64,000 nt of DNA from Blepharisma stoltei ATCC 30299 (lineage: Eukaryota; Protista; Ciliophora). Shown in pieces: positions 1-64,000 of this stretch. Numbering within the stretch: position 1 is the stretch's first letter; each line of letters starts with the position of its first letter. Made by a program: the position numbers and the translations under genes. Where the stretch lies: positions 310,001-374,000 of the forward strand of contig CBFDEM010000034.1 of NCBI GenBank assembly GCA_965603825.1. Reading direction: 5' to 3'. The notes below the pieces were generated by a model. It made no database searches, was not told the DNA's origin, and worked only from the letters and a program-made list of their open reading frames with translations.

Positions 1-2853
1 GTAGCTTTCTGGCTGCAACATTAAAAGCCTGTTTTGATCTTGCTGCTGAAGAGCTCCTGCTTTCATACCTTTAAATACTTGTAGCAAAGCTTCTCTGTAT
101 ATTTTTGATTTGTGAGAATCAGACAAAAGTATCCCTAAAACTGATAAAAGTGGTGGAAGAAGCTTGGACCTTTGATATATATTTTTCAGCATTATATCTC
201 CCAACATATCACGATACGCAGGATTTTCACTAAAAACCAGCTCAGAAATCAGCAGCAAATGTTTCGCTTTCAAAAAATGCTTGTTTTCGCTCCTTCTTAT
301 AACTGAAAAAATTCCTTTCAAAGCCTGTATCCTATACGCATCTTCTTCAGCTTTGCTAAACAAATGTTTCAGCTTAAACTCCCCAGGGTTAACAATAAAA
401 CTTCTTATATATTTTTCCAGCTTAAAGCACAATTTTATCAAAATTTTATAAATATCCTGCGCATTCATCACCCCTGGCCCATCAAATTTCCCATGTACAG
501 CCCATGCTACCAGAAGTCTTATCCCTTCAATTTTCGCCTGGGCTATTTCTGATATAATTTCGTCATCTTTTCCTGAGGGAGAATGCATTACAAGCAGCTC
601 ATTTATTGTGAATTTTAAAGCGGTGTTACTATAGTCAGAAAATCCGTCTGGGCAATTTAAAATAATTTCTCTTAAAGCTGCTAAGTGGGTGATAAGCAAT
701 GATGGGTTTTCTGAGGTAACAAGTAACTTAGGGACTATAGAATCAAGCAAAGCGACCTGAATAAAATTGTTAGGCATTGAAGTAGCTGCAAGCTTGCTAG
801 CGGCTTTGGCTTCTTCTACGGTGCCTCTTACACACATTTGGCGTAATATAAGCTGCAGGTCGCTTTTTTGCTTTTGGGTGAGTCTGATATTCCCTAAAAT
901 GCTGCATAGTAAATCTAGGAGTGGAGATTTATCAGCACATTCGTCTAAAAGTTCGAGGATTTGAGGAATAAATGGAATCACGATATCTGCGTAGGCTTGG
1001 CCGATATTTCTTAAAAGCTGCAAATTGTCTGGGTCATTGTTTATCAACATAGATACATAATTAGCACAAATTATTGTGTCTCCACATTTTGCTCTTAATT
1101 GATTGATTAACCCTTGTATACTCTCGCTTTGTTTTTCTGCTAATTTTTTTAAATTAACCATTGCATTTAATTTTGTTGAATTATCAGCTGGAGCACATAA
1201 GACTTTAAAACAGTCAGAAATTTCTTCATTTTTCAATAAGTTGCTTAATGCTGAACTATGCTGAATTTTGTTTTCTTTTATTAAGGTTGAGCTCAGCGGA
1301 TCTTTAATGTGTCCATTAAAAATTCCAATTAATTCTTCAATTTCTGCTGGATTTTGGGAATGTAGGATGACTGCAAGTTTGTTTCCTCAAAATTGCTTTG
1401 ACTGAATAATGCTGCTGAATATAGGCCGAGTCTCAAAACTTAAATCTTTATAAAGCCCAACAAGAGCTAAAAAATGGTTATCCTTTAGTGTAGATAAAGG
1501 AAGAATTATGTCTTCAATTGTATTAACAATAATAACTTGATCTTCTTCAGTGCCTATATCTTTATAAGCTTTTATAATATGGTTTGGGATAATAGAATAA
1601 ACACTTTCTTTTCATGGGCTTAACGCATAGTGAAAAACTGCTTCATTATAATATATATTAGCTAAATATTTTATTGCTAAATTTCTGATTTGTTCTTTTT
1701 TGTCTTTAATTCGTTCACATATTCTTTCCAATACTTTTTTAGGCAGAATTATATATTTAGAGCATTCACAAATAATTTTTACGGCTAGCTTTCTGACTTT
1801 GTCACTTTTATCTCGTAGACGGTCTCCTGTGCATTTTAAAATTAAGTCAATTAAATCTTGTTTATCTCGATTATTTTTTACAAATTTTGGGACTGCATTT
1901 ATAACGATTTCTCTAGCATTTTCAGTTTGATCATCGAATTTTTTTAAGTATTCTTTAAATAAATGAGAATGCAAGGTAGGGAGGACTGATTTTTTGGCTG
2001 ATGCTAGTTTTCCAACCAGTTCAATAACTTTGTTTCCAATTTTTGCATCATTCATAAGCTCTGATAAAGAGCTTAGTAAGGTCAAAATGAAATCTGAATT
2101 AATTTTAAATAGTCTGTAGGCTATTGAAAATTTATTGCTTCCTATCATTTGTGCAGTTTTGCATTCTTTTGATGAAATAAACAGTTTATATATATAATCA
2201 TTTACAGCTTGTTTTATTTCTGATGGTAAATTTTGCAGAGCCATTTTGACTACCTTCATTCTTGGCTTTTTAGAATAAGAGTCAGCTAGTGAGGAAATGA
2301 CTGGGTATATTTGATTTTCTTTTACATCGTGAATTTCGTCAAACGTTGTAATGATTATCATGCTTATAGCAATTTCTTCAGAATGCCCGATTTCTTTAGG
2401 GATATTTTCAAGCAATGATTGGATTAGTTTGATGGCTATGTCTATGCATTTTGATTTTATTGCAATTGCCATTGCCCCTGTTTCTCCAATTACAGATATC
2501 ATATGCATAATTTGTGCAAAAGTGGGCTCATTATGGTCTTTTAAAAATTTTGCCACTCTTTCAAACAGCTCAAAAGCTTTTTTCACTTGTTTTTCTTTAT
2601 AAATTGGACTTGGTGCAACAATTCTTAAAATATCAGCTATACAGCAACCTATTATTAGCTGAAGTTCACTGTATTCTATTTCAGAAATCTCAATAAGTTT
2701 GTTCGCTAAATTTTTAAATCCATTGACACTTGTGGGGCTTTGTGGAGACTCCGCCAAAGCTTTACTCAGATTTTTCAGCCTAATAGTGAGTTCATCAGTC
2801 TCTAGATCTTTACTTAAGTACTGCCCGCTTAAATATGATTCATCAATATCCAT
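1..2853 (-). CDS. PDS5: Sister chromatid cohesion protein PDS5 (HEAT repeats), 3'-partial, runs off window start
   Basis: N-terminal 'LIIGCCIADILRIVAPSPIY' resembles the PDS5 CCLADIxRxxAPxxPY motif; HEAT 'RLRDKSDKVRKLAV', 'ERIKDKKEQIR'. Frame continues through TGA (1612-1614, ~1387-1389) and is still open in the same frame at 1-90 (…LLMLQPESY). Confidence 0.82.
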
Positions 2854-2973
2854 TTTAAATTTACCTCCTTTAAGTTTAACTATTTATAATACTCTATATA
2901 TTTTAATCTGGCGAAGGCTTATATCTAAATTATAATAAAAATTTTTACAGACTGAGCTTATAGGTATAGCTTA

Positions 2974-4041
2974 TTAAAATATTTCACATTTAGATTTCTT
3001 TTTTTCCTGCACTTTATTTTCTGCAGTTTTCGACCTTTCAATTGGCTTAGGCTCGGCTTTCTCTAAATCTGTTTTTCCAAATGTTTGGGCCCGATTATTA
3101 ATTGGGTTGTGTTTTGTTTCTTCTACTTGTGGTCTTTTAGGGACTTTTGAATGCAAATTATGAGCATTTCAATCGAAAAAATAGTCGTATTCGAAGCCTT
3201 CTTGTAAAAATAGGTCTCTGAATAGCCTTCGTAGGTAAGCATAGTCAGGTGCTTCTTCAAATTTCAAGTTTCTGCAATAACTTATATAAATAGAAAATTC
3301 TCTAGGAAACCCTTCACATAGCACTTCTATTGACGTGCTCATTTTACTTTCTTTTATTTTCTGGTATTTTTCTTCTTTTCCTCTTGCCGAAATCCCTTGC
3401 CACGGCAATGCCCCTCTCAAAAAATACATAATTACATATCCAATAGCCTCCAAATCATCTCTTCTGCTTTGTTCAATTCCTACATGTGCATTAATAGACG
3501 CATATCTTGCAGTCCCAGTCAAACTTTTTCCTTCCACATATGGGATATGTTTTTGTGTCTTAAAGTCTCGGTATTTTTTTGCCAGCCCAAAATCAATGAT
3601 ATGGACAATACTATTTCTCTTGCCAAGTCCAATTAAAAAATTATCGGGCTTTATATCTCTGTGTATAAAGCTTTTTGAATGGACGTATTCTACTCGACAA
3701 ATAAGCTGATCTGCTAGCATAAGCACAGTTTTCAAGCTAAATCTGCGGTTGCAGAGGCTGAAAAGATCTTCTAAACTTGGCCCTAGAAGGTCCATCACCA
3801 TGACGTTGTAGTTTGCTTCTGCTCCATATCATAAAACCCCTGGGAGACCTGGGCCTCCTTGTAATAGCTTTATAAGCTTGCTTTCGTAAATTAATTGAGG
3901 GTGCCGAGTATTCATGTTTTCAAGCTTGATGGCGACTTCGCTATTTGTCTGGATATCAGTTCCTATGAAAATTTCGCCGAATGAGCCACTGCCGATTTTT
4001 TTGCCGATTTGATACCTGCCTCCTATACGAATGTCATGCAT
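2974..4041 (-). CDS. CK1: Casein kinase 1 (delta/epsilon-like), 355 aa
   Basis: Three ORF-track pieces in one frame joined by TGA=Trp at conserved 'V[L]WYG' (3829-3831) and 'YFFDW' (3169-3171); [41 protein letters not shown] motifs; ends TAA. Confidence 0.97.
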
Positions 4042-4436
4042 ATTTAATTTCTTTTCTGCTATATTTTTGACTATTTAAGCATTTAATTGAGATCACTTTA
4101 TGGTATTTTTGAAAAAGATTAGATTAGAGCTATTTGGCTGAAAGAGAGCCAGTGGATGCTGATAATATATATATATATAAATATGTATCTTATTAAGTTA
4201 TCCTGAATATATGATAATCTGTGAATTTGGAATAATAAATAGGCAAATATATAAAATAAGAAAATAATGCTAATTAGATTTTAGAAACCAAGCTAATTTC
4301 CTCTTGATGGAATTTTAATAGATAAATAAATATTATGTTTAATAATTGCTATTAAAGAGTGATTAATTAAATCCAAGCATGCACCAGTACATATTTAAAT
4401 GAATTATTATCTTGCCAGCTATAGACAGTCAGCTGC

Positions 4437-4442
4437 AAAAAA
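4437..4442 (-). terminator. RNA polymerase III terminator (T6) of the tRNA gene
   Basis: Six Ts on the minus strand immediately after the tRNA discriminator base. Confidence 0.7.
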
Positions 4443-4516
4443 TGCTCCCAGCGAGGCTCGAACTCGCGACCTTTGGCTCATAAGACCAATGCTCTAACCA
4501 ACTGAGCTACGGGAGC
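4443..4516 (-). tRNA. tRNA-Ile(UAU), intronless
   Basis: GCTCCCGTAGCTCAGTTGGTTAGAGCATTGGTCTTATGAGCCAAAGGTCGCGAGTTCGAGCCTCGCTGGGAGCA folds into a full cloverleaf; anticodon loop CT-TAT-GA; GTTCGA T-loop; no encoded CCA. Confidence 0.95.
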
Positions 4517-4870
4517 TTCCACAAGAGTGCTGAAACAGCCGATATTTATGGTGATTTAAAATTAATTATGGTACAATAATTTCAATTATTAAAAAGACCT
4601 ATAAATTTTTATTAATTTCTGATAGGCGTCCTAGTTAACTTAAAATTTTTATTTATTTTTATTTTCAGTTTTTCTTTATATTGATAAAGTTTAATTATAT
4701 AATAACGATTCCTCTTATTATTCTATGCAAATAATTTAAATATATGAGCCATCACACACAAGTGCTGAAAGAAAATTTTTTAAAAAATAAATAATAGTTC
4801 AGATTATCATTAATTACTTAAATTTAAGTTTTAATTATTTTTATATTAATAAATTTAAAATAAATTTGAT

Positions 4871-5780
4871 ATGCATTCAAGAGCAGAACAAAAAAGATCA
4901 AAAGAAGGAACTCCACTTAGCTACTCTATTTGATCGTTTAGTCAATTGTAAATTCTATTATAGAGATGAAGCCAAAAGAGGTGGAACAGCTCCAGGTCCT
5001 TCAGAAAAGAATTTCTCTTACCCAAAAAAACTTCCAGCCAGCTCTCACAAGTTTACAGTGAATTCTATAAACTCTCCAATCCTCCCACAAAGTAGCAAAT
5101 TTTCTATGCGAGGGTCTGGCTGAAACTCCTCAGATATCCGAGCCCCTGTAAAATTGCTAACCATAAGGCGAGAAAATCCTAAACTCAGCACTTTAAAACC
5201 CCCAGAAGATCTAAAAAGGCCATTAACTATCAGTTACCAAGTCCCAGAAATTACAAAACTTAATGAAAACAAAAAGCATAGGCCTCCTCCAAAACACAAA
5301 ACCCCTCCAAAAGCGCTTAATTTATATCTGCCAGCTGGCAGCTGTACCCCACCTGAAGAAATTGCTACAAAAGACATGTTTGAAAAAACATGGTCTATCT
5401 GCCCAAAAGAGCCAGAACACAATGAGCCACAATATTCCGACCGAAAAACGACAGAATCCCCTACATTTAAGCATGCCTGAGATGAAGGTGTAACAAGGCC
5501 AAAAACCCAAAACGAAAAAACAAGGAGAATGCGCCTTTTAGCAGCTCAAGAAAAAGTGCAGCCATTATTCGGAAACGACATAATAAAAAATCCTGACAAA
5601 TTATACGAAGTTCCTATCATTTTAAATAGAGACGAAAAATACACCCGACGAATTTTTAGCGCCCACATAATAGAAACAAACAGTCCAAAATCCAAGCCAG
5701 CTTCTTATAAAACCGTGAAAGCTGCTTTTCAATCATCTTTAGATGGTGATTTTTTAAACCTTTTTGAGTCAACATCATAA
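4871..5780 (+). CDS. Hypothetical Pro/Lys/Ser-rich protein, one 16-nt intron
   Basis: ATG 4871; removing intron 4948-4963 joins the frame shared by ORF pieces 4866, 5154 and 5529, which are linked by TGA codons; ends TAA. Confidence 0.7.
4948..4963 (+). other. 16-nt spliceosomal intron
   Basis: GTAAATTCTATTATAG; removal restores the reading frame. Confidence 0.75.
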
Positions 5781-5859
5781 AAAATGCAATAATAATTTGA
5801 TGTAGATATTTAATAAATATTATTCCTCCTTATTGAAGAATTTAAAAATCTAGCATCAT

Positions 5860-7260
5860 TTAAAATGTGTAGCCTGCAAGTCCACACCAGAACATGATGA
5901 ATCCCATGATACCAATCAAGGTCATTATTATCATCACAGCCCAACAGATGAACAAGTCAGGCCTGGTCCATTTACCGGGCTTGGCTTTCATGTAGAACAT
6001 GCATGGCAAAATAAAGCAGATGATTGGATTGGACACTGACCCCAAAAGTGTAAGGACAAGCGCGATATTTGGAATAATCAATGCAAGTCCCATTCCAGAA
6101 AACACCAAAATTGTGACAAGGATTAAGTAATTTCTCTTTGGGTACTCTTTACCCTTATAAATCAACGACAACGTCGCATCCCTACACGGATGCATCAACA
6201 AAGGTGCTCCACAAAGCACTGTTATAAACATCGTAAACGAGCTCTATATAGATCTTACAATGATAACTGGGACATTTCCATGAGGATATTTGGCACTCAA
6301 TATATTGCTGGGAAAGTTATCTAACCCATGATACTCCTTATAGAAAGTTAAAAACCCAAAAACCCCGACTATGATATAAATTATCATCACAGTCACCAAC
6401 CCTCTCATTAAGAACTTGTAGCCTCGACCAGGGGTCCTTCTTTGCAGCTCTGTATAAATAAGCAACACATTGGGGTGACAAGTGTAAGCAAAGACCACCA
6501 ATGGACAAACCTCAAAAATGCTGTAGGCAGTAAACTCTGCCGGTGAAGCGTCTTCAAATCGATTGCCGATTTCATTTCGTCTGAGATCAAAAAACTCTGC
6601 TGTAACTACTATTGATAAATAAATGCAGGCTCCACAACTTAAAACTGATGTAAACCTAAGGACTGAAATCTTCTTAGCGATTGAAAGGGGGAAGACGATT
6701 GCCGTAGTAATTATGATTCCTCAAGCGTAATCACTGTCAAGAAGCCCTTCATTAATTCCTAATAATCGAAATGCGTGTGGTCCTAGGCTCTTAAGCAAAA
6801 CGACATAAGCTATATAAGTTCCGTAATTGTTAATAATCATATTAATTTCTGAAAACGTCCTCATCTTAGGGCCGTATAAGTGCTCACCAACACCTTCATA
6901 TGTAGGAACTTTTGTTAAGTCTGATACTATAACTAACAATTGGCATGTATAAAGACTCACAATAAACCCTGCAATAAAAAGAAAGATACCCATATATAGC
7001 CCAGCTAAATTTATTGCATAAGGCAGGGTCAAAATTCCTGCTCCAATAGTGGAAGCTATGATTGTGAAAACGCTGCCCTTTAGAGATCCAGGGCTGAATT
7101 TCTTTTCTATTAATCTTTTCGGAGCTCCAAAGACTCTGGCGATTTTTTGCCGTGGAGACATTGGACCAATTGAGTCCATTTCTCTCGTAGTCTCGTTGTC
7201 TCTCATACTTAAATGCTCTAATTGTTTTTGGTCTTCTTCTAATAAGAACACTTCACCCAT
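5860..7260 (-). CDS. Amino acid transporter (Aa_trans / SLC38-like), one intron
   Basis: 'SVFTIIASTIGAGILTLPYA', 'FAYTCHPNV', 'CFILPCMFY' motifs and many TM helices; TGA=Trp at 6721-6723; intron 6244-6258. Start at 7260 (MGEVF) inferred. Confidence 0.9.
6244..6258 (-). other. 15-nt intron
   Basis: GTAAGATCTATATAG; contains the in-frame TAG interrupting the transporter. Confidence 0.85.
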
Positions 7261-7583
7261 CTTAATTATTTCACCATGAGAAATAACACTCAATTACGTC
7301 ATAGCATTAGGGGTTTTAATGCATTTGATACAAAAAAAGAGTTATTTATCTTTCGCTTTTAATAGGACTTATGCCTTGGGTTGCGGTGAAGCTAACATAA
7401 TTTTTAAGAAAAAATAAGGATAATTTTTATCAGGCCGGATCAGAACGTTATAATCTAGATTAAATTTAAACCAAATACAAGAAAATCAAAATATTTACAT
7501 TAAAAAAACAGAAATAATGCTCTTTTTGGTTTAAAAGTTTGCCGCGGACAGTTTTTATTCATATCACCATTTTAATTATTTCA

Positions 7584-10500
7584 ATGAATAAAAGAACCGG
7601 AGTTGACACTTCAGTCAACTTGGACGAAACTACTAATGAAACCCAAGACTTAAGACCTCCAGAAAACCCAAATAATAGAAGAAGATCACGTATCTCTCAA
7701 ATGCATATTGATACAAGGAGACATTCAAAGCTTTCAACCACTTCAGTATCATCAATCGGTGAAAATCTGAAAAATAGTAAATCCTATACAGATAACCCTG
7801 TCCTTAAGAAAAAGAACAACTCAATGCCTACTATTATTTTACTGAAACTAACAGGCTCAATCTTCCAAGCAATTTTAACTGTTTTTGCTTGTATAGTTTA
7901 TGTTATGAGCACATATATAGGAGATGAGCAAACAATGTTTTTTAACTCACTAGAGCTCGCAATTGCAATATTATTTACAATAGATTATATCCTTGGGTTT
8001 ATTACTGCAATAGATAAAAAGAAATTTATGCTGAAACCTCTTAATATCATTGACATTGTTATTATTCTCCCAGTTTACATCACTCTTTTAAGTGTAAAAC
8101 ACATTTAGCCTTCATCACATAGCTCTTTGACGTTTACTAGGTTTATCCGTGTCGTTAGAGTTATCAGAATCTTAAGATTATACAGACTTTTTGCAGTAAA
8201 ATTTATTTAGTTATCAAAAGCTGAAGACCAGCCACAAGGAGGCTTTGTGATACAGTCTTCAGAAGTAGCCAGACAAATAATGATAGCGATTTTAACAGTT
8301 TTTACCTTGATTTTTATATCTGCAGGAGTAGTGCTGGCACTACAAAATACCAATGATTTTCAGATCACTTTGCCAGTTCCAGGTGAAACTATGACTTTTG
8401 AAAAGGCATTATATTTTATTATAATTACAACTTCAACTGTCGGGTATGGAGATATGAGTCCATCTACTAAGCTTGCTAGAGCTATCATAGGTCTTTATAT
8501 CATTATTGCTGTCATCATTATGACTCAACAAACTTCAAAGCTCGGCGAGCTCATGAAAAATAGTTCTCCTTACAAAAATCCTTATAAAACAGAACCAGGC
8601 AAGCACATTGTAGTAACTGGAAAGTTCAATGCTACCACCCTTTATAGGTTCTTAAAAGAGCTTTACCACCCTGATCATGACATGCCAATGACCGAATGCA
8701 AAGTTTTAATTGTAAACTCAGAGCCTCCAAGCAAAGATATTTTAGCTATCTTAAACCATCCTATGTATGAAGAAGCTGTAAAATACCTAGAAGCTGATTT
8801 TATGGGCGAAGAAACGTTAAAGAGTGCAGCAATTGATATAAGTCGAGGAGTTGTAGTCCTGACAAACCAATATGAAGACGAAATCGCTAATCAAGACGTC
8901 AATGCTATATTAGCGTCTAGTGCTGTTAAAGAATTTTCAGCTGAAACTCCAGTCTTTCTTCAGCTTGTCAGACCTGATTTGCTTATGCATCACTATTGGG
9001 CAGGTTGGGAAACTGGATTCAGCACTTGGAAATTTAAACTTTCTATGCTGTCTGCCAATGCATTTACACCTGGCTTTAGCACTTTGCTATCAAATTTAAT
9101 GATTTCTTCCTCTGGGATAATGAAAAAAGAATGCTTTGGAAATCATTGGGTAACTGAATACATTGCAGGGCTCTCTAACGAAGTTTACTACTACAAATTT
9201 CCAAAGCATTTAATAGGAGCAAAATACACAGACGTCGTCAAAGCATTTTATTTCAAAAATGGCTCATTGATTATAGGCATCCAAACTAAATTAAATGACG
9301 CTACAGAAATTTTATTGAACCCTGTGGATTATTATATCAAAAAAAGTGACAGAGCTTTTATGATCGCTGAAGGCATTGAAGATGCAAAAGAAATTGAAGA
9401 ACTTGATATACATGAAATTGGAGTAGAGCCGGTTAAATTTGAAATGTTTGAGCAATTAAGACAGATGAAAACGCCACCACCGATAAAAAGTGTATATAAA
9501 CCTATTGAAGAAAGACATTTACTTATGTGGGGAACGGATTTGAGAGGGTCTGTATGGGATCATATTATTGTGTTTGGGAGACTTGAGCATTTAGAAATTT
9601 TATTGGAGACTTTTGCGAAAACTAGTAATCAATTGGTTTGTTATGTGTCTGATCAGCCTCCTGATAATAAATGAAAAAGAATTTCACAAACATATAGAGA
9701 CGCTCTGTACTTAGAATGCTCTTTTTCTGATGTAGAAGAGCTTTCACACACTGCAATAAGTTTTGCTTATCACACAATTTTATTAAGCAATAGAATTGAA
9801 GGTTCCACAATGGAAGATTCTGGTCTATTGCCACTTGTAGGCTTAATTGAAAAGAATTTTACTTGTAAATTCACTGTTGAATTAGTCGATGAAATTAATT
9901 TGAAATATTTAGATAAAAAGCCACGATCCGAGCTTGAAAATTTGCCATTTGTGGTGTGGCCAAGATATGCAGCATCTCATGTGTTTTTTTCGAGCGCTTT
10001 GGATTATATTATAGCTCAAGCTTTTCATAATAACATTTTAATCGATTTAGTGCAGCGCCTGATTGTATACGAAGATATGTTTGCAGAGCTTGGAATTGAT
10101 GAAAATTATAGGATAAATTCAATAGAGCTGCCAGAAAATTTATATGGTAAAATTACTTTTGGCGAAGTATTCAATTATTTAATAAGTCTTCAAAGACCTC
10201 TAGTCGCTTTAGGAATATACCGCAACACAGGAATATTAAATAATGAAACCCCTTATGTCTACACAAAACCAGATGCAAACACCCCAATTTTCCTTGGCGA
10301 TAAAATATTTGTAATGGGAGAGCTAGAAGACAGGGAGTCAAGTCCATACTTAAAAGACGTAAAAAATGTCAAAAGAAAAACAACTGTTATAGACTTCAGC
10401 AGAAAAAAATCAATCACAAAAAGAACGTCTTCTTTAACTATAAGGAAAAAAACAGTTGCCCAATCAGCCGTTCAGGTAGTTGAAGACGAGGTAAGAGACG

Positions 10501-10703
10501 AAACTCAACCTTTTACTGATGAAGAAATTATTAATATGGTGAGAAACCTTTTAGAAAAAACCAAAAAAGAAAGAGATATTATAAACGTAATTTTTATGCA
10601 GAGACAAAACGAAACTTTAATTAATTTAACAAGCGAGTACAACACCGTTCAGCAAATGCTGCAGGGGATGGATTTAGAGGAGGATGAAAATATAAGTTCA
10701 TAA
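7584..10703 (+). CDS. Calcium-activated BK/Slo-family potassium channel (6TM plus RCK domains), 2-3 tiny introns
   Basis: S4 'TRFIRVVRVIRILRLYRL' lies between introns 8094-8108 and 8196-8210; pore 'TTSTVGYGD'; RCK 'KHIVVTG', 'PGFSTLLSNL', 'DHIIVFG'; TGA=Trp 9672-9674. Confidence 0.93.
8094..8108 (+). other. 15-nt intron
   Basis: GTAAAACACATTTAG, carries in-frame TAG. Confidence 0.88.
8196..8210 (+). other. 15-nt intron
   Basis: GTAAAATTTATTTAG, carries in-frame TAG. Confidence 0.88.
10587..10601 (+). other. Putative stop-free 15-nt intron
   Basis: GTAATTTTTATGCAG fits the consensus (A at position 10) but reads through as VIFMQ. Confidence 0.55.
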
Positions 10704-10918
10704 TAAATGCTTTAATAATGATTTAAGGTAAAAAAAATATTTATTTATAATAATTAATTTTTTCTGATAAAAATGACAATTATTTGATGATTTGCTTATT
10801 TATTTTTCTAATACTTAAATTCATGGATGACTTACTAATCGCAGTAAAAAAATAATCAAATTAGAATAAATTCGCAGAAAATCGATATTTAGTTATATAT
10901 TTTAGAAGAAAATATAAA

Positions 10919-12202
10919 ATGGAGCGCTCAGATATAAATCCTTTAGAAGAAATAAAAGTTGTCGAATATATTAAAGAAGATGTAATAGAAAATAATGAAC
11001 AGGAAATTCAGCCAACTTATCCTTCTATGGGAAAAATAGAAGTTAAATACCCAAGAGTTTCTAGTAATATTGGGAACTATGAGGAAGAAAAATCTGATTC
11101 GCGTATAAAAATATCTATCGTTGAGCATACCATTAAATCAGAGCTTCTATTAAAAGGTGTCTATTTTATTGTTAAAGGTCAAGACAGCTCAGGTACTTTT
11201 GAAAGTTCTAGAAAGTTCAAAGATTTCAGACTCTTAAGAGAGCATTTATCTAATTCATGGCCAGGGTGTTATATCCCTCCAGTCCCTCACAAGAAAAACT
11301 TGGTATTTTATATATAGGGCACAACACAACCCGAATTCATTGAGCATAGGAAAAAATTACTTAACTGATTTTTAGCTAAAATTTCGTCAATGAGTTATTT
11401 GTATGAGTCTCCTGAATTTCAAGAATTTATTCGAGGGAATTCAGAATATAGAAAAGTGGAATGAAAGAAAAGCAGCTATGACGAAATTTCTCAAAAATGT
11501 CAGAAAATATTTAAAGAATTTTCATCAGGCGAATATAATGAAAATCATGAAGCTATTATTGAAGAAGCAAATAATTATTTTAAGTCTGGAAAAAATATAT
11601 TAGAGAGGTTTGAACAAATTTGTAAAGCAAACACTGATTATTTTTACTATTTTGGAGCTTCTTTTTCACAGCTTTTTAGTGGATTTGTTGAAGTTGGCGG
11701 ATTTTATACAGAAGCTTATGGAAGTCATCCATTGCATATTCATGTAAAAGAAAAGCCAGCAAATCCTTTTACTATGTTATTAGATTGAGTGAGATGGGAA
11801 ATAATTGATCTTGAAGCTATAATGGAAGCCATTTCCCGAGTAAAAGACCTTGAAAAAACCAAAATAAAATCCCAAGGAAAGCTTCAAAGCGAGCTCGTCC
11901 AATACCAAAAATTGCAAGCAGGCAGAAAATCAATTTCCCAAATTTTATCAATAAAATCTAAAGAACAAAATTTAAAAAACCTCCAAGGCAGCACCATCAA
12001 CCTAGAAGCAGAAATCGACGCTTTATCAGTCCTCCAAAAAATCTGCACCTCAAGATTTGTTTCTGTAGATCTCCCTGCATTTAAAAAGCAAAAATCAAAA
12101 AAATACGAGCTCATCTTGCGATCATTTACAAAATCTTCAGTCAGTGAATTCCAACAAATTATCCTACAAACAAAAGAAATTGAAGATAATTTAAATAGTT
12201 AA
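10919..12202 (+). CDS. PX-domain sorting nexin (PX plus BAR-like coiled coil), one intron
   Basis: PX signature 'RKFKDFRLLREHLSNSWPGCYIPPVPHK … FIEHRKKLLNWFL … SPEFQEF'; intron 11303-11317; several TGA=Trp; same frame to TAA 12202. Confidence 0.87.
11303..11317 (+). other. 15-nt intron
   Basis: GTATTTTATATATAG, carries in-frame TAG inside the PX domain. Confidence 0.88.
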
Positions 12203-12263
12203 AAATTAAAAAAAATATTTTCTTATAAAATTTCATAATTGGGGGCCAAAAATAATTTCGCAA

Positions 12264-12827
12264 ATGAATGAGAATTTTATAGTAGAGCAAATAGATATCT
12301 CTGAGTCGCAACAGAATAATACTAATACAAGCGAAAAGAACCCAAGCGATTTAATCAATGAATTATTAATGTCAGAAATGTTTGATGAAATGTATACAGG
12401 AGACAATTTTCTTATTAATCAGACTTTGTGTGACCGATGTAAAGAATCAATTGAAAAAAATAGGAAAATTACTTATGAAAAAGAAATACAGACTGATATA
12501 GAGCTGCCTCAGAAAAGAGCTAGGGAAGAGATACCGTGTGAGAGACTGAATAAAGATATTGTTGAGATAGGGGGTAGAAATGGAGAGGTTTTTGATATAA
12601 CAAGTGTGCCAGTCGCAAGGACGCTTGTTAGACCACCTCCAGCTGCTTTGCAATCTTTTTCGATGATGCCCCCAACGCTGAATTATATGCCTTATAACCC
12701 TTTGAATCGCCCTTATATGCCAACTATTCCACTTCAGCAAAGGCCGACGTTTTCTACAAAATATCCAGAAAAGCATGTACCTCTTCGAGGTGATATTCTT
12801 AATCCTGACTATAGTTATTTTCCCTAA
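12264..12827 (+). CDS. Hypothetical protein, Pro-rich C-terminus
   Basis: 187-aa ATG..TAA ORF with coding-like composition between AT-rich spacers. Confidence 0.7.
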   Translation: MNENFIVEQIDISESQQNNTNTSEKNPSDLINELLMSEMFDEMYTGDNFLINQTLCDRCKESIEKNRKITYEKEIQTDIELPQKRAREEIPCERLNKDIVEIGGRNGEVFDITSVPVARTLVRPPPAALQSFSMMPPTLNYMPYNPLNRPYMPTIPLQQRPTFSTKYPEKHVPLRGDILNPDYSYFP

Positions 12828-13116
12828 AGTATTTAAAATAATTGCTTTAAAAATAAGTAGCTTAATTAATTTTACTTTTTAATTAACAATATTTCAATTT
12901 GAGGAAAATGAATTTACCGTATTATAAAATTTTTTTAATTAATTATTCAAAGGGAAAATGCAAAGTGATATAGGCATAAAATGTGGTGAAATAATATAAT
13001 ATAAAAATTTCAATTTGATAAATATTCTTTTTTATAAATCAATTGGTGAAGGCCATATAAAGAAGATATGAGTTCATAAATTATTTAATTATTATAATAA
13101 TTTGTCTCATTATTGA

Positions 13117-16100
13117 ATGATTTATGTCCTCTTTTTATTTGTTTCTGCTTCACAAGCTTTACACCTTAAAAAGAGCTTAGGAGATATCTATCTTTCTCAA
13201 AACGAAGTGCATGAGCTTGCCTTATCCGACTTCTTTGTTGGCAACAACCTAACATATCAAATTCTGTCAACAAATTCAGAAAAAGACGAAATATATTTGG
13301 AAAATAAGATGAATTTAGAATTATTATCATTTAGCCCATACCCTCCTCAACGGAATCAAAACTTAACCACCTCCCCAAGTCAAAAATCATATACAGTTTT
13401 AACTTATTTCTCCCACCAAATTTTGTGTGATTTTTATGAAAATAATATTTACCTATATAATTTCTCAGAATGCTCCAACGATTTTTCGCTTATTTGGTAT
13501 GGAGAGATAAAAACTGAATATAAATTTTCACAAATAAAAAGTGTCCTAGGTATATGTCAGAGTTTTAAAACTAAATACCTTCTTCTTATTCAATTGCAGC
13601 AGCAAGAAATAATTGATGGTAACTCAGTATGGAGAAATGATTTTTATATAATGGATTTGACCGATATTTTAAAAATTTCAGAACCCCTTTTAATAAATTT
13701 GAGCGATTTGACTTATGCAAATAATATAATCATGACTGCACCAGAGAATAGGCAAATAGTTAGTATTTATGCTGAATTTCCAGATAATAAAAACGCAATA
13801 TTATTTTATAATTTTACAAATCCTTATAATCCTATTTGCATTCAAAATATCACTCAATATTTTACTACACCCAAAGAAATTCAGACTCTATCAGTTAAAA
13901 GTATATTGGCTTCTCAAATTCATTTTTTTGTTCTCGATTCAAATATTGGCCTTATAATTTATTCATGCAGGTCTCGTAGTCAATGCATCGAAAAATCTTT
14001 TATTGATCTTCGATCTGCAGGAGATATAAAATCAATGTGATATCTGTGTGGTCCTTCTAAAAGCAATGAAGCTATTAATATTATGACTAATAAAGGAAAT
14101 ATTTTGATTGCTTTAATTGGAGATATAAAACACTGAGTCCCAGCATATAAAAATAATGGATTTGTTTATAGTCCTACTTTTGCTCAATATGTAGATAATT
14201 TTTATTTTATTCAATATGGGATATCAGACAAGTCGATTTTTAATATTTATAAAAATAGCAATTTTGAGAATGCGCTATATCAGGTTGATATAGGAAAAAT
14301 GATTGGAAAATATTATAATCAAAATGGTTCTTGGATGGTAACTCAAAGACCTATTAGTAAATTGATAGCATACTTTAGGTCTGATTTTGACGGGATAAGA
14401 GTCTTCGAATTAAAGATTAGTCCTTATTCTCTTAAAGTAAAAGGAAATTCCAATTTTAAAGCAGAAATCATTGCATATGAAAATAATAATGGAAGCTTAA
14501 ATTCAGTTTCAAGTATTATAAATGTGATTTCAATCCCTGAAAATGCAAATGAAATTTATTTATTAAATGATTATAGACCTGCTACAATTTCACCTATAAA
14601 TGTGCTTGTGGATAGACATAAATCAGAAATATTTTTATATCCAGTTAATTATTTTTCTGGGCCAAACCTAAATTTCAAAGTAACAACTCCAGATTCTAAA
14701 TTTTTTACCTTTGAGGCAAGTCAAATTGAAAAGTTAAAATATATCGATAATCAAACACTCCCTAAAGATATTGAGAAGGTTGAGATCAGTAACGACTTAG
14801 TATATTTTTTTAAAGATCACATAGATGTTAGATCTTTAATCATTAATGTTACAAATCCAATAAAAGTTTTTGAAGATGGAAGCGGGGCTATTATTTATTG
14901 AAAGACAGAAGAATTTACTCCTATGATAACATATTATAGCTATTCTCAGTTTATAATTATCCAGACATGGGAGCCAGCAGCTGAGTGCAAAATTTTTAAA
15001 AAGAAAAAGATGGTTAATCAATTGATATGCTCTGATGGAGAAATAATAGATATTTATTATGAAAATCAAGAACTTTGGGAAAGACGAATTCTGTTATCAG
15101 GAAACGATTTCGAAGGGAATTTTACATGAAATTTGAGCGATATAGAAATGTGCTCATTTGCACCAAATGAGCAGATTAATAATTATCTGTATTTAGCTGA
15201 CAAAGACAAAGGGCTCCTTGTTATCGATCTTTGGGGATTATCAAGCTTGCCATTTCCTTATTTTATTTCAGATATCTCTTTGACTGGCATTTTGAAAATG
15301 TTTTCTACCTTAGAAGATATTATTTTTATTCGAGAAAATTACTCAATAAACATTTTTGCAGGTCCATTAAGCTATAAAAGAAAAATTCAGATAGAAAATA
15401 GCGGAACTTTTACTAGAGCTGAAATATATAGGAATATAATTCTGTTGCAACTTGATGAAACATTATTTGCTATTAATATAGATGCCCCAGTGCAGAATGC
15501 CCTCTATTTTGAAAAGAAAATTAAGCCTCAAAGTTATATTTTATTAAATAGTAACTGGAGGCCTGAAAAAACTCTTGATAAGCAATTTCTACATTTATTT
15601 TATTTAAACTCAACTGAAAAATATTATGAAACTTATTTGATGCATTGTCCAGGTGAAGCACAAGATCTCTTAAACACAAAGCTTAGTAATGAGATATCAA
15701 TTCAAGTTAAAAATCCTCAAACATTAGTTAAGCAGATTTATTCTGCTGAGATTACCTTAGCTGCAGATAATAGCTTCAAACACTCAAGTATTAATTTGCC
15801 ATTGAATTTAATAGTAAATGGAGCATTTGCGTGGTTTGAGCCACATAATTGAAATATTAAACGAACAGTAAACTATGATGATCATTATGAAATTGACTTA
15901 AATAATGCATTTTTTGGTCAAAATCTGGATTTTAGCTTAAATATTAATGGGCAATACATAAATAATTCTCAATCTAGCACTTTCCCTGCCACTATTACTC
16001 AAAAAATTGAGATGATTGATTTTTATAGTTCACAGACTACTTTATTCCATCAAGCTTTAATTCCAAATACTAGCATAAGAATTTTCACATCAGCTGAAGG

Positions 16101-17412
16101 ATTTATTATTTTAAATTCCTTAGGTTTCCAAAGATCTCTTAATTTTTCAAATTACTCCTTCAATAATCTAAAATGCAGTTTAATAGACGTATTAAATTTC
16201 ACAAAAAACAATACTGCACTTCTTGCGACTTCTTGCACTTCTCAAACTAATGATTTTTCAAATACTGAAGATAGCCCATCAAAGATAAATTTATTGGTTT
16301 TATGAGAATTTGACTATATTTCTTCTTCTATGAACATATTTACTTTTTTACAAATTTCATATAATCCGTGGTATCTTAAAATAATTCCTTTAAATAAAAC
16401 AGACTTTGAAATAATGACTGTTCAGAAATATTCATATTATCAAATAACGCAGATGCTACATTTTCGTGGAAAGTGAACTGCTGATAGAATTGATATTAAG
16501 CAAATTGGATCAATTGATGCCATTTCATTGAATTTGCCTTCTTTTACCTCTATATTTTTTGATGGATTTTCTGAAAATTCAGAAAATACAGTATGGTTTA
16601 TTCTTGACAACAGCTATGGGATAAGAATTTTGAAAGCATCAAGCAAAGGCTTAGAAATCATAGATGGAATTTCTCATGACCAAACCGGCAATTATTTTTC
16701 CATTGGACTGTGTGGTGATTATTTATATGCATTAAAATTATCTAATACTTTACAGAAAATTTTGATAAAAGACTTAACCAATTTGAAAATAATAGAAACA
16801 TTCTATTATGATAATAAATACTTACCACAGCACACCCGCATATCTTGCTCAGAGGATGGAAAATATATAAGCTCTATTCACAACCTTGATGGTTCTACCC
16901 AAATCCTTAGAATTTATGACACATCTGCAAAAAGTAGCTCTTTTATTTTAGCAGATATAAAAATATGCAATTGTCGCCAATCTTTATATGTGCCAGAATA
17001 TATTTTTTTGAATTCGAATTCCATTTCAATTATTGAATGCGCTCCTGGGAGAAATGTTGCAACATTTAAAATAAATCCAAGTGTCCTAAAAATACCAAAA
17101 CTGAATTCAAGTGAATATGAAACAATTATTGATGAGTGAGGAACAAATAGTTTTGATATTTTTATTACTGCAAAAAATGATAATAATGAGGTCAATTCTT
17201 CAACAGTAAGAATTGAGAGGGGAATTGCAGAGAAATATAAAGAAAGCCAAAATAAAGAGATGTGGTTGATTTGGCTGATTGTTGCTACTGCAGTTACGCT
17301 GACAGGTGCTATGAGCTTCATTTTTATGAAAAATTTGATACTAAAAACGAAGCATAAAACTTTAGAAAATCAAGCTTTGGTTTTGATGACTATAAAAGAA
17401 AATCAGGTATAA
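13117..17412 (+). CDS. Large type-I membrane/surface protein (~1431 aa), beta-rich ectodomain
   Basis: Six ORF pieces share one frame joined by 8 TGA; signal peptide MIYVLFLFVSASQA; C-terminal TM 'MWLIWLIVATAVTLTGAMSFIFM'; recurring F-x-G-x-N-L motif; ends TAA. Confidence 0.85.
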
Positions 17413-17729
17413 GAATAATTCTTCAATATTTAGATTAAGTTTTTTCTAATTTTCATTAACATTATTAAATATCATAGTCTTTTCAATGCCAACTATAAAT
17501 TTCTCTGCATATTTCTTTACATTTTGTGTTTATTGATATTAACCTGCCAGCGTTTTTAAAACAATTCTAATAAAATATTGTACCTTGTATGATATCACCA
17601 GTAGAATTCGCATAATGGTGATCAAAAATGTGAAAGGCACAATAATAGAAATTAGTCATTAATTTCTATACAAATAACAGTAATTTTTGACAAAAACTAA
17701 TCAAAATTATTTTGTAAAGTAATTTTTTA

Positions 17730-17948
17730 ATGGAAGACGAATATAAGAACGACGACGAAATTCCATGCACAGAAGGATTCTTTTCATCAATTTGGAATTA
17801 TGCTTTTTATTGGATGATTCGGCCAAGCTTTAGAGGAATCATATTTGGTTTAGGACTCTTTTTTGCATTAAAAGTTTGTTGCCCTTATCTATGCAATCGG
17901 TATAAAATCTCTTACAATTTGCAAAGCACATTAACCAAGGATATCTAA
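17730..17948 (+). CDS. Small single-TM protein (72 aa)
   Basis: ATG..TAA; acidic N-terminus; Gly-rich TM 'PSFRGIIFGLGLFFA'. Confidence 0.6.
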   Translation: MEDEYKNDDEIPCTEGFFSSIWNYAFYWMIRPSFRGIIFGLGLFFALKVCCPYLCNRYKISYNLQSTLTKDI

Positions 17949-18107
17949 TAAAAACACTAACTAGCCTCGCTTATAGATAATTTAGTTAGCTTGAATTTGT
18001 GGCTAATTTTTCCATAAATTAAATTTCCTTAAAATTCCACAGAGTAAGGAAATTCTTTTATAATTCAATCTAATTCTTAAATAATCTTTCTTTATAAAAA
18101 CATTGAA

Positions 18108-18463
18108 ATGGTTTCACAGGTAACTCTCAACTCAGGCCAAAAAGACAGATTACACACAAAACCTTATCCTCTGCATTGAAGAGCTAAAAACAAACCGTGA
18201 CTGTTTTAATAAGCAAATCGAAGAAATTTCCAATGAAAAACTTGAAATAGAAAAAGAGCTTGAAAGACTTAATCGAGAACTTGACAAAGTTAACGGTAAG
18301 AAATATTAAAGAAGGTTTAAGCAAAAAAATTGAAGCAAAAAGTGGGTTTGATAAAGCAATTGAAGAGACTGAAAGCGCTTATAAGAAAATTTTAGAGACT
18401 TCGCAGACATTGCTACATGTGCTAAAAAGAGAAAAAATGTCACTAAAAAGTGAGCAGGATTAG
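18108..18463 (+). CDS. SSNA1: SSNA1/DIP13/NA14 microtubule-binding coiled-coil protein, two 16-nt introns
   Basis: Spliced product [22 protein letters not shown]…[29 protein letters not shown] matches SSNA1 family motifs (CIEEL; ETEAAYxKILESSQTLL). Confidence 0.9.
18120..18135 (+). other. 16-nt intron
   Basis: GTAACTCTCAACTCAG; required for the SSNA1 frame. Confidence 0.8.
18296..18311 (+). other. 16-nt intron (AAG acceptor)
   Basis: GTAAGAAATATTAAAG; required for the SSNA1 frame. Confidence 0.82.
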
Positions 18464-18573
18464 CATAAATATATCATAAATTATTTAAATCTTGTTTATG
18501 ATTAGATTAATTAATATAAAAATATTAGAATATAAATATAGCTAAAAATAAAACACCTATTTTTGATATAAAA

Positions 18574-19077
18574 ATGTCAAGAAAATTGGCAGAAGTAACC
18601 TCAAAGAAAGCTCCTCAAAAGCCTGTAGTTGAGATTCGTATGACAGAAGATGAAATAAAAGACTGTAAAGAAGCTTTTGATATTTTTGATAGTGATATCT
18701 CAGGCACTATCAACCCGAAAGAAGTCCAAGCTGCTATAAATTCACTTGGAGATGATCGAACCAATACCATTTTCAGACTTTTAGCTGGAATTGAAGAATT
18801 GGGTGCAGAAATTGATTTTGATGCATTTCTGGCTCATATTAATGAGAGACTAGGCCATAGGAATTCAAAAGAAGGAATTCAAAGAATTATGGATCTTTTT
18901 GATTCTGAAGGAACTGGGACAATTACAGTTAAAAATCTTGCAAGAGTTTCAAGGGAGCTGGGGGAAAGCATGACTGTTGAGGAGCTGACTGAAGCTATTG
19001 AAAAAGTCTCAACAAAGGGAGCAGAGCTCACCTTTGATGACTTTTATAAAGTTATGACTAAGAAAATATATGGATAA
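18574..19077 (+). CDS. Centrin-family EF-hand protein
   Basis: 'KEAFDIFDSDISGTINPKE', 'LFDSEGTGTITVKNLARVSRELGESMT', C-terminal 'FYKVMTKK' typical of ciliate centrins. Confidence 0.87.
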   Translation: MSRKLAEVTSKKAPQKPVVEIRMTEDEIKDCKEAFDIFDSDISGTINPKEVQAAINSLGDDRTNTIFRLLAGIEELGAEIDFDAFLAHINERLGHRNSKEGIQRIMDLFDSEGTGTITVKNLARVSRELGESMTVEELTEAIEKVSTKGAELTFDDFYKVMTKKIYG

Positions 19078-19201
19078 TTATTAAATGGAAAAAAATTATT
19101 AATTTTATATACTAAAATATAAATTTATTACTAAAAACTGCAGCTAAATATTTTAAATATAATTCTTATAAAGCTATTAATTATTTAAATAATCTTCTTC
19201 T

Positions 19202-19834
19202 CTATTCTATATGGGTTTGGATTCTGCTTATCAATCTCTGATAAAACAAGTATCTTATATTATTGATTTCATTTGACACATCTTGAGGGATATCTACTTT
19301 TGGATCAAAAAACTGCATTCCAATAAAATGAGTCATAGACTTATTATTAAATATTGGGCGTGCTAAATGAATTCCTTGCTTTAAATTGCCTCTTTGGTAT
19401 CTTGACTGTGGGATATGGGCATAATCTTCTGCATTGGTGATTCCCATAGCCCAAGCTCCATCAGTTAATTCAAATCTTGTGATAAAATTTAATATTTCTC
19501 TTGGCTGCTCAGCTGGGTAGAAATTTGTTATTTCAGATATTAGTCTAGCATTGCTATTATAAGTTCTGACTGTATTTGAGGATAAAATTAAGCTTCCCAT
19601 GTCACAGTGTAACTCGCTTCAATTTTCATAAATATAATCTATTACTTGCTTAGGGGATTTTTCAATAAATCCTTCAACCTTATACGCATCTATTGGATGG
19701 ACTTTTTTATTATAAGCTACACATCTGCCTGAGTTATGTACACCATCCCAAGCTGATGGATCATCGATTAAATCGATAGCTTCTACACAAGCATGACAGG
19801 CTACACTTGTAAGGGTTAAAAATTCTTTTTCCAT
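19202..19834 (-). CDS. START/Bet v1-like lipid-binding domain protein
   Basis: Two ORF pieces joined by TGA (19619-19621); 'AYKVEGFIEKSPKQVIDYI', 'PREILNF', 'DPKVDIPQ' resemble START motifs. Confidence 0.65.
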
Positions 19835-20187
19835 ATAAAATGTTTATAATGAAATTCGTATGGGCGAAAATAACATAGCCTTTTTAAAAGCTCTTGCTTG
19901 TTTTAGCATTCATTGAATATTTATATAAATCTTTATTTAATTTAAATAAAAATATAATAGAAGAAGATCAATCTAAGCAGAAATAGAAACAAAAGCAAAG
20001 TAATTGCCCTTTTTATACTGAAAGCTATCAGAAACTATGTCGAATTATGATAAGTAAATTAAGTTATAATAGAAAGAGAACAATTTCTAGAGTAATTAAA
20101 AGTTAATTTTCAAAAAATATAAATTTATATATTCCGATACTAATTACAGTTAATTTTAAGGCTCAAGTGATTTTTTGAACGACTAAT

Positions 20188-21456
20188 TTATCGACTTTTA
20201 GGGAAATATTGCAGCAATATCCCAGCATTTTTATTTTTAGCTTTTGGGCATCTCAAAGATCGGCAAGTTCAGTACCATGCTGTCAAAAAAACACCTAAAA
20301 TCCCCATAATCAAGCAGCTGTTTGCAAATCCGCTTATTTCTACAAAAATTCCTGCTACAAGTGGGCCAATTATTTCTCCCAGGCTTACACTCATGTTAAA
20401 AAGTCCTGATAAAGCATCATAAATATTTGTTTTTTCTGCAATTTTAATATCATCAGCTTCATCTAGCATAAAAGGTAGCGGGGTAACATATCCTAATGAT
20501 CCACCAAAAGCAATTAAGCACATTCCAATAATAGGTAAAATTGAAGCTGACCCTAAAATCCATTCCCACGGTCCAATCATCAGCAGACCGATAATAGTTG
20601 TAAAAATACTTGCAATCATCAAATAAAATTTGTTTGATCGTTCTAATATAAAAACTAACCAAAAGCTTCCCAAAGTATAAGCAAAGGTTGAAACTATAAA
20701 AACGTAACCAATTGCTGTCTCTGAGTATCCTTCAGATTTTAAAAACGGGCCAAGTGTAGGGTCGAAAAAATTATAAACAATCGTAGAATATAATGCTACA
20801 GAAATATCCAGCAAAATATTTTTCCTTTTCAGTAAACTTCTGCTTTTGAAATCTTCCTCAATTTCTGACAAGGTATTTTTATTAGATATAAAATACCATG
20901 CTCCTGGGATAGGGGTTAATAGCAACCCTGCAGATGCTATAAATATCCCAGAAAATCCAAATAAACTAAAACAAATCGACCCAAATGCAGGACCAAGCAT
21001 CAGCCCAAGTCCTGAAAAAACCTCAAAAATCGAGATGTTTCGTTCCCTATCTTTTTCATAATCATTTGCAATGATGGAGAAGCCTGCAATATAAACTGCC
21101 GACATCCCAATTCCTCCAATAGCTCTAGAGATTAAGCTTCATATAGTGAAGAGTTTTATATCAAAATTGGGAATAAATGCAAGGATAATAAGAGATAAGG
21201 CCTATATAAAAATTACTCCTAAGATTATGCCACCGATTAGTGTGTTTTTTCTGCCAATAAATGAGAGGTTTTCTCCAATAGTAGTTGTAAAAAGGCAGCC
21301 ACTGACTGGCATCATTGTGAAAACTATTCCAAGCATTCAATTGGACATACCTTTGTCTTCTGCTATTATAGGGTAAAATGGAGCTATTACTGTGTATATC
21401 AAATTAATTGCAAGTCCTGACGAAAAGATAGTAAGTAAAGCATAGTCAAAAGCCAT
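20188..21456 (-). CDS. MFS transporter (SLC18B1-like), one intron
   Basis: MFS motifs 'IGRKNTL', 'RAIGGIG', 'GLGLMLGPAFG', 'LGEIIGPLVAG'; intron 21202-21216; three in-frame TGA; TAA at 20188-20190. Confidence 0.9.
21202..21216 (-). other. 15-nt intron
   Basis: GTAATTTTTATATAG, carries in-frame TAG. Confidence 0.88.
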
Positions 21457-22201
21457 CTTTTGGGTCAAGATTTTTTTATTAGATGTCTTGTATATTATAA
21501 TAAGAATAAATTTAGATCCATTTAAAACTCTCCTTTGGGATAAAATAGCCAGAGTAGTCATAGAAGTGACTAATCATGTGAAATTTAAAGAAGCTGATAA
21601 TTTACTTTGTAATTAAAATGGTGTCATATATATTTAATTCTATCAATTAAGTTTTAACAGTTAGGAAGACGAAGCAAAATTATGTAAGCTATTATGGAGC
21701 GTTTAGAGCTTATCAAGCTTATTTTCAAGGTTGTACCTTATCGGATAGATGGGAAAAGGAGTTGGAAGGGTCAAATAAGCAGTTCCTTGGACACCCAATA
21801 GTTAAATAGGATATTTTTCAAGAGAGACACTAGGCATTATGCTCTGAGATTTCATCTTAGCCAAAAGTTGGCCATCAAATTTTTAATTGGAAGCCACTGA
21901 CATAATACGATTACTTAAGGGAGGAATGAATGCTTTTATCAAGAGTAAGCTATGTTTAATACTGGATAGAGAAGCTTATCGCACTAGCCCACGCAGGTTT
22001 ACAGGGCCAGAATTTCTTCTGGTAACTTGATTCGTGAGATCAAACCTTAAGCCTAAATGAAAAGGAATTTCCAGTGAAAATCGATATATATTACAGTTCA
22101 GAGAAAAATTGAATATAAATTGAAATAATATTATGAATTTTAAAAGACCCCAATAGTAACTTCTCGAAAACCTGACTAAATGAGGATAATTTACTTAGCA
22201 C

Positions 22202-22777
22202 TTATAGAACTTCTCTAGCTGTCATGGGCTTTCTTGACAATATTTTTGCAATTAAATCTGACACTTCACTGTCTTGCACGAGTTTATTTTTTCTTGAGCA
22301 TCCCCTAGAACTTCTACTTATATTTTCTTTTAAATAGCTCCTTCTCTGCTCTTCTTCATTCCATTTTTCAATTGAATACGCACTTTCAGCTCTTTTTAGC
22401 CTTTTAAAAAACGTCTAATTGGTTTTTACTTTATTTTCGCTAGAAATTCGGTTTAAATTTCTATTCCTCCTAGCTGAATTTGAGCTATTCACTCTAGCAG
22501 TTTTAGGTAAGCAGTTTATTGGGTTTAAAGCCGAAGGCTTACTATCAATTTTGTACATTTTATCCAGGAGAATCTGATTTTGATGCTCAATTTCGTCATT
22601 TCGGTCCTTAAGAATATGAAGCCGTTTAGAATTGAATTGAAGGCGAGGTACATCTTTAGGAGGTTTATGTGTGCTGATAACAGATTTCACGCTAGTAAGG
22701 GAACGATGATACCTCTGTGATTCTTTTTCCCTCAGAAAGTTTCCATGTGCCGTTTTTTGGGTCAACAAATTCCACAT
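22202..22777 (-). CDS. CFAP97/KIAA1430-domain ciliary protein, one intron
   Basis: 'EIEHQNQILLDKM' and, after splicing 22415-22429, 'ISSENKTFLKRLKRAESAYSIEKW' match the family's paired I-x-x-[EQ]-N motifs. Confidence 0.7.
22415..22429 (-). other. 15-nt intron
   Basis: GTAAAAACCAATTAG, carries in-frame TAG. Confidence 0.85.
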
Positions 22778-23017
22778 ATAAAAGCAATAATTAAAATTTC
22801 AAGCAAGAGATGATAAATAATCGTCAGTTAAATTATGAAAAATAATTTAAATATTTTCGAAATTTATTCCTATTAATAATTTAAGCTAAATATTATAGGA
22901 AAAAGTTTCTCTTTTATTTATTTAAATAACTTTTAGTAAACTGTTTACATTTTAGCTTTAAAAACTGATAGCATACGTAAATAATAAGGTCCTCACTGAT
23001 CCCAATATTTTCAAATC

Positions 23018-24769
23018 ATGGCAACTAAGTCGAGCAGAAATCTGGAGGAACCTGAATCAAGCACTACAGTTGAAGAAAAAGTAGTTAAAGTAAACGGCGA
23101 AGTTGCTATCAGACGCTACAATAAAGGCAGATTTCTAGGTAAAGGTGGCTTTGCAAGATGTTATGAGTTCACAAACCTCGAAACCCGAAAAATTACAGCA
23201 GCCAAAATAGTTTCAAAAGAATCCCTTAAAAAATCCCGTGCGAAACAAAAACTCATGTCCGAAATCAAAATCCACCGTGCCCTTCACCATGCAAATATTG
23301 TCGGATTTGAGCATTTCTTCGAAGACAATGAAAATGTGTACATTTTATTAGAACTCTGCACAAACCAAACCACAAATGAGCTGCTAAGGCGCAGAAAAAG
23401 ACTGACCGAGCTAGAGGTGCAGTGCTATCTGCATCAAGTTATATCTGCTTTGAAATATCTTCACTCACATAGGGTGATCCATAGAGACTTAAAATTGGGA
23501 AATTTCTTCTTATCAGACAAAATGGAAATAAAAATCGGAGATTTTGGCTTGGCGACGAAGCTTGAGTTTGATGGGGAAAGAAAAAGGACGATTTGTGGGA
23601 CACCTAACTATATAGCTCCAGAAGTATTGGATGGTAAACAAGGCCACTCATATGAAGTCGATATTTGGTCACTTGGAGTTATTGCGTATACTTTATTGGT
23701 AGGAAAGCCACCATTTGAGACATCTGATGTAAAAACTACTTATAGAAGAATCAGAATGAACGCTTATTCTTTCCCAGATCATGTACCTCTTAGCGAGCCT
23801 AGCAAAAGTTTAATTACAAGAATCCTCGTCAATGACCCAGCAAAGCGTCCGTCACTTGATGAAATTTTGGCTCATGAATTTTTCCATCAAGGCAACTCTA
23901 TCCCCAAATTAATGCCACCTTCTACATTAGCTTGTCCTCCAAGCGCTTCTTTTTTACGTCAGTTTACTTCACCTTCTGTAAGTGGCGGCTTATCTCAATC
24001 TTCTAATAGACTTACTGAAACAGTCCCTTCAGTCGCCTTAAAAAATACATCAGCAAGATCAGCTAGGCAAGAGCTTGTAAATACCGAAAGGGCCTCAAAA
24101 ATCCGTGAAGAGACAAAACAGATGCCTCCACTTACGAATGCTCCTGAACAAGGCATAGGAGCAGCTGGGCCTGAAGTTTGGGTTAAAAAATGGGTAGATT
24201 ATTCGTCAAAATATGGTCTTGGATATTTATTATCAAATGGGTCAACTGGGGTGTTTTTTAATGACGCTACAAAAATTATTTTAAGTCCTGCAGGGAATGC
24301 TTTTGAGTATATGGAAAGAAAAGGACCTGAAAAACAAGATGTAATTACGACGCATACGCTGACAGAATATCCAAAAGAACTTCAAAAAAAGGTTACTTTG
24401 TTGCAGCATTTTAGAAGCTATTTGGAAGGAGACGTTAAACAAGAAACGGGGATTGAAGGCGAAAATATGCCAGTTAGCAGGGTTTATGTGAAGAAATGAA
24501 TGAGGACGAGACATGCGATTATGTTTAGGCTTTCTAATAAAATTGTACAAGTAAATTTCCAAGATCATACTGAAATAATTTTGTCAAGTGAAACAAGAGT
24601 GGTAACTTATGTTAATAAAAGAGGAGAAAGAACAACCTATCCGCTAGCTACAGCACAAGAAAGTAGCAATCATGAAATGACTAAAAGGCTGAAATACACG
24701 AAAGATATTTTGACTCATATGCTAAATGCTCCGAATAGGCAAGGAGAAGAGCCGCCATTGGATAACTAA
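23018..24769 (+). CDS. PLK1: Polo-like kinase (kinase plus two polo boxes)
   Basis: GKGGFARC, HRDLKLGN, CGTPNYIAPE; PB1 'WVKKWVDYSSKYGLGY'; PB2 'VKK[TGA]MRTRHAIMFRLSN' with TGA at the conserved Trp. Confidence 0.97.
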
Positions 24770-25266
24770 TAATTCCTAATATTTACTAAATATAAAATTT
24801 ACCTAAGATTGGAAAATAAAAATTTCTAATATTAATTAAATATAAAATTTATCTAACGTTTGCAAATTTTTTATTAGATATAGATATTGGTGAAATAAAA
24901 TAGTGAAATTTGGTTCCTTTAAAGCTCTTAAAAAATATTTCTTAAAGCTTTGATTTATTAAATTATATTTTAATTATATAGCTAAGTTTAATTTTCGTCT
25001 TCATTGTGCAAAAAACTTTTTAATTAAAAAAATTATAAGACTTAAACTTTATGTACAGTTAAAGCATTTAATGTTATTTTATTTTATTATTTCTTTAGAA
25101 TTTCAGAAAGTGTAAATCCTAAAATTTTTAAATATATTTTGCTGTCTTTTATCTTTCTTTTTAAAAACCTTCAGATGAGGAAATTCCATATTGTTTTTAT
25201 CTTTTGGATACTGAAACTAAAGTATCTTTTAAACTGATCTTTCTAGACTACCTATAATTATAATTT

Positions 25267-26973
25267 ATGAGTTCAAAATTCGCGCTCATCAGCAAAAATA
25301 TAATTTCTTCCGAGTATCCTTTACATAGCTTTCAACTCCCTATCCATGGTGCTATAATAATTGAAGATGGACTTATCTTAGACATAATGCCCTATAGCAA
25401 AAGCATAGAAAATTATTTACAGCAGACTTGCATAGTTGAAGACCTAGGCGAGCTTTTCATATCGCCAGGCATCATAGATTTAAACGTCTCATTTGGCTAT
25501 GATGGGCAATTAATTACAACAAAATCCGCTTTATCAGGCGGGGTCACTTGTATAGCATCTTGCGAAAAAATAATAGAGGATATCTATACAGATATCGCTC
25601 CTCTAGTCTATCTTTCTGATGAAAATTTGCAAGATCTCCCAAATTTAATTTCCAGCGGAATTTTTGGCTTCAAAGCTGTAATGGTCCCCCAAAACTACAA
25701 TTTTCCTATAATAAATTCCCATATAGAAGAAGCTTTAAAGATCATAGGGAATTCTCTTCCTATTTTCGTCCATCCTGAGTTTTTTACTGTAAAATCTCTT
25801 ATGGAGATCGCCCCACACCGATGCATTATTCCTGAAGAATTCCCATCAACCCCTTCAGACTGTAAAATAGGCGAACATCCTGATACAGAAGAAAGATTTT
25901 CGTCTGAGGACGAAATTTTGCCTTTTTCTTATTCTCCAAATAGCACTCCGACCACTAAAGATATTGGAGGGATAAGGAGGACTTCTTTTAAGATCCCAAC
26001 GATTATTCATCCATTTGAAATGAGTCCACCTAAAAGCCCAGATAAGAAAAGAGGCAGTTTGCCTTGTGTTTTAAGTGTAATTGAAGAGAAAAATAAAAAT
26101 GAGGAGCAAGAAGAGCATAAAAAGTCCCCAAAAATATCAGAAAGACACTCGATTTTGTGTACAGTAGAGGGTTATTCAAAACCAATGCCAATACAGGATT
26201 TAAAGTGCATTAAAAAAGAAGCTAATTTTGATTATAATTTGCAGCATGTAGAAAGCTTTCCTGTGGAATGAGAAATTGAAGCTGTAAATAGAATACTGAA
26301 CCATGCAACTATGGAGGCAAAAATCCACTTTTTAAATGTCAGCTCAAGCACTGCTATTGAGCTTATTAAAAGCAATAAAACATCTTATAGTCACTTAACT
26401 TGTGAAACTTCTACACCCTATTTGTATTTTGATACATCCAGCATCAAGCAGAGGGATGGTAGATATAAGGTAAATCCTCCTATTCGGGACGCCAAAAACA
26501 ACAGTTTGTTATGAAATTTATTAATGAGCCAGACTATTGACTCTCTATCAAGCTACCACCAGCAATTTCCTCCATTACAAAAATTAGGGGAATTTAATGA
26601 AGCATCTAATGGAATTTCTTCAATTGGGTACTTATTACCGGCAGTTTGGACCAAGCTAAAAAGAATTGTCCCAGCAGAATTTGAAAAGGAAGCCCTTGTA
26701 AAGCTATCTAATTGGCTTTCTAATAATCCTGCGAATATTTTGGGGATTAATAGAAAAGGGTGCATTAGGCGTGGAAAGCATGCAGATTTAGTTGTTTGGG
26801 ATCCTTATGAGAAATTTACTGTAGAAAAGAGTGAAAATTCTTTGGATGTTTCACCATTTGTGGGGGAAGAACTTTATGGAGTTGTGCTCAGGACTTATGC
26901 GAGGGGAAAGTTAGCTTTCAGTAAGTGTACTAAGCTATCATTTCCAATTGGAAAAGTGTTGAAAAAAGATTAA
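25267..26973 (+). CDS. Allantoinase/dihydroorotase-like amidohydrolase-fold protein, paralog 1, probably catalytically dead
   Basis: 'PGIID', 'GGVT', 'GFKA', 'KVNPPIRD', 'NPANILG', 'KGCIRRGKHADLVVWDP'; two TGA align with TGG Trp of paralog 2; probable intron 25314-25328. Confidence 0.88.
25314..25328 (+). other. Stop-free 15-nt intron (inferred from paralog)
   Basis: GTATCCTTTACATAG at the same position and phase as the obligatory intron of paralog 2. Confidence 0.75.
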
Positions 26974-27335
26974 ATTTAAAATTTTAATGTAAAAATGAAT
27001 TTTTACATAATAAGCTAATATTTTTACCTAAAATGAAGTACTAACTGATTACTCAGCTGCATAATATTCATATTTTGGTTGTTTAGCTATCTCTTATATA
27101 TCCTAGACTGACAAATCTTAGGCTCATTCTTACAATATTTCTATTTCATAATCTTTTTCCTACAAATTATACACTTTTCTTAATCCTACATACAATTCCA
27201 CCAAATTCAGCCTAAAATTTGCTTATATCATTCAAAATCCCCAGCCTTATTTTCTATTTCCTAATCCCTATTAAGATACTCTGGATATGTATCCTTTCAG
27301 TCCGAATTTTGGATCGGGCAATAATAATAAAATCG

Positions 27336-29051
27336 ATGAGTTCCAGGCTCGCACTTATAAGCAAAAATATCATATGTGAAGGGTAAATCCTATTTAGCTC
27401 CCGTCAGCCCTATCATGGATTTATCTTGGTCGAAGACGGTACAATTTCCCAAATCCTCCCTTATAATAAAGATACTTATGATACTCTTATGGAAGAGTAC
27501 CTCGTAGAGGATCTAGGCGATCTTTTCATATCTCCCGGGCTGATAGATTTAAATGCATCTTTTGGCTGTGAAGGGGTCTCAGTCACAACCAAGGCTGGGC
27601 TTAGTGGAGGAGTTACATGCATTTCAACGACTGACAAACTTGACGGTGAAATTTACACTGATATAGCACCTTTGGTACAAATTTCAGACGATAAGATCGA
27701 AGAAATTCCTAGCCTTATTAATGGTAATGCTTTTGGGTTGAAAGCATTTTTAGTCCCACAAGGCCCAGAAACGCAAATTTTGACAAAAATTGAAGAAGTC
27801 TTGAGGGCGGCTGGGGAAAATTTCCCGATCTTTATACACCCGGAGTTTACAAGTCATAAGGAGCTGCTGGAGAATACACCGTTTAGAATGGTGGAACCTG
27901 AAGAAAGAGGTAGAATGCCATCAGAATTTAAGATTGAGGAGTTTCCGGAAAGTGAGGAATCAAGCTCTAGCAGTGATGAAGAAATTCAGCCTTTTGATTA
28001 TACCCCTGATGAAAGCCCTACAACCAAAGATGCAGGCGGAATCCGCAGAACTTCATTTAAAATTCCTGTCGTAATTTCTCCATTTGAACTTTCTCCAAGA
28101 AAAAGCCCTGACAAAAAGCGTGGATCTTTGCCTAACGTTTTAAGTATCATCCAAAATCGACATCCAGCTGAAGAAATAAAAATCACTCCAAATAAAACAA
28201 AAGAAAAAAGGCACTCAATTTTGTGTACTTTAGGGACAAAAAATAAGCCAATTCCTCCACAGGATTTGCCGTTTATGAAAAGAGGCAGCATTAGCTCAGA
28301 GTCTTATAAATATCATATCAAAACCTTTCCAGAAAACTGGGAAACGGACGCTGTCGAAAAAGTCTTAAGCTTAAATATCAAGGCAAAAATTCATTTTTCT
28401 AACGTCTGCTCTAACAAAGCTATAGAGCTTATTAGAACCTACAGAGACTCCTACCCACACCTTACTTGTGAGTCTTCTTTACCTTATTTATATTTTTCAA
28501 ATGAAGACGTAAAGCCAGGAGATACACGCTACAAGCTAAACCCACCAATAAGGGACAGCAAGAATTTCAAGCTTTTATGGGACTCTTTAAAACTCCGCTA
28601 TATAGACTCTATATCAAGCTACCATCAGCCTGTGTCTCCTCCTCAAAAATTTTTAGGGGATTTTAGAAGAGCTGTTAATGGAGTATCAAGTATGGGCTAT
28701 TTGCTACAAGGTATATGGACAAAACTCAAAGCTGATGTAAGGGAGGATAATGAAAAATCATTTTTAGTTTTAATGTCTCAGTGGGTTTCTCAGGTTCCTG
28801 CAGAAATTTTAGGATTGAAAAATAAAGGATCAATTTCTGCTGGAAAAGATGCTGATTTTGTTGTATGGGACCCTTATCAGAAATTTGAAGTAAAATCAAC
28901 TGAAAATATCCCTTCAGAGATGTCACCACTGATAGGAGAAGAACTTTATGGAAAAGTGATGAGGACTTATATTAGAGGTAAATTAGCATTTAATGAAAAT
29001 ACAAGGATGGTTTGTGCAGTTGGAGAGGTGCTGAGGAGAAACGATAAATAG
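27336..29051 (+). CDS. Allantoinase/dihydroorotase-like amidohydrolase-fold protein, paralog 2, probably catalytically dead
   Basis: ATG 27336 (MSSRLALISKNII, homologous to paralog 1 start); intron 27383-27397; 'KLNPPIRD', 'KGSISAGKDADFVVWDP'. Confidence 0.9.
27383..27397 (+). other. 15-nt intron
   Basis: GTAAATCCTATTTAG, carries in-frame TAA. Confidence 0.88.
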
Positions 29052-29171
29052 TTAATTTGGATATAATAAATGCTTATAGCTTATAAGTATAAAGTAGATA
29101 ATGAATATGGACTTAGAAATCTATTGTATTTGCAAAATCAGAAATTAATTTTTGTATAATTGGCGATTAAA

Positions 29172-29963
29172 ATGGAAATTGGCAATAAGTGCGAACTTTA
29201 TGGACCTTGTGACCTTCCAGTAAAAATTAAGTGCTTTTGCACTAAACCAGAGCTATATATCTGTATTAAGCATATCGGATATCATATGATGGAGCCAGGA
29301 TTGCACAACTTTGAAAATCTTTATACTAGGATAAATATGCAAACTAAAATCGAAGTTTTCAAATACCTTTCTAAGCAAATAAAAGAGCTAGAAGATCTAA
29401 AATCTGATATAATTAGAAAAGTTTTTTTATCTATCAAAGAAATACATCTGCAATTAGAAAAATTTGTAAAAGATGTAGATTGCCATATAAAATGATCAAG
29501 AGATGTAATTCGAAAAGTTAGCTACTTAGAAGAATTGCCAAAAGCAGATTATACATTCGAGTATTTTAAGCTGACTCTTGATAAAGCATTAGAGTATCTG
29601 CAAGCAAATAATCCATTGAAAATTCTTTTGCCTGGGAAAATATTAAATCAGATATATAATCCTGTGTTTGAATATAACTGTGAGAAAATTGATTTAGTAA
29701 AAGAAGTGTATAAAGCTAGAGAAGAAGCAAAAAAAGAAAAGGAAGAATTACAAAAAATGAAAGATATAGCAAAAAAAGCAACGAAAAAAGTAAATGAGTT
29801 ATATGAAGATTACGAATATTTGCAAAAAAATCTTAGGAATTCAGAAGAGCTTGTTAAAGATGTATATTTAATCATGAAAAAATGTCCCAAATGCTATCGA
29901 AGACTTAAAAAAGATGATTATATAACTCAATTAGAAAGCTATTTAGAATCATCAGAATGCTAA
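29172..29963 (+). CDS. B-box-like Cys/His zinc finger plus coiled-coil protein
   Basis: N-terminal C-x5-C-x7-C-x-C-x7-C-x2-H-x3-H-x6-H; TGA=Trp 29493-29495; coiled-coil C-half; ends TAA. Confidence 0.75.
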
Positions 29964-30303
29964 TTAATATATTGCTTTTAGTCAAGAAATGAGTTTAGAT
30001 TAAATATGTTCAATGGTAATTTATCATTGATTTAGAGATATAAGACAATATGCAATTTTAATTAATTATAAATTTATTGTTAAACAATTCTGAGAGAATT
30101 TCTGCCAAATTCGCTTATTCGTAAACCCTCTTTCCTCAAAAATTTTTGCATACAATTTTAATGCAATAAATTCCTTATTGTTCAACTATCATTCTGAATC
30201 TCTGTACCCCTCTTTCATAAACGCATTACTGATGCAAAAATTCTAGCTAAATTATAAGCCATTAAAAATCCTTATCAGCATGCACTTTCCATAATTATTG
30301 CAA

Positions 30304-30813
30304 ATGCTGTCAAACTTTTCCCGTCGATTCTTAAGAGTCGGACAAAAAGTCCCCAAATCCAAAGCTGTTCTTGTCGTCAAGAAAGACGGAAAATTCCAAA
30401 TTGATAAAGACGCAGATGTAGCAAGATTGCTTGAAAGGAAAAAAGCTGTGATTATTGGATATCCAGGAGCTTTTACACCCGTGTGTACCTCAAGACATCT
30501 CCCAGGGTTCATAAACATGCTGACTGAATTCCATAATAAAGGCTGCGACGTTTATGCATTGTCAATTAATGATCCATGGGTCGTCAAAGCTTATGCTGAA
30601 AGCCTTGGAGGAGAGCTGAAATATATTGCAGATGCTGTAGGAGATTTAACACAGTTAATAGAAGGAGGGTTTGATTTTGGAGACGAACTTGGATATAGGA
30701 CCAGAAGATTTTCTGTAGTCATTGAAAACGGGGAAATTAAAGAAATTAATGATGAGCAAGGAGGAGAGTTAACAGATAAAGCTACAGCAGAAAATACCAT
30801 AAAACAAGTTTAA
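30304..30813 (+). CDS. Type II peroxiredoxin (PRX5-like), probable mitochondrial presequence
   Basis: 'PGAFTPVCTSRHLPGF', 'SINDPWV', 'RTRRFS'; basic N-terminus MLSNFSRRFLR. Confidence 0.92.
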   Translation: MLSNFSRRFLRVGQKVPKSKAVLVVKKDGKFQIDKDADVARLLERKKAVIIGYPGAFTPVCTSRHLPGFINMLTEFHNKGCDVYALSINDPWVVKAYAESLGGELKYIADAVGDLTQLIEGGFDFGDELGYRTRRFSVVIENGEIKEINDEQGGELTDKATAENTIKQV

Positions 30814-31004
30814 ACTAAGATGATTTCGATTTTAAAGAATTTCATTTAATTATAAGTTTCTGGATTTTTCTTTGTTATAAGCAAAAATTAATGATTTTTT
30901 TGAAATTTTAAAGATGCATTTATCAATCTAGTAAAAAATCAAAAAATATTTAACTTTTAATATGCCGCATTGAATTGTCTTTAAATAATTTTATAGAATA
31001 AAAA

Positions 31005-31224
31005 TATAAATTCATTGGACTTGTCAAAATACTTAAAAATTTTTTCATCACTTTTGGCAAAGAACTCCAATTTTATATACTTAAAAACTTCAGGGAAATA
31101 TGGTGAAACTCAATCCCTGGTACAATTATATGGGGATTCCTTCACTTTTGAGCAAATCCCGACGCGCAGCTGCATATTCATTTCAGAGAAAAAGGTTATG
31201 ATCAATTCTATCTACGCATATCAT
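31005..31224 (-). pseudogene. Dual-specificity phosphatase (DUSP) N-terminal pseudogene fragment
   Basis: Across two frameshifts: MICVDRIDHNLFL[TGA]NEYAAARRDLLKSEGI / HIIVPGIE / SPYFPEVFKYIKLEF…KIFKYFDKSNEFI, colinear with the DUSP N-half; no HCxxGxxR loop follows. Confidence 0.7.
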
Positions 31225-31556
31225 TTTAATTCTTTTTTATACTAATTTTAGGATTTTAATTTCTGTTCTATGCATTTTAATTTTAAACTTATTATCTCGT
31301 ATTTTCCGAATAATTGCTTTAGAAAGTTGCTTCGTATTTTTGTTTACAATTTTTAAAACTTAATTGGAAATTAAGTCTAAATTTAAAAATTTTTAATAAT
31401 CATTTTTAAAATTTTTCAAACAAAGAAGATATATAAATTTTAAATATTATTTATTCTGCTTCTTTTTAGCGTTATTGCCTATTTTAGAAAATACTTTATA
31501 AATAGCAAAGTTAATTAGGCCAAATTATACATTTTTTTAAGTTTATATTACTGATT

Positions 31557-34500
31557 TTATGACCCCTGAATAATAGCAGCTCCTGACCCTACAGGAATAT
31601 CTTCATAATAATGATACAACACTGATGAAGGCACTGTAGTTTTAGTAATCGATGAAGATTCCCACTGAAAATGAATATAAGAGTCTCCCTCCACATTATA
31701 ATACTTTATTTGAATTTCCACCACTTGGTTTGCTTTTAAGCTGGCCGAATATGAACTTTGTTGGTTTGTATCAATAACAACTTCATTATTAAATGAAAGC
31801 GATGCCCAATCACTAGCATTTAAATAAAAAGTATAATAAGTGTCGCTGCTAGAAACCAAAGCTCCATCCCATATCACACTTATATCGCTACTTGACCCTC
31901 AATCAAAATCAATATTTCCATCAATAACATTTTCTGAAATAGGTTCTTCAAAATCAGAATTACTATAATAAAGCCCATTTAACCCTTGCACAAGTGTATA
32001 TGCATATAATTGCAAATTTGTCTTAAAATCACATAAATAGCTTGCACTCGTTGAGGATGATCCACAGAAGCTATTTAAATCTAATTTAGACGTATCATAA
32101 ACAGCACTAGCGCTATATTGCCCTGATGATGAATCTATAGCAGTAACAGTAAATTCCAAAGGGCTAAAATTAGGGTTGTCTTCTTTATCTAAATATACAT
32201 CTCATATTGGTGAACTTGTATAAGCATTATTATAAAGGTCTTTTAAATATAAATCTACAAGAATTGTGCTGCCAGAAGTAGCTGTTGATGGAGCTGCTAA
32301 TTGAGATAGGCTCATTGATAGTAAAGCTGGAGTAATAGTTATTTGAAAGGTTTTTCCTGTATCTTCACTGTCAATTGTTGCAGAAACTGTATAGGTTCCT
32401 GTAAGATAAATAATATAATTTGCTATATAATATTCATTATGATAATTCTTTATAGATATTTGGCTTGAAGAGACAGTGCTAGTTCCAGACATAGAAATAG
32501 AGACCACATCATTAGAAGAAACTTCGAAGTTTCCATATGTGTCATAGGTAAGTATATAAATTGAGCCTTGACCTCCTGCAGTGCAGCTGCTTAAACCAAT
32601 AATTTGAGTTTTAGTAGGATCAGTGATCCCAGCTATTACTTTTATTGAAATACTCGTCACCAAACTTTCAACAGAATTTACCTGCAAATAAATAGTCATA
32701 TTATAAATTCCTGCAATTTGAGGTAAAAATGATAAGGTATAATATCCTGCTGACTGATTTTGTATAGTAACAGTCACTGTTGTTGAGTCCATAACTAAAC
32801 TTGCACTGAAAACATCAGTTGTGGTTACTTGAATATTCCCATATTTATCTCTTGCTTCAATTGTAATCATTTTTTCTATCCCTGCTTCAGCTTGATTTAT
32901 AGGCAAACTATCCCCAGAATACTGATAAATTTTGCAGCTGGATGGATCTGTGCTTGCTGGTACCAACTGGAACCCATAATTCGTCAATAATTTATAGTCA
33001 GCTTGGTAGCATTGAGAATTAATCCCATCAAAATTATAATACAAATTTTCAGCCAAAAAATCCAAAGTATCTTGCTTAGCTTGATATCATAGCAATACCA
33101 AGCTATATGCCCCACTTTGTGTTAAAAATGATAAATCAAGGTAAAATTTATTATCATTTATAGTCGCAATTTTGTCAATATTTTGTACCCCAGTGATTCT
33201 TCCATAGAAATACTGAGAAGATGTGTCGATTGAGCTTATATTTGATATAAGATTTCCATATAAATCATAAGAAGAGATATAAAGGGTAAAGCTTGCCACT
33301 GTAGACGTTGAGGAATAAGAGCTGATTGTGGCTGCTGATGCGCAGACTTGGCTGTGAATTGTGGTAAATTTTACGCTGGAGCCAGAAATTTCAGCACTAT
33401 TTAAATAGACTTTTACTGTATAAGTATCAACGGTTTTTGGGGTAAAAATCAATGAATATATCCCATTACCGTTATTTACTAAGGTAGGACTGATGGCAGC
33501 TCCAGTTAAGCCTGTAATTGTAGCTGTAAAGGTATCTGAGGAGTCTATTCTTATATTAGAATATTGGTCTTTTGAAGTAATAGTACCTGTTGTTTGGTTT
33601 CCAGCAAAAATCTGGGTAGGAATCCCTGATAGTGTTGTGGTGGATGAGCTTGAGGTTAATGCAGGCAAAATGGTAAAAGTGCTTGAAGAAGGTAACGAGG
33701 AACCGTTTATTGTTCCAGATATTGAGTAAACCCCACTTTTTGTTATTGTAAAACTAATTGTAAAAACACCTGGAGAATAGTTTATAAAAGTGGCAGTGAC
33801 TGTAGAAGCTCCTATAGCTTGAATTTGATATGAAGAAACTGAAGTAATTAAAAGATTGTTATAATACACATCCCGAGCCTGAAAATAAACTGAAAACACC
33901 GTTCCTGCATATCCTTGATATGAAGAAAATTGAATCGCAGAGTGTTCTACATTAAGGCTATTAGGCTGTACTTTCAAATTCATAGGAAAATCTTTCATTA
34001 GCCCTTGGTTTATATAAATATTTGCCTGATAATTCCCAGCCCTGAATATCTGGAAAGTGATATCAGGGTAATTATAAGTCCCAGAATAATTTTCCCCATA
34101 CACTTCAGTCCAGTTACTCGGCTGAGCAACACCAATAGAGCTTGTATAGTCATTATTATCAACAAAAGTGATTTGCAGGTCCAAAATATCATTGCTGCTT
34201 GTAATTGTATTTAAATAAGCATCTATTGCAACAAAAGTGGATATATATTTATCTCCAGCTGTAAGGGTGGATGAAATTATTGAAGAAAAATCCGTATAGG
34301 AGTTATCGATACTTATGGGGCCAGGATTTACAGTAACAGATATTGGAGAATTTTTTATTTGGCTGCCATAAAGTGTGATTTTTAAGGTATAGGTTCCAGA
34401 TGTAGTTAAAATATAGTTAGCGATAGATTTTCCATTTCCACTATACACACTTTGGAAATTCAATGTAGCTGGCCCTGAAAAGGAAACTGAGTAGACATCA

Positions 34501-36017
34501 TTTGTATTATCAAGCAAATTCCCATCTGCGTCAGCTGAATAAATCGATATCTTATTAGTAATTCCCGCATTTACTGTATTTTCAGCCTCAAAATAACAAT
34601 ACTGTGGAGAGCTAGTCCCTATCCCTATTTCTTGTAGCCAAGGTGACCCATTCACCCTTATTGGATAATAAAAAGCATTTGACGGGATCGTTTCTGAAGC
34701 TTGTGACTGGCTGCTTCACCCCAGCCAAATATTCGCTGACCCTTCAATTTGTTTAAATTCCAATTGTATATAAGTATAAACTCCTTTTGTAAATGTATAG
34801 TTTACTGATGAATTTTTTACGGCATTGCTCCAGTTGTCAATCATAAGGTCGTTATCTATATAAAGTCTGGCAAAATCGTCAGAAAATAAGTAAATAGTGT
34901 ATTCTTCGCTATAATCAGCCAATAAAAAGCCAAACCATTTAATAGTGATAAAGTTGGAGGCGTCTGGAGTGATAAGGGTACCTAATGGTCAGGACATATT
35001 GAGATAAGAGTCCTCTCTTTCCATTGTAGGGCTTTGGTAAAACCAGATATTTTGCCAATAGTCACCTAAAATTCCATATTCAGTTAGCTGTAAGACTGAC
35101 ATTGTGTAGGGGCCGGGCAAGATAGGGGTATAGCTAGCTGTCATTGTCCCGTCTGTATTGTCGCTAAATACTACATAAGCTGGTTTTTCTAATAAATCAC
35201 TAACATAATTTGGATCAGTTGAGTTCACTCTTATGCATTCATATCCATAATTAACACTACAAACATCTCTGACTTCTAATAAAAGGATTGCAGGATTTAT
35301 GACTACATTTCCACCAGAATCTAATAGATTTACAGTGACAGATAGAGAAGATTGGGAAACTGGGTTTTTTGAGACACTTATTGTGGAAACAGCTGGATCA
35401 GCTACTTGAGTTAGAAAAACAGTGATATATAAGCTCCCTGGAGAAGATCCTACTGAATTATAGCTTTGGACTATATAAATATAAGAAATTCCATATTCCA
35501 CAGTATCTGTATAGTTCGTAATTGTTGGGTCTGTGATTGATGCAATTAATTCTCATACATCACTTTTTCTGTTAATAGAATAGCCTATAATAGCTGATCC
35601 ACCGTTATCTATTCCTGCTGCATCTCATAGCAATGTGACCTGCTTAAGCTTATGTGTATAAGTTAGAGAATTCACGTCAGCAGGTGTTCCTGCACAAAGT
35701 AAAGTAACACTGGTGGAGTTTTCTGAATTTTGGCCTCCTTCTATTGCGTAGTAATAAGCTTTTAAGCTACTCCCATCATTTGTGCTGCATTTTATTTGGC
35801 CTTGAGTCTTAGATGTCATGGGCAAAAAATAAGTTTTACCTTGATAATCATACATAACTTGATACTTTGGAGATGATCCTGAATAAGCAGATCAGGTAAA
35901 CTCAATGATATTATTTGTGCGATCATATGAGCTTCAAGTTATAGGTGAAGGTGATGCTGTTTAAAAATTACAAGCTTTTGAAATACCCAAAATAGTGAAA
36001 AAGAAAAGCAAAATCAT
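31557..36017 (-). CDS. Large secreted protein (~1481 aa): signal peptide, FN3, PA14, filamin/Ig-like repeats, C-terminal PA14; one intron
   Basis: Seven ORF pieces in one frame joined by TGA; intron 35957-35971; FN3 'W…DNGGSAIIGY'; PA14 'SDDFARLYIDNDLMIDNW' and 'ASDWASLSFNNEVVID'; repeats 'ARDxYxN … GxYxxxF'. Confidence 0.87.
35957..35971 (-). other. 15-nt intron (CAG acceptor)
   Basis: GTAATTTTTAAACAG, carries an in-frame TAA just after the signal peptide. Confidence 0.85.
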
Positions 36018-36526
36018 ATTTAATTAATATTTTTAGAAGTAGCTTATCCTTGAGGTAATAGAGTGTGATTTTTTATAAGAAACTTCATTAATTGCAAGAG
36101 AAAATTCGGGCATTAAATTAATTAATTAATTAAATAATTATTGTGAAACAGAATAATGCTTTATATTACTTATAAGAAAATTGTTAAATTCAACACTAAG
36201 TTGGAAGGTTTTTGATATAGGCTATAAAGTCTAATTAAAATATATTTTATTTCACAGTATATAAAATCAGTACTACTTCCTTACTTTTTAGCTTTAAAAT
36301 AATTGAAAACACTATAAATTTTTTATTTTTTACTTATAATTTATTCTATGCTCTTAAAAATACCAATTATTTAGCATAATAGATACGCAGAATCTGTAGC
36401 CTATTTTCTAATAAAATTTCTTATTCCCATCATATTTTCTTACTCTTTATAAAATCTGCATAATATTTCCAATAATTTTCCTTAATAGTTATTAACCTGA
36501 TTTTTCTATTATAATTTCTAATTCAA

Positions 36527-37636
36527 ATGGGTTCATCTTGTTCATGCGTTGACTCCCACGTATCTACGAATCAAGAAATAGGAATAATGAATGAAGAGTC
36601 AATACTAATAAAAAAGAATACAGAAAAAGTTTCAACTGAAAATCAATTTACAACTTACACCAGTTTAACCATAACATTGCCAGAGTTACCTTCGCCAGTA
36701 AGGACTCAAGCTGTTTTTCGTGGCTATATGGCTAGAAATTATGTAAAAAATCTTTTTGAAGACCAAAAATCAAATATCACGAAAAGTCTTAAACGGGAAG
36801 CCCTTCAAGAGCTCCAAGGCGAAATTCCTGACTATTCAAATTCTGCCACAATGGCTGCTTTGCACAAATTTGGGCCTTTTAAATATGACACTCCTGCTCA
36901 GGAATACACTCGAACTCCTAAAAAAGGCCCAGTTTTGCTTGAAAATGGTGAAATTTATATTGGAGAATGGAATGAAAAGAACGAAAGGCACGGAAAAGGC
37001 CAGCAGCTGCTAAAAGATGGATCAGTTTACGAAGGATACTGGAAAAATGACATGGCAAATGGCCAAGGAAGGCTTATTCATGGTGACGGAGACGTATATG
37101 AAGGCTCCTGGCTTAATGACAAAGCCCACGGCTACGGAACTTACACCCATATTGATGGCGCCCAATATGCAGGAACCTGGGAAGAAGACAAACAGCACGG
37201 CAGTGGCTTAGAAACCTGGCCAGACGGCGCAAAATATGAGGGGAGCTACTCACATGGAAAAAAGCACGGAAAAGGCAAATTTTATTGCGCAGACGGAAAT
37301 TTATATGAAGGGGATTTCCAGGACAATAATTTGCATGGGTTTGGGACTTTTACCTGGAATGACGGAAGAAGATATGTAGGGGAGTGAAAAAGCAATCGGA
37401 TGAATGGAAAAGGAACATTCACGTGGCCTGATGGAAGGTGCTATGAGGGGGATTATGTTGATGATAAAAAACAAGGGTATGGAATTTTTAAATGGCCTGA
37501 TGGAAGAGTGTATGAAGGAGCTTGGTTTAATGGGAAACAGCATGGAAGAGGGACTTATCAAGCTTCGGTGAGGGGTGAAAAGAAAGAAGGGGAGTGGAAA
37601 GAAGGGAAAAGGCTAAAAGATCCTTCTGAAAGTTAA
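36527..37636 (+). CDS. MORN-repeat protein with IQ motif and N-terminal acylation motif
   Basis: MGSSCSC; IQ-like '[11 protein letters not shown]'; about ten YEGxW..xxxHGxG repeats; TGA at a repeat Trp (37385-37387). Confidence 0.93.
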
Positions 37637-38263
37637 ATGTTAATCCATCAATTTTAGACCCTTGTTTTTGAATAGCAATATAAAAACTAAAAATCTCTTA
37701 TTAAATGGATTGCTATGAAGAAATAAATTAACTTTAAATGCTGGATGTGCTTTCTTAAGGATTGAAGAGTTATACGGATTAATATAAATAATAAAAAAAA
37801 TATAATTTCATATGATATTCTAGTCAATTTTGAAACTCTAGCTCTATCTATTCCATATCGTTTCGATTCAATTAAAGCTGGGCATAAAGATACTTCTTCT
37901 TGGACTATGGAAGTGGTTAATGCTAGGCAATAAAAAATTAAGACAATGATGGGCTGTCCCTGACCGATCTTCCTATTGAAACAAGTTTAAGCCAAACTAA
38001 CTAATTTTCATTCTTTCATCATAATACCATATATATTTATATAACAAATTCTATAAAAATAATCTATAAATACAAAAAGCTTTAATGAATAGGCAAATTC
38101 TTTATCTGATGCACTCAGATAGAAAACCAATTTTTTTCGAAATAAATTAAAGTATATTTTCAATATATTCAAAAGATTTCTGCTATCACTATTAAGATAA
38201 TATTTTTTTCTCAAACTAGTTATATTTTAAACTTCCATCATAATTTAGTAAAAATTGAAAAAT

Positions 38264-38494
38264 ATGGACTCTTCCCTCCAAGATATCCTAAAACTTGCTT
38301 TCAACGAGCTTATAAAGGATGACCTAAATAAGCTAGCTAAGCAGCAGATAGAGCTTTTAAATCTCCAAAACGAAGAAATAGCAAGCCATCTACAATCTGA
38401 GCTAAGAAAAGTAGGAAATAATAAAAGAAAGCAAACCCTAGTAGACTGTCTTACAAGCACAGTCCTTTGGAGATTGTATCACTCTTTTAACTAA
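38264..38494 (+). CDS. Small helical hypothetical protein (76 aa)
   Basis: ATG in AT-rich context, coding-like composition; TAA is 34 bp from the convergent CCDC61 stop. Confidence 0.5.
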   Translation: MDSSLQDILKLAFNELIKDDLNKLAKQQIELLNLQNEEIASHLQSELRKVGNNKRKQTLVDCLTSTVLWRLYHSFN

Positions 38495-38528
38495 TTTTGT
38501 AGCATTTATCAATATTATTAAAATCACA

Positions 38529-39977
38529 TTAAGCTTTCTGCCTTTTTAATAGTTCCTGGAGTCTTGCTAATCTTGCATCAATGTCACTTACATCAGCTCC
38601 GTTGGCTTTAGGTGATTTTTTTCTTATAGGTTTTTCCTCCTCTGTTGTTCTGTTGTTTCTTCGAGCTCCAGCATTTGGGGAATATTGCAAAGCAGGTGAT
38701 GATTTTCTATTTCCTGGAGAATCTCTTCGGCCAGGAGGAGTTCTTTGCTGATTTCCTGGAGAATTTATCCTTCTATTAATAGAAGATGCAGGAGACGCCC
38801 CTGGAGATCGATTTCTATAACCTGGAGAATTTCTTTGTGCAACTCTATCAGATCCAGGCCTTGAGTTACTCCTGGAAGATCCTTGTGAACTTTTTGGAGA
38901 AAATCGTCCAGCACTCCCAGGGCTTCTGGATGCTGGAGATCTATTTAATCTGTTATTGACTCCATATGTTTTAGAAGGAACTGGACTAGATCCTCTAGAA
39001 CTTCTGGCTCTCAGCACACTTTGCAGCTCATTTTCTAATTCTTTTATCCTCATTTTCTGTTTTCTATCACTTTCTTTTAATTTATCTAGCTCTTCCTGGC
39101 TTTGAAAAAGTGTTTCTTTAGCTTGATTTTCTTGAATTTTGGCTTTTTCTAGTTCTTCTTCTAAATTTTCTACCTTTATTTTAATATTTCTGATCTCTAA
39201 TTTTTCTTCATTTTCTTCTTCCAGCTGAGAAATAATAATTTCCATTTCACTCTTAATCCTATCAAACTCTACTTGCAAATCCTCATTCTTTTTCCTCAAA
39301 ATCTTCGCTTCCTTGCTCCCTTCCAGCTTCAAAATATCATTTTCCTCTTCAAGCGCTTTTGATTCCTTTATCAGCGTATCTATTTCTACAGCCCCTTTTC
39401 TAGGCACTGCTGCCAGAGCTTGATTATGCTCGATTTTTTTTATTTTTTGCTTGATTTCTTGGTTTTCCTCAATTATTTTTAATAAATCTCCTTCAGGAAG
39501 ATTTTGCTTATATTGGTCAATCTCATTACGAAGCCGAATAATAGTCCTTTGTAGAGCGTCTATATCAGGGGCTTCCTGATACAATAGAGGTAAAGGATAA
39601 TGAACTTTGTCGAATTCTACCAAATAAGTTAGGATCATATATCGCTTCATGCTTAATTTTGGGTCAATTGGCGCTTGGTTTCCTTGAGGTCTTCTGCTAT
39701 TTTTTAATATATCGAGTTCTTGGACTGTGTATATGTCAAGCATCACTGATTCACTGTTTTTCTCAAGGGCTGATATAAGCATTTTTACAAATGTAGGGAA
39801 TTTCTTAAAATTATTGGTTTTCTGTGTCATTGTTTCGATATATTGAGCTGTAAAGTCTCCAAGCCATTTCTTAGCTGTCTCTTTTTCTTCAAATTCTACT
39901 TTTAAAGTGTCGTCACCAATATATAGACAAAATAAAAAATTATTCCCTCTCGCGCTAAACTCTCCACGTTTTTCCAT
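38529..39977 (-). CDS. CCDC61: CCDC61/VFL3 basal-body protein
   Basis: Head domain 'WLGDFTAQYIETMTQKTNNFKKFPTFVKML', 'KRYMILTYLVEFDKVHYPLPL'; coiled coil; SP/R-rich tail; terminal 'DIDARLARLQELL'. Confidence 0.9.
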   Translation of the reverse strand: MEKRGEFSARGNNFLFCLYIGDDTLKVEFEEKETAKKWLGDFTAQYIETMTQKTNNFKKFPTFVKMLISALEKNSESVMLDIYTVQELDILKNSRRPQGNQAPIDPKLSMKRYMILTYLVEFDKVHYPLPLLYQEAPDIDALQRTIIRLRNEIDQYKQNLPEGDLLKIIEENQEIKQKIKKIEHNQALAAVPRKGAVEIDTLIKESKALEEENDILKLEGSKEAKILRKKNEDLQVEFDRIKSEMEIIISQLEEENEEKLEIRNIKIKVENLEEELEKAKIQENQAKETLFQSQEELDKLKESDRKQKMRIKELENELQSVLRARSSRGSSPVPSKTYGVNNRLNRSPASRSPGSAGRFSPKSSQGSSRSNSRPGSDRVAQRNSPGYRNRSPGASPASSINRRINSPGNQQRTPPGRRDSPGNRKSSPALQYSPNAGARRNNRTTEEEKPIRKKSPKANGADVSDIDARLARLQELLKRQKA

Positions 39978-40087
39978 TTAAATTATGAAATATTTTAATT
40001 AATGATAAAGCAAAAGCTGTTTTATTATCTAATATTTATGTTTTTTAATGGATTCATTAGCCATTATTGTTAATAAACAGTCTATTA

Positions 40088-41104
40088 TTAGTTTTCTAAC
40101 GGAGGCGCTGACGGTGCAAAACGTACAGCCGGCATAAAAACCGGTTTCCACTTCTTTGGCTTTGGGTGTTGTGTTTTTGTCACCTTTGGCTTTATTTCAG
40201 TCCAAATTTCTACTTCAGATTCAGGCCCTGCACAGCCTGAATCCATAACTGTTCTTACATGAGCAGAATATGAACAATTTATTAACTGTCCTTTAGTCGT
40301 GCATTTTTCTTTAATTTCACTTTCTAAATTAGCAAGCGCAAAAGGGATCCTAAGTCCTTCGTTTATTAGCAAAGAATTTCTAGTCCTTGCTCTCACACTT
40401 TTCTGTGATATTCTTTCCTTCAAAATCTTTTGTGAGCCGTCATTGCTTCTTAAAAGCATAGATCTAAATAATGTGACTTCAATAATCCCTACATTTATTG
40501 AGCATTTTGCATGGTCAATATCTACAATTACACCTAAAATATCATCAGTCGCATATGAAGTTTTATCAAATCTTGCCCTGAGGAATAAAACTCCATAATT
40601 AAGCATGCAGCAGCCAGTTATAGCTGTAGATACACAGCCAACACTTAGATCGCTATTATGCTCTATATGAGGCTGTATTAGTTTAATTTCTTGTGTAAGC
40701 GAATATGGCTCAGGGGTAGAAATTAGTGTCGCAGTCAAATAGTATTTAATTGAAGCCTTTATCATAGAAGCTTCATAGCTAAAACTCCCAGGCATAGAAT
40801 TTGGCAGAATTATAGTAAAAGGGAACACATATTGGCCTTTTTTCCCTAAACACTGTGACCATATGTAAACAGTTAAGGCTTTTTCTATTATCACATTTTT
40901 GGCTTGGTGTGTTGCAATAGCAGCTTTTTCTTCCCCAGAGAAATCTTCTCAATGAACAGACTCGACCCCAAAAAGCTGCAAAATCAAGCTTTCGACCCTC
41001 ATGGCTGATGGTATTTTTAAACAAATATCGCCTTGTATATAATCGCCTGGGCTATAAGCTGAATCGTCAAGTTTTATATAAAGCGAAAGATTTTTGTTTC
41101 CCAT
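40088..41104 (-). CDS. Arrestin-domain (alpha-arrestin-like) adaptor
   Basis: ATG 41104 'MGNKNLSLYIKLDDSAYSPGDYIQG…GVESVH[TGA]E'; 'GQYVFPFTIILPNSMPGSF…IKYYL'; C-terminal PSAP. Confidence 0.85.
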
Positions 41105-41124
41105 AATAAATTTTCATATAAAAA

Positions 41125-42543
41125 ATGCTGGGAAGATTTACAAGAGGCTTACTTAAACGGTCTTTTGCAGAACGTACCTATGGCGGCCTAAAAGACCAAG
41201 ACCGTATCTTCACAAATGTCTACAAAGACAGTGACCCTATGCTAAAAGGTGCCTTAAAACGAGGCGACTGGCACCAAACTAAAGATATCTTATCAATGGG
41301 CCCAGATTGGCTAATCCAAGAAATCAAAGACAGCGGGCTTCGTGGGCGTGGTGGAGCTGGTTTTCCTTCAGGCTTAAAATACTCATTTATGCCTAAGAAA
41401 TCTGACGGCCGCACTTCTTATTTAGTCGTCAACGCTGATGAGTCAGAGCCTGGGACTTGTAAAGATCGCGAAATCCTTCGTCACGATCCTCACAAGCTGC
41501 TAGAAGGAATGCTTATTGTAGGGACCTCTATGAGGGCTAGAGCTGGCTATATCTATATGAGAGGCGAGTTTTGGCATGAAGCCAATATCATCCAAGCTGC
41601 AATTGATGAAGCCTACGCTGGCGGATTTTTAGGGAAAAATGCATGTGGCTCTGGTATTGATTATGATATTTATCTACACAGAGGAGCTGGGGCTTATATT
41701 TGTGGAGAAGAAAGCGCATTATTAGAAAGCTTAGAAGGAAAACAAGGAAAACCCAGGATGAAGCCACCATTCCCAGCAAATATGGGGCTCTATGGGTGTC
41801 CGACAACTGTGACGAACGTAGAAACGGTATCAGTGGTACCAACAATTATGAGGAGAGGGGCGAGTTGGTTTAGCTCATTTGGGAGAAAAGGAAATGCAGG
41901 GACTAAACTGTTTTGTATTTCAGGGCATGTAAATAATCCTTGTACGGTAGAAGAAGAAATGTCGATTCCACTGAAAGAGCTTATTGATAGACATTGTGGA
42001 GGGGTAAAAGGAGGATGGGATAATTTGTTAGGGATTATTCCAGGTGGATCGTCAGTGCCAATTTTGCCTAAAAAAATATGTGAAACTGTGCTAATGGATT
42101 ATGATGCTTTAAGAGAGGTTCAGTCTGGGCTTGGGACTGCTGCTGTTATTGTAATTGATAAATCTGTAGACATTATTGACTGCATTTTACGCTTATCTAA
42201 GTTTTATAAGCACGAGTCCTGTGGGCAATGTACACCTTGCAGAGAAGGAACGACCTGGCTAGTTGATATTTTAACAAGAATTAAGTATGGAAATGCCGAT
42301 TTTGCAGAAATTGATATGCTGGAAGAACTTACAAGGCAAATTGAAGGACATACAATTTGTGCATTAGGAGACGCAGCAGCTTGGCCTGTCCAAGGATTGA
42401 TTAAGAATTTCCGAGCTGAAATGGAAGACAGGATCAATAAATATTGGGCTGAACATCCTGCAGCTCGCAAAAACCCAGTGGAGTCTGTTAGAAATATCGA
42501 AACTTTAGAAGGATACCAAAGAGTGCTTGCGCAAAAGCATTAA
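41125..42543 (+). CDS. NDUFV1: NADH:ubiquinone oxidoreductase 51-kDa flavoprotein subunit
   Basis: [49 protein letters not shown]; mitochondrial presequence. Confidence 0.98.
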
Positions 42544-42668
42544 TAGTAATAAAACCTTGATTTAATTAGGGAGAAAATTTTTGAATAGAAAAATATGAAT
42601 TTAAAGCTATCGACTATTTGGATTAGCTAAAGAAATTTTACAGCAGACGAGAGAAGTTATTTAAAATA

Positions 42669-43238
42669 TTAGCCTTTAAGTTCTCTTACAAAATTTTCTT
42701 CATTTCATGACTGAGTTGGTCTCTTTTTATATTTGCTTTCACTATCTAACATTTTAGAAATGCTAAATGTTTGTTACCTTTTGCATACAACCTCGCTTTC
42801 GTCTAAAATATGTCTCAAACTGCTATTCCCAGTGCTTGAATTTTTATCAAAATTTATTCTTCTAAGCACTCTTTGGCTGAAAGGCTCATTTACATTTTTT
42901 GAATTTTTTGATGTTTGTCCTGTCATCAATTCTTTTAAATTTATTTTTACTCTGACAGGAGCTCTTATTTGTCTAGTGCATTGTAGCTGGGTAGCTTCCA
43001 CATAACTATTGTAAAGTTTCACAAAGTCATTTCTTGTAATTTCAAAATTTTTATAATCGAAAATATAGTTCGAAAGCACCTGCTTGACAAAAAATACTTG
43101 GGAAGGCTCTATAAGCCTTAATAATGCTTTTAAATTCTCAAGATACAGGATTCCTGTATTTTCTATATCCATTTGGTCAAAAAGGCTTTCAGCAGAAAAA
43201 TCAGTTTGATTTTCTGATACCATAAAGATACTTGACAT
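42669..43238 (-). CDS. EF-hand-like hypothetical protein, probable intron near 3' end
   Basis: 'LFDQMDIENTGILYLENLKALL' EF-hand-like; the apparent stop lies within consensus intron 42763-42777; the spliced frame extends to TAA 42669-42671. Confidence 0.6.
42763..42777 (-). other. Putative 15-nt intron
   Basis: GTAACAAACATTTAG, A at position 10, carries in-frame TAA. Confidence 0.65.
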
Positions 43239-43651
43239 TTATAATTGAATAATGAATTGCCCTCATGGAGCAATAAGAAAAATTAAAGCAATTTATATAA
43301 ATTTCTAGTATTAACAGACAAATTAAAATTTGTCTAAATTTTCATTTATATGATTTTATCAGCCAAATTTGTATTTGAAGCAGTTGAATTCTTGCAAAAA
43401 TTTCATTTTAAATCAATAAACGATAACCTTAAATTTAAAATCTGCACTGTTTTGGAAGTTTCAGCCTTAAGCCTGATGTTGATTTTCTCTACAAAAACTT
43501 TGTTTCAAGATTAAATTCTTTATATTAAATATAAAAAATCTAAAATCTCTATATAAATGCTACAATTAACCCAAAAAGTATATTTTCTATTCCTTCTGAA
43601 ACGCAAATTTGTTATATACAAAGGTATTTACATTATTTATCATATGTACAT

Positions 43652-44170
43652 TTAAGAAGGGTGTTTACTGATATGCTTGGTAAGCATATACTTGTTGTAA
43701 ACAGTCAAGCCGCATATTTCACAATTCACTCGAGTAACCTTTTGGTGCACTTGTCTATCATGGAAAGTGAGAGCATGCTGGTGTTTGAACGTCTTGTGGC
43801 ATATGCTGCAGATTACTCCTTTCTCTTTATTAGAGTGAGCTTTTCCTATGTGTTGTTGGAGTCCTTTATGGTTTTTATAAAACTTCCCACAGGTTGGGCA
43901 CTCAACTTCGTCGCATTCTGACTCTACTGTTGAGCAAGAATAAGGAGATTTTGGGGTTTCTAGTGATTTAGGAGAGTATTTTGTCTCGTAATCTAATCCC
44001 AACCTGAATTGCAAAAAGGAGATCGAATCGTGGTCAAGCTCGAAATCTTGGATCAAATGGTCTCTAAACTGATGAGGAGAATCAAACCCAACTCCGCATA
44101 GCTCGCAGCAATATTCAGAATGCTGTGGAGAAGCTATGCATTGGAATTTTGGGATGAGCGTTGCTGACAT
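43652..44170 (-). CDS. C2H2 zinc-finger protein
   Basis: Three adjacent C-x2-C-x12-H-x3/4-H fingers at the C-terminus plus one degenerate N-terminal finger. Confidence 0.88.
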   Translation of the reverse strand: MSATLIPKFQCIASPQHSEYCCELCGVGFDSPHQFRDHLIQDFELDHDSISFLQFRLGLDYETKYSPKSLETPKSPYSCSTVESECDEVECPTCGKFYKNHKGLQQHIGKAHSNKEKGVICSICHKTFKHQHALTFHDRQVHQKVTRVNCEICGLTVYNKYMLTKHISKHPS

Positions 44171-44583
44171 TTAGCTATTTATTTAATTATAAGGCATCAA
44201 TGAATATGGTAGATTTATATGCTTAAGTTAAATGGATAGTTTCTTTCAGTCAAATTAATTTTATTAGGCTCCATATTTCAGATTACGAGTTCTGGTGAGC
44301 TGAACGCCATATTATCTTGCATCAGTTGCAATAATATAAGCTGCAAAATAAACTTCTAATAAGTTTCTTATAGTTAAGCACAGTCTTTCTTTCTATATTA
44401 GACTTTAATTTATAATTATTTTTATTATTAATAATTAATTCAATTTTAATTATAGAAGTAGCACGATTACATGCATAAGCTATATATTAAGATGTTTTTA
44501 TAAATTTTAGAAAATTATTTGAAATTGTGCAAAAATTAATTATCTATTAATGATAATAATTTTTAAAAAGGATATATAATAAT

Positions 44584-47135
44584 ATGTCTTTACAATGTGA
44601 GCAAAAGCAATGCAAAACTATTCCGAGTTTTATATGTGCATGCTCATTGAAAGGGCATTTATTTTGTAAGGTGCATATTACTGAGCATATAGAAAGCATT
44701 CCAGGCCTTCAACATAAAGGGGTGTCCTTATTTTTTGGTAACTCTACTAAAAATATTTGCAAATTTGAGGACATCCTACCTAGAAAAGGCAGCATTTATA
44801 TCAAGATAGATGATAATATCGATCGATCTTTAAATTCTGCCATCAATTATGTTGGAATTATTATTCAATCTCTGAATGTTTACAATCGAAAATTCCCTTC
44901 AGCCTATTCACCAACTCTAGAGTCACAGAATTTATTCCCAAGTACTCAATTCCCATCCCCATCTCTTAGCCCTACTTTCCAAGATCTTTTCTATAAAATT
45001 TCTATAGTTCTCGCTACTCATATTCTTCGAATAGGAGATATTTCTTCCCTCAAAGCAAGCTATATCAATAAAATCAATTTTATAAACCAGAAAGAAATTT
45101 TAAAATACTTTAAAAGCTTAGGAACTGAAGAATTACAAGATAAACTACTTATCATTACTTTAGAGTCAAGAGAGCATAAAAGCATAAAATATGCTTCCAG
45201 TAACGCAATAACAATTTTGAATTATTCCAAATATAAATTCATTGATAAAGATTTGCATGGCATCAAAATTAAAGGCGCAGATCTCTCAGAAGCACTCATA
45301 ATAAATTCTAATTTCCAAGGAAGCAATCTTAAAAGAGTAGATTTTTCTTTCGCAAATATTTATGATACAAATTTCAAGGACTGCAATTTAACAGATGTAT
45401 GATTCGGGCAGTATCCTCCATTTAAAAATAAAATAACTGACTGGAATACCACTTTTGCCTGAAATAAGGACTACTTGGCTTCTATTGATAATAATGCTGT
45501 ATTTTTGCAAGATATTAAGACTGGGTGTGTTTTTAAAGAATTCAAACATAAAGAAATCATAAAAATAGTTGCTTTATCAGAGAACGGATCGCTGCTTGCA
45601 ATTGCTGATAAATGTAATATACTTCACATATGGGACATTATGAATGATAATAAATTAGCAGAGCTACAAGAACCAACACATTGAGTGACTTCTATTGCAT
45701 TTTCTCCGAAAGGAGGTTTAGTCGCTGCTGGAAGTCGTGATGGCTTCTTAAGAATATGAAATATTGCTACAAGTTCAATGATAAGTTCATTCACCTATTA
45801 TTCTGTTTTATTTTCAGTTGAATATTCTGCTTGTGGCAAATACATTGTTCTTGGCACTATCTCTTTAGTGCTAGTTGTATATGCTGAAGATATAAAAATA
45901 ACTAAATGCAGATTCAATCATCCTCGAACTGCAACAGTTGCCTCATTTTCTCCATGCACTAGATATGTAATAACTGATTGAATGATTTAAAATTCAGAAT
46001 GTGAGATATAGAAACAGGAGAACTTATAAAATCAATTAAAACGAGTTTTTCCTGACCTGATAGCAATTTTGGCCTCGCATTACCATATGTTTGTTTCGAA
46101 ATACAAACCATACCACTTTTGAAATGCTTAGCAAAAAATGGGCAAATAGAAATAAAGTGGTTCAATGAGGCATTATTCAATAAGCACCATTTATCATTTT
46201 CTCCTGATGGAAATTATGTAGCTACAAAGAAAAGAAAAGATTATATAGATATTTGAGATGCAAAAGCTTTAGAAAGTCATTCTTTTCCTTATAAAGAAAT
46301 TACCTCTATATCTTTTTCCTATGATGGGAAATATATGGCATATACAGATGCTTCAAAATCAATAAAAATCCAAAATATCGAAAAAAATATAAATATTGTA
46401 AAGCTTAAAGGTCACCAAGCTATAGTTTGGTATGTGATTTTTTCTAAAATATCGTATTTTTTGGTTTCTTTATATGTGGATAACATAGTGATTATCTGAG
46501 ACACTTTAAATCAATATCCTTTAAGCAAGATTGAAATTAAAGACCAAGTACGAGCTCTTGATCTATCTTTTGAAAACAATTTTATTGGGGTTGGACTATT
46601 AAATGGAAATATTAAGGTATGAAATACAAACAATCTATCAGATAGTTTTTCTTTAATGCACAAAGGAGCGATTATTTGTATAAAATTTTCACCATGTGAA
46701 AATTTTATTGCAGCTGCCAGTAAAGATGGGAAATTTATATTGTGGAGAATTAATAAAAAAAACTTTGTGAGTTTTGGTAGAAAACGCATGAAAGAGGTTT
46801 CTTACATATGTTTTGCTAAATCAAGAAATTATTTGGTTTCAGCTCATATAAATGGTGATATTATTTTTTGAGACATTAATTATCAACAGCAAGTTATGAA
46901 AGTGGAAACAAATGGAGAGATTATAAGATCAATAGCATTATCTCCATGTGAAAATTACTTGGTTGCTGGGTATTTTGATGGCTTTGTAAGAGTGCTGAGT
47001 ACTTTGCAAGGAAATATAATCAAATCGCTCCAATATCATCGTAAATCTGTTTGTTCAGTTGAATTTATAAATAGTGAAAAGCTACTATTTGCATCTGCGA
47101 GTATTGATGCTACAATTAACTTTTTGAGAATCTAA
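44584..47135 (+). pseudogene. Zn-finger/pentapeptide/WD40 gene, copy A, frameshifted
   Basis: 1-nt deletion at ~45980 (GATTG-AATGAT vs GATTGTAATGAT in copy E) gives a premature TAA at 45988-45990; downstream WD40s are in another frame. Could be an assembly error. Confidence 0.7.
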
Positions 47136-47324
47136 TATTTAAAATAAAGGATAAAATTTAACTCAATCATAACCTTTTAAAACTTTAATTTAATTTTTTT
47201 CTACTTCGTATGCCATATTGAAAATATATTAAGATGTTTCCACAAACCCCAGGAAATTATTTGAATTGTGCAATAATTAATTATCTATTAATTATAATAA
47301 TTTTTAAAAAGGATATATAATAAT

Positions 47325-49880
47325 ATGTCTTTGAAATGTGAGCAAAAGCAATGCAAAGTTATTCCAAGTTTTATATGTGCATGCTCATTGAAAGGGCATT
47401 TATTTTGTAAGGTGCATATTATTGAGCATATAGAAAGCTTTCCAGGCCTTCAGCATAAAGGGGTGTCTTTATTCTTTGATAATTCTGCTAAAAATATTTG
47501 CAAATTTGAGGACATCCGACCTAGAAAAGGCAGCATTTATATAAAGACAGATGATAATATCGATCGATCTTTAAATTCTGCCATCAATTATACTGGAATA
47601 ATTATTCAATCTCTGAATGTTTACAATCGAAAATTCCCTTTAGGCGATTCAGCAACTCTAGAGTCACAGAATTTATTGCTAAGTACTCAATTCCTATCCC
47701 CATCTCCCATAACTACTTTCCAAGACCTTTTCTATAAAATTTCTATAGTTCTCGCTACTCATATTCTTCGAATAGGAGATATTTCTTCCCTCAAAGCAAG
47801 CTATATCAATAAAATCAATTTTATAAACCAGAAAGAAATTTTAAAATACTTTAAAAGCTTAGGAACTGAAGAATTACAAGATAAACTACTTAACATTACT
47901 TTAGAGTCAAGAGAGCATAAAAGCATAAAATATGCTTCCAGTAACGCAATAACAATCTTAAATTATTCCAAATATAAATTCATTGATAAAGATTTGCATG
48001 GCATCAAAATTAAAGGCGCAGATCTCTCAGAAGCACTCATAATAAATTCTAATTTCCAAGGAAGCAATCTCAAAAGGGTGGATTTTTCTTTCGCAAATAT
48101 TTATGATACAAATTTCAAGGACTGTGATTTGGCAGGTGTGTGATTCGGGCAGTATCCTCCATTTAAAAATAGAATAACTGACTGGAATACCACTTTTGCC
48201 TGAAATAAGGACTACTTGGCTTATATTGATGATAATGTTGCATTTTTGCAAGACATTAAGAGCGGGTGTGTTTTTAAAGAATTCGAACATAAAGAAGTGA
48301 TAAAAGTAGCTGCTTTATCAAAGGACGGATCACTGCTTGCAATTGCTGATAAATGTAATATACTTCACATATGGGACATTATGAATGACAATAAATTAAC
48401 AGAGCTGCAAGGACCCTCACATTGAGTGACTTCTATTGCATTTTCTCCGAAAGGAGGTTTAGTCGCTGCTGGAAGTCGTGATGGCTTCTTAAGAATATGA
48501 AATATTGCTACAAGCTCAATGATGAGTTCATTCAGCTATTATTATGTTATATTTTCAGTTGAATATTCTGCTTGTGGCGAATATATTGTTCTTGGCACTT
48601 CTATCTCTTTAGTGCCAGTTGTATATGCTGAAGATATAAAAATAACTAAATGCAGGTTCAATCATCCACGAACTGCAACAGTTGCCTCATTTTCTCCATG
48701 CACTAGATATGTAATAACTGATTGTGATGATTTAAAATTCAGAATATGAGATATAGAAACAGGAGACCTTATAAAATCAATTAAAACGAGTTTTTCCTGA
48801 CCTAATAGCCTTTTTAGCCTCGCATTACCATATGTAGGTTTCGAATTACGAACCATACCACTTTTGAAATGTTTAGCAAAAAATGGGCAAGTAGAAATAA
48901 AGTGGTTCAATGAGGCATTATTCAATAAGCACTATTTATCATTTTCTCCCGATGGAAATTATGTAACTACAAAGAAAAGAAAAAATTATATAGAGATTTG
49001 AGACGCAAAAGCTTTAGAAAATCATTCTTTTCCTTATAAAGAAATTACCTCTATATCTTTTTCCTATGATGGGAAATATATGGCATATACAGATGCTTCA
49101 AAATCAATAAAAATCCAAAATATCGAAAAAAATATAAATATTGTAAAGCTTAAAGGCCACCAAGCTATAGTTTGGTATGTGATTTTTTCTAAAGTATCGT
49201 ATATTTTGGTTTCTTTATATGTGGATAACATAGTGATTATCTGAGACACTTTAAATCAATATCCTTTAAGCGAAATTGAAATTAAAGATCAAGTGACAGC
49301 TCTTGATCTATCTTTTGAAAACAATTTTATTGGGGTTGGGCTATTAAATGGAAATATTAAGGTAATAAATACAAACAATCTATCAGATAGTTTTTCTTTA
49401 ATGCACAAAGGAGTGATTACTTGTATCAAATTTTCTCCATGTGAAAATTTTATTGCAGCCGCCAGTAATGATAGAAAATTTAATTTGTGGAGAATTAATA
49501 AAAAAAACTATGTGAGTTTTGGCAGAAAACGCATGAAGGAGGTTTCTTACATATGTTTTGCTAAATCAAGAAATTATTTGGTTTCAGCTCATATAAATGG
49601 TGATATCATTTTTTGAGATATTAATACTCAACAGCAAGTTATGAAAGTGGAAACAAAAGGAGGGATTATAAGATCAATAGCATTATCTCCATGTGAAAAT
49701 TACTTGGTTGCTGGGTTTTTTGATGGCTTTGTAAGAGTGCTGGGCACTTTGCAAGGAAATATAATCAAATCGCTCCTATATCATCGTAAATCTGTTTGTT
49801 CAGTTGAATTTATAAATAGTGAAAAGCTACTATTTGCATCTGCGAGTATTGATGCTACAATTAACTTTTGGAGAATCTAA
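47325..49880 (+). CDS. Zn-finger/pentapeptide-repeat/WD40 protein, copy B (851 aa)
   Basis: Single frame with TGA=Trp (WD/WN repeat ends); SSNAITILNY anchor, pentapeptide repeats, about 13 WD40 blades; ends TAA. Confidence 0.9.
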
Positions 49881-49982
49881 TATTTAAAATAAAGGATAAA
49901 ATTTAACTCAATCATAACCTTTTAAAACTTAATTTAATTTTTTTCTACTTCGTAATAATTTTTAAAAAGGATATATAATAAT

Positions 49983-52532
49983 ATGTCTTTACAATGTGAG
50001 CAAAAACAATGCAAAGTTATTCCAAGTTTTATATGTGCATGTTCATTGAAAGGGCATTTATTTTGTAAGGTGCATATTATTGAGCATATAGAAAGCATAC
50101 CAGGCCTTCTACATAAAGGGGTGTCATTAATCTTTGATAATTCTGCTCAAAATATTTACAAATTTGAGGACATCCGACCTAGAAAAGGCAGCATTTATAT
50201 AAAGACAGATGATAATATCGATCGATCTTTAAATTCTGCCATGAGCTATGCTGGAATAATTATTCAATCTCTGAATGTTTACAATCGAAAATTCCCTTTA
50301 GGCGATTCAGCAACTCTAGAGTCACAGAATTTATTGCTAAGTACTCAATTCCTATCCCCATCTCCCATAACTACTTTCCAAGACCTTTTCTATAAAATTT
50401 CTATAGTTCTCGCTACTCATATTCTTCGAATAGGAGATATTTCTTCCCTCAAAGCAAGCTATATCAATAAAATCAATTTTATAAACCAGAAAGAAATTTT
50501 AAAATGCTTTAAAGTCTTAGCAACTGAAGAATTGCAAGACAAACTACTTAACATTACTTTACAGTCAAGAGAGCATAAAAGCCTAAAACATGCTTCCAGT
50601 AACGCAATAACAATCTTGAATTATTCCAAATATAAATTCATCGATAAAGATTTGCATGGCATCAAAATTAAAGGCGCAGATCTCTCAGAAGCACTCATAA
50701 TAAATTCTAATTTTCAGGGAAGCAATCTTAAAAGGGTGGATTTTTCTTTCGCAAATATTTATGATACAAATTTCAAGGACTGTGATTTAACAGATGTATG
50801 TTTCGGGTTGCATCATCCATTTAAAATAAGTGACTCGAATATCACTTTTGCCTGAAATAAGGACTACTTGGCTTATATTGATAATAATGTTGCACTTTTG
50901 CAAGATATTAAGACTGGGTGTGTTTTTAAAGAATTCAAACATAAAGAAGTGATAATAGTAATCGCTTTATCAGTGGACGGATCGCTGCTTGCAACTGCTG
51001 ATAACTGTAATATACTTCACATATGGGACATTATGAATGACAATAAATTAACAGAGCTACAAGGACCAAAACATGGTGTGAATTCTATTGCATTTTCTCC
51101 GAAAGGAGGTTTTGTCGCTGCTGGAAGTCGTGATGGCTTCTTAAGAATATGAAATATTGCTACAAGTTCAATGATAAGCCCATTCGGCTATTATTCTATT
51201 ATATTTTCAGTTGAATATTCTGCTTGTGGCAAATATATTGTTTTTAGCACTGGTATGCTTTCCGTGCTAGTTTTATATGCTGAAGATATAAAAATAACTA
51301 AATGCAGATTCAATCATCCACGATATGCAACAGTTGCCTCATTTTCTCCATGTACTAGATATGTAATAACTGATTGTGATGATTTAAAAATCAGAATATG
51401 AGATATAGAAACAGGAGACCTTATAAAATCAATTAAAGCGAGATTTTCCTGATTTAATAGCCTTTTTAGCATCGCATTTAAATATTTAGGTGTAGAAACA
51501 CGAACCATACCTCTTTTGAAATCTTTAGCAAAAAATGGGCAAATAGAAATAAATTGGTTCAATGAGGCATTATTCAATAAGCAATATTTATCATTTTCTC
51601 CTGATGGAAATTATGTAGCTACAAAGAAAAGAAAAAATTATATAGAGATTTGAGATGCAAAAGCTTTAGAAAGTCATTCTTTTCCTTATAAAGAAATTAC
51701 CTCTATATCTTTTTCCTATGATGGGAAATATATGGCATATACAGATGATTCAAAATCAATAAAAATCCAAAATATCGAAAAAAATAAAAATATTTTTAGG
51801 CTTAAAGGCCACCAAGCTATAGTTTGGTATGTGATTTTTTCTAAAATATCGTATTTTTTGGTTTCTTTATATGTGGATAACATCGTGATTATCTGAGACG
51901 CTTTAAATCAATATCCTTTAAGCGAGATTGAAATTAAAGACCAAGTGACAGCTCTTGATCTATCTCCTGAAAACAATTTTATTGGGGTTGGGCTATTAAA
52001 TGGAAATATTAAGGTAATAAATACAAACAATCTATCAGATAGTTTTTCTTTAATGCACAAAGGAGGGATTACTTGTATAAAATTTTCACCATGTGAAAAT
52101 TTTATTGCAGTTGCCAGTTACGATAGGAAATTTAATTTGTGGAGAATTAATAAAAAAAACTTTGTGAGTTTTGGTAGAAAACGCATGAAGGGGGTTTCTT
52201 ACATATGTTTTGCTAAATTAAGAAATTATTTGGTTTCAGCTCATATAAATGGCGATATCATTTTTTGAGATATTAATACTCAACAGCAAGTTATGAAATT
52301 AGAAACAAAAGGAGGGATTATAAGATCAATAGCATTATCTCCATGTGAAAATTACTTGGTTGCTGGGTATTTTGATGGCTTTGTAAGAGTGCTGAGTACT
52401 TTGCAAGGAAATATAATCAAATCGCTCCAATATCATCGTAAATCTGTTTGTTCAGTTGAATTTGTAAATAGCAAAAAGCTACTATTTGCTTCTGCGAGTA
52501 TTGATGCTACAATTAACTTTTGGAGAATCTAG
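49983..52532 (+). CDS. Zn-finger/pentapeptide-repeat/WD40 protein, copy C (849 aa)
   Basis: All ORF pieces in one frame joined by TGA; ends TAG. Confidence 0.9.
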
Positions 52533-52614
52533 TAATTAAAACAAGGATAAAATTGAACTTAATCATAACCTTTTAAAATTCAGTTTAATTTTTTTCTACT
52601 TCGTATATAATAAT

Positions 52615-55170
52615 ATGTCTTTACAATGTGAGCAAAAACAATGCAAAGTTATTCCGAGTTTTATATGTGCATGCTCATTGAAAGGGCATTTATTTTGTAA
52701 GGTGCATATTATTGAGCATATAGAAAGCACTCCAGGCCTTCTACATAAAGGGGTGTCCTTATTCTTTGATAATTCTGCTCAAAATATTTGCAAATTTGAA
52801 GACATTCTACCTATAAAATGTAGCATTTATATAAAGACAGATGATAATATCGATCGATCTTTAAATTCTGCCATGAGCTATGCTGGAATTATTATTCAAT
52901 CTCTGAATGTTCACAATCGAAAATTCCCTTTAGGCGATTCAGCAACTCTAGAGTCACAGAATTTATTGCTAAGTACTCAATTCCTATCCCCATCTCCCAT
53001 AACTACTTTCCAAGACCTTTTCTATAAAATTTCTATAGTTCTCGCTACTCATATTCTTCGAATAGGAGATATTTCTTCTCTCAAAGCAAGCTATATCAAT
53101 AAAATCAATTTTATAAACCAGAAAGAAATTTTAAAATGTTTTAAAAGCTTAGCAACTAAAAAATTACAAGCCAAATTGCTTATCATTACTTTACAGTCAA
53201 GAAAGCATAAAAGCCTAAAATATGCTTCCAGTAACGCAATAACAATCTTAAATTATTCCAAATATAAATTCATCGATAAAGACTTGCATGGCATCAAAAT
53301 TAAAGGCGCAGATCTCTCAGAAGCACTCATAATAAATTCAAATTTCCAGGGAAGCAATCTCAAAAGGGTGGATTTTTATTTCGCAAATATTTATGATACA
53401 AATTTCAAGGATTGTGATTTGACAGATGTGCGATTCGGTAAGTATCCTCCTTTTAAAAATAGAATAGCTGACTGGAATGCCACTTTTTCCTGAAATAAGG
53501 ACTACTTGGCTTATATTTATAGTAATGTTGTATTTTTGCAAGATATTAAGAGTGGGTGTGTTTTTAAAGAATTCGAACATAAAGAAATTATAAAATTAGT
53601 CGCTTTATCAGAGGATGGATCACTGCTTGCAATTGCTGACACCTCTTATATACTTCACATATGGGACATTGTGCATGATAAAAAATTAACAGAACTGCCA
53701 GGACTCTTACATTTAGTGACTTCTATTGCATTTTCTCCGAAAGGAGGTTTTGTCGCTGCTGGAAGTCGTGATGGCTACTTAAGAATATGAAATATTGCTA
53801 CAAGCTCAATGATAAGTTGTTTCAACTATAATTCTAATATACTTTCAGTTGAATATTCTGCTTGTGGCAAATATATTGTTCTTGGCGCTCCTATCTATTT
53901 AGTGCCAGTTGTGTATGCTGAAAATATAAAAATAACTAAATGCAGTTTCAATCATCCACGAACTGTAACAGTTGCCTCATTTTCTCCATGCTCAAGATAT
54001 ATAATAACTGATTGCGATGATTTAAATATCAGAATATGAGCAATGGAAACAGGAGAACTTATGAAGTCAATAAAAATGAGTGTTTCCAGACCAAATAACC
54101 TTTTTGACTTATCATTTTCAGATGTAGGTATAGAAATACAAACCATGCCTCTTTTGAAATGCTTAGCAAAAAATTGGCAAATAGAAATAAAATGATTTAA
54201 TGAGACATTATTCAATAAGACATCATTATCATTTTCTCCTGATGGAAATTACGTAGCTATAAAGAAAACACAAAATGATGCAGAGATTTGAGATGCCAAA
54301 GCTTTAGAAAGCCATATCCTCCCTTATAAAGAAATTACTTCTATATCTTTGTCATATGATGGGAAATATATGGCATATACAGATGCTTCAAAATCAATAA
54401 AAATCCAAAATATCGAAAAAAATATAAATATTTTTAAGCTTAAAGGCCACCAAGCTAGGGTTATGCATGTGCTTTTTTCTAAAATATCGTATTTTTTGGT
54501 TTCTTTATGTGTGGATAGCATAGTGATTATCTGAGACACTTTAAATCAATATCCTTTAGGCAAGATTGAAATTAAAGATCAAGTGTCAGCTCTTGATCTA
54601 TCTTTTGAAAACAATTTTATTGGGGTTGGGCTATTAAATGGAAATGTTAAGGTAATAAATACCAAAATCATATCGGATAGTTTTTCTTTAACACACAATG
54701 GAGCGATTACTTGTATCAAATTTTCTCCATGTGAGAAATTTATTGCTGTCGTACGCAATGATGGCAAATTGATTTTGTGGAGAATTAATAAAAACATCTT
54801 CGTAAGTTTTGGTAATAAAAGAATGAAGGAGGTTTCTTGCATATGTTTTGCTCAATTAAGAAATTATTTGGTTTCAGCTCATATAAATGGTGATATCATT
54901 TTTTGAGATATTAATAATCAACAACAAGCTATGAAAGTGGAAACATATGGACGGGTTATAAGATCAATAGCATTATCTCCATGTGAAAATTACTTGGTTG
55001 CTGGGTATTATGATGGCTTTGTAAGAGTGCTGAGTACTTTGCAAGGAAAGATAATCAAATCGCTCCAATATCATCGTAAATCTGTTTGTTCAGTTGAATT
55101 TATAAATAGTGAAAAGCTACTATTTGCATCTGCGAGTATTGATGCTACAATTAACTTTTGGAGAATCTAA
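52615..55170 (+). CDS. Zn-finger/pentapeptide-repeat/WD40 protein, copy D (851 aa)
   Basis: All ORF pieces in one frame joined by TGA; ends TAA. Confidence 0.9.
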
Positions 55171-55337
55171 TATTTAAAATAAAGGATAAAAATAAACTCA
55201 ATCATAACCTTTAAAACTTTTTTCGGCTTCGTATGCCATATTGAAAATAAGATGCTTTTATAAATCGAAAATTATTTGAAATTGTGCAAAAACTAATTAT
55301 CTATTAATCATAATTTTTAAATAAGATATATAATAAT

Positions 55338-57887
55338 ATGCCTTTACAATGTGAGCAAACACAGTGTAAAATTATTCCAAGTTTTATATGTGCATGCTCA
55401 TCGAAAGGAGATTTATTTTGTAAGGTGCATATTATTGAGCATATAGAAAGCATTCCAGACCTTCAACATAAAGGGGTTTCTTTATTCTTTGATAATTCTG
55501 CTAAAAATATTTACAAATTTGAGGATATCCTACCTATAAAAGGCAGCGTTTATTTAAAAATAGATGATAATATCGATCGATCTTTAAATTCTGCCATGAG
55601 CTATGCTGGAATTATTATTCAATCTCTGAATGTTCACAATCGAAAATTCCCTTTAGGCGATTCAGCAGCTCTAGAGTCACAGAATTTATTGCCAAGCACT
55701 CAATTCCCATCTCCTATCCCTACTTTCCAAGACCTTTCCTATAAAATTTCTATAGTTCTCGCTACTCATATTCTTCGAATAGTAGATATTTCTTTCCTCA
55801 AAGCAAGCTATATCAATAAAATCAATTTTATAAACCAGAAAGAAATTTTAAAATGCTTTAAAAGCTTAGCAACTGAAAAATTGCAAGCCAAACTGTTTAG
55901 CATAACTTTACAGTCAAGAGAGCATAAAAGCCTAAAACATGCTTCCAGTAACGCAATAACAATCTTGAATTATTCCAAATATAAATTCATCGATAAAGAC
56001 TTGCATGGCATCAAAATTAAAGGCGCAGATCTCTCAGAAGCACTCATAATAAATTCTAATTTCCAGGGAAGCAATCTCAAAAGGGTGGATTTTACTTTCG
56101 CAAATATTTATGATACAAATTTCAAGGACTGTGATTTAACAGATGTGCGATTCGGTAAGTATCCTCCATTTAAAAATATAATAACTGACTGGAATACCAC
56201 TTTTGCCTGAAATAAGGACTACTTGGCTTATATTGATAATAATTTTGCATTTTTACAAGATATTAAGAGTGGGTGTGTTTTTAAAGAATTCGAACATAAA
56301 GAAATTATAAAATTAGTCGCTTTATCAGAGGATGGATCACTGCTTGCAATTGCTGACACCTCTTATATACTTCACATATGGGACATTGTGCATGATAAAA
56401 AATTAACAGAACTGCCAGGACTCTTACATTTAGTGACTTCTATTGCATTTTCTCCAAAAGGGGGTTTTGTTGCTGCTGGAAGTCATGATTGCTGCTTAAG
56501 AATATGAAATATTGCTACAAGCTCAATGATGAGTTGTTACGACAATTATTATGCTATAGCTTCAGTTGAATATTCTGCTTGTGGCAAATTTATTGTTTTA
56601 GGCAGTTTTAGCATTTTAGTGCCAGTTTTGTATGTTGAAAATATAAATTGATTTAAATGCAAGTTATTTCATCCTCAATCTGCAACAGTTGCCTCATTTT
56701 CTCCATGCTCAAGATATGTAATAACTGATTGTAATGATTTAAATATCAGAATATGAAAAATAGAAACAGAAGAACTTATGAAGTCAATAAAAGTGAGTAT
56801 TTCAAGACCTAATAACCTTTTTAACTTATCATTTTCAAATATAGGTATAAAAATACAAACCATGCCTCTTTTGAAATGCTTAGCAAAAAATTGGCAAATA
56901 GAAATAAAATGGTTCAATGAGACATTATTCAATAAGCAATGATTATCATTTTCGCCTGATGAAAATTGCATAGCTATAAAGAAAACAAAAAATTATACAG
57001 AGATTTGAGATGCCAAAGCTTCAGAAAGCCATCTCCTCCCTTATAAAGAAATTACTTCTATATCTTTGTCCTATGACAGGAAATATATGGCATATACAGA
57101 TGCTTCAAAATCAATAAAAATCCAAAATATCGAAAAAAATATTAATGTTTTTAAGCTTAAAGGCCACCAAGCTATAGTTATGCATGTGATTTTTTCTAAA
57201 ATATCGTATTTTTTGGTTTCTTTATATGTGGATAACATAGTAATTATCTGAGACACTATAAATCAATATCCTTTAAGCGAAATTGAAATTAAAGACCAAG
57301 TATCAGCGCTTGATCTATCTTTTGAAAACAATTTTATTGGGGCTGGGCTATTAAATGGAAATATTAAGGTAATAAATACAAAAAATCTATTAGATAGCTT
57401 TTATTTAAAGCACAAAGGAGCGATTACTTGTATTAAATTTTCTCCATGCGAGAAATTTATTGCATTCGCCAGTAGTGATAGGAAATTGAATTTGTGGAGA
57501 ATTAATAAAAAAAAATTCGTAATTTTTGATAAAAAATGCATAAGGGAGGTTTCTTATATATGTTTTGCTAAATCAAGAAATTATTTAGTTTCAGCTCATA
57601 TAAATGGTGATATCATTTTTTGAAATATTAATAATCAACAACAAGTTATGAAAGTGGAAACAAATGGAGGGATTATAATATCAATGACGTTATCTCCATG
57701 TGAAAATTATTTGGTTGCTGGGTATTATGATGGCTTTGTAAGAGTATTGGGTACTTTGCAAGGAAAGATAATCAAATCGCTCCAATATCATCATAGATCT
57801 GTAAGTTCAGTTGAATTTATAAATATTGAAAAGCTACTAATTGGATCTGCAGGTCTTGATGCTACAATTAACTTTTGGATAATCTAA
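55338..57887 (+). CDS. Zn-finger/pentapeptide-repeat/WD40 protein, copy E (849 aa)
   Basis: Pieces share one frame; the larger gaps between ORF-track pieces translated by hand contain only TGA; ends TAA. Confidence 0.9.
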
Positions 57888-58061
57888 TAATTAAAACAAT
57901 GATAAAATTTAACTCAATTATAACCTTTTAAAACTTTTTTCTGCTTCTTATGCCATTAAAAATAACTTTTTCATTAATTATTTTATTTTTTTCTAATTTA
58001 TTGAAAATTAAGTTTCATTATAAAACAATCATTCTCATTTTTTTATAAAATATCTAATTAA

Positions 58062-59501
58062 TTATAACGCCATTTCCATTTGGATTCTTCCATGCTTGTA
58101 ATACCCAATAAGCTCAATATCTTCACTTGAAAATTGATCAATTTCTTTAACATTTCCATTTAATTTTAACTGAGGGAAAGGATAAGGATTTCTTTTCAGC
58201 TGAGTTTCAAGAGGGTCCACATGTGTTGAATACACATGGGTATCCCCGACCACATGAACAAATTCTCCTCTTTCGAGCCCACAAACTTGTGCAATTAAGC
58301 ATGTTAATAATGAGTAGGAAGCGATATTAAAAGGTATTCCAAGCCCTACATCGCCTGATCTTTGGTATAGCATGCATGATAATTTTCCATTGTTTACATA
58401 AAACTGAGATAATACATGACAAGGAGGCAACGCCATAAGAGGTTGCGCAATTGGATTCCATGCACTTAGAATGATTCTTCTTGAATTTGGGTCAGTTTTG
58501 ATCAAATTTATCACTTCAGCTATCTGATCGAACCCTTGTCCTGAGTAATCAGCATGCATATCTTTATATTCAGCTCCAAAATGCCTCCACTGAAACCCAT
58601 AAACAGGACCTAAATCTCCTTCTTCTCTATCATTGAACCCTAAAGAGTCTAAAAATGGTCTGCTTCCATTGCCATCCCAAATTTTTACACCTTTTTCACT
58701 TAATTCTTTAGCATTGGTCGACCCTTTAATAAACCACAATAATTCTTCTACAACACCCTTCCAAAATACTAGCTTAGTCGTCAACAAAGGGAAACTTTCG
58801 CTCAAGTCGAACCTCATCATTTTCCCAAATAATGAAATTGTCCCAATATGAGTCCTGTCATCTCGTCTATTTCCGTTAGAAATAATTTCTTTAATTAAAT
58901 CTAAGTACTGATATTCTTCATGAGGAGGGTAATTAATGAACTGAGGCTGAGGGGGTAAACTATTATTACAAAGTGTACAAAAATCATAAGTTATGTTAGA
59001 GTAGCATTTGGTTTTGGATATTGATGTTATTGAAAACCCTTCAAATAAAGGCTCTTGAAATAGAGTTTTTGAGGTCGCTGGCAAGAAAACATCACACTTA
59101 AAATCGTTGGAAATGCGGGTAAGATAGATCTGAGAACAATGGGAAACCAAAGGAGGGGATAGACATTCTTGGAAAATCTGAGTCCCGCCAATTATAAAGC
59201 AAAGACCTGTGGAGGCTGAAATAGCTTCTGTAAGGGTTGGATAAATTTCTACACCTTCAGTAGGAGGGAGGGTTTTAGAAACAATGATGTTTTTACGAGA
59301 TGGGAGAGGGCGGTATTTCGATGGGATGGATTCCCAAGTTTTGCGACCCATTATCACAGTGTTGGTTTGAGGACCTGTTAAGGTGAGGCTTTTGAAATGT
59401 TTGAGATCTTCAGGTATTTTCCAAGGAATTGTGCCTTCGTAGCCAATTCCAAGATTTTTGCAAGCAGCAACTACTAAAACAAAATTTCGCGGTTCTTCCA
59501 T
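58062..59501 (-). CDS. DHFR-TS: Bifunctional dihydrofolate reductase-thymidylate synthase
   Basis: DHFR 'GIG…IPWKIPEDLKHF', 'MGRKTWESIP…RPLPSR'; TS 'DRTHIGT', 'LGPVYGFQWRHFG', 'MALPPCH', 'QRSGD…PFNIASY'. Confidence 0.98.
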   Translation of the reverse strand: MEEPRNFVLVVAACKNLGIGYEGTIPWKIPEDLKHFKSLTLTGPQTNTVIMGRKTWESIPSKYRPLPSRKNIIVSKTLPPTEGVEIYPTLTEAISASTGLCFIIGGTQIFQECLSPPLVSHCSQIYLTRISNDFKCDVFLPATSKTLFQEPLFEGFSITSISKTKCYSNITYDFCTLCNNSLPPQPQFINYPPHEEYQYLDLIKEIISNGNRRDDRTHIGTISLFGKMMRFDLSESFPLLTTKLVFWKGVVEELLWFIKGSTNAKELSEKGVKIWDGNGSRPFLDSLGFNDREEGDLGPVYGFQWRHFGAEYKDMHADYSGQGFDQIAEVINLIKTDPNSRRIILSAWNPIAQPLMALPPCHVLSQFYVNNGKLSCMLYQRSGDVGLGIPFNIASYSLLTCLIAQVCGLERGEFVHVVGDTHVYSTHVDPLETQLKRNPYPFPQLKLNGNVKEIDQFSSEDIELIGYYKHGRIQMEMAL

Positions 59502-59758
59502 TTTTTATATCATTCAGTTAATGAGAATTTTGGCATTAAGAATTTTAACTAATATAGGAAATAAAAAAAAATAAAGACTTATAATCGTGTTTTTGAGGAA
59601 AAATTGGATCTCATAAATAGTGAAATGTATAATTTGAAGAATATTTTTGAGTGGAAAATTATAAAATTTTATTATTTTAATTAGTGATGATTATTATTGT
59701 CTAAATTTTAGTTATAATTTAATTGGAAAAATTACTATACATTAATTTGTTGAACAAA

Positions 59759-60226
59759 ATGAACTTCTATTCAGAAAGCAACACAAGCCTAAAAGCCTCA
59801 TCCGTCTCTCATAGTGAGACTTCGACTGAGTGCAGCTCATCCTCTTCAAAACCACCCTCAGGAAAGAAAGCCAAGGCCGCAGAAAAAAATTTCCTTATGA
59901 AATTCAAGACCGAGATATGCAAAAATTGGGAATCAGGGATTTGCGAATTTGGTGACAGGTGCGTTTTTGCTCATGGAGGACATGAATTAAGAGAGAAAAC
60001 AGAGACAGGAAAGATCCCTAAGGCAAAAGAATGCAAACAATATATTGAACATGGGTATTGCCTTAATGGAACCCAATGTATGTATTCACACAAACTTTTA
60101 TCATCTGACACAGCATCATCCTCCCCATCAGGAAGCAATAGCTCAAGCAGGAAAAATTCAGAGGAAAAATGCAAAAGTAAATTACCTATTTTTATAGAAT
60201 TAGAGAGTAGACCATTCTCGAGCTAA
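59759..60226 (+). CDS. Tandem CCCH zinc-finger RNA-binding protein (TIS11/ZFP36-like)
   Basis: 'KFKTEICKNWESGICEFGDRCVFAHG' plus a second C-x8-C-x5-C-x3-H; terminal 'KLPIF'. Confidence 0.88.
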   Translation: MNFYSESNTSLKASSVSHSETSTECSSSSSKPPSGKKAKAAEKNFLMKFKTEICKNWESGICEFGDRCVFAHGGHELREKTETGKIPKAKECKQYIEHGYCLNGTQCMYSHKLLSSDTASSSPSGSNSSSRKNSEEKCKSKLPIFIELESRPFSS

Positions 60227-60840
60227 TAATGATTAATTTAATTTCAAACATTTATCCTAGTGGATCAAAAAACGCATTTTTAAGCGTTGAAAAATGGATA
60301 CGTGTATAGGGATTTTTTATCAGAAAAGTTGGAGAGAAAAGGATTTAAATTTATTTGTGATGGTAGATTGGAAAAATTGGAAATATTTTTCATTTAATAT
60401 AATAATTGTCAGAAATAGGAAAAATGATGATTAAATTGAAAAATTGTCTGGAAATAAAATACTATTAATCTATATTAAACGAAATATATTTCTTCTATAT
60501 AATAATTATAAAAATGCATTTAATTTCATTTGAAGTATATTTAGCGTGCTAAACTGATGATAAAAAAATTAAAATACTTGGAGCTCAAAAATAATTCAAA
60601 TTTACTATAATTTTTGACTCCTTAATTAAAATCTGATAATCTGTTATGAAAGGAACTATAGGGGCGTCTAAATAATAATTCCAAAAATAATAATAAATAA
60701 TCCTTAATAGAAAATTATTTCAATTTATTAATTTAATATTTAAAATTCTTTTCAACTTTATTAATCTGAATACTTTCAAAATATCGCCTTGAACAACTTC
60801 CTTAAATTTAAATTTTCTAAATATTGATTTATTATATAAA

Positions 60841-63800
60841 ATGTCACTAAATTCAAGGAAAAAGCGGGATCAAGGATTAGAGTCAAACTCTTCCTCAACT
60901 AAAGACTATTTTGACCCCCTTCACAATGAAATTCTCGACCCTCGAGCTCTTATACTAGATTGGCTTCATCTATATTCCACTCACGAAAAAGAAGCTTTGG
61001 CTTCATTTTTATCATTAATCCTTCAGTCATGTGGGCTCAGCAAAAATCTAGTAACTCTTGACGATCTTGAAGAATCTGACATGGAAAATCTCTTATCAAA
61101 GATTCAAGAAGACTCTAAAGACTGTGATGAGTATCCTCTTATATCCAAAAATAAAGGCTTCAAAAATTATTCAAGCCTGTATCATAGAGTTTATTTTCAT
61201 CTCATAAGAGAAGCTGGGGATAAAATTTATGATGGGATTATGCTGAATTTCTTAATAAACTGGCTATCAAGTCTCACTTTTATGACAATGCGACCTATAA
61301 GGCATACCGCCACTTTTGGGATTGTAAACTTAGGAAATTCTTTACTAGATCTTTTAGTAAATGAAGTCAATGATAAAGAGAAATTGAAGGTGCTAAAGCA
61401 AAATGAAGCTAAAAGTGGCAATAATCAAAAGCTTGAAGAACTAAAGGAGCACGAAATCCAATTAGACACCAAAATTAAAAAACTTATTGAAATGCTAGAT
61501 TCAATAAGAAAAGAAGTAATCGGGTTTAGATGCAAAGATATTATGCCTGAAATAAGAATTTTGTCCTCACAATGCATAAGTTATTGGGCTGAAAAATACC
61601 CAAGCAAATATTTAAATAACGATACCTTCAAATGCATGGGTATGATGCTATATGATAAATCCCCAGAGGTCAGGGAAGCTGTCATAAGACTTATCAATAA
61701 AATTTGTACATGGGAAATTGATCCAAAATTTATTGGACTTATCATAAAATTAAAGCCAAGGATTATAGCAATGTGTTATGATATAGAAAATAAATGCTGT
61801 ATTGAGGCAATAGAAGCCTGCAAAAAATTAAATGAAATTATTAAATTTTCTGACGAAGACAAAGATGTAATTTCAAGATTAATTTGGACTGAAAATGAAG
61901 AAATTAGAGACGCTACATGTGATTTTATTATTTCTGCTGTTTTTAATGACTCTTTGCCTAAAGAAACTATGGCAACTGGATTTGGGCTTGATCAAGGAAA
62001 ATACATAGACGCTGAAAAAGCTATCCTTTTACTTGTGAATTTTTTTATAAAATATTCAAATGGCCAAATATATCTTATTGATCCTTTTGTCAAAGCATTT
62101 TGGAGTAAAACAAGCGCAATTCGGTCATGGGAAGCTATGACTAATCTACTAAGTCTTGGAGATTCTTCAAGACCAGGGACAGCTGAACTTCATAACGACC
62201 AAAAAATGGTTATTATCAATTTTCTTATTTCCTCACTAAAAAACTTGCAAAATCTTTCAGAGCAAAAACCAAAAAATTCTATGGTAAATCTCAGCACAAT
62301 TTTAATTTCCCATTTGCCACAATTATTTACATATTTTAGAGCTAATCAAATAATATCAAATGAGCTTGCAAAGCTTACAAATTATCTTGATCTTAGTGCT
62401 TTAGCTTCTAAAGATTTAAAAGCGCCTTTTAATCAGCTGATCTCTGCATTAACTGATTTGCATCTCCAGTCAGATAATATTGAAACTTTAATGAAAACTG
62501 GACAAAGTCTCAGCAAATTCGCAAAAGAGCCTCATCCGCTTCAAAAAGATTCAAGAACTGAGCTTACGAAATTGACTGATTATTGCTGTGAAGAGCTTAA
62601 AAAAGAATTTAAAAAATTTACATTAGAAGGAGAAGAAGGAGTCCTAGAAGTTTGGCTGAAAAGAATTGAGGGGTTAATTTCTCATAAAGACATATTAGAA
62701 GAATTAACTAAAGAAAGATTTGAAGATTTTACTTATGTGATTTCTCAATATTTGAGTGATAGCATTAATAATTCAGGTATCACGCTAAGCTGCGCAAGAA
62801 TTTTATATTCCTGGAATCTTTGGTATCTTCATGAAGTTGTAGAAAAGACTGAATTAGTTGACGATTATATAGAAAAAAGAAATAATATTATCGAATTATT
62901 TACAGCTTTAGTAGCAAAAGCTGACTGCCAATTTGAATTAAGAAAAGAAGCTTTTAAGCTGCTATGTGAGACTATAATGGTAATTTCTGGAAAAAATTCA
63001 AAAGGTTCGTTAGTTCATTATGAAGTCGGTGAAGATGTGTGGGGAACTATAGAAGAATATATGTCAGAAATTCCTATTGATACTGAAAATGACGCTAAAA
63101 TGATTTCAAATCCGAATGCTACAGTTCTTAATATTAAAAATAGCTCAGATGCTGACTCCACATCTCAATTAGTCTGTATTCATATAGCCAGAATTATCTG
63201 TACATGCCCATCAATTACAAACTCTCATCTTCCTTCAAGCTTTTTTGCGAATTTTGGGATTTCTACATTAAAAACTATAAACATTATAGTTAAACATGTA
63301 TTAAATTTCTTTAAATTCGCAGAAAATAAGCCAGAAAGCAATGATAATGTCTTATTCACAATTATGCTAGAATCACTTATAAAATGTATGGGAAACGGCA
63401 CAGATGAAGACATTAATGCTATGAAAGAGCTAGCCAAAAAATTTGTGACATCAATTGGGGTTGGGCCATTAAAATCTAAACAAGCTGACAAATTTGTGTT
63501 GTTTTTGCTTGATGGGATAAAGTTTGCTTTAAACGATAAAGAAAATTTCCCTATTTTAGAAGCACTGAGCATGTTCATAGGGAAAAATTATATAAGTCAG
63601 TCTCAAATGAAAGATTTATATGAAAAAATATCAAAAGATTCTGATAAAATAATCGAAGTTTTAAAAACTGGAGAAAATAATGCAGAGACCTATCCATTAG
63701 AAAAATTTGTGTATTTATTAAGCAAACAAGTAGGATTATCAAGGACTGCACCTATTGAGCCCAGCGAAAATGACAAAATGGTTATTGAAAAGACTAAAAA

Positions 63801-64000
63801 AACCTCTAAAATGAAAACACCACCTAAATCAACAGCGAAAAAATCAAAAGAAAAGCCAGCTCAAAGTGAAAAGAAAAAAACTAGCCAAGAAGAAGACAAA
63901 CTGAATAAAACAAATAAAAAAGAAGAGCCAAGCTCAAGCCAAAGACCTAGAAGAGCTGCAAAAGACAAAGCTAAATTAATTTCAGAAAAAAAATCCAAGA
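60841..64000 (+). CDS. STAG: Cohesin subunit STAG/Scc3 (stromalin), 3'-partial; absent from ORF track because it has no stop in the window
   Basis: Hand translation: 'LDWLHLY…ALASFLSLILQSCG', STAG domain 'WLSSLT…RPIRHTATF', SCD 'RCKDIMPEIR…WAEKYPSKYLN…MLYDKSPEVR'; Lys-rich tail. Confidence 0.92.
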   Translation, partial: MSLNSRKKRDQGLESNSSSTKDYFDPLHNEILDPRALILDWLHLYSTHEKEALASFLSLILQSCGLSKNLVTLDDLEESDMENLLSKIQEDSKDCDEYPLISKNKGFKNYSSLYHRVYFHLIREAGDKIYDGIMLNFLINWLSSLTFMTMRPIRHTATFGIVNLGNSLLDLLVNEVNDKEKLKVLKQNEAKSGNNQKLEELKEHEIQLDTKIKKLIEMLDSIRKEVIGFRCKDIMPEIRILSSQCISYWAEKYPSKYLNNDTFKCMGMMLYDKSPEVREAVIRLINKICTWEIDPKFIGLIIKLKPRIIAMCYDIENKCCIEAIEACKKLNEIIKFSDEDKDVISRLIWTENEEIRDATCDFIISAVFNDSLPKETMATGFGLDQGKYIDAEKAILLLVNFFIKYSNGQIYLIDPFVKAFWSKTSAIRSWEAMTNLLSLGDSSRPGTAELHNDQKMVIINFLISSLKNLQNLSEQKPKNSMVNLSTILISHLPQLFTYFRANQIISNELAKLTNYLDLSALASKDLKAPFNQLISALTDLHLQSDNIETLMKTGQSLSKFAKEPHPLQKDSRTELTKLTDYCCEELKKEFKKFTLEGEEGVLEVWLKRIEGLISHKDILEELTKERFEDFTYVISQYLSDSINNSGITLSCARILYSWNLWYLHEVVEKTELVDDYIEKRNNIIELFTALVAKADCQFELRKEAFKLLCETIMVISGKNSKGSLVHYEVGEDVWGTIEEYMSEIPIDTENDAKMISNPNATVLNIKNSSDADSTSQLVCIHIARIICTCPSITNSHLPSSFFANFGISTLKTINIIVKHVLNFFKFAENKPESNDNVLFTIMLESLIKCMGNGTDEDINAMKELAKKFVTSIGVGPLKSKQADKFVLFLLDGIKFALNDKENFPILEALSMFIGKNYISQSQMKDLYEKISKDSDKIIEVLKTGENNAETYPLEKFVYLLSKQVGLSRTAPIEPSENDKMVIEKTKKTSKMKTPPKSTAKKSKEKPAQSEKKKTSQEEDKLNKTNKKEEPSSSQRPRRAAKDKAKLISEKKSK

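Follow-up and report, generated by a model that had tools for sequence, protein, structure and literature searches.

A tandem array of pentapeptide-WD40 genes in Blepharisma stoltei with homology to the sensor half of NACHT-bearing STAND proteins

Hardly anything has been established on how ciliates discriminate between self and non-self or detect invaders inside the cell. The stretch of DNA analysed here (64,000 nucleotides, hereafter the window) raises this question through a run of near-identical genes that an earlier note, made from the letters alone, had taken for NACHT-less receptors or decoys with hypervariable WD40 surfaces. What are these proteins, and what stands where a nucleotide switch would be expected? 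The explanation towards which we lean is a recent tandem expansion within a Blepharisma-expanded family that corresponds to the sensor half of NACHT-pentapeptide-WD40 STAND proteins, with the NTPase exchanged for a finger module.

The array and its proteins

Read with TGA as tryptophan, positions 44584-57887 of the window hold five head-to-tail paralogs (copies A to E), all on the + strand and separated by spacers of 82-413 nt, with a pairwise DNA identity of 87-94%, spacers included. Five tandem genes had been described from this region, and all five lie where they had been placed, but only four of the five are intact, copy A being frameshifted:

44584..47135, + strand: copy A, frame broken by the loss of 1 nt between 45980 and 45981
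47325..49880, + strand: copy B, intact, 851 aa with TGA read as Trp
49983..52532, + strand: copy C, intact, 849 aa
52615..55170, + strand: copy D, intact, 851 aa
55338..57887, + strand: copy E, intact, 849 aa, identical to the deposited protein P0018

The genome is that of the B. stoltei MAC, and paralogs in it are identical to named B. stoltei proteins. The tryptophan of the WD40 'WD' pair is encoded by TGA in these genes, and TGA-containing genes were searched as pieces or through deposited protein identifiers. Since the frames are continuous, spliced models are unnecessary. In copy A a stop (45988-45990) follows five codons past the deletion, whilst the 3' part is open in the shifted frame (45963-47135), from which we conclude that the break is recent. 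A contig from another run (X8) spans the break site (45812-46058) with 0 differences, and the deposited product of this copy is P0153 (468 aa). Deposited P0152 (849 aa) was assigned to copy C by length alone. Transcription of array copies is suggested, though weakly, by contigs from runs that are presumed to be RNA. The B. stoltei assembly comprises 41.5 Mb in 64 contigs and contains a gene for a bifunctional DHFR-TS, together with a C2H2 gene. A mollicute source using bacterial code 4, which the sense reading of TGA had brought into consideration, was rejected on these features and on the identity of paralogs to named B. stoltei proteins.

Within each protein a B-box-like zinc finger is followed by a disordered linker, a helical domain, a pentapeptide beta-helix and two WD40 propellers, as laid out here for copy E:

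55338..55481, + strand: residues 1-48, zinc finger, B-box-like by predicted fold, ligands C5, C10, C18, C20, C28, H31, H35 and H44
55719..55976, + strand: residues 128-213, helical domain, motifs SYxNKINF and SNAITILN
55977..56162, + strand: residues 214-275, pentapeptide-repeat beta-helix, matching Pfam PF00805 and PDB pentapeptide proteins
56202..56942, + strand: residues 289-535, WD40 propeller 1, six confident blades plus a degenerate blade (486-535)
56943..57884, + strand: residues 536-849, WD40 propeller 2, seven blades, purifying selection over most of it

The helical domain (~85 aa) ends in SNAITILN and is modelled at a pLDDT of 85-95. Assignment of the next segment to the PF00805 family, characterized by a right-handed quadrilateral beta-helix of A(D/N)LXX repeats, rests on a Pfam match over residues 232-271 (E 1e-9) and PDB profile matches (E 5e-27), and the model folds it into three coils at a pLDDT of ~90-97. 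WD40 matches were returned by Pfam for both the gene pieces and P0018, identifying WD40 beta-propellers with their four-stranded blades and GH/WD signatures, and the AF2 model resolves 13 confident blades and a degenerate fourteenth into two seven-bladed propellers; the pentapeptide and WD40 calls of the earlier note, which had counted about 13 blades, are thereby upheld. In a fold search the pair matched double seven-bladed propellers, and 3sfz (Apaf-1) was among the double-propeller matches. Residues 486-535 form the most variable stretch, have low model confidence and may represent a decaying blade.

Kinship with NACHT-bearing proteins and the N-terminal finger

Residues 1-215 gave no Pfam match at E<=1 and nothing in PDB sequences or the Atlas, and the five translations contain no P-loop, in agreement with the reported absence of NACHT and Walker A. 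A NACHT scan of the genome returned 11 matches, all outside the array; because these lie elsewhere and the spacers are so short, a hidden upstream NACHT exon was considered and rejected. The array is one locus within a family whose genes number several dozen across the B. stoltei genome, and NACHT-containing paralogs, sought across that genome, did not emerge: the G....GK[ST] motif occurs in none of the ~30 paralogs examined, and the helical and pentapeptide module is absent from the eight fetched NACHT loci, which cover 9 of the 11 matches (hmmsearch, E<=10).

The array proteins thus lack the P-loop NTPase with Walker A expected of a STAND or NLR protein, but their C-terminal sensor shares homology with the one found in NACHT-bearing members. 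Kinship with the C-terminal half of such proteins, put forward in the earlier note, was confirmed by BLASTP: residues 98-297 of copy E (P0018) align with residues 311-509 of P0075 (29% identity, E 2e-27), so that the helical domain is homologous to the P0075 segment between NACHT and pentapeptide repeats. P0075, from an AT-rich, standard-code eukaryote sample (SRR24908292), has its NACHT domain at residues 50-191 with the P-loop GNSGCGKS. Further relatives are P0103 (TIR-NACHT-pentapeptide-WD40), P0143 (from a bacterial-looking contig, with WD40 repeats after a pair of NACHT-pentapeptide units) and P0156 (NACHT-pentapeptide-WD40, its NACHT score of 25.1 bits falling just under the Pfam cutoff of 26.7). 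When 1.84 billion representatives were searched with the profile, long multi-repeat pentapeptide proteins dominated the results, and the NACHT-bearing relatives named here are examples rather than a total.

Seven of the eight finger ligands are invariant among eight paralogs, and C10 is kept in seven of the eight. Sequence searches of Pfam, zf-B_box included, and of the PDB found no match to the finger, and Foldseek with the N-module returned pentapeptide proteins only. By fold alone the finger appears B-box-like: the predicted structure, a domain of ~45 residues, matches the B-box domains 7vsp (Z 5.2), 6o5k (Z 4.5) and 2vhf (Z 4.3), with 42 residues aligned to the 43-residue chain of 6o5k at 1.8 A. 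Beyond it the model places a single helix of 23 residues (76-98) at low confidence.

Selection on the propellers and competing explanations

All of the variable strings quoted in the earlier note for copies A-E were recovered in the alignment once TGA was read as tryptophan, and its claim that change is concentrated in short WD40 loops holds for the D-A and B-C loops, in which 47/94 columns are variable compared with 30/110 in bottom loops (Fisher p 0.0014). These loops make up the 'top face', as set by strand order in the predicted model rather than by coordinates. Propeller 1 is the hypervariable part, and its top loops include residues 360-365, 403-406 and 424-426.

Positive selection was tested with our own GY94 code on the five paralogs only. 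Site patterns AC, AE, BC and CE conflict among the copies, which therefore recombine, and tests of this kind are known to give inflated results under gene conversion. Over the whole gene, M0 omega is 0.52 and M2a improves on M1a (2dlnL 16.9, p 2e-4), with no single site reaching a posterior of 0.95. Analysed on their own best topologies, the parts differ: M1a vs M2a gives p 0.83 for the N-module (omega ~0.2-0.4), p 5e-5 for propeller 1, with 16% of codons at omega 4.6, and no significant positive selection for propeller 2 (p 0.19). The near-invariance described for the pentapeptide segment holds at the protein level, its omega of 0.19 comparing with 0.28 for the helical domain. In the top loops of propeller 1, amino acids change faster than neutral (omega 1.58, differing from 1 at p 0.009; NG86 dN 0.255 vs dS 0.116), and top loops also differ from the remainder of the propellers (LRT 26, p 3e-7). 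The prediction of dN/dS above 1 at the variable sites therefore stands for the top loops of propeller 1 but lacks significant support in propeller 2, the home of two of the five quoted patches.

Could these genes be an ordinary lineage-specific family of WD40 scaffolds, drifting under relaxed constraint after tandem duplication, above all in the loops, where change is best tolerated, with omega >1 produced artificially by gene conversion, by the small number of sequences and by small site classes? Whole-gene omega (0.44-0.75), the lack of any site with a posterior above 0.95, the recombination among copies and the break in copy A all fit such drift, as does the distribution of the top-loop enrichment of propeller 1, which the two closest outside pairs (C1, C54) show and two more distant paralog pairs do not. 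However, equally exposed bottom loops of propeller 1 have a dN/dS of only 0.35-0.40, compared with ~1.6-2.2 in its top loops, where local dS is not depressed, and the signal persists under segment-specific topologies. The low omega of the N-module further indicates that the genes are maintained. We regard the drift explanation as unlikely overall, while giving it appreciable weight.

Rather less probable is a role in ubiquitin modification, or in another modification pathway, for which the proteins would serve as substrate receptors: the WD40 propellers would select the substrates, as they do in DCAF and F-box-WD40 proteins, the finger would dock onto an E3 or E2, and the family would diversify along with its substrates. 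The B-box-like fold of the finger is in keeping with this, and the same finger stands ahead of Kelch propellers at G000:C12:22250/22985 and C18:183698/184670 (a coincidence of coordinates at these two places only), an arrangement of finger plus interchangeable propeller typical of adaptor superfamilies. Pfam scans, on the other hand, detected no RING, F-box, BTB, SOCS or DDB1-binding motif, and the nearest relatives of the module bear NACHT or TIR-NACHT rather than ligase parts.

The decoy function entertained in the earlier note, or a regulatory one, would require full-length NACHT-pentapeptide-WD40 receptors in the same cell as partners of the array proteins. NACHT-bearing P0075 and finger-bearing P0091 do coexist in SRR24908292. 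In B. stoltei itself, however, the NACHT loci examined lack the helical and pentapeptide module, no family member examined has a P-loop, and Blepharisma appears so far to lack a NACHT-pentapeptide gene, making this reading very improbable. Least credible of all is that the entire array consists of decaying pseudogenes, as the frameshift in copy A might suggest, given that B-E hold frames of 849-851 codons, that the finger, helical and pentapeptide parts are under purifying selection (omega 0.19-0.37) and that copy A itself broke only recently.

A proposed sensor and its likeness to known systems

In the explanation we favour, the STAND NTPase, its helical-1 domain and its winged helix are missing, and the putative B-box-like finger, a single helix and a disordered linker have taken their place. 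A fast-changing partner, whether foreign or a self protein that evolves rapidly, would be bound by the top face of propeller 1, and the rigid pentapeptide helix and conserved helical domain may form a fixed stalk. As there is no nucleotide switch, output would presumably pass through assembly or recruitment by the zinc-finger and helix module; recognition would be of the avidity type known from TRIM5alpha and other B-box proteins, in contrast to the oligomerization that nucleotides drive in NLRs. Tandem duplication, point substitution and short tracts of gene conversion would generate new specificities, with no shuffling of near-identical repeats, and copy A would be a recent casualty of this birth-and-death process. 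A bolder version, which we hold only tentatively and think rather unlikely, is that heterotrichs possess an NTPase-free form of innate recognition, in which dozens of B-box-headed proteins with an NLR-derived pentapeptide-WD40 sensor would detect foreign or non-self proteins through the fast-evolving top face of propeller 1 and signal by self-assembly through the finger, a TRIM5-like logic assembled from NLR parts, the array being a locus that generates specificities.

If the favoured explanation is correct, the sensor half of an NLR-type protein has been kept and diversified after a small zinc module took the place of the nucleotide switch. Blepharisma would gain a candidate family open to experiment, whose four intact genes are nearly identical and vary chiefly on one face of a propeller, and a test case in which diversifying WD40 sensors apparently need no repeat shuffling.

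The closest likeness is to the NACHT-pentapeptide-WD40 STAND proteins P0075, P0103, P0143 and P0156, which are alignable with the array proteins, share their order of parts and bear the motif SNA(I/L)T(I/L)L; the array proteins differ in lacking the NACHT NTPase and the ~150 residues that follow it, in place of which they have the B-box-like finger and disordered linker. Fungal HET-E, HET-D and NWD proteins combine a WD40 sensor, positive selection on top-face propeller loops and multigene birth and death. The parallel drawn with them earlier extends to all three of these features, with top-face selection in propeller 1 only, but not to near-identical, shuffling WD units: blade-to-blade identity in the array proteins averages merely 21% (maximum 36%), so repeat-unit shuffling is absent, and the array gene contains no tandem DNA repeat of blade length. 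The array proteins further differ from this group in having neither HET nor NACHT, and in their two seven-bladed propellers and pentapeptide stalk. Apaf-1 is likewise STAND-related and senses through a tandem pair of WD40 propellers, but it carries CARD and NB-ARC domains, has 7+8 blades and is a conserved single-copy gene. TRIM and other B-box proteins, TRIM5alpha in particular, share with the array proteins a C-terminal recognition domain under diversifying selection and occurrence in tandem clusters, and their N-terminal zinc fold of B-box type has a putative counterpart in the finger. Where TRIM5alpha has SPRY, RING and a long coiled coil, the array proteins have WD40 propellers, no RING and a single 23-residue helix, with no zf-B_box sequence similarity; the analogy that we propose between the two lies in recognition without an NTPase.

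The tandem array and its first copy

The region reads as short ORFs under the standard code. When TGA is read through, five + strand ORFs emerge, each about 850 codons long, and the coding density of the window rises from 48% to 79%. TGA falls at the Trp of the WD40 'WD' dipeptide and TGG stands in its stead at equivalent places, a pattern from which TGA is read as Trp, with TAA and TAG as stops. The genome searched comprises 41.46 Mb in 64 contigs, and paralogs fetched from it agree in every letter with deposited proteins of B. stoltei (e.g. CAG9330094.1); the B. stoltei ATCC 30299 MAC has been described as 41 Mb in 64 telomere-to-telomere sequences, with UGA=Trp and 66% AT (PMC9942806).

Tandem paralogs, each an ORF with TGA=Trp
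44584-47135, +, copy A, frame broken
47325-49880, +, copy B
49983-52532, +, copy C
52615-55170, +, copy D
55338-57887, +, copy E, identical to deposited protein P0018

DNA identity among the copies is 87-94%, spacers (82-189 nt) included. The five-gene tandem array described in the earlier note stands as five units, but copy A has lost one base between 45980 and 45981, at a site that is not part of a homopolymer; its shifted frame runs into a TAA at 45988-45990, and the remainder is open in another frame. A contig of sequencing run X8 covers the break (45812-46058) with 0 differences, no run carries an insertion there and the deposited product is 468 aa long, and on these grounds the break appears to be genuine and of recent date. 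A DNA contig of run X1 omits 69 nt of the A-B spacer (47208-47278), which may be a spacer length variant, and similar deletions occur in spacers C and D. A 17-nt unit, probably trivial, is found twice in the finger-coding part of B (47388-47423), C (50046-50081) and D (52678-52713).

The genes neighbouring the array encode a C2H2 zinc-finger protein and a bifunctional DHFR-TS; the window also holds two ORFs of ~1,470 codons with TGA=Trp (13000-17412, +; 31557-35960, -) and, as the sole RNA gene found, a tRNA-Ile (anticodon TAT; 4443-4516, -). Expression was assessed from Logan contigs, the RNA nature of two runs being guessed. Contigs of these two, low in depth, lie within coding stretches of A, B and C; the three spacer bins have none, although DNA runs do cover the spacers, a placement compatible with transcription of the array, short of proof.

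A NACHT-less, finger-headed sensor derivative

The array proteins derive from an NLR-type sensor, lack NACHT and carry a finger at the N-terminus, and selection maintains them. Pfam places Pentapeptide at residues 232-271 and WD40 across 290-849, with no match on residues 1-215 (E<=1), and AF2 models (pLDDT 75) give the following anatomy.

Protein anatomy in the AF2 models
1-48, small zinc-knuckle domain
51-127, low-confidence stretch with one helix
130-212, confident five-helix domain, SNAITILN at its end
216-275, pentapeptide beta-helix of three coils
thereafter, four-stranded WD40 blades, 13 confident

Residues 486-535, of low confidence and with an 'IEIKWFN' C-strand motif, read as a degenerate fourteenth blade, which with the 13 confident ones would make two 7-bladed propellers; fold matches to the double propellers of Aip1, Pwp2, Gemin5 and Apaf-1 agree. 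Among eight paralogs the N-terminal finger carries C5, C10, C18, C20, C28, H31, H35 and H44, seven of them invariant and C10 present in 7/8. Its model matches the COL2 B-box (7vsp, Z 5.2), TRIM28 B-box1 (6o5k, Z 4.5; 42 residues aligned of a 43-residue chain, 1.8 A) and the CYLD B-box insert (2vhf, Z 4.3), and with no B-box match by sequence (Pfam, PDB sequences) the fold is termed B-box-like at moderate confidence.

The earlier note had seen neither Walker A nor NACHT here, and beyond the Pfam blank no P-loop motif is visible in the A-E translations or in ~30 paralogs. A hidden NACHT exon upstream was rejected because only 82-413 nt of spacer precede each copy. The genome's 11 Pfam-NACHT matches all fall at sites unrelated to the array, and the eight loci fetched (9/11 matches) encode proteins of about 1,400-1,700 aa with no trace of the helical+pentapeptide module (hmmsearch, E<=10). 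Such B. stoltei genes (L023:2778-7895, -; L025:3810-7967, -) encode 1,385-1,705 aa without the pentapeptide module, and some of the proteins have two Walker A motifs (e.g. at residues 478 and 1443), pointing to NTPase modules in tandem.

Outside B. stoltei the module does accompany NACHT. A helical+pentapeptide profile built from 19 paralogs (A1), searched against 1.84 billion representatives, retrieved the family of B. stoltei together with a few long proteins from elsewhere. One of these is P0075 (802 aa), encoded on an AT-rich, eukaryote-like contig that uses TGA as a stop, with NACHT at 50-191 (P-loop GNSGCGKS); its residues 311-509 and residues 98-297 of copy E align with 29% identity (E 2e-27). 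P0103, TIR-NACHT-pentapeptide-WD40, is related to the module and of immune type; in P0143 two NACHT-pentapeptide units occur, and WD40 follows only the second; and P0156 is NACHT-pentapeptide-WD40, its NACHT at 25.1 bits, below the 26.7 cutoff. This bears out the earlier note, which placed the module in NACHT-WD40 proteins as their C-terminal half; the array proteins keep only the last ~100 residues ahead of the pentapeptide helix. P0091, from the same sample as P0075 (SRR24908292), is finger-headed and NACHT-less, so the NACHT-to-finger swap seems not limited to B. stoltei. P0103 (Logan contig, 2631 aa) has a second helical+pentapeptide unit at 1810-1922, then further WD40. P0143 (L022:4001-8833) lies beside phage holin, lysozyme and tail-assembly genes; its contig has 47% GC, looks bacterial and comes from assembly GCA_016307145.1, which is highly fragmented.

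One face of the first propeller changes faster than neutral

All variable strings quoted in the earlier note were found in the alignment. Whole-gene dN/dS is 0.44-0.75 (pairwise NG86), and site models (self-written GY94; five copies, tree ((A,B),C,(D,E))) give an M0 omega of 0.52, with 2dlnL 16.9 (p 2e-4) for both M1a vs M2a and M7 vs M8, ~10% of codons at omega ~3.2, and 13 sites with posterior >0.8 and none >0.95. Because site patterns show some gene conversion among copies, three segments were refitted, each on its own best topology (of 15).

Segment fits
N-module (before the propellers), M0 omega 0.34, M1a vs M2a p 0.83
propeller 1, M0 omega 0.89, M1a vs M2a p 5e-5, 16% of codons at omega 4.6
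propeller 2, M0 omega 0.42, M1a vs M2a p 0.19

Strands A-D were assigned from the predicted model, and the loops D-A and B-C were taken as the top face, as is standard for WD40 topology. Variable columns number 47/94 in top loops vs 30/110 in bottom loops (Fisher p 0.0014), and omega is 0.98 in top loops vs 0.46 in the rest of the propellers (LRT 26, p 3e-7). Concentration of change on top-face loops at dN/dS >1 is borne out in propeller 1 (omega 1.58 in top loops, p 0.009 vs omega=1; bottom loops 0.40; strands 0.65; with local synonymous rates, top-loop dN 0.255 vs dS 0.116). Positive selection in propeller 2 is not significant. The two closest outside paralog pairs (contigs C1 and C54) likewise have their highest dN on propeller 1 top loops, an excess absent in two distant paralog pairs. 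Omega is 0.37 in the finger, 0.28 in the helical domain and 0.19 in the pentapeptide part, and intact copies are therefore maintained by selection. The pentapeptide segment (45232-45417 and equivalents; alignment codons 216-275) is almost invariant as protein, with dS of 0.09-0.47 vs 0.09-0.20 gene-wide, higher in most copy pairs.

The wider family and known systems

The genome holds at least 58 module matches and 48 Pentapeptide matches. In every family ORF examined (730-980 aa) the helical, pentapeptide and WD40 parts follow one another behind an N-terminus that is short and variable; the finger is present in only a subset. Deposited members carry automatic names only ('unnamed', 'uncharacterized' or a domain-derived label), and no literature linking Blepharisma to these domains was found. 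Propeller 1 would bind a ligand and keep pace with a partner that changes, and assembly or effector coupling may come from the finger/helix module instead of an NTPase. Immunity, symbiont sensing or allorecognition would be candidate roles.

Finger matches in the genome number at least 55. At two places (contigs C12:22250-23119 and C18:183698-184780) the finger precedes same-strand Kelch repeats by 0.6-0.8 kb. It seems, then, to form the N-terminus of propeller proteins of several kinds, which would fit 'finger plus propeller' modularity recalling that of TRIM-type adaptors. The fungal model shuffles repeat units, whereas blades within one array protein are only 21% identical and no blade-length DNA repeat was found; from these sequence features, diversification is read as paralog duplication, substitution and short conversion tracts rather than repeat-unit shuffling.
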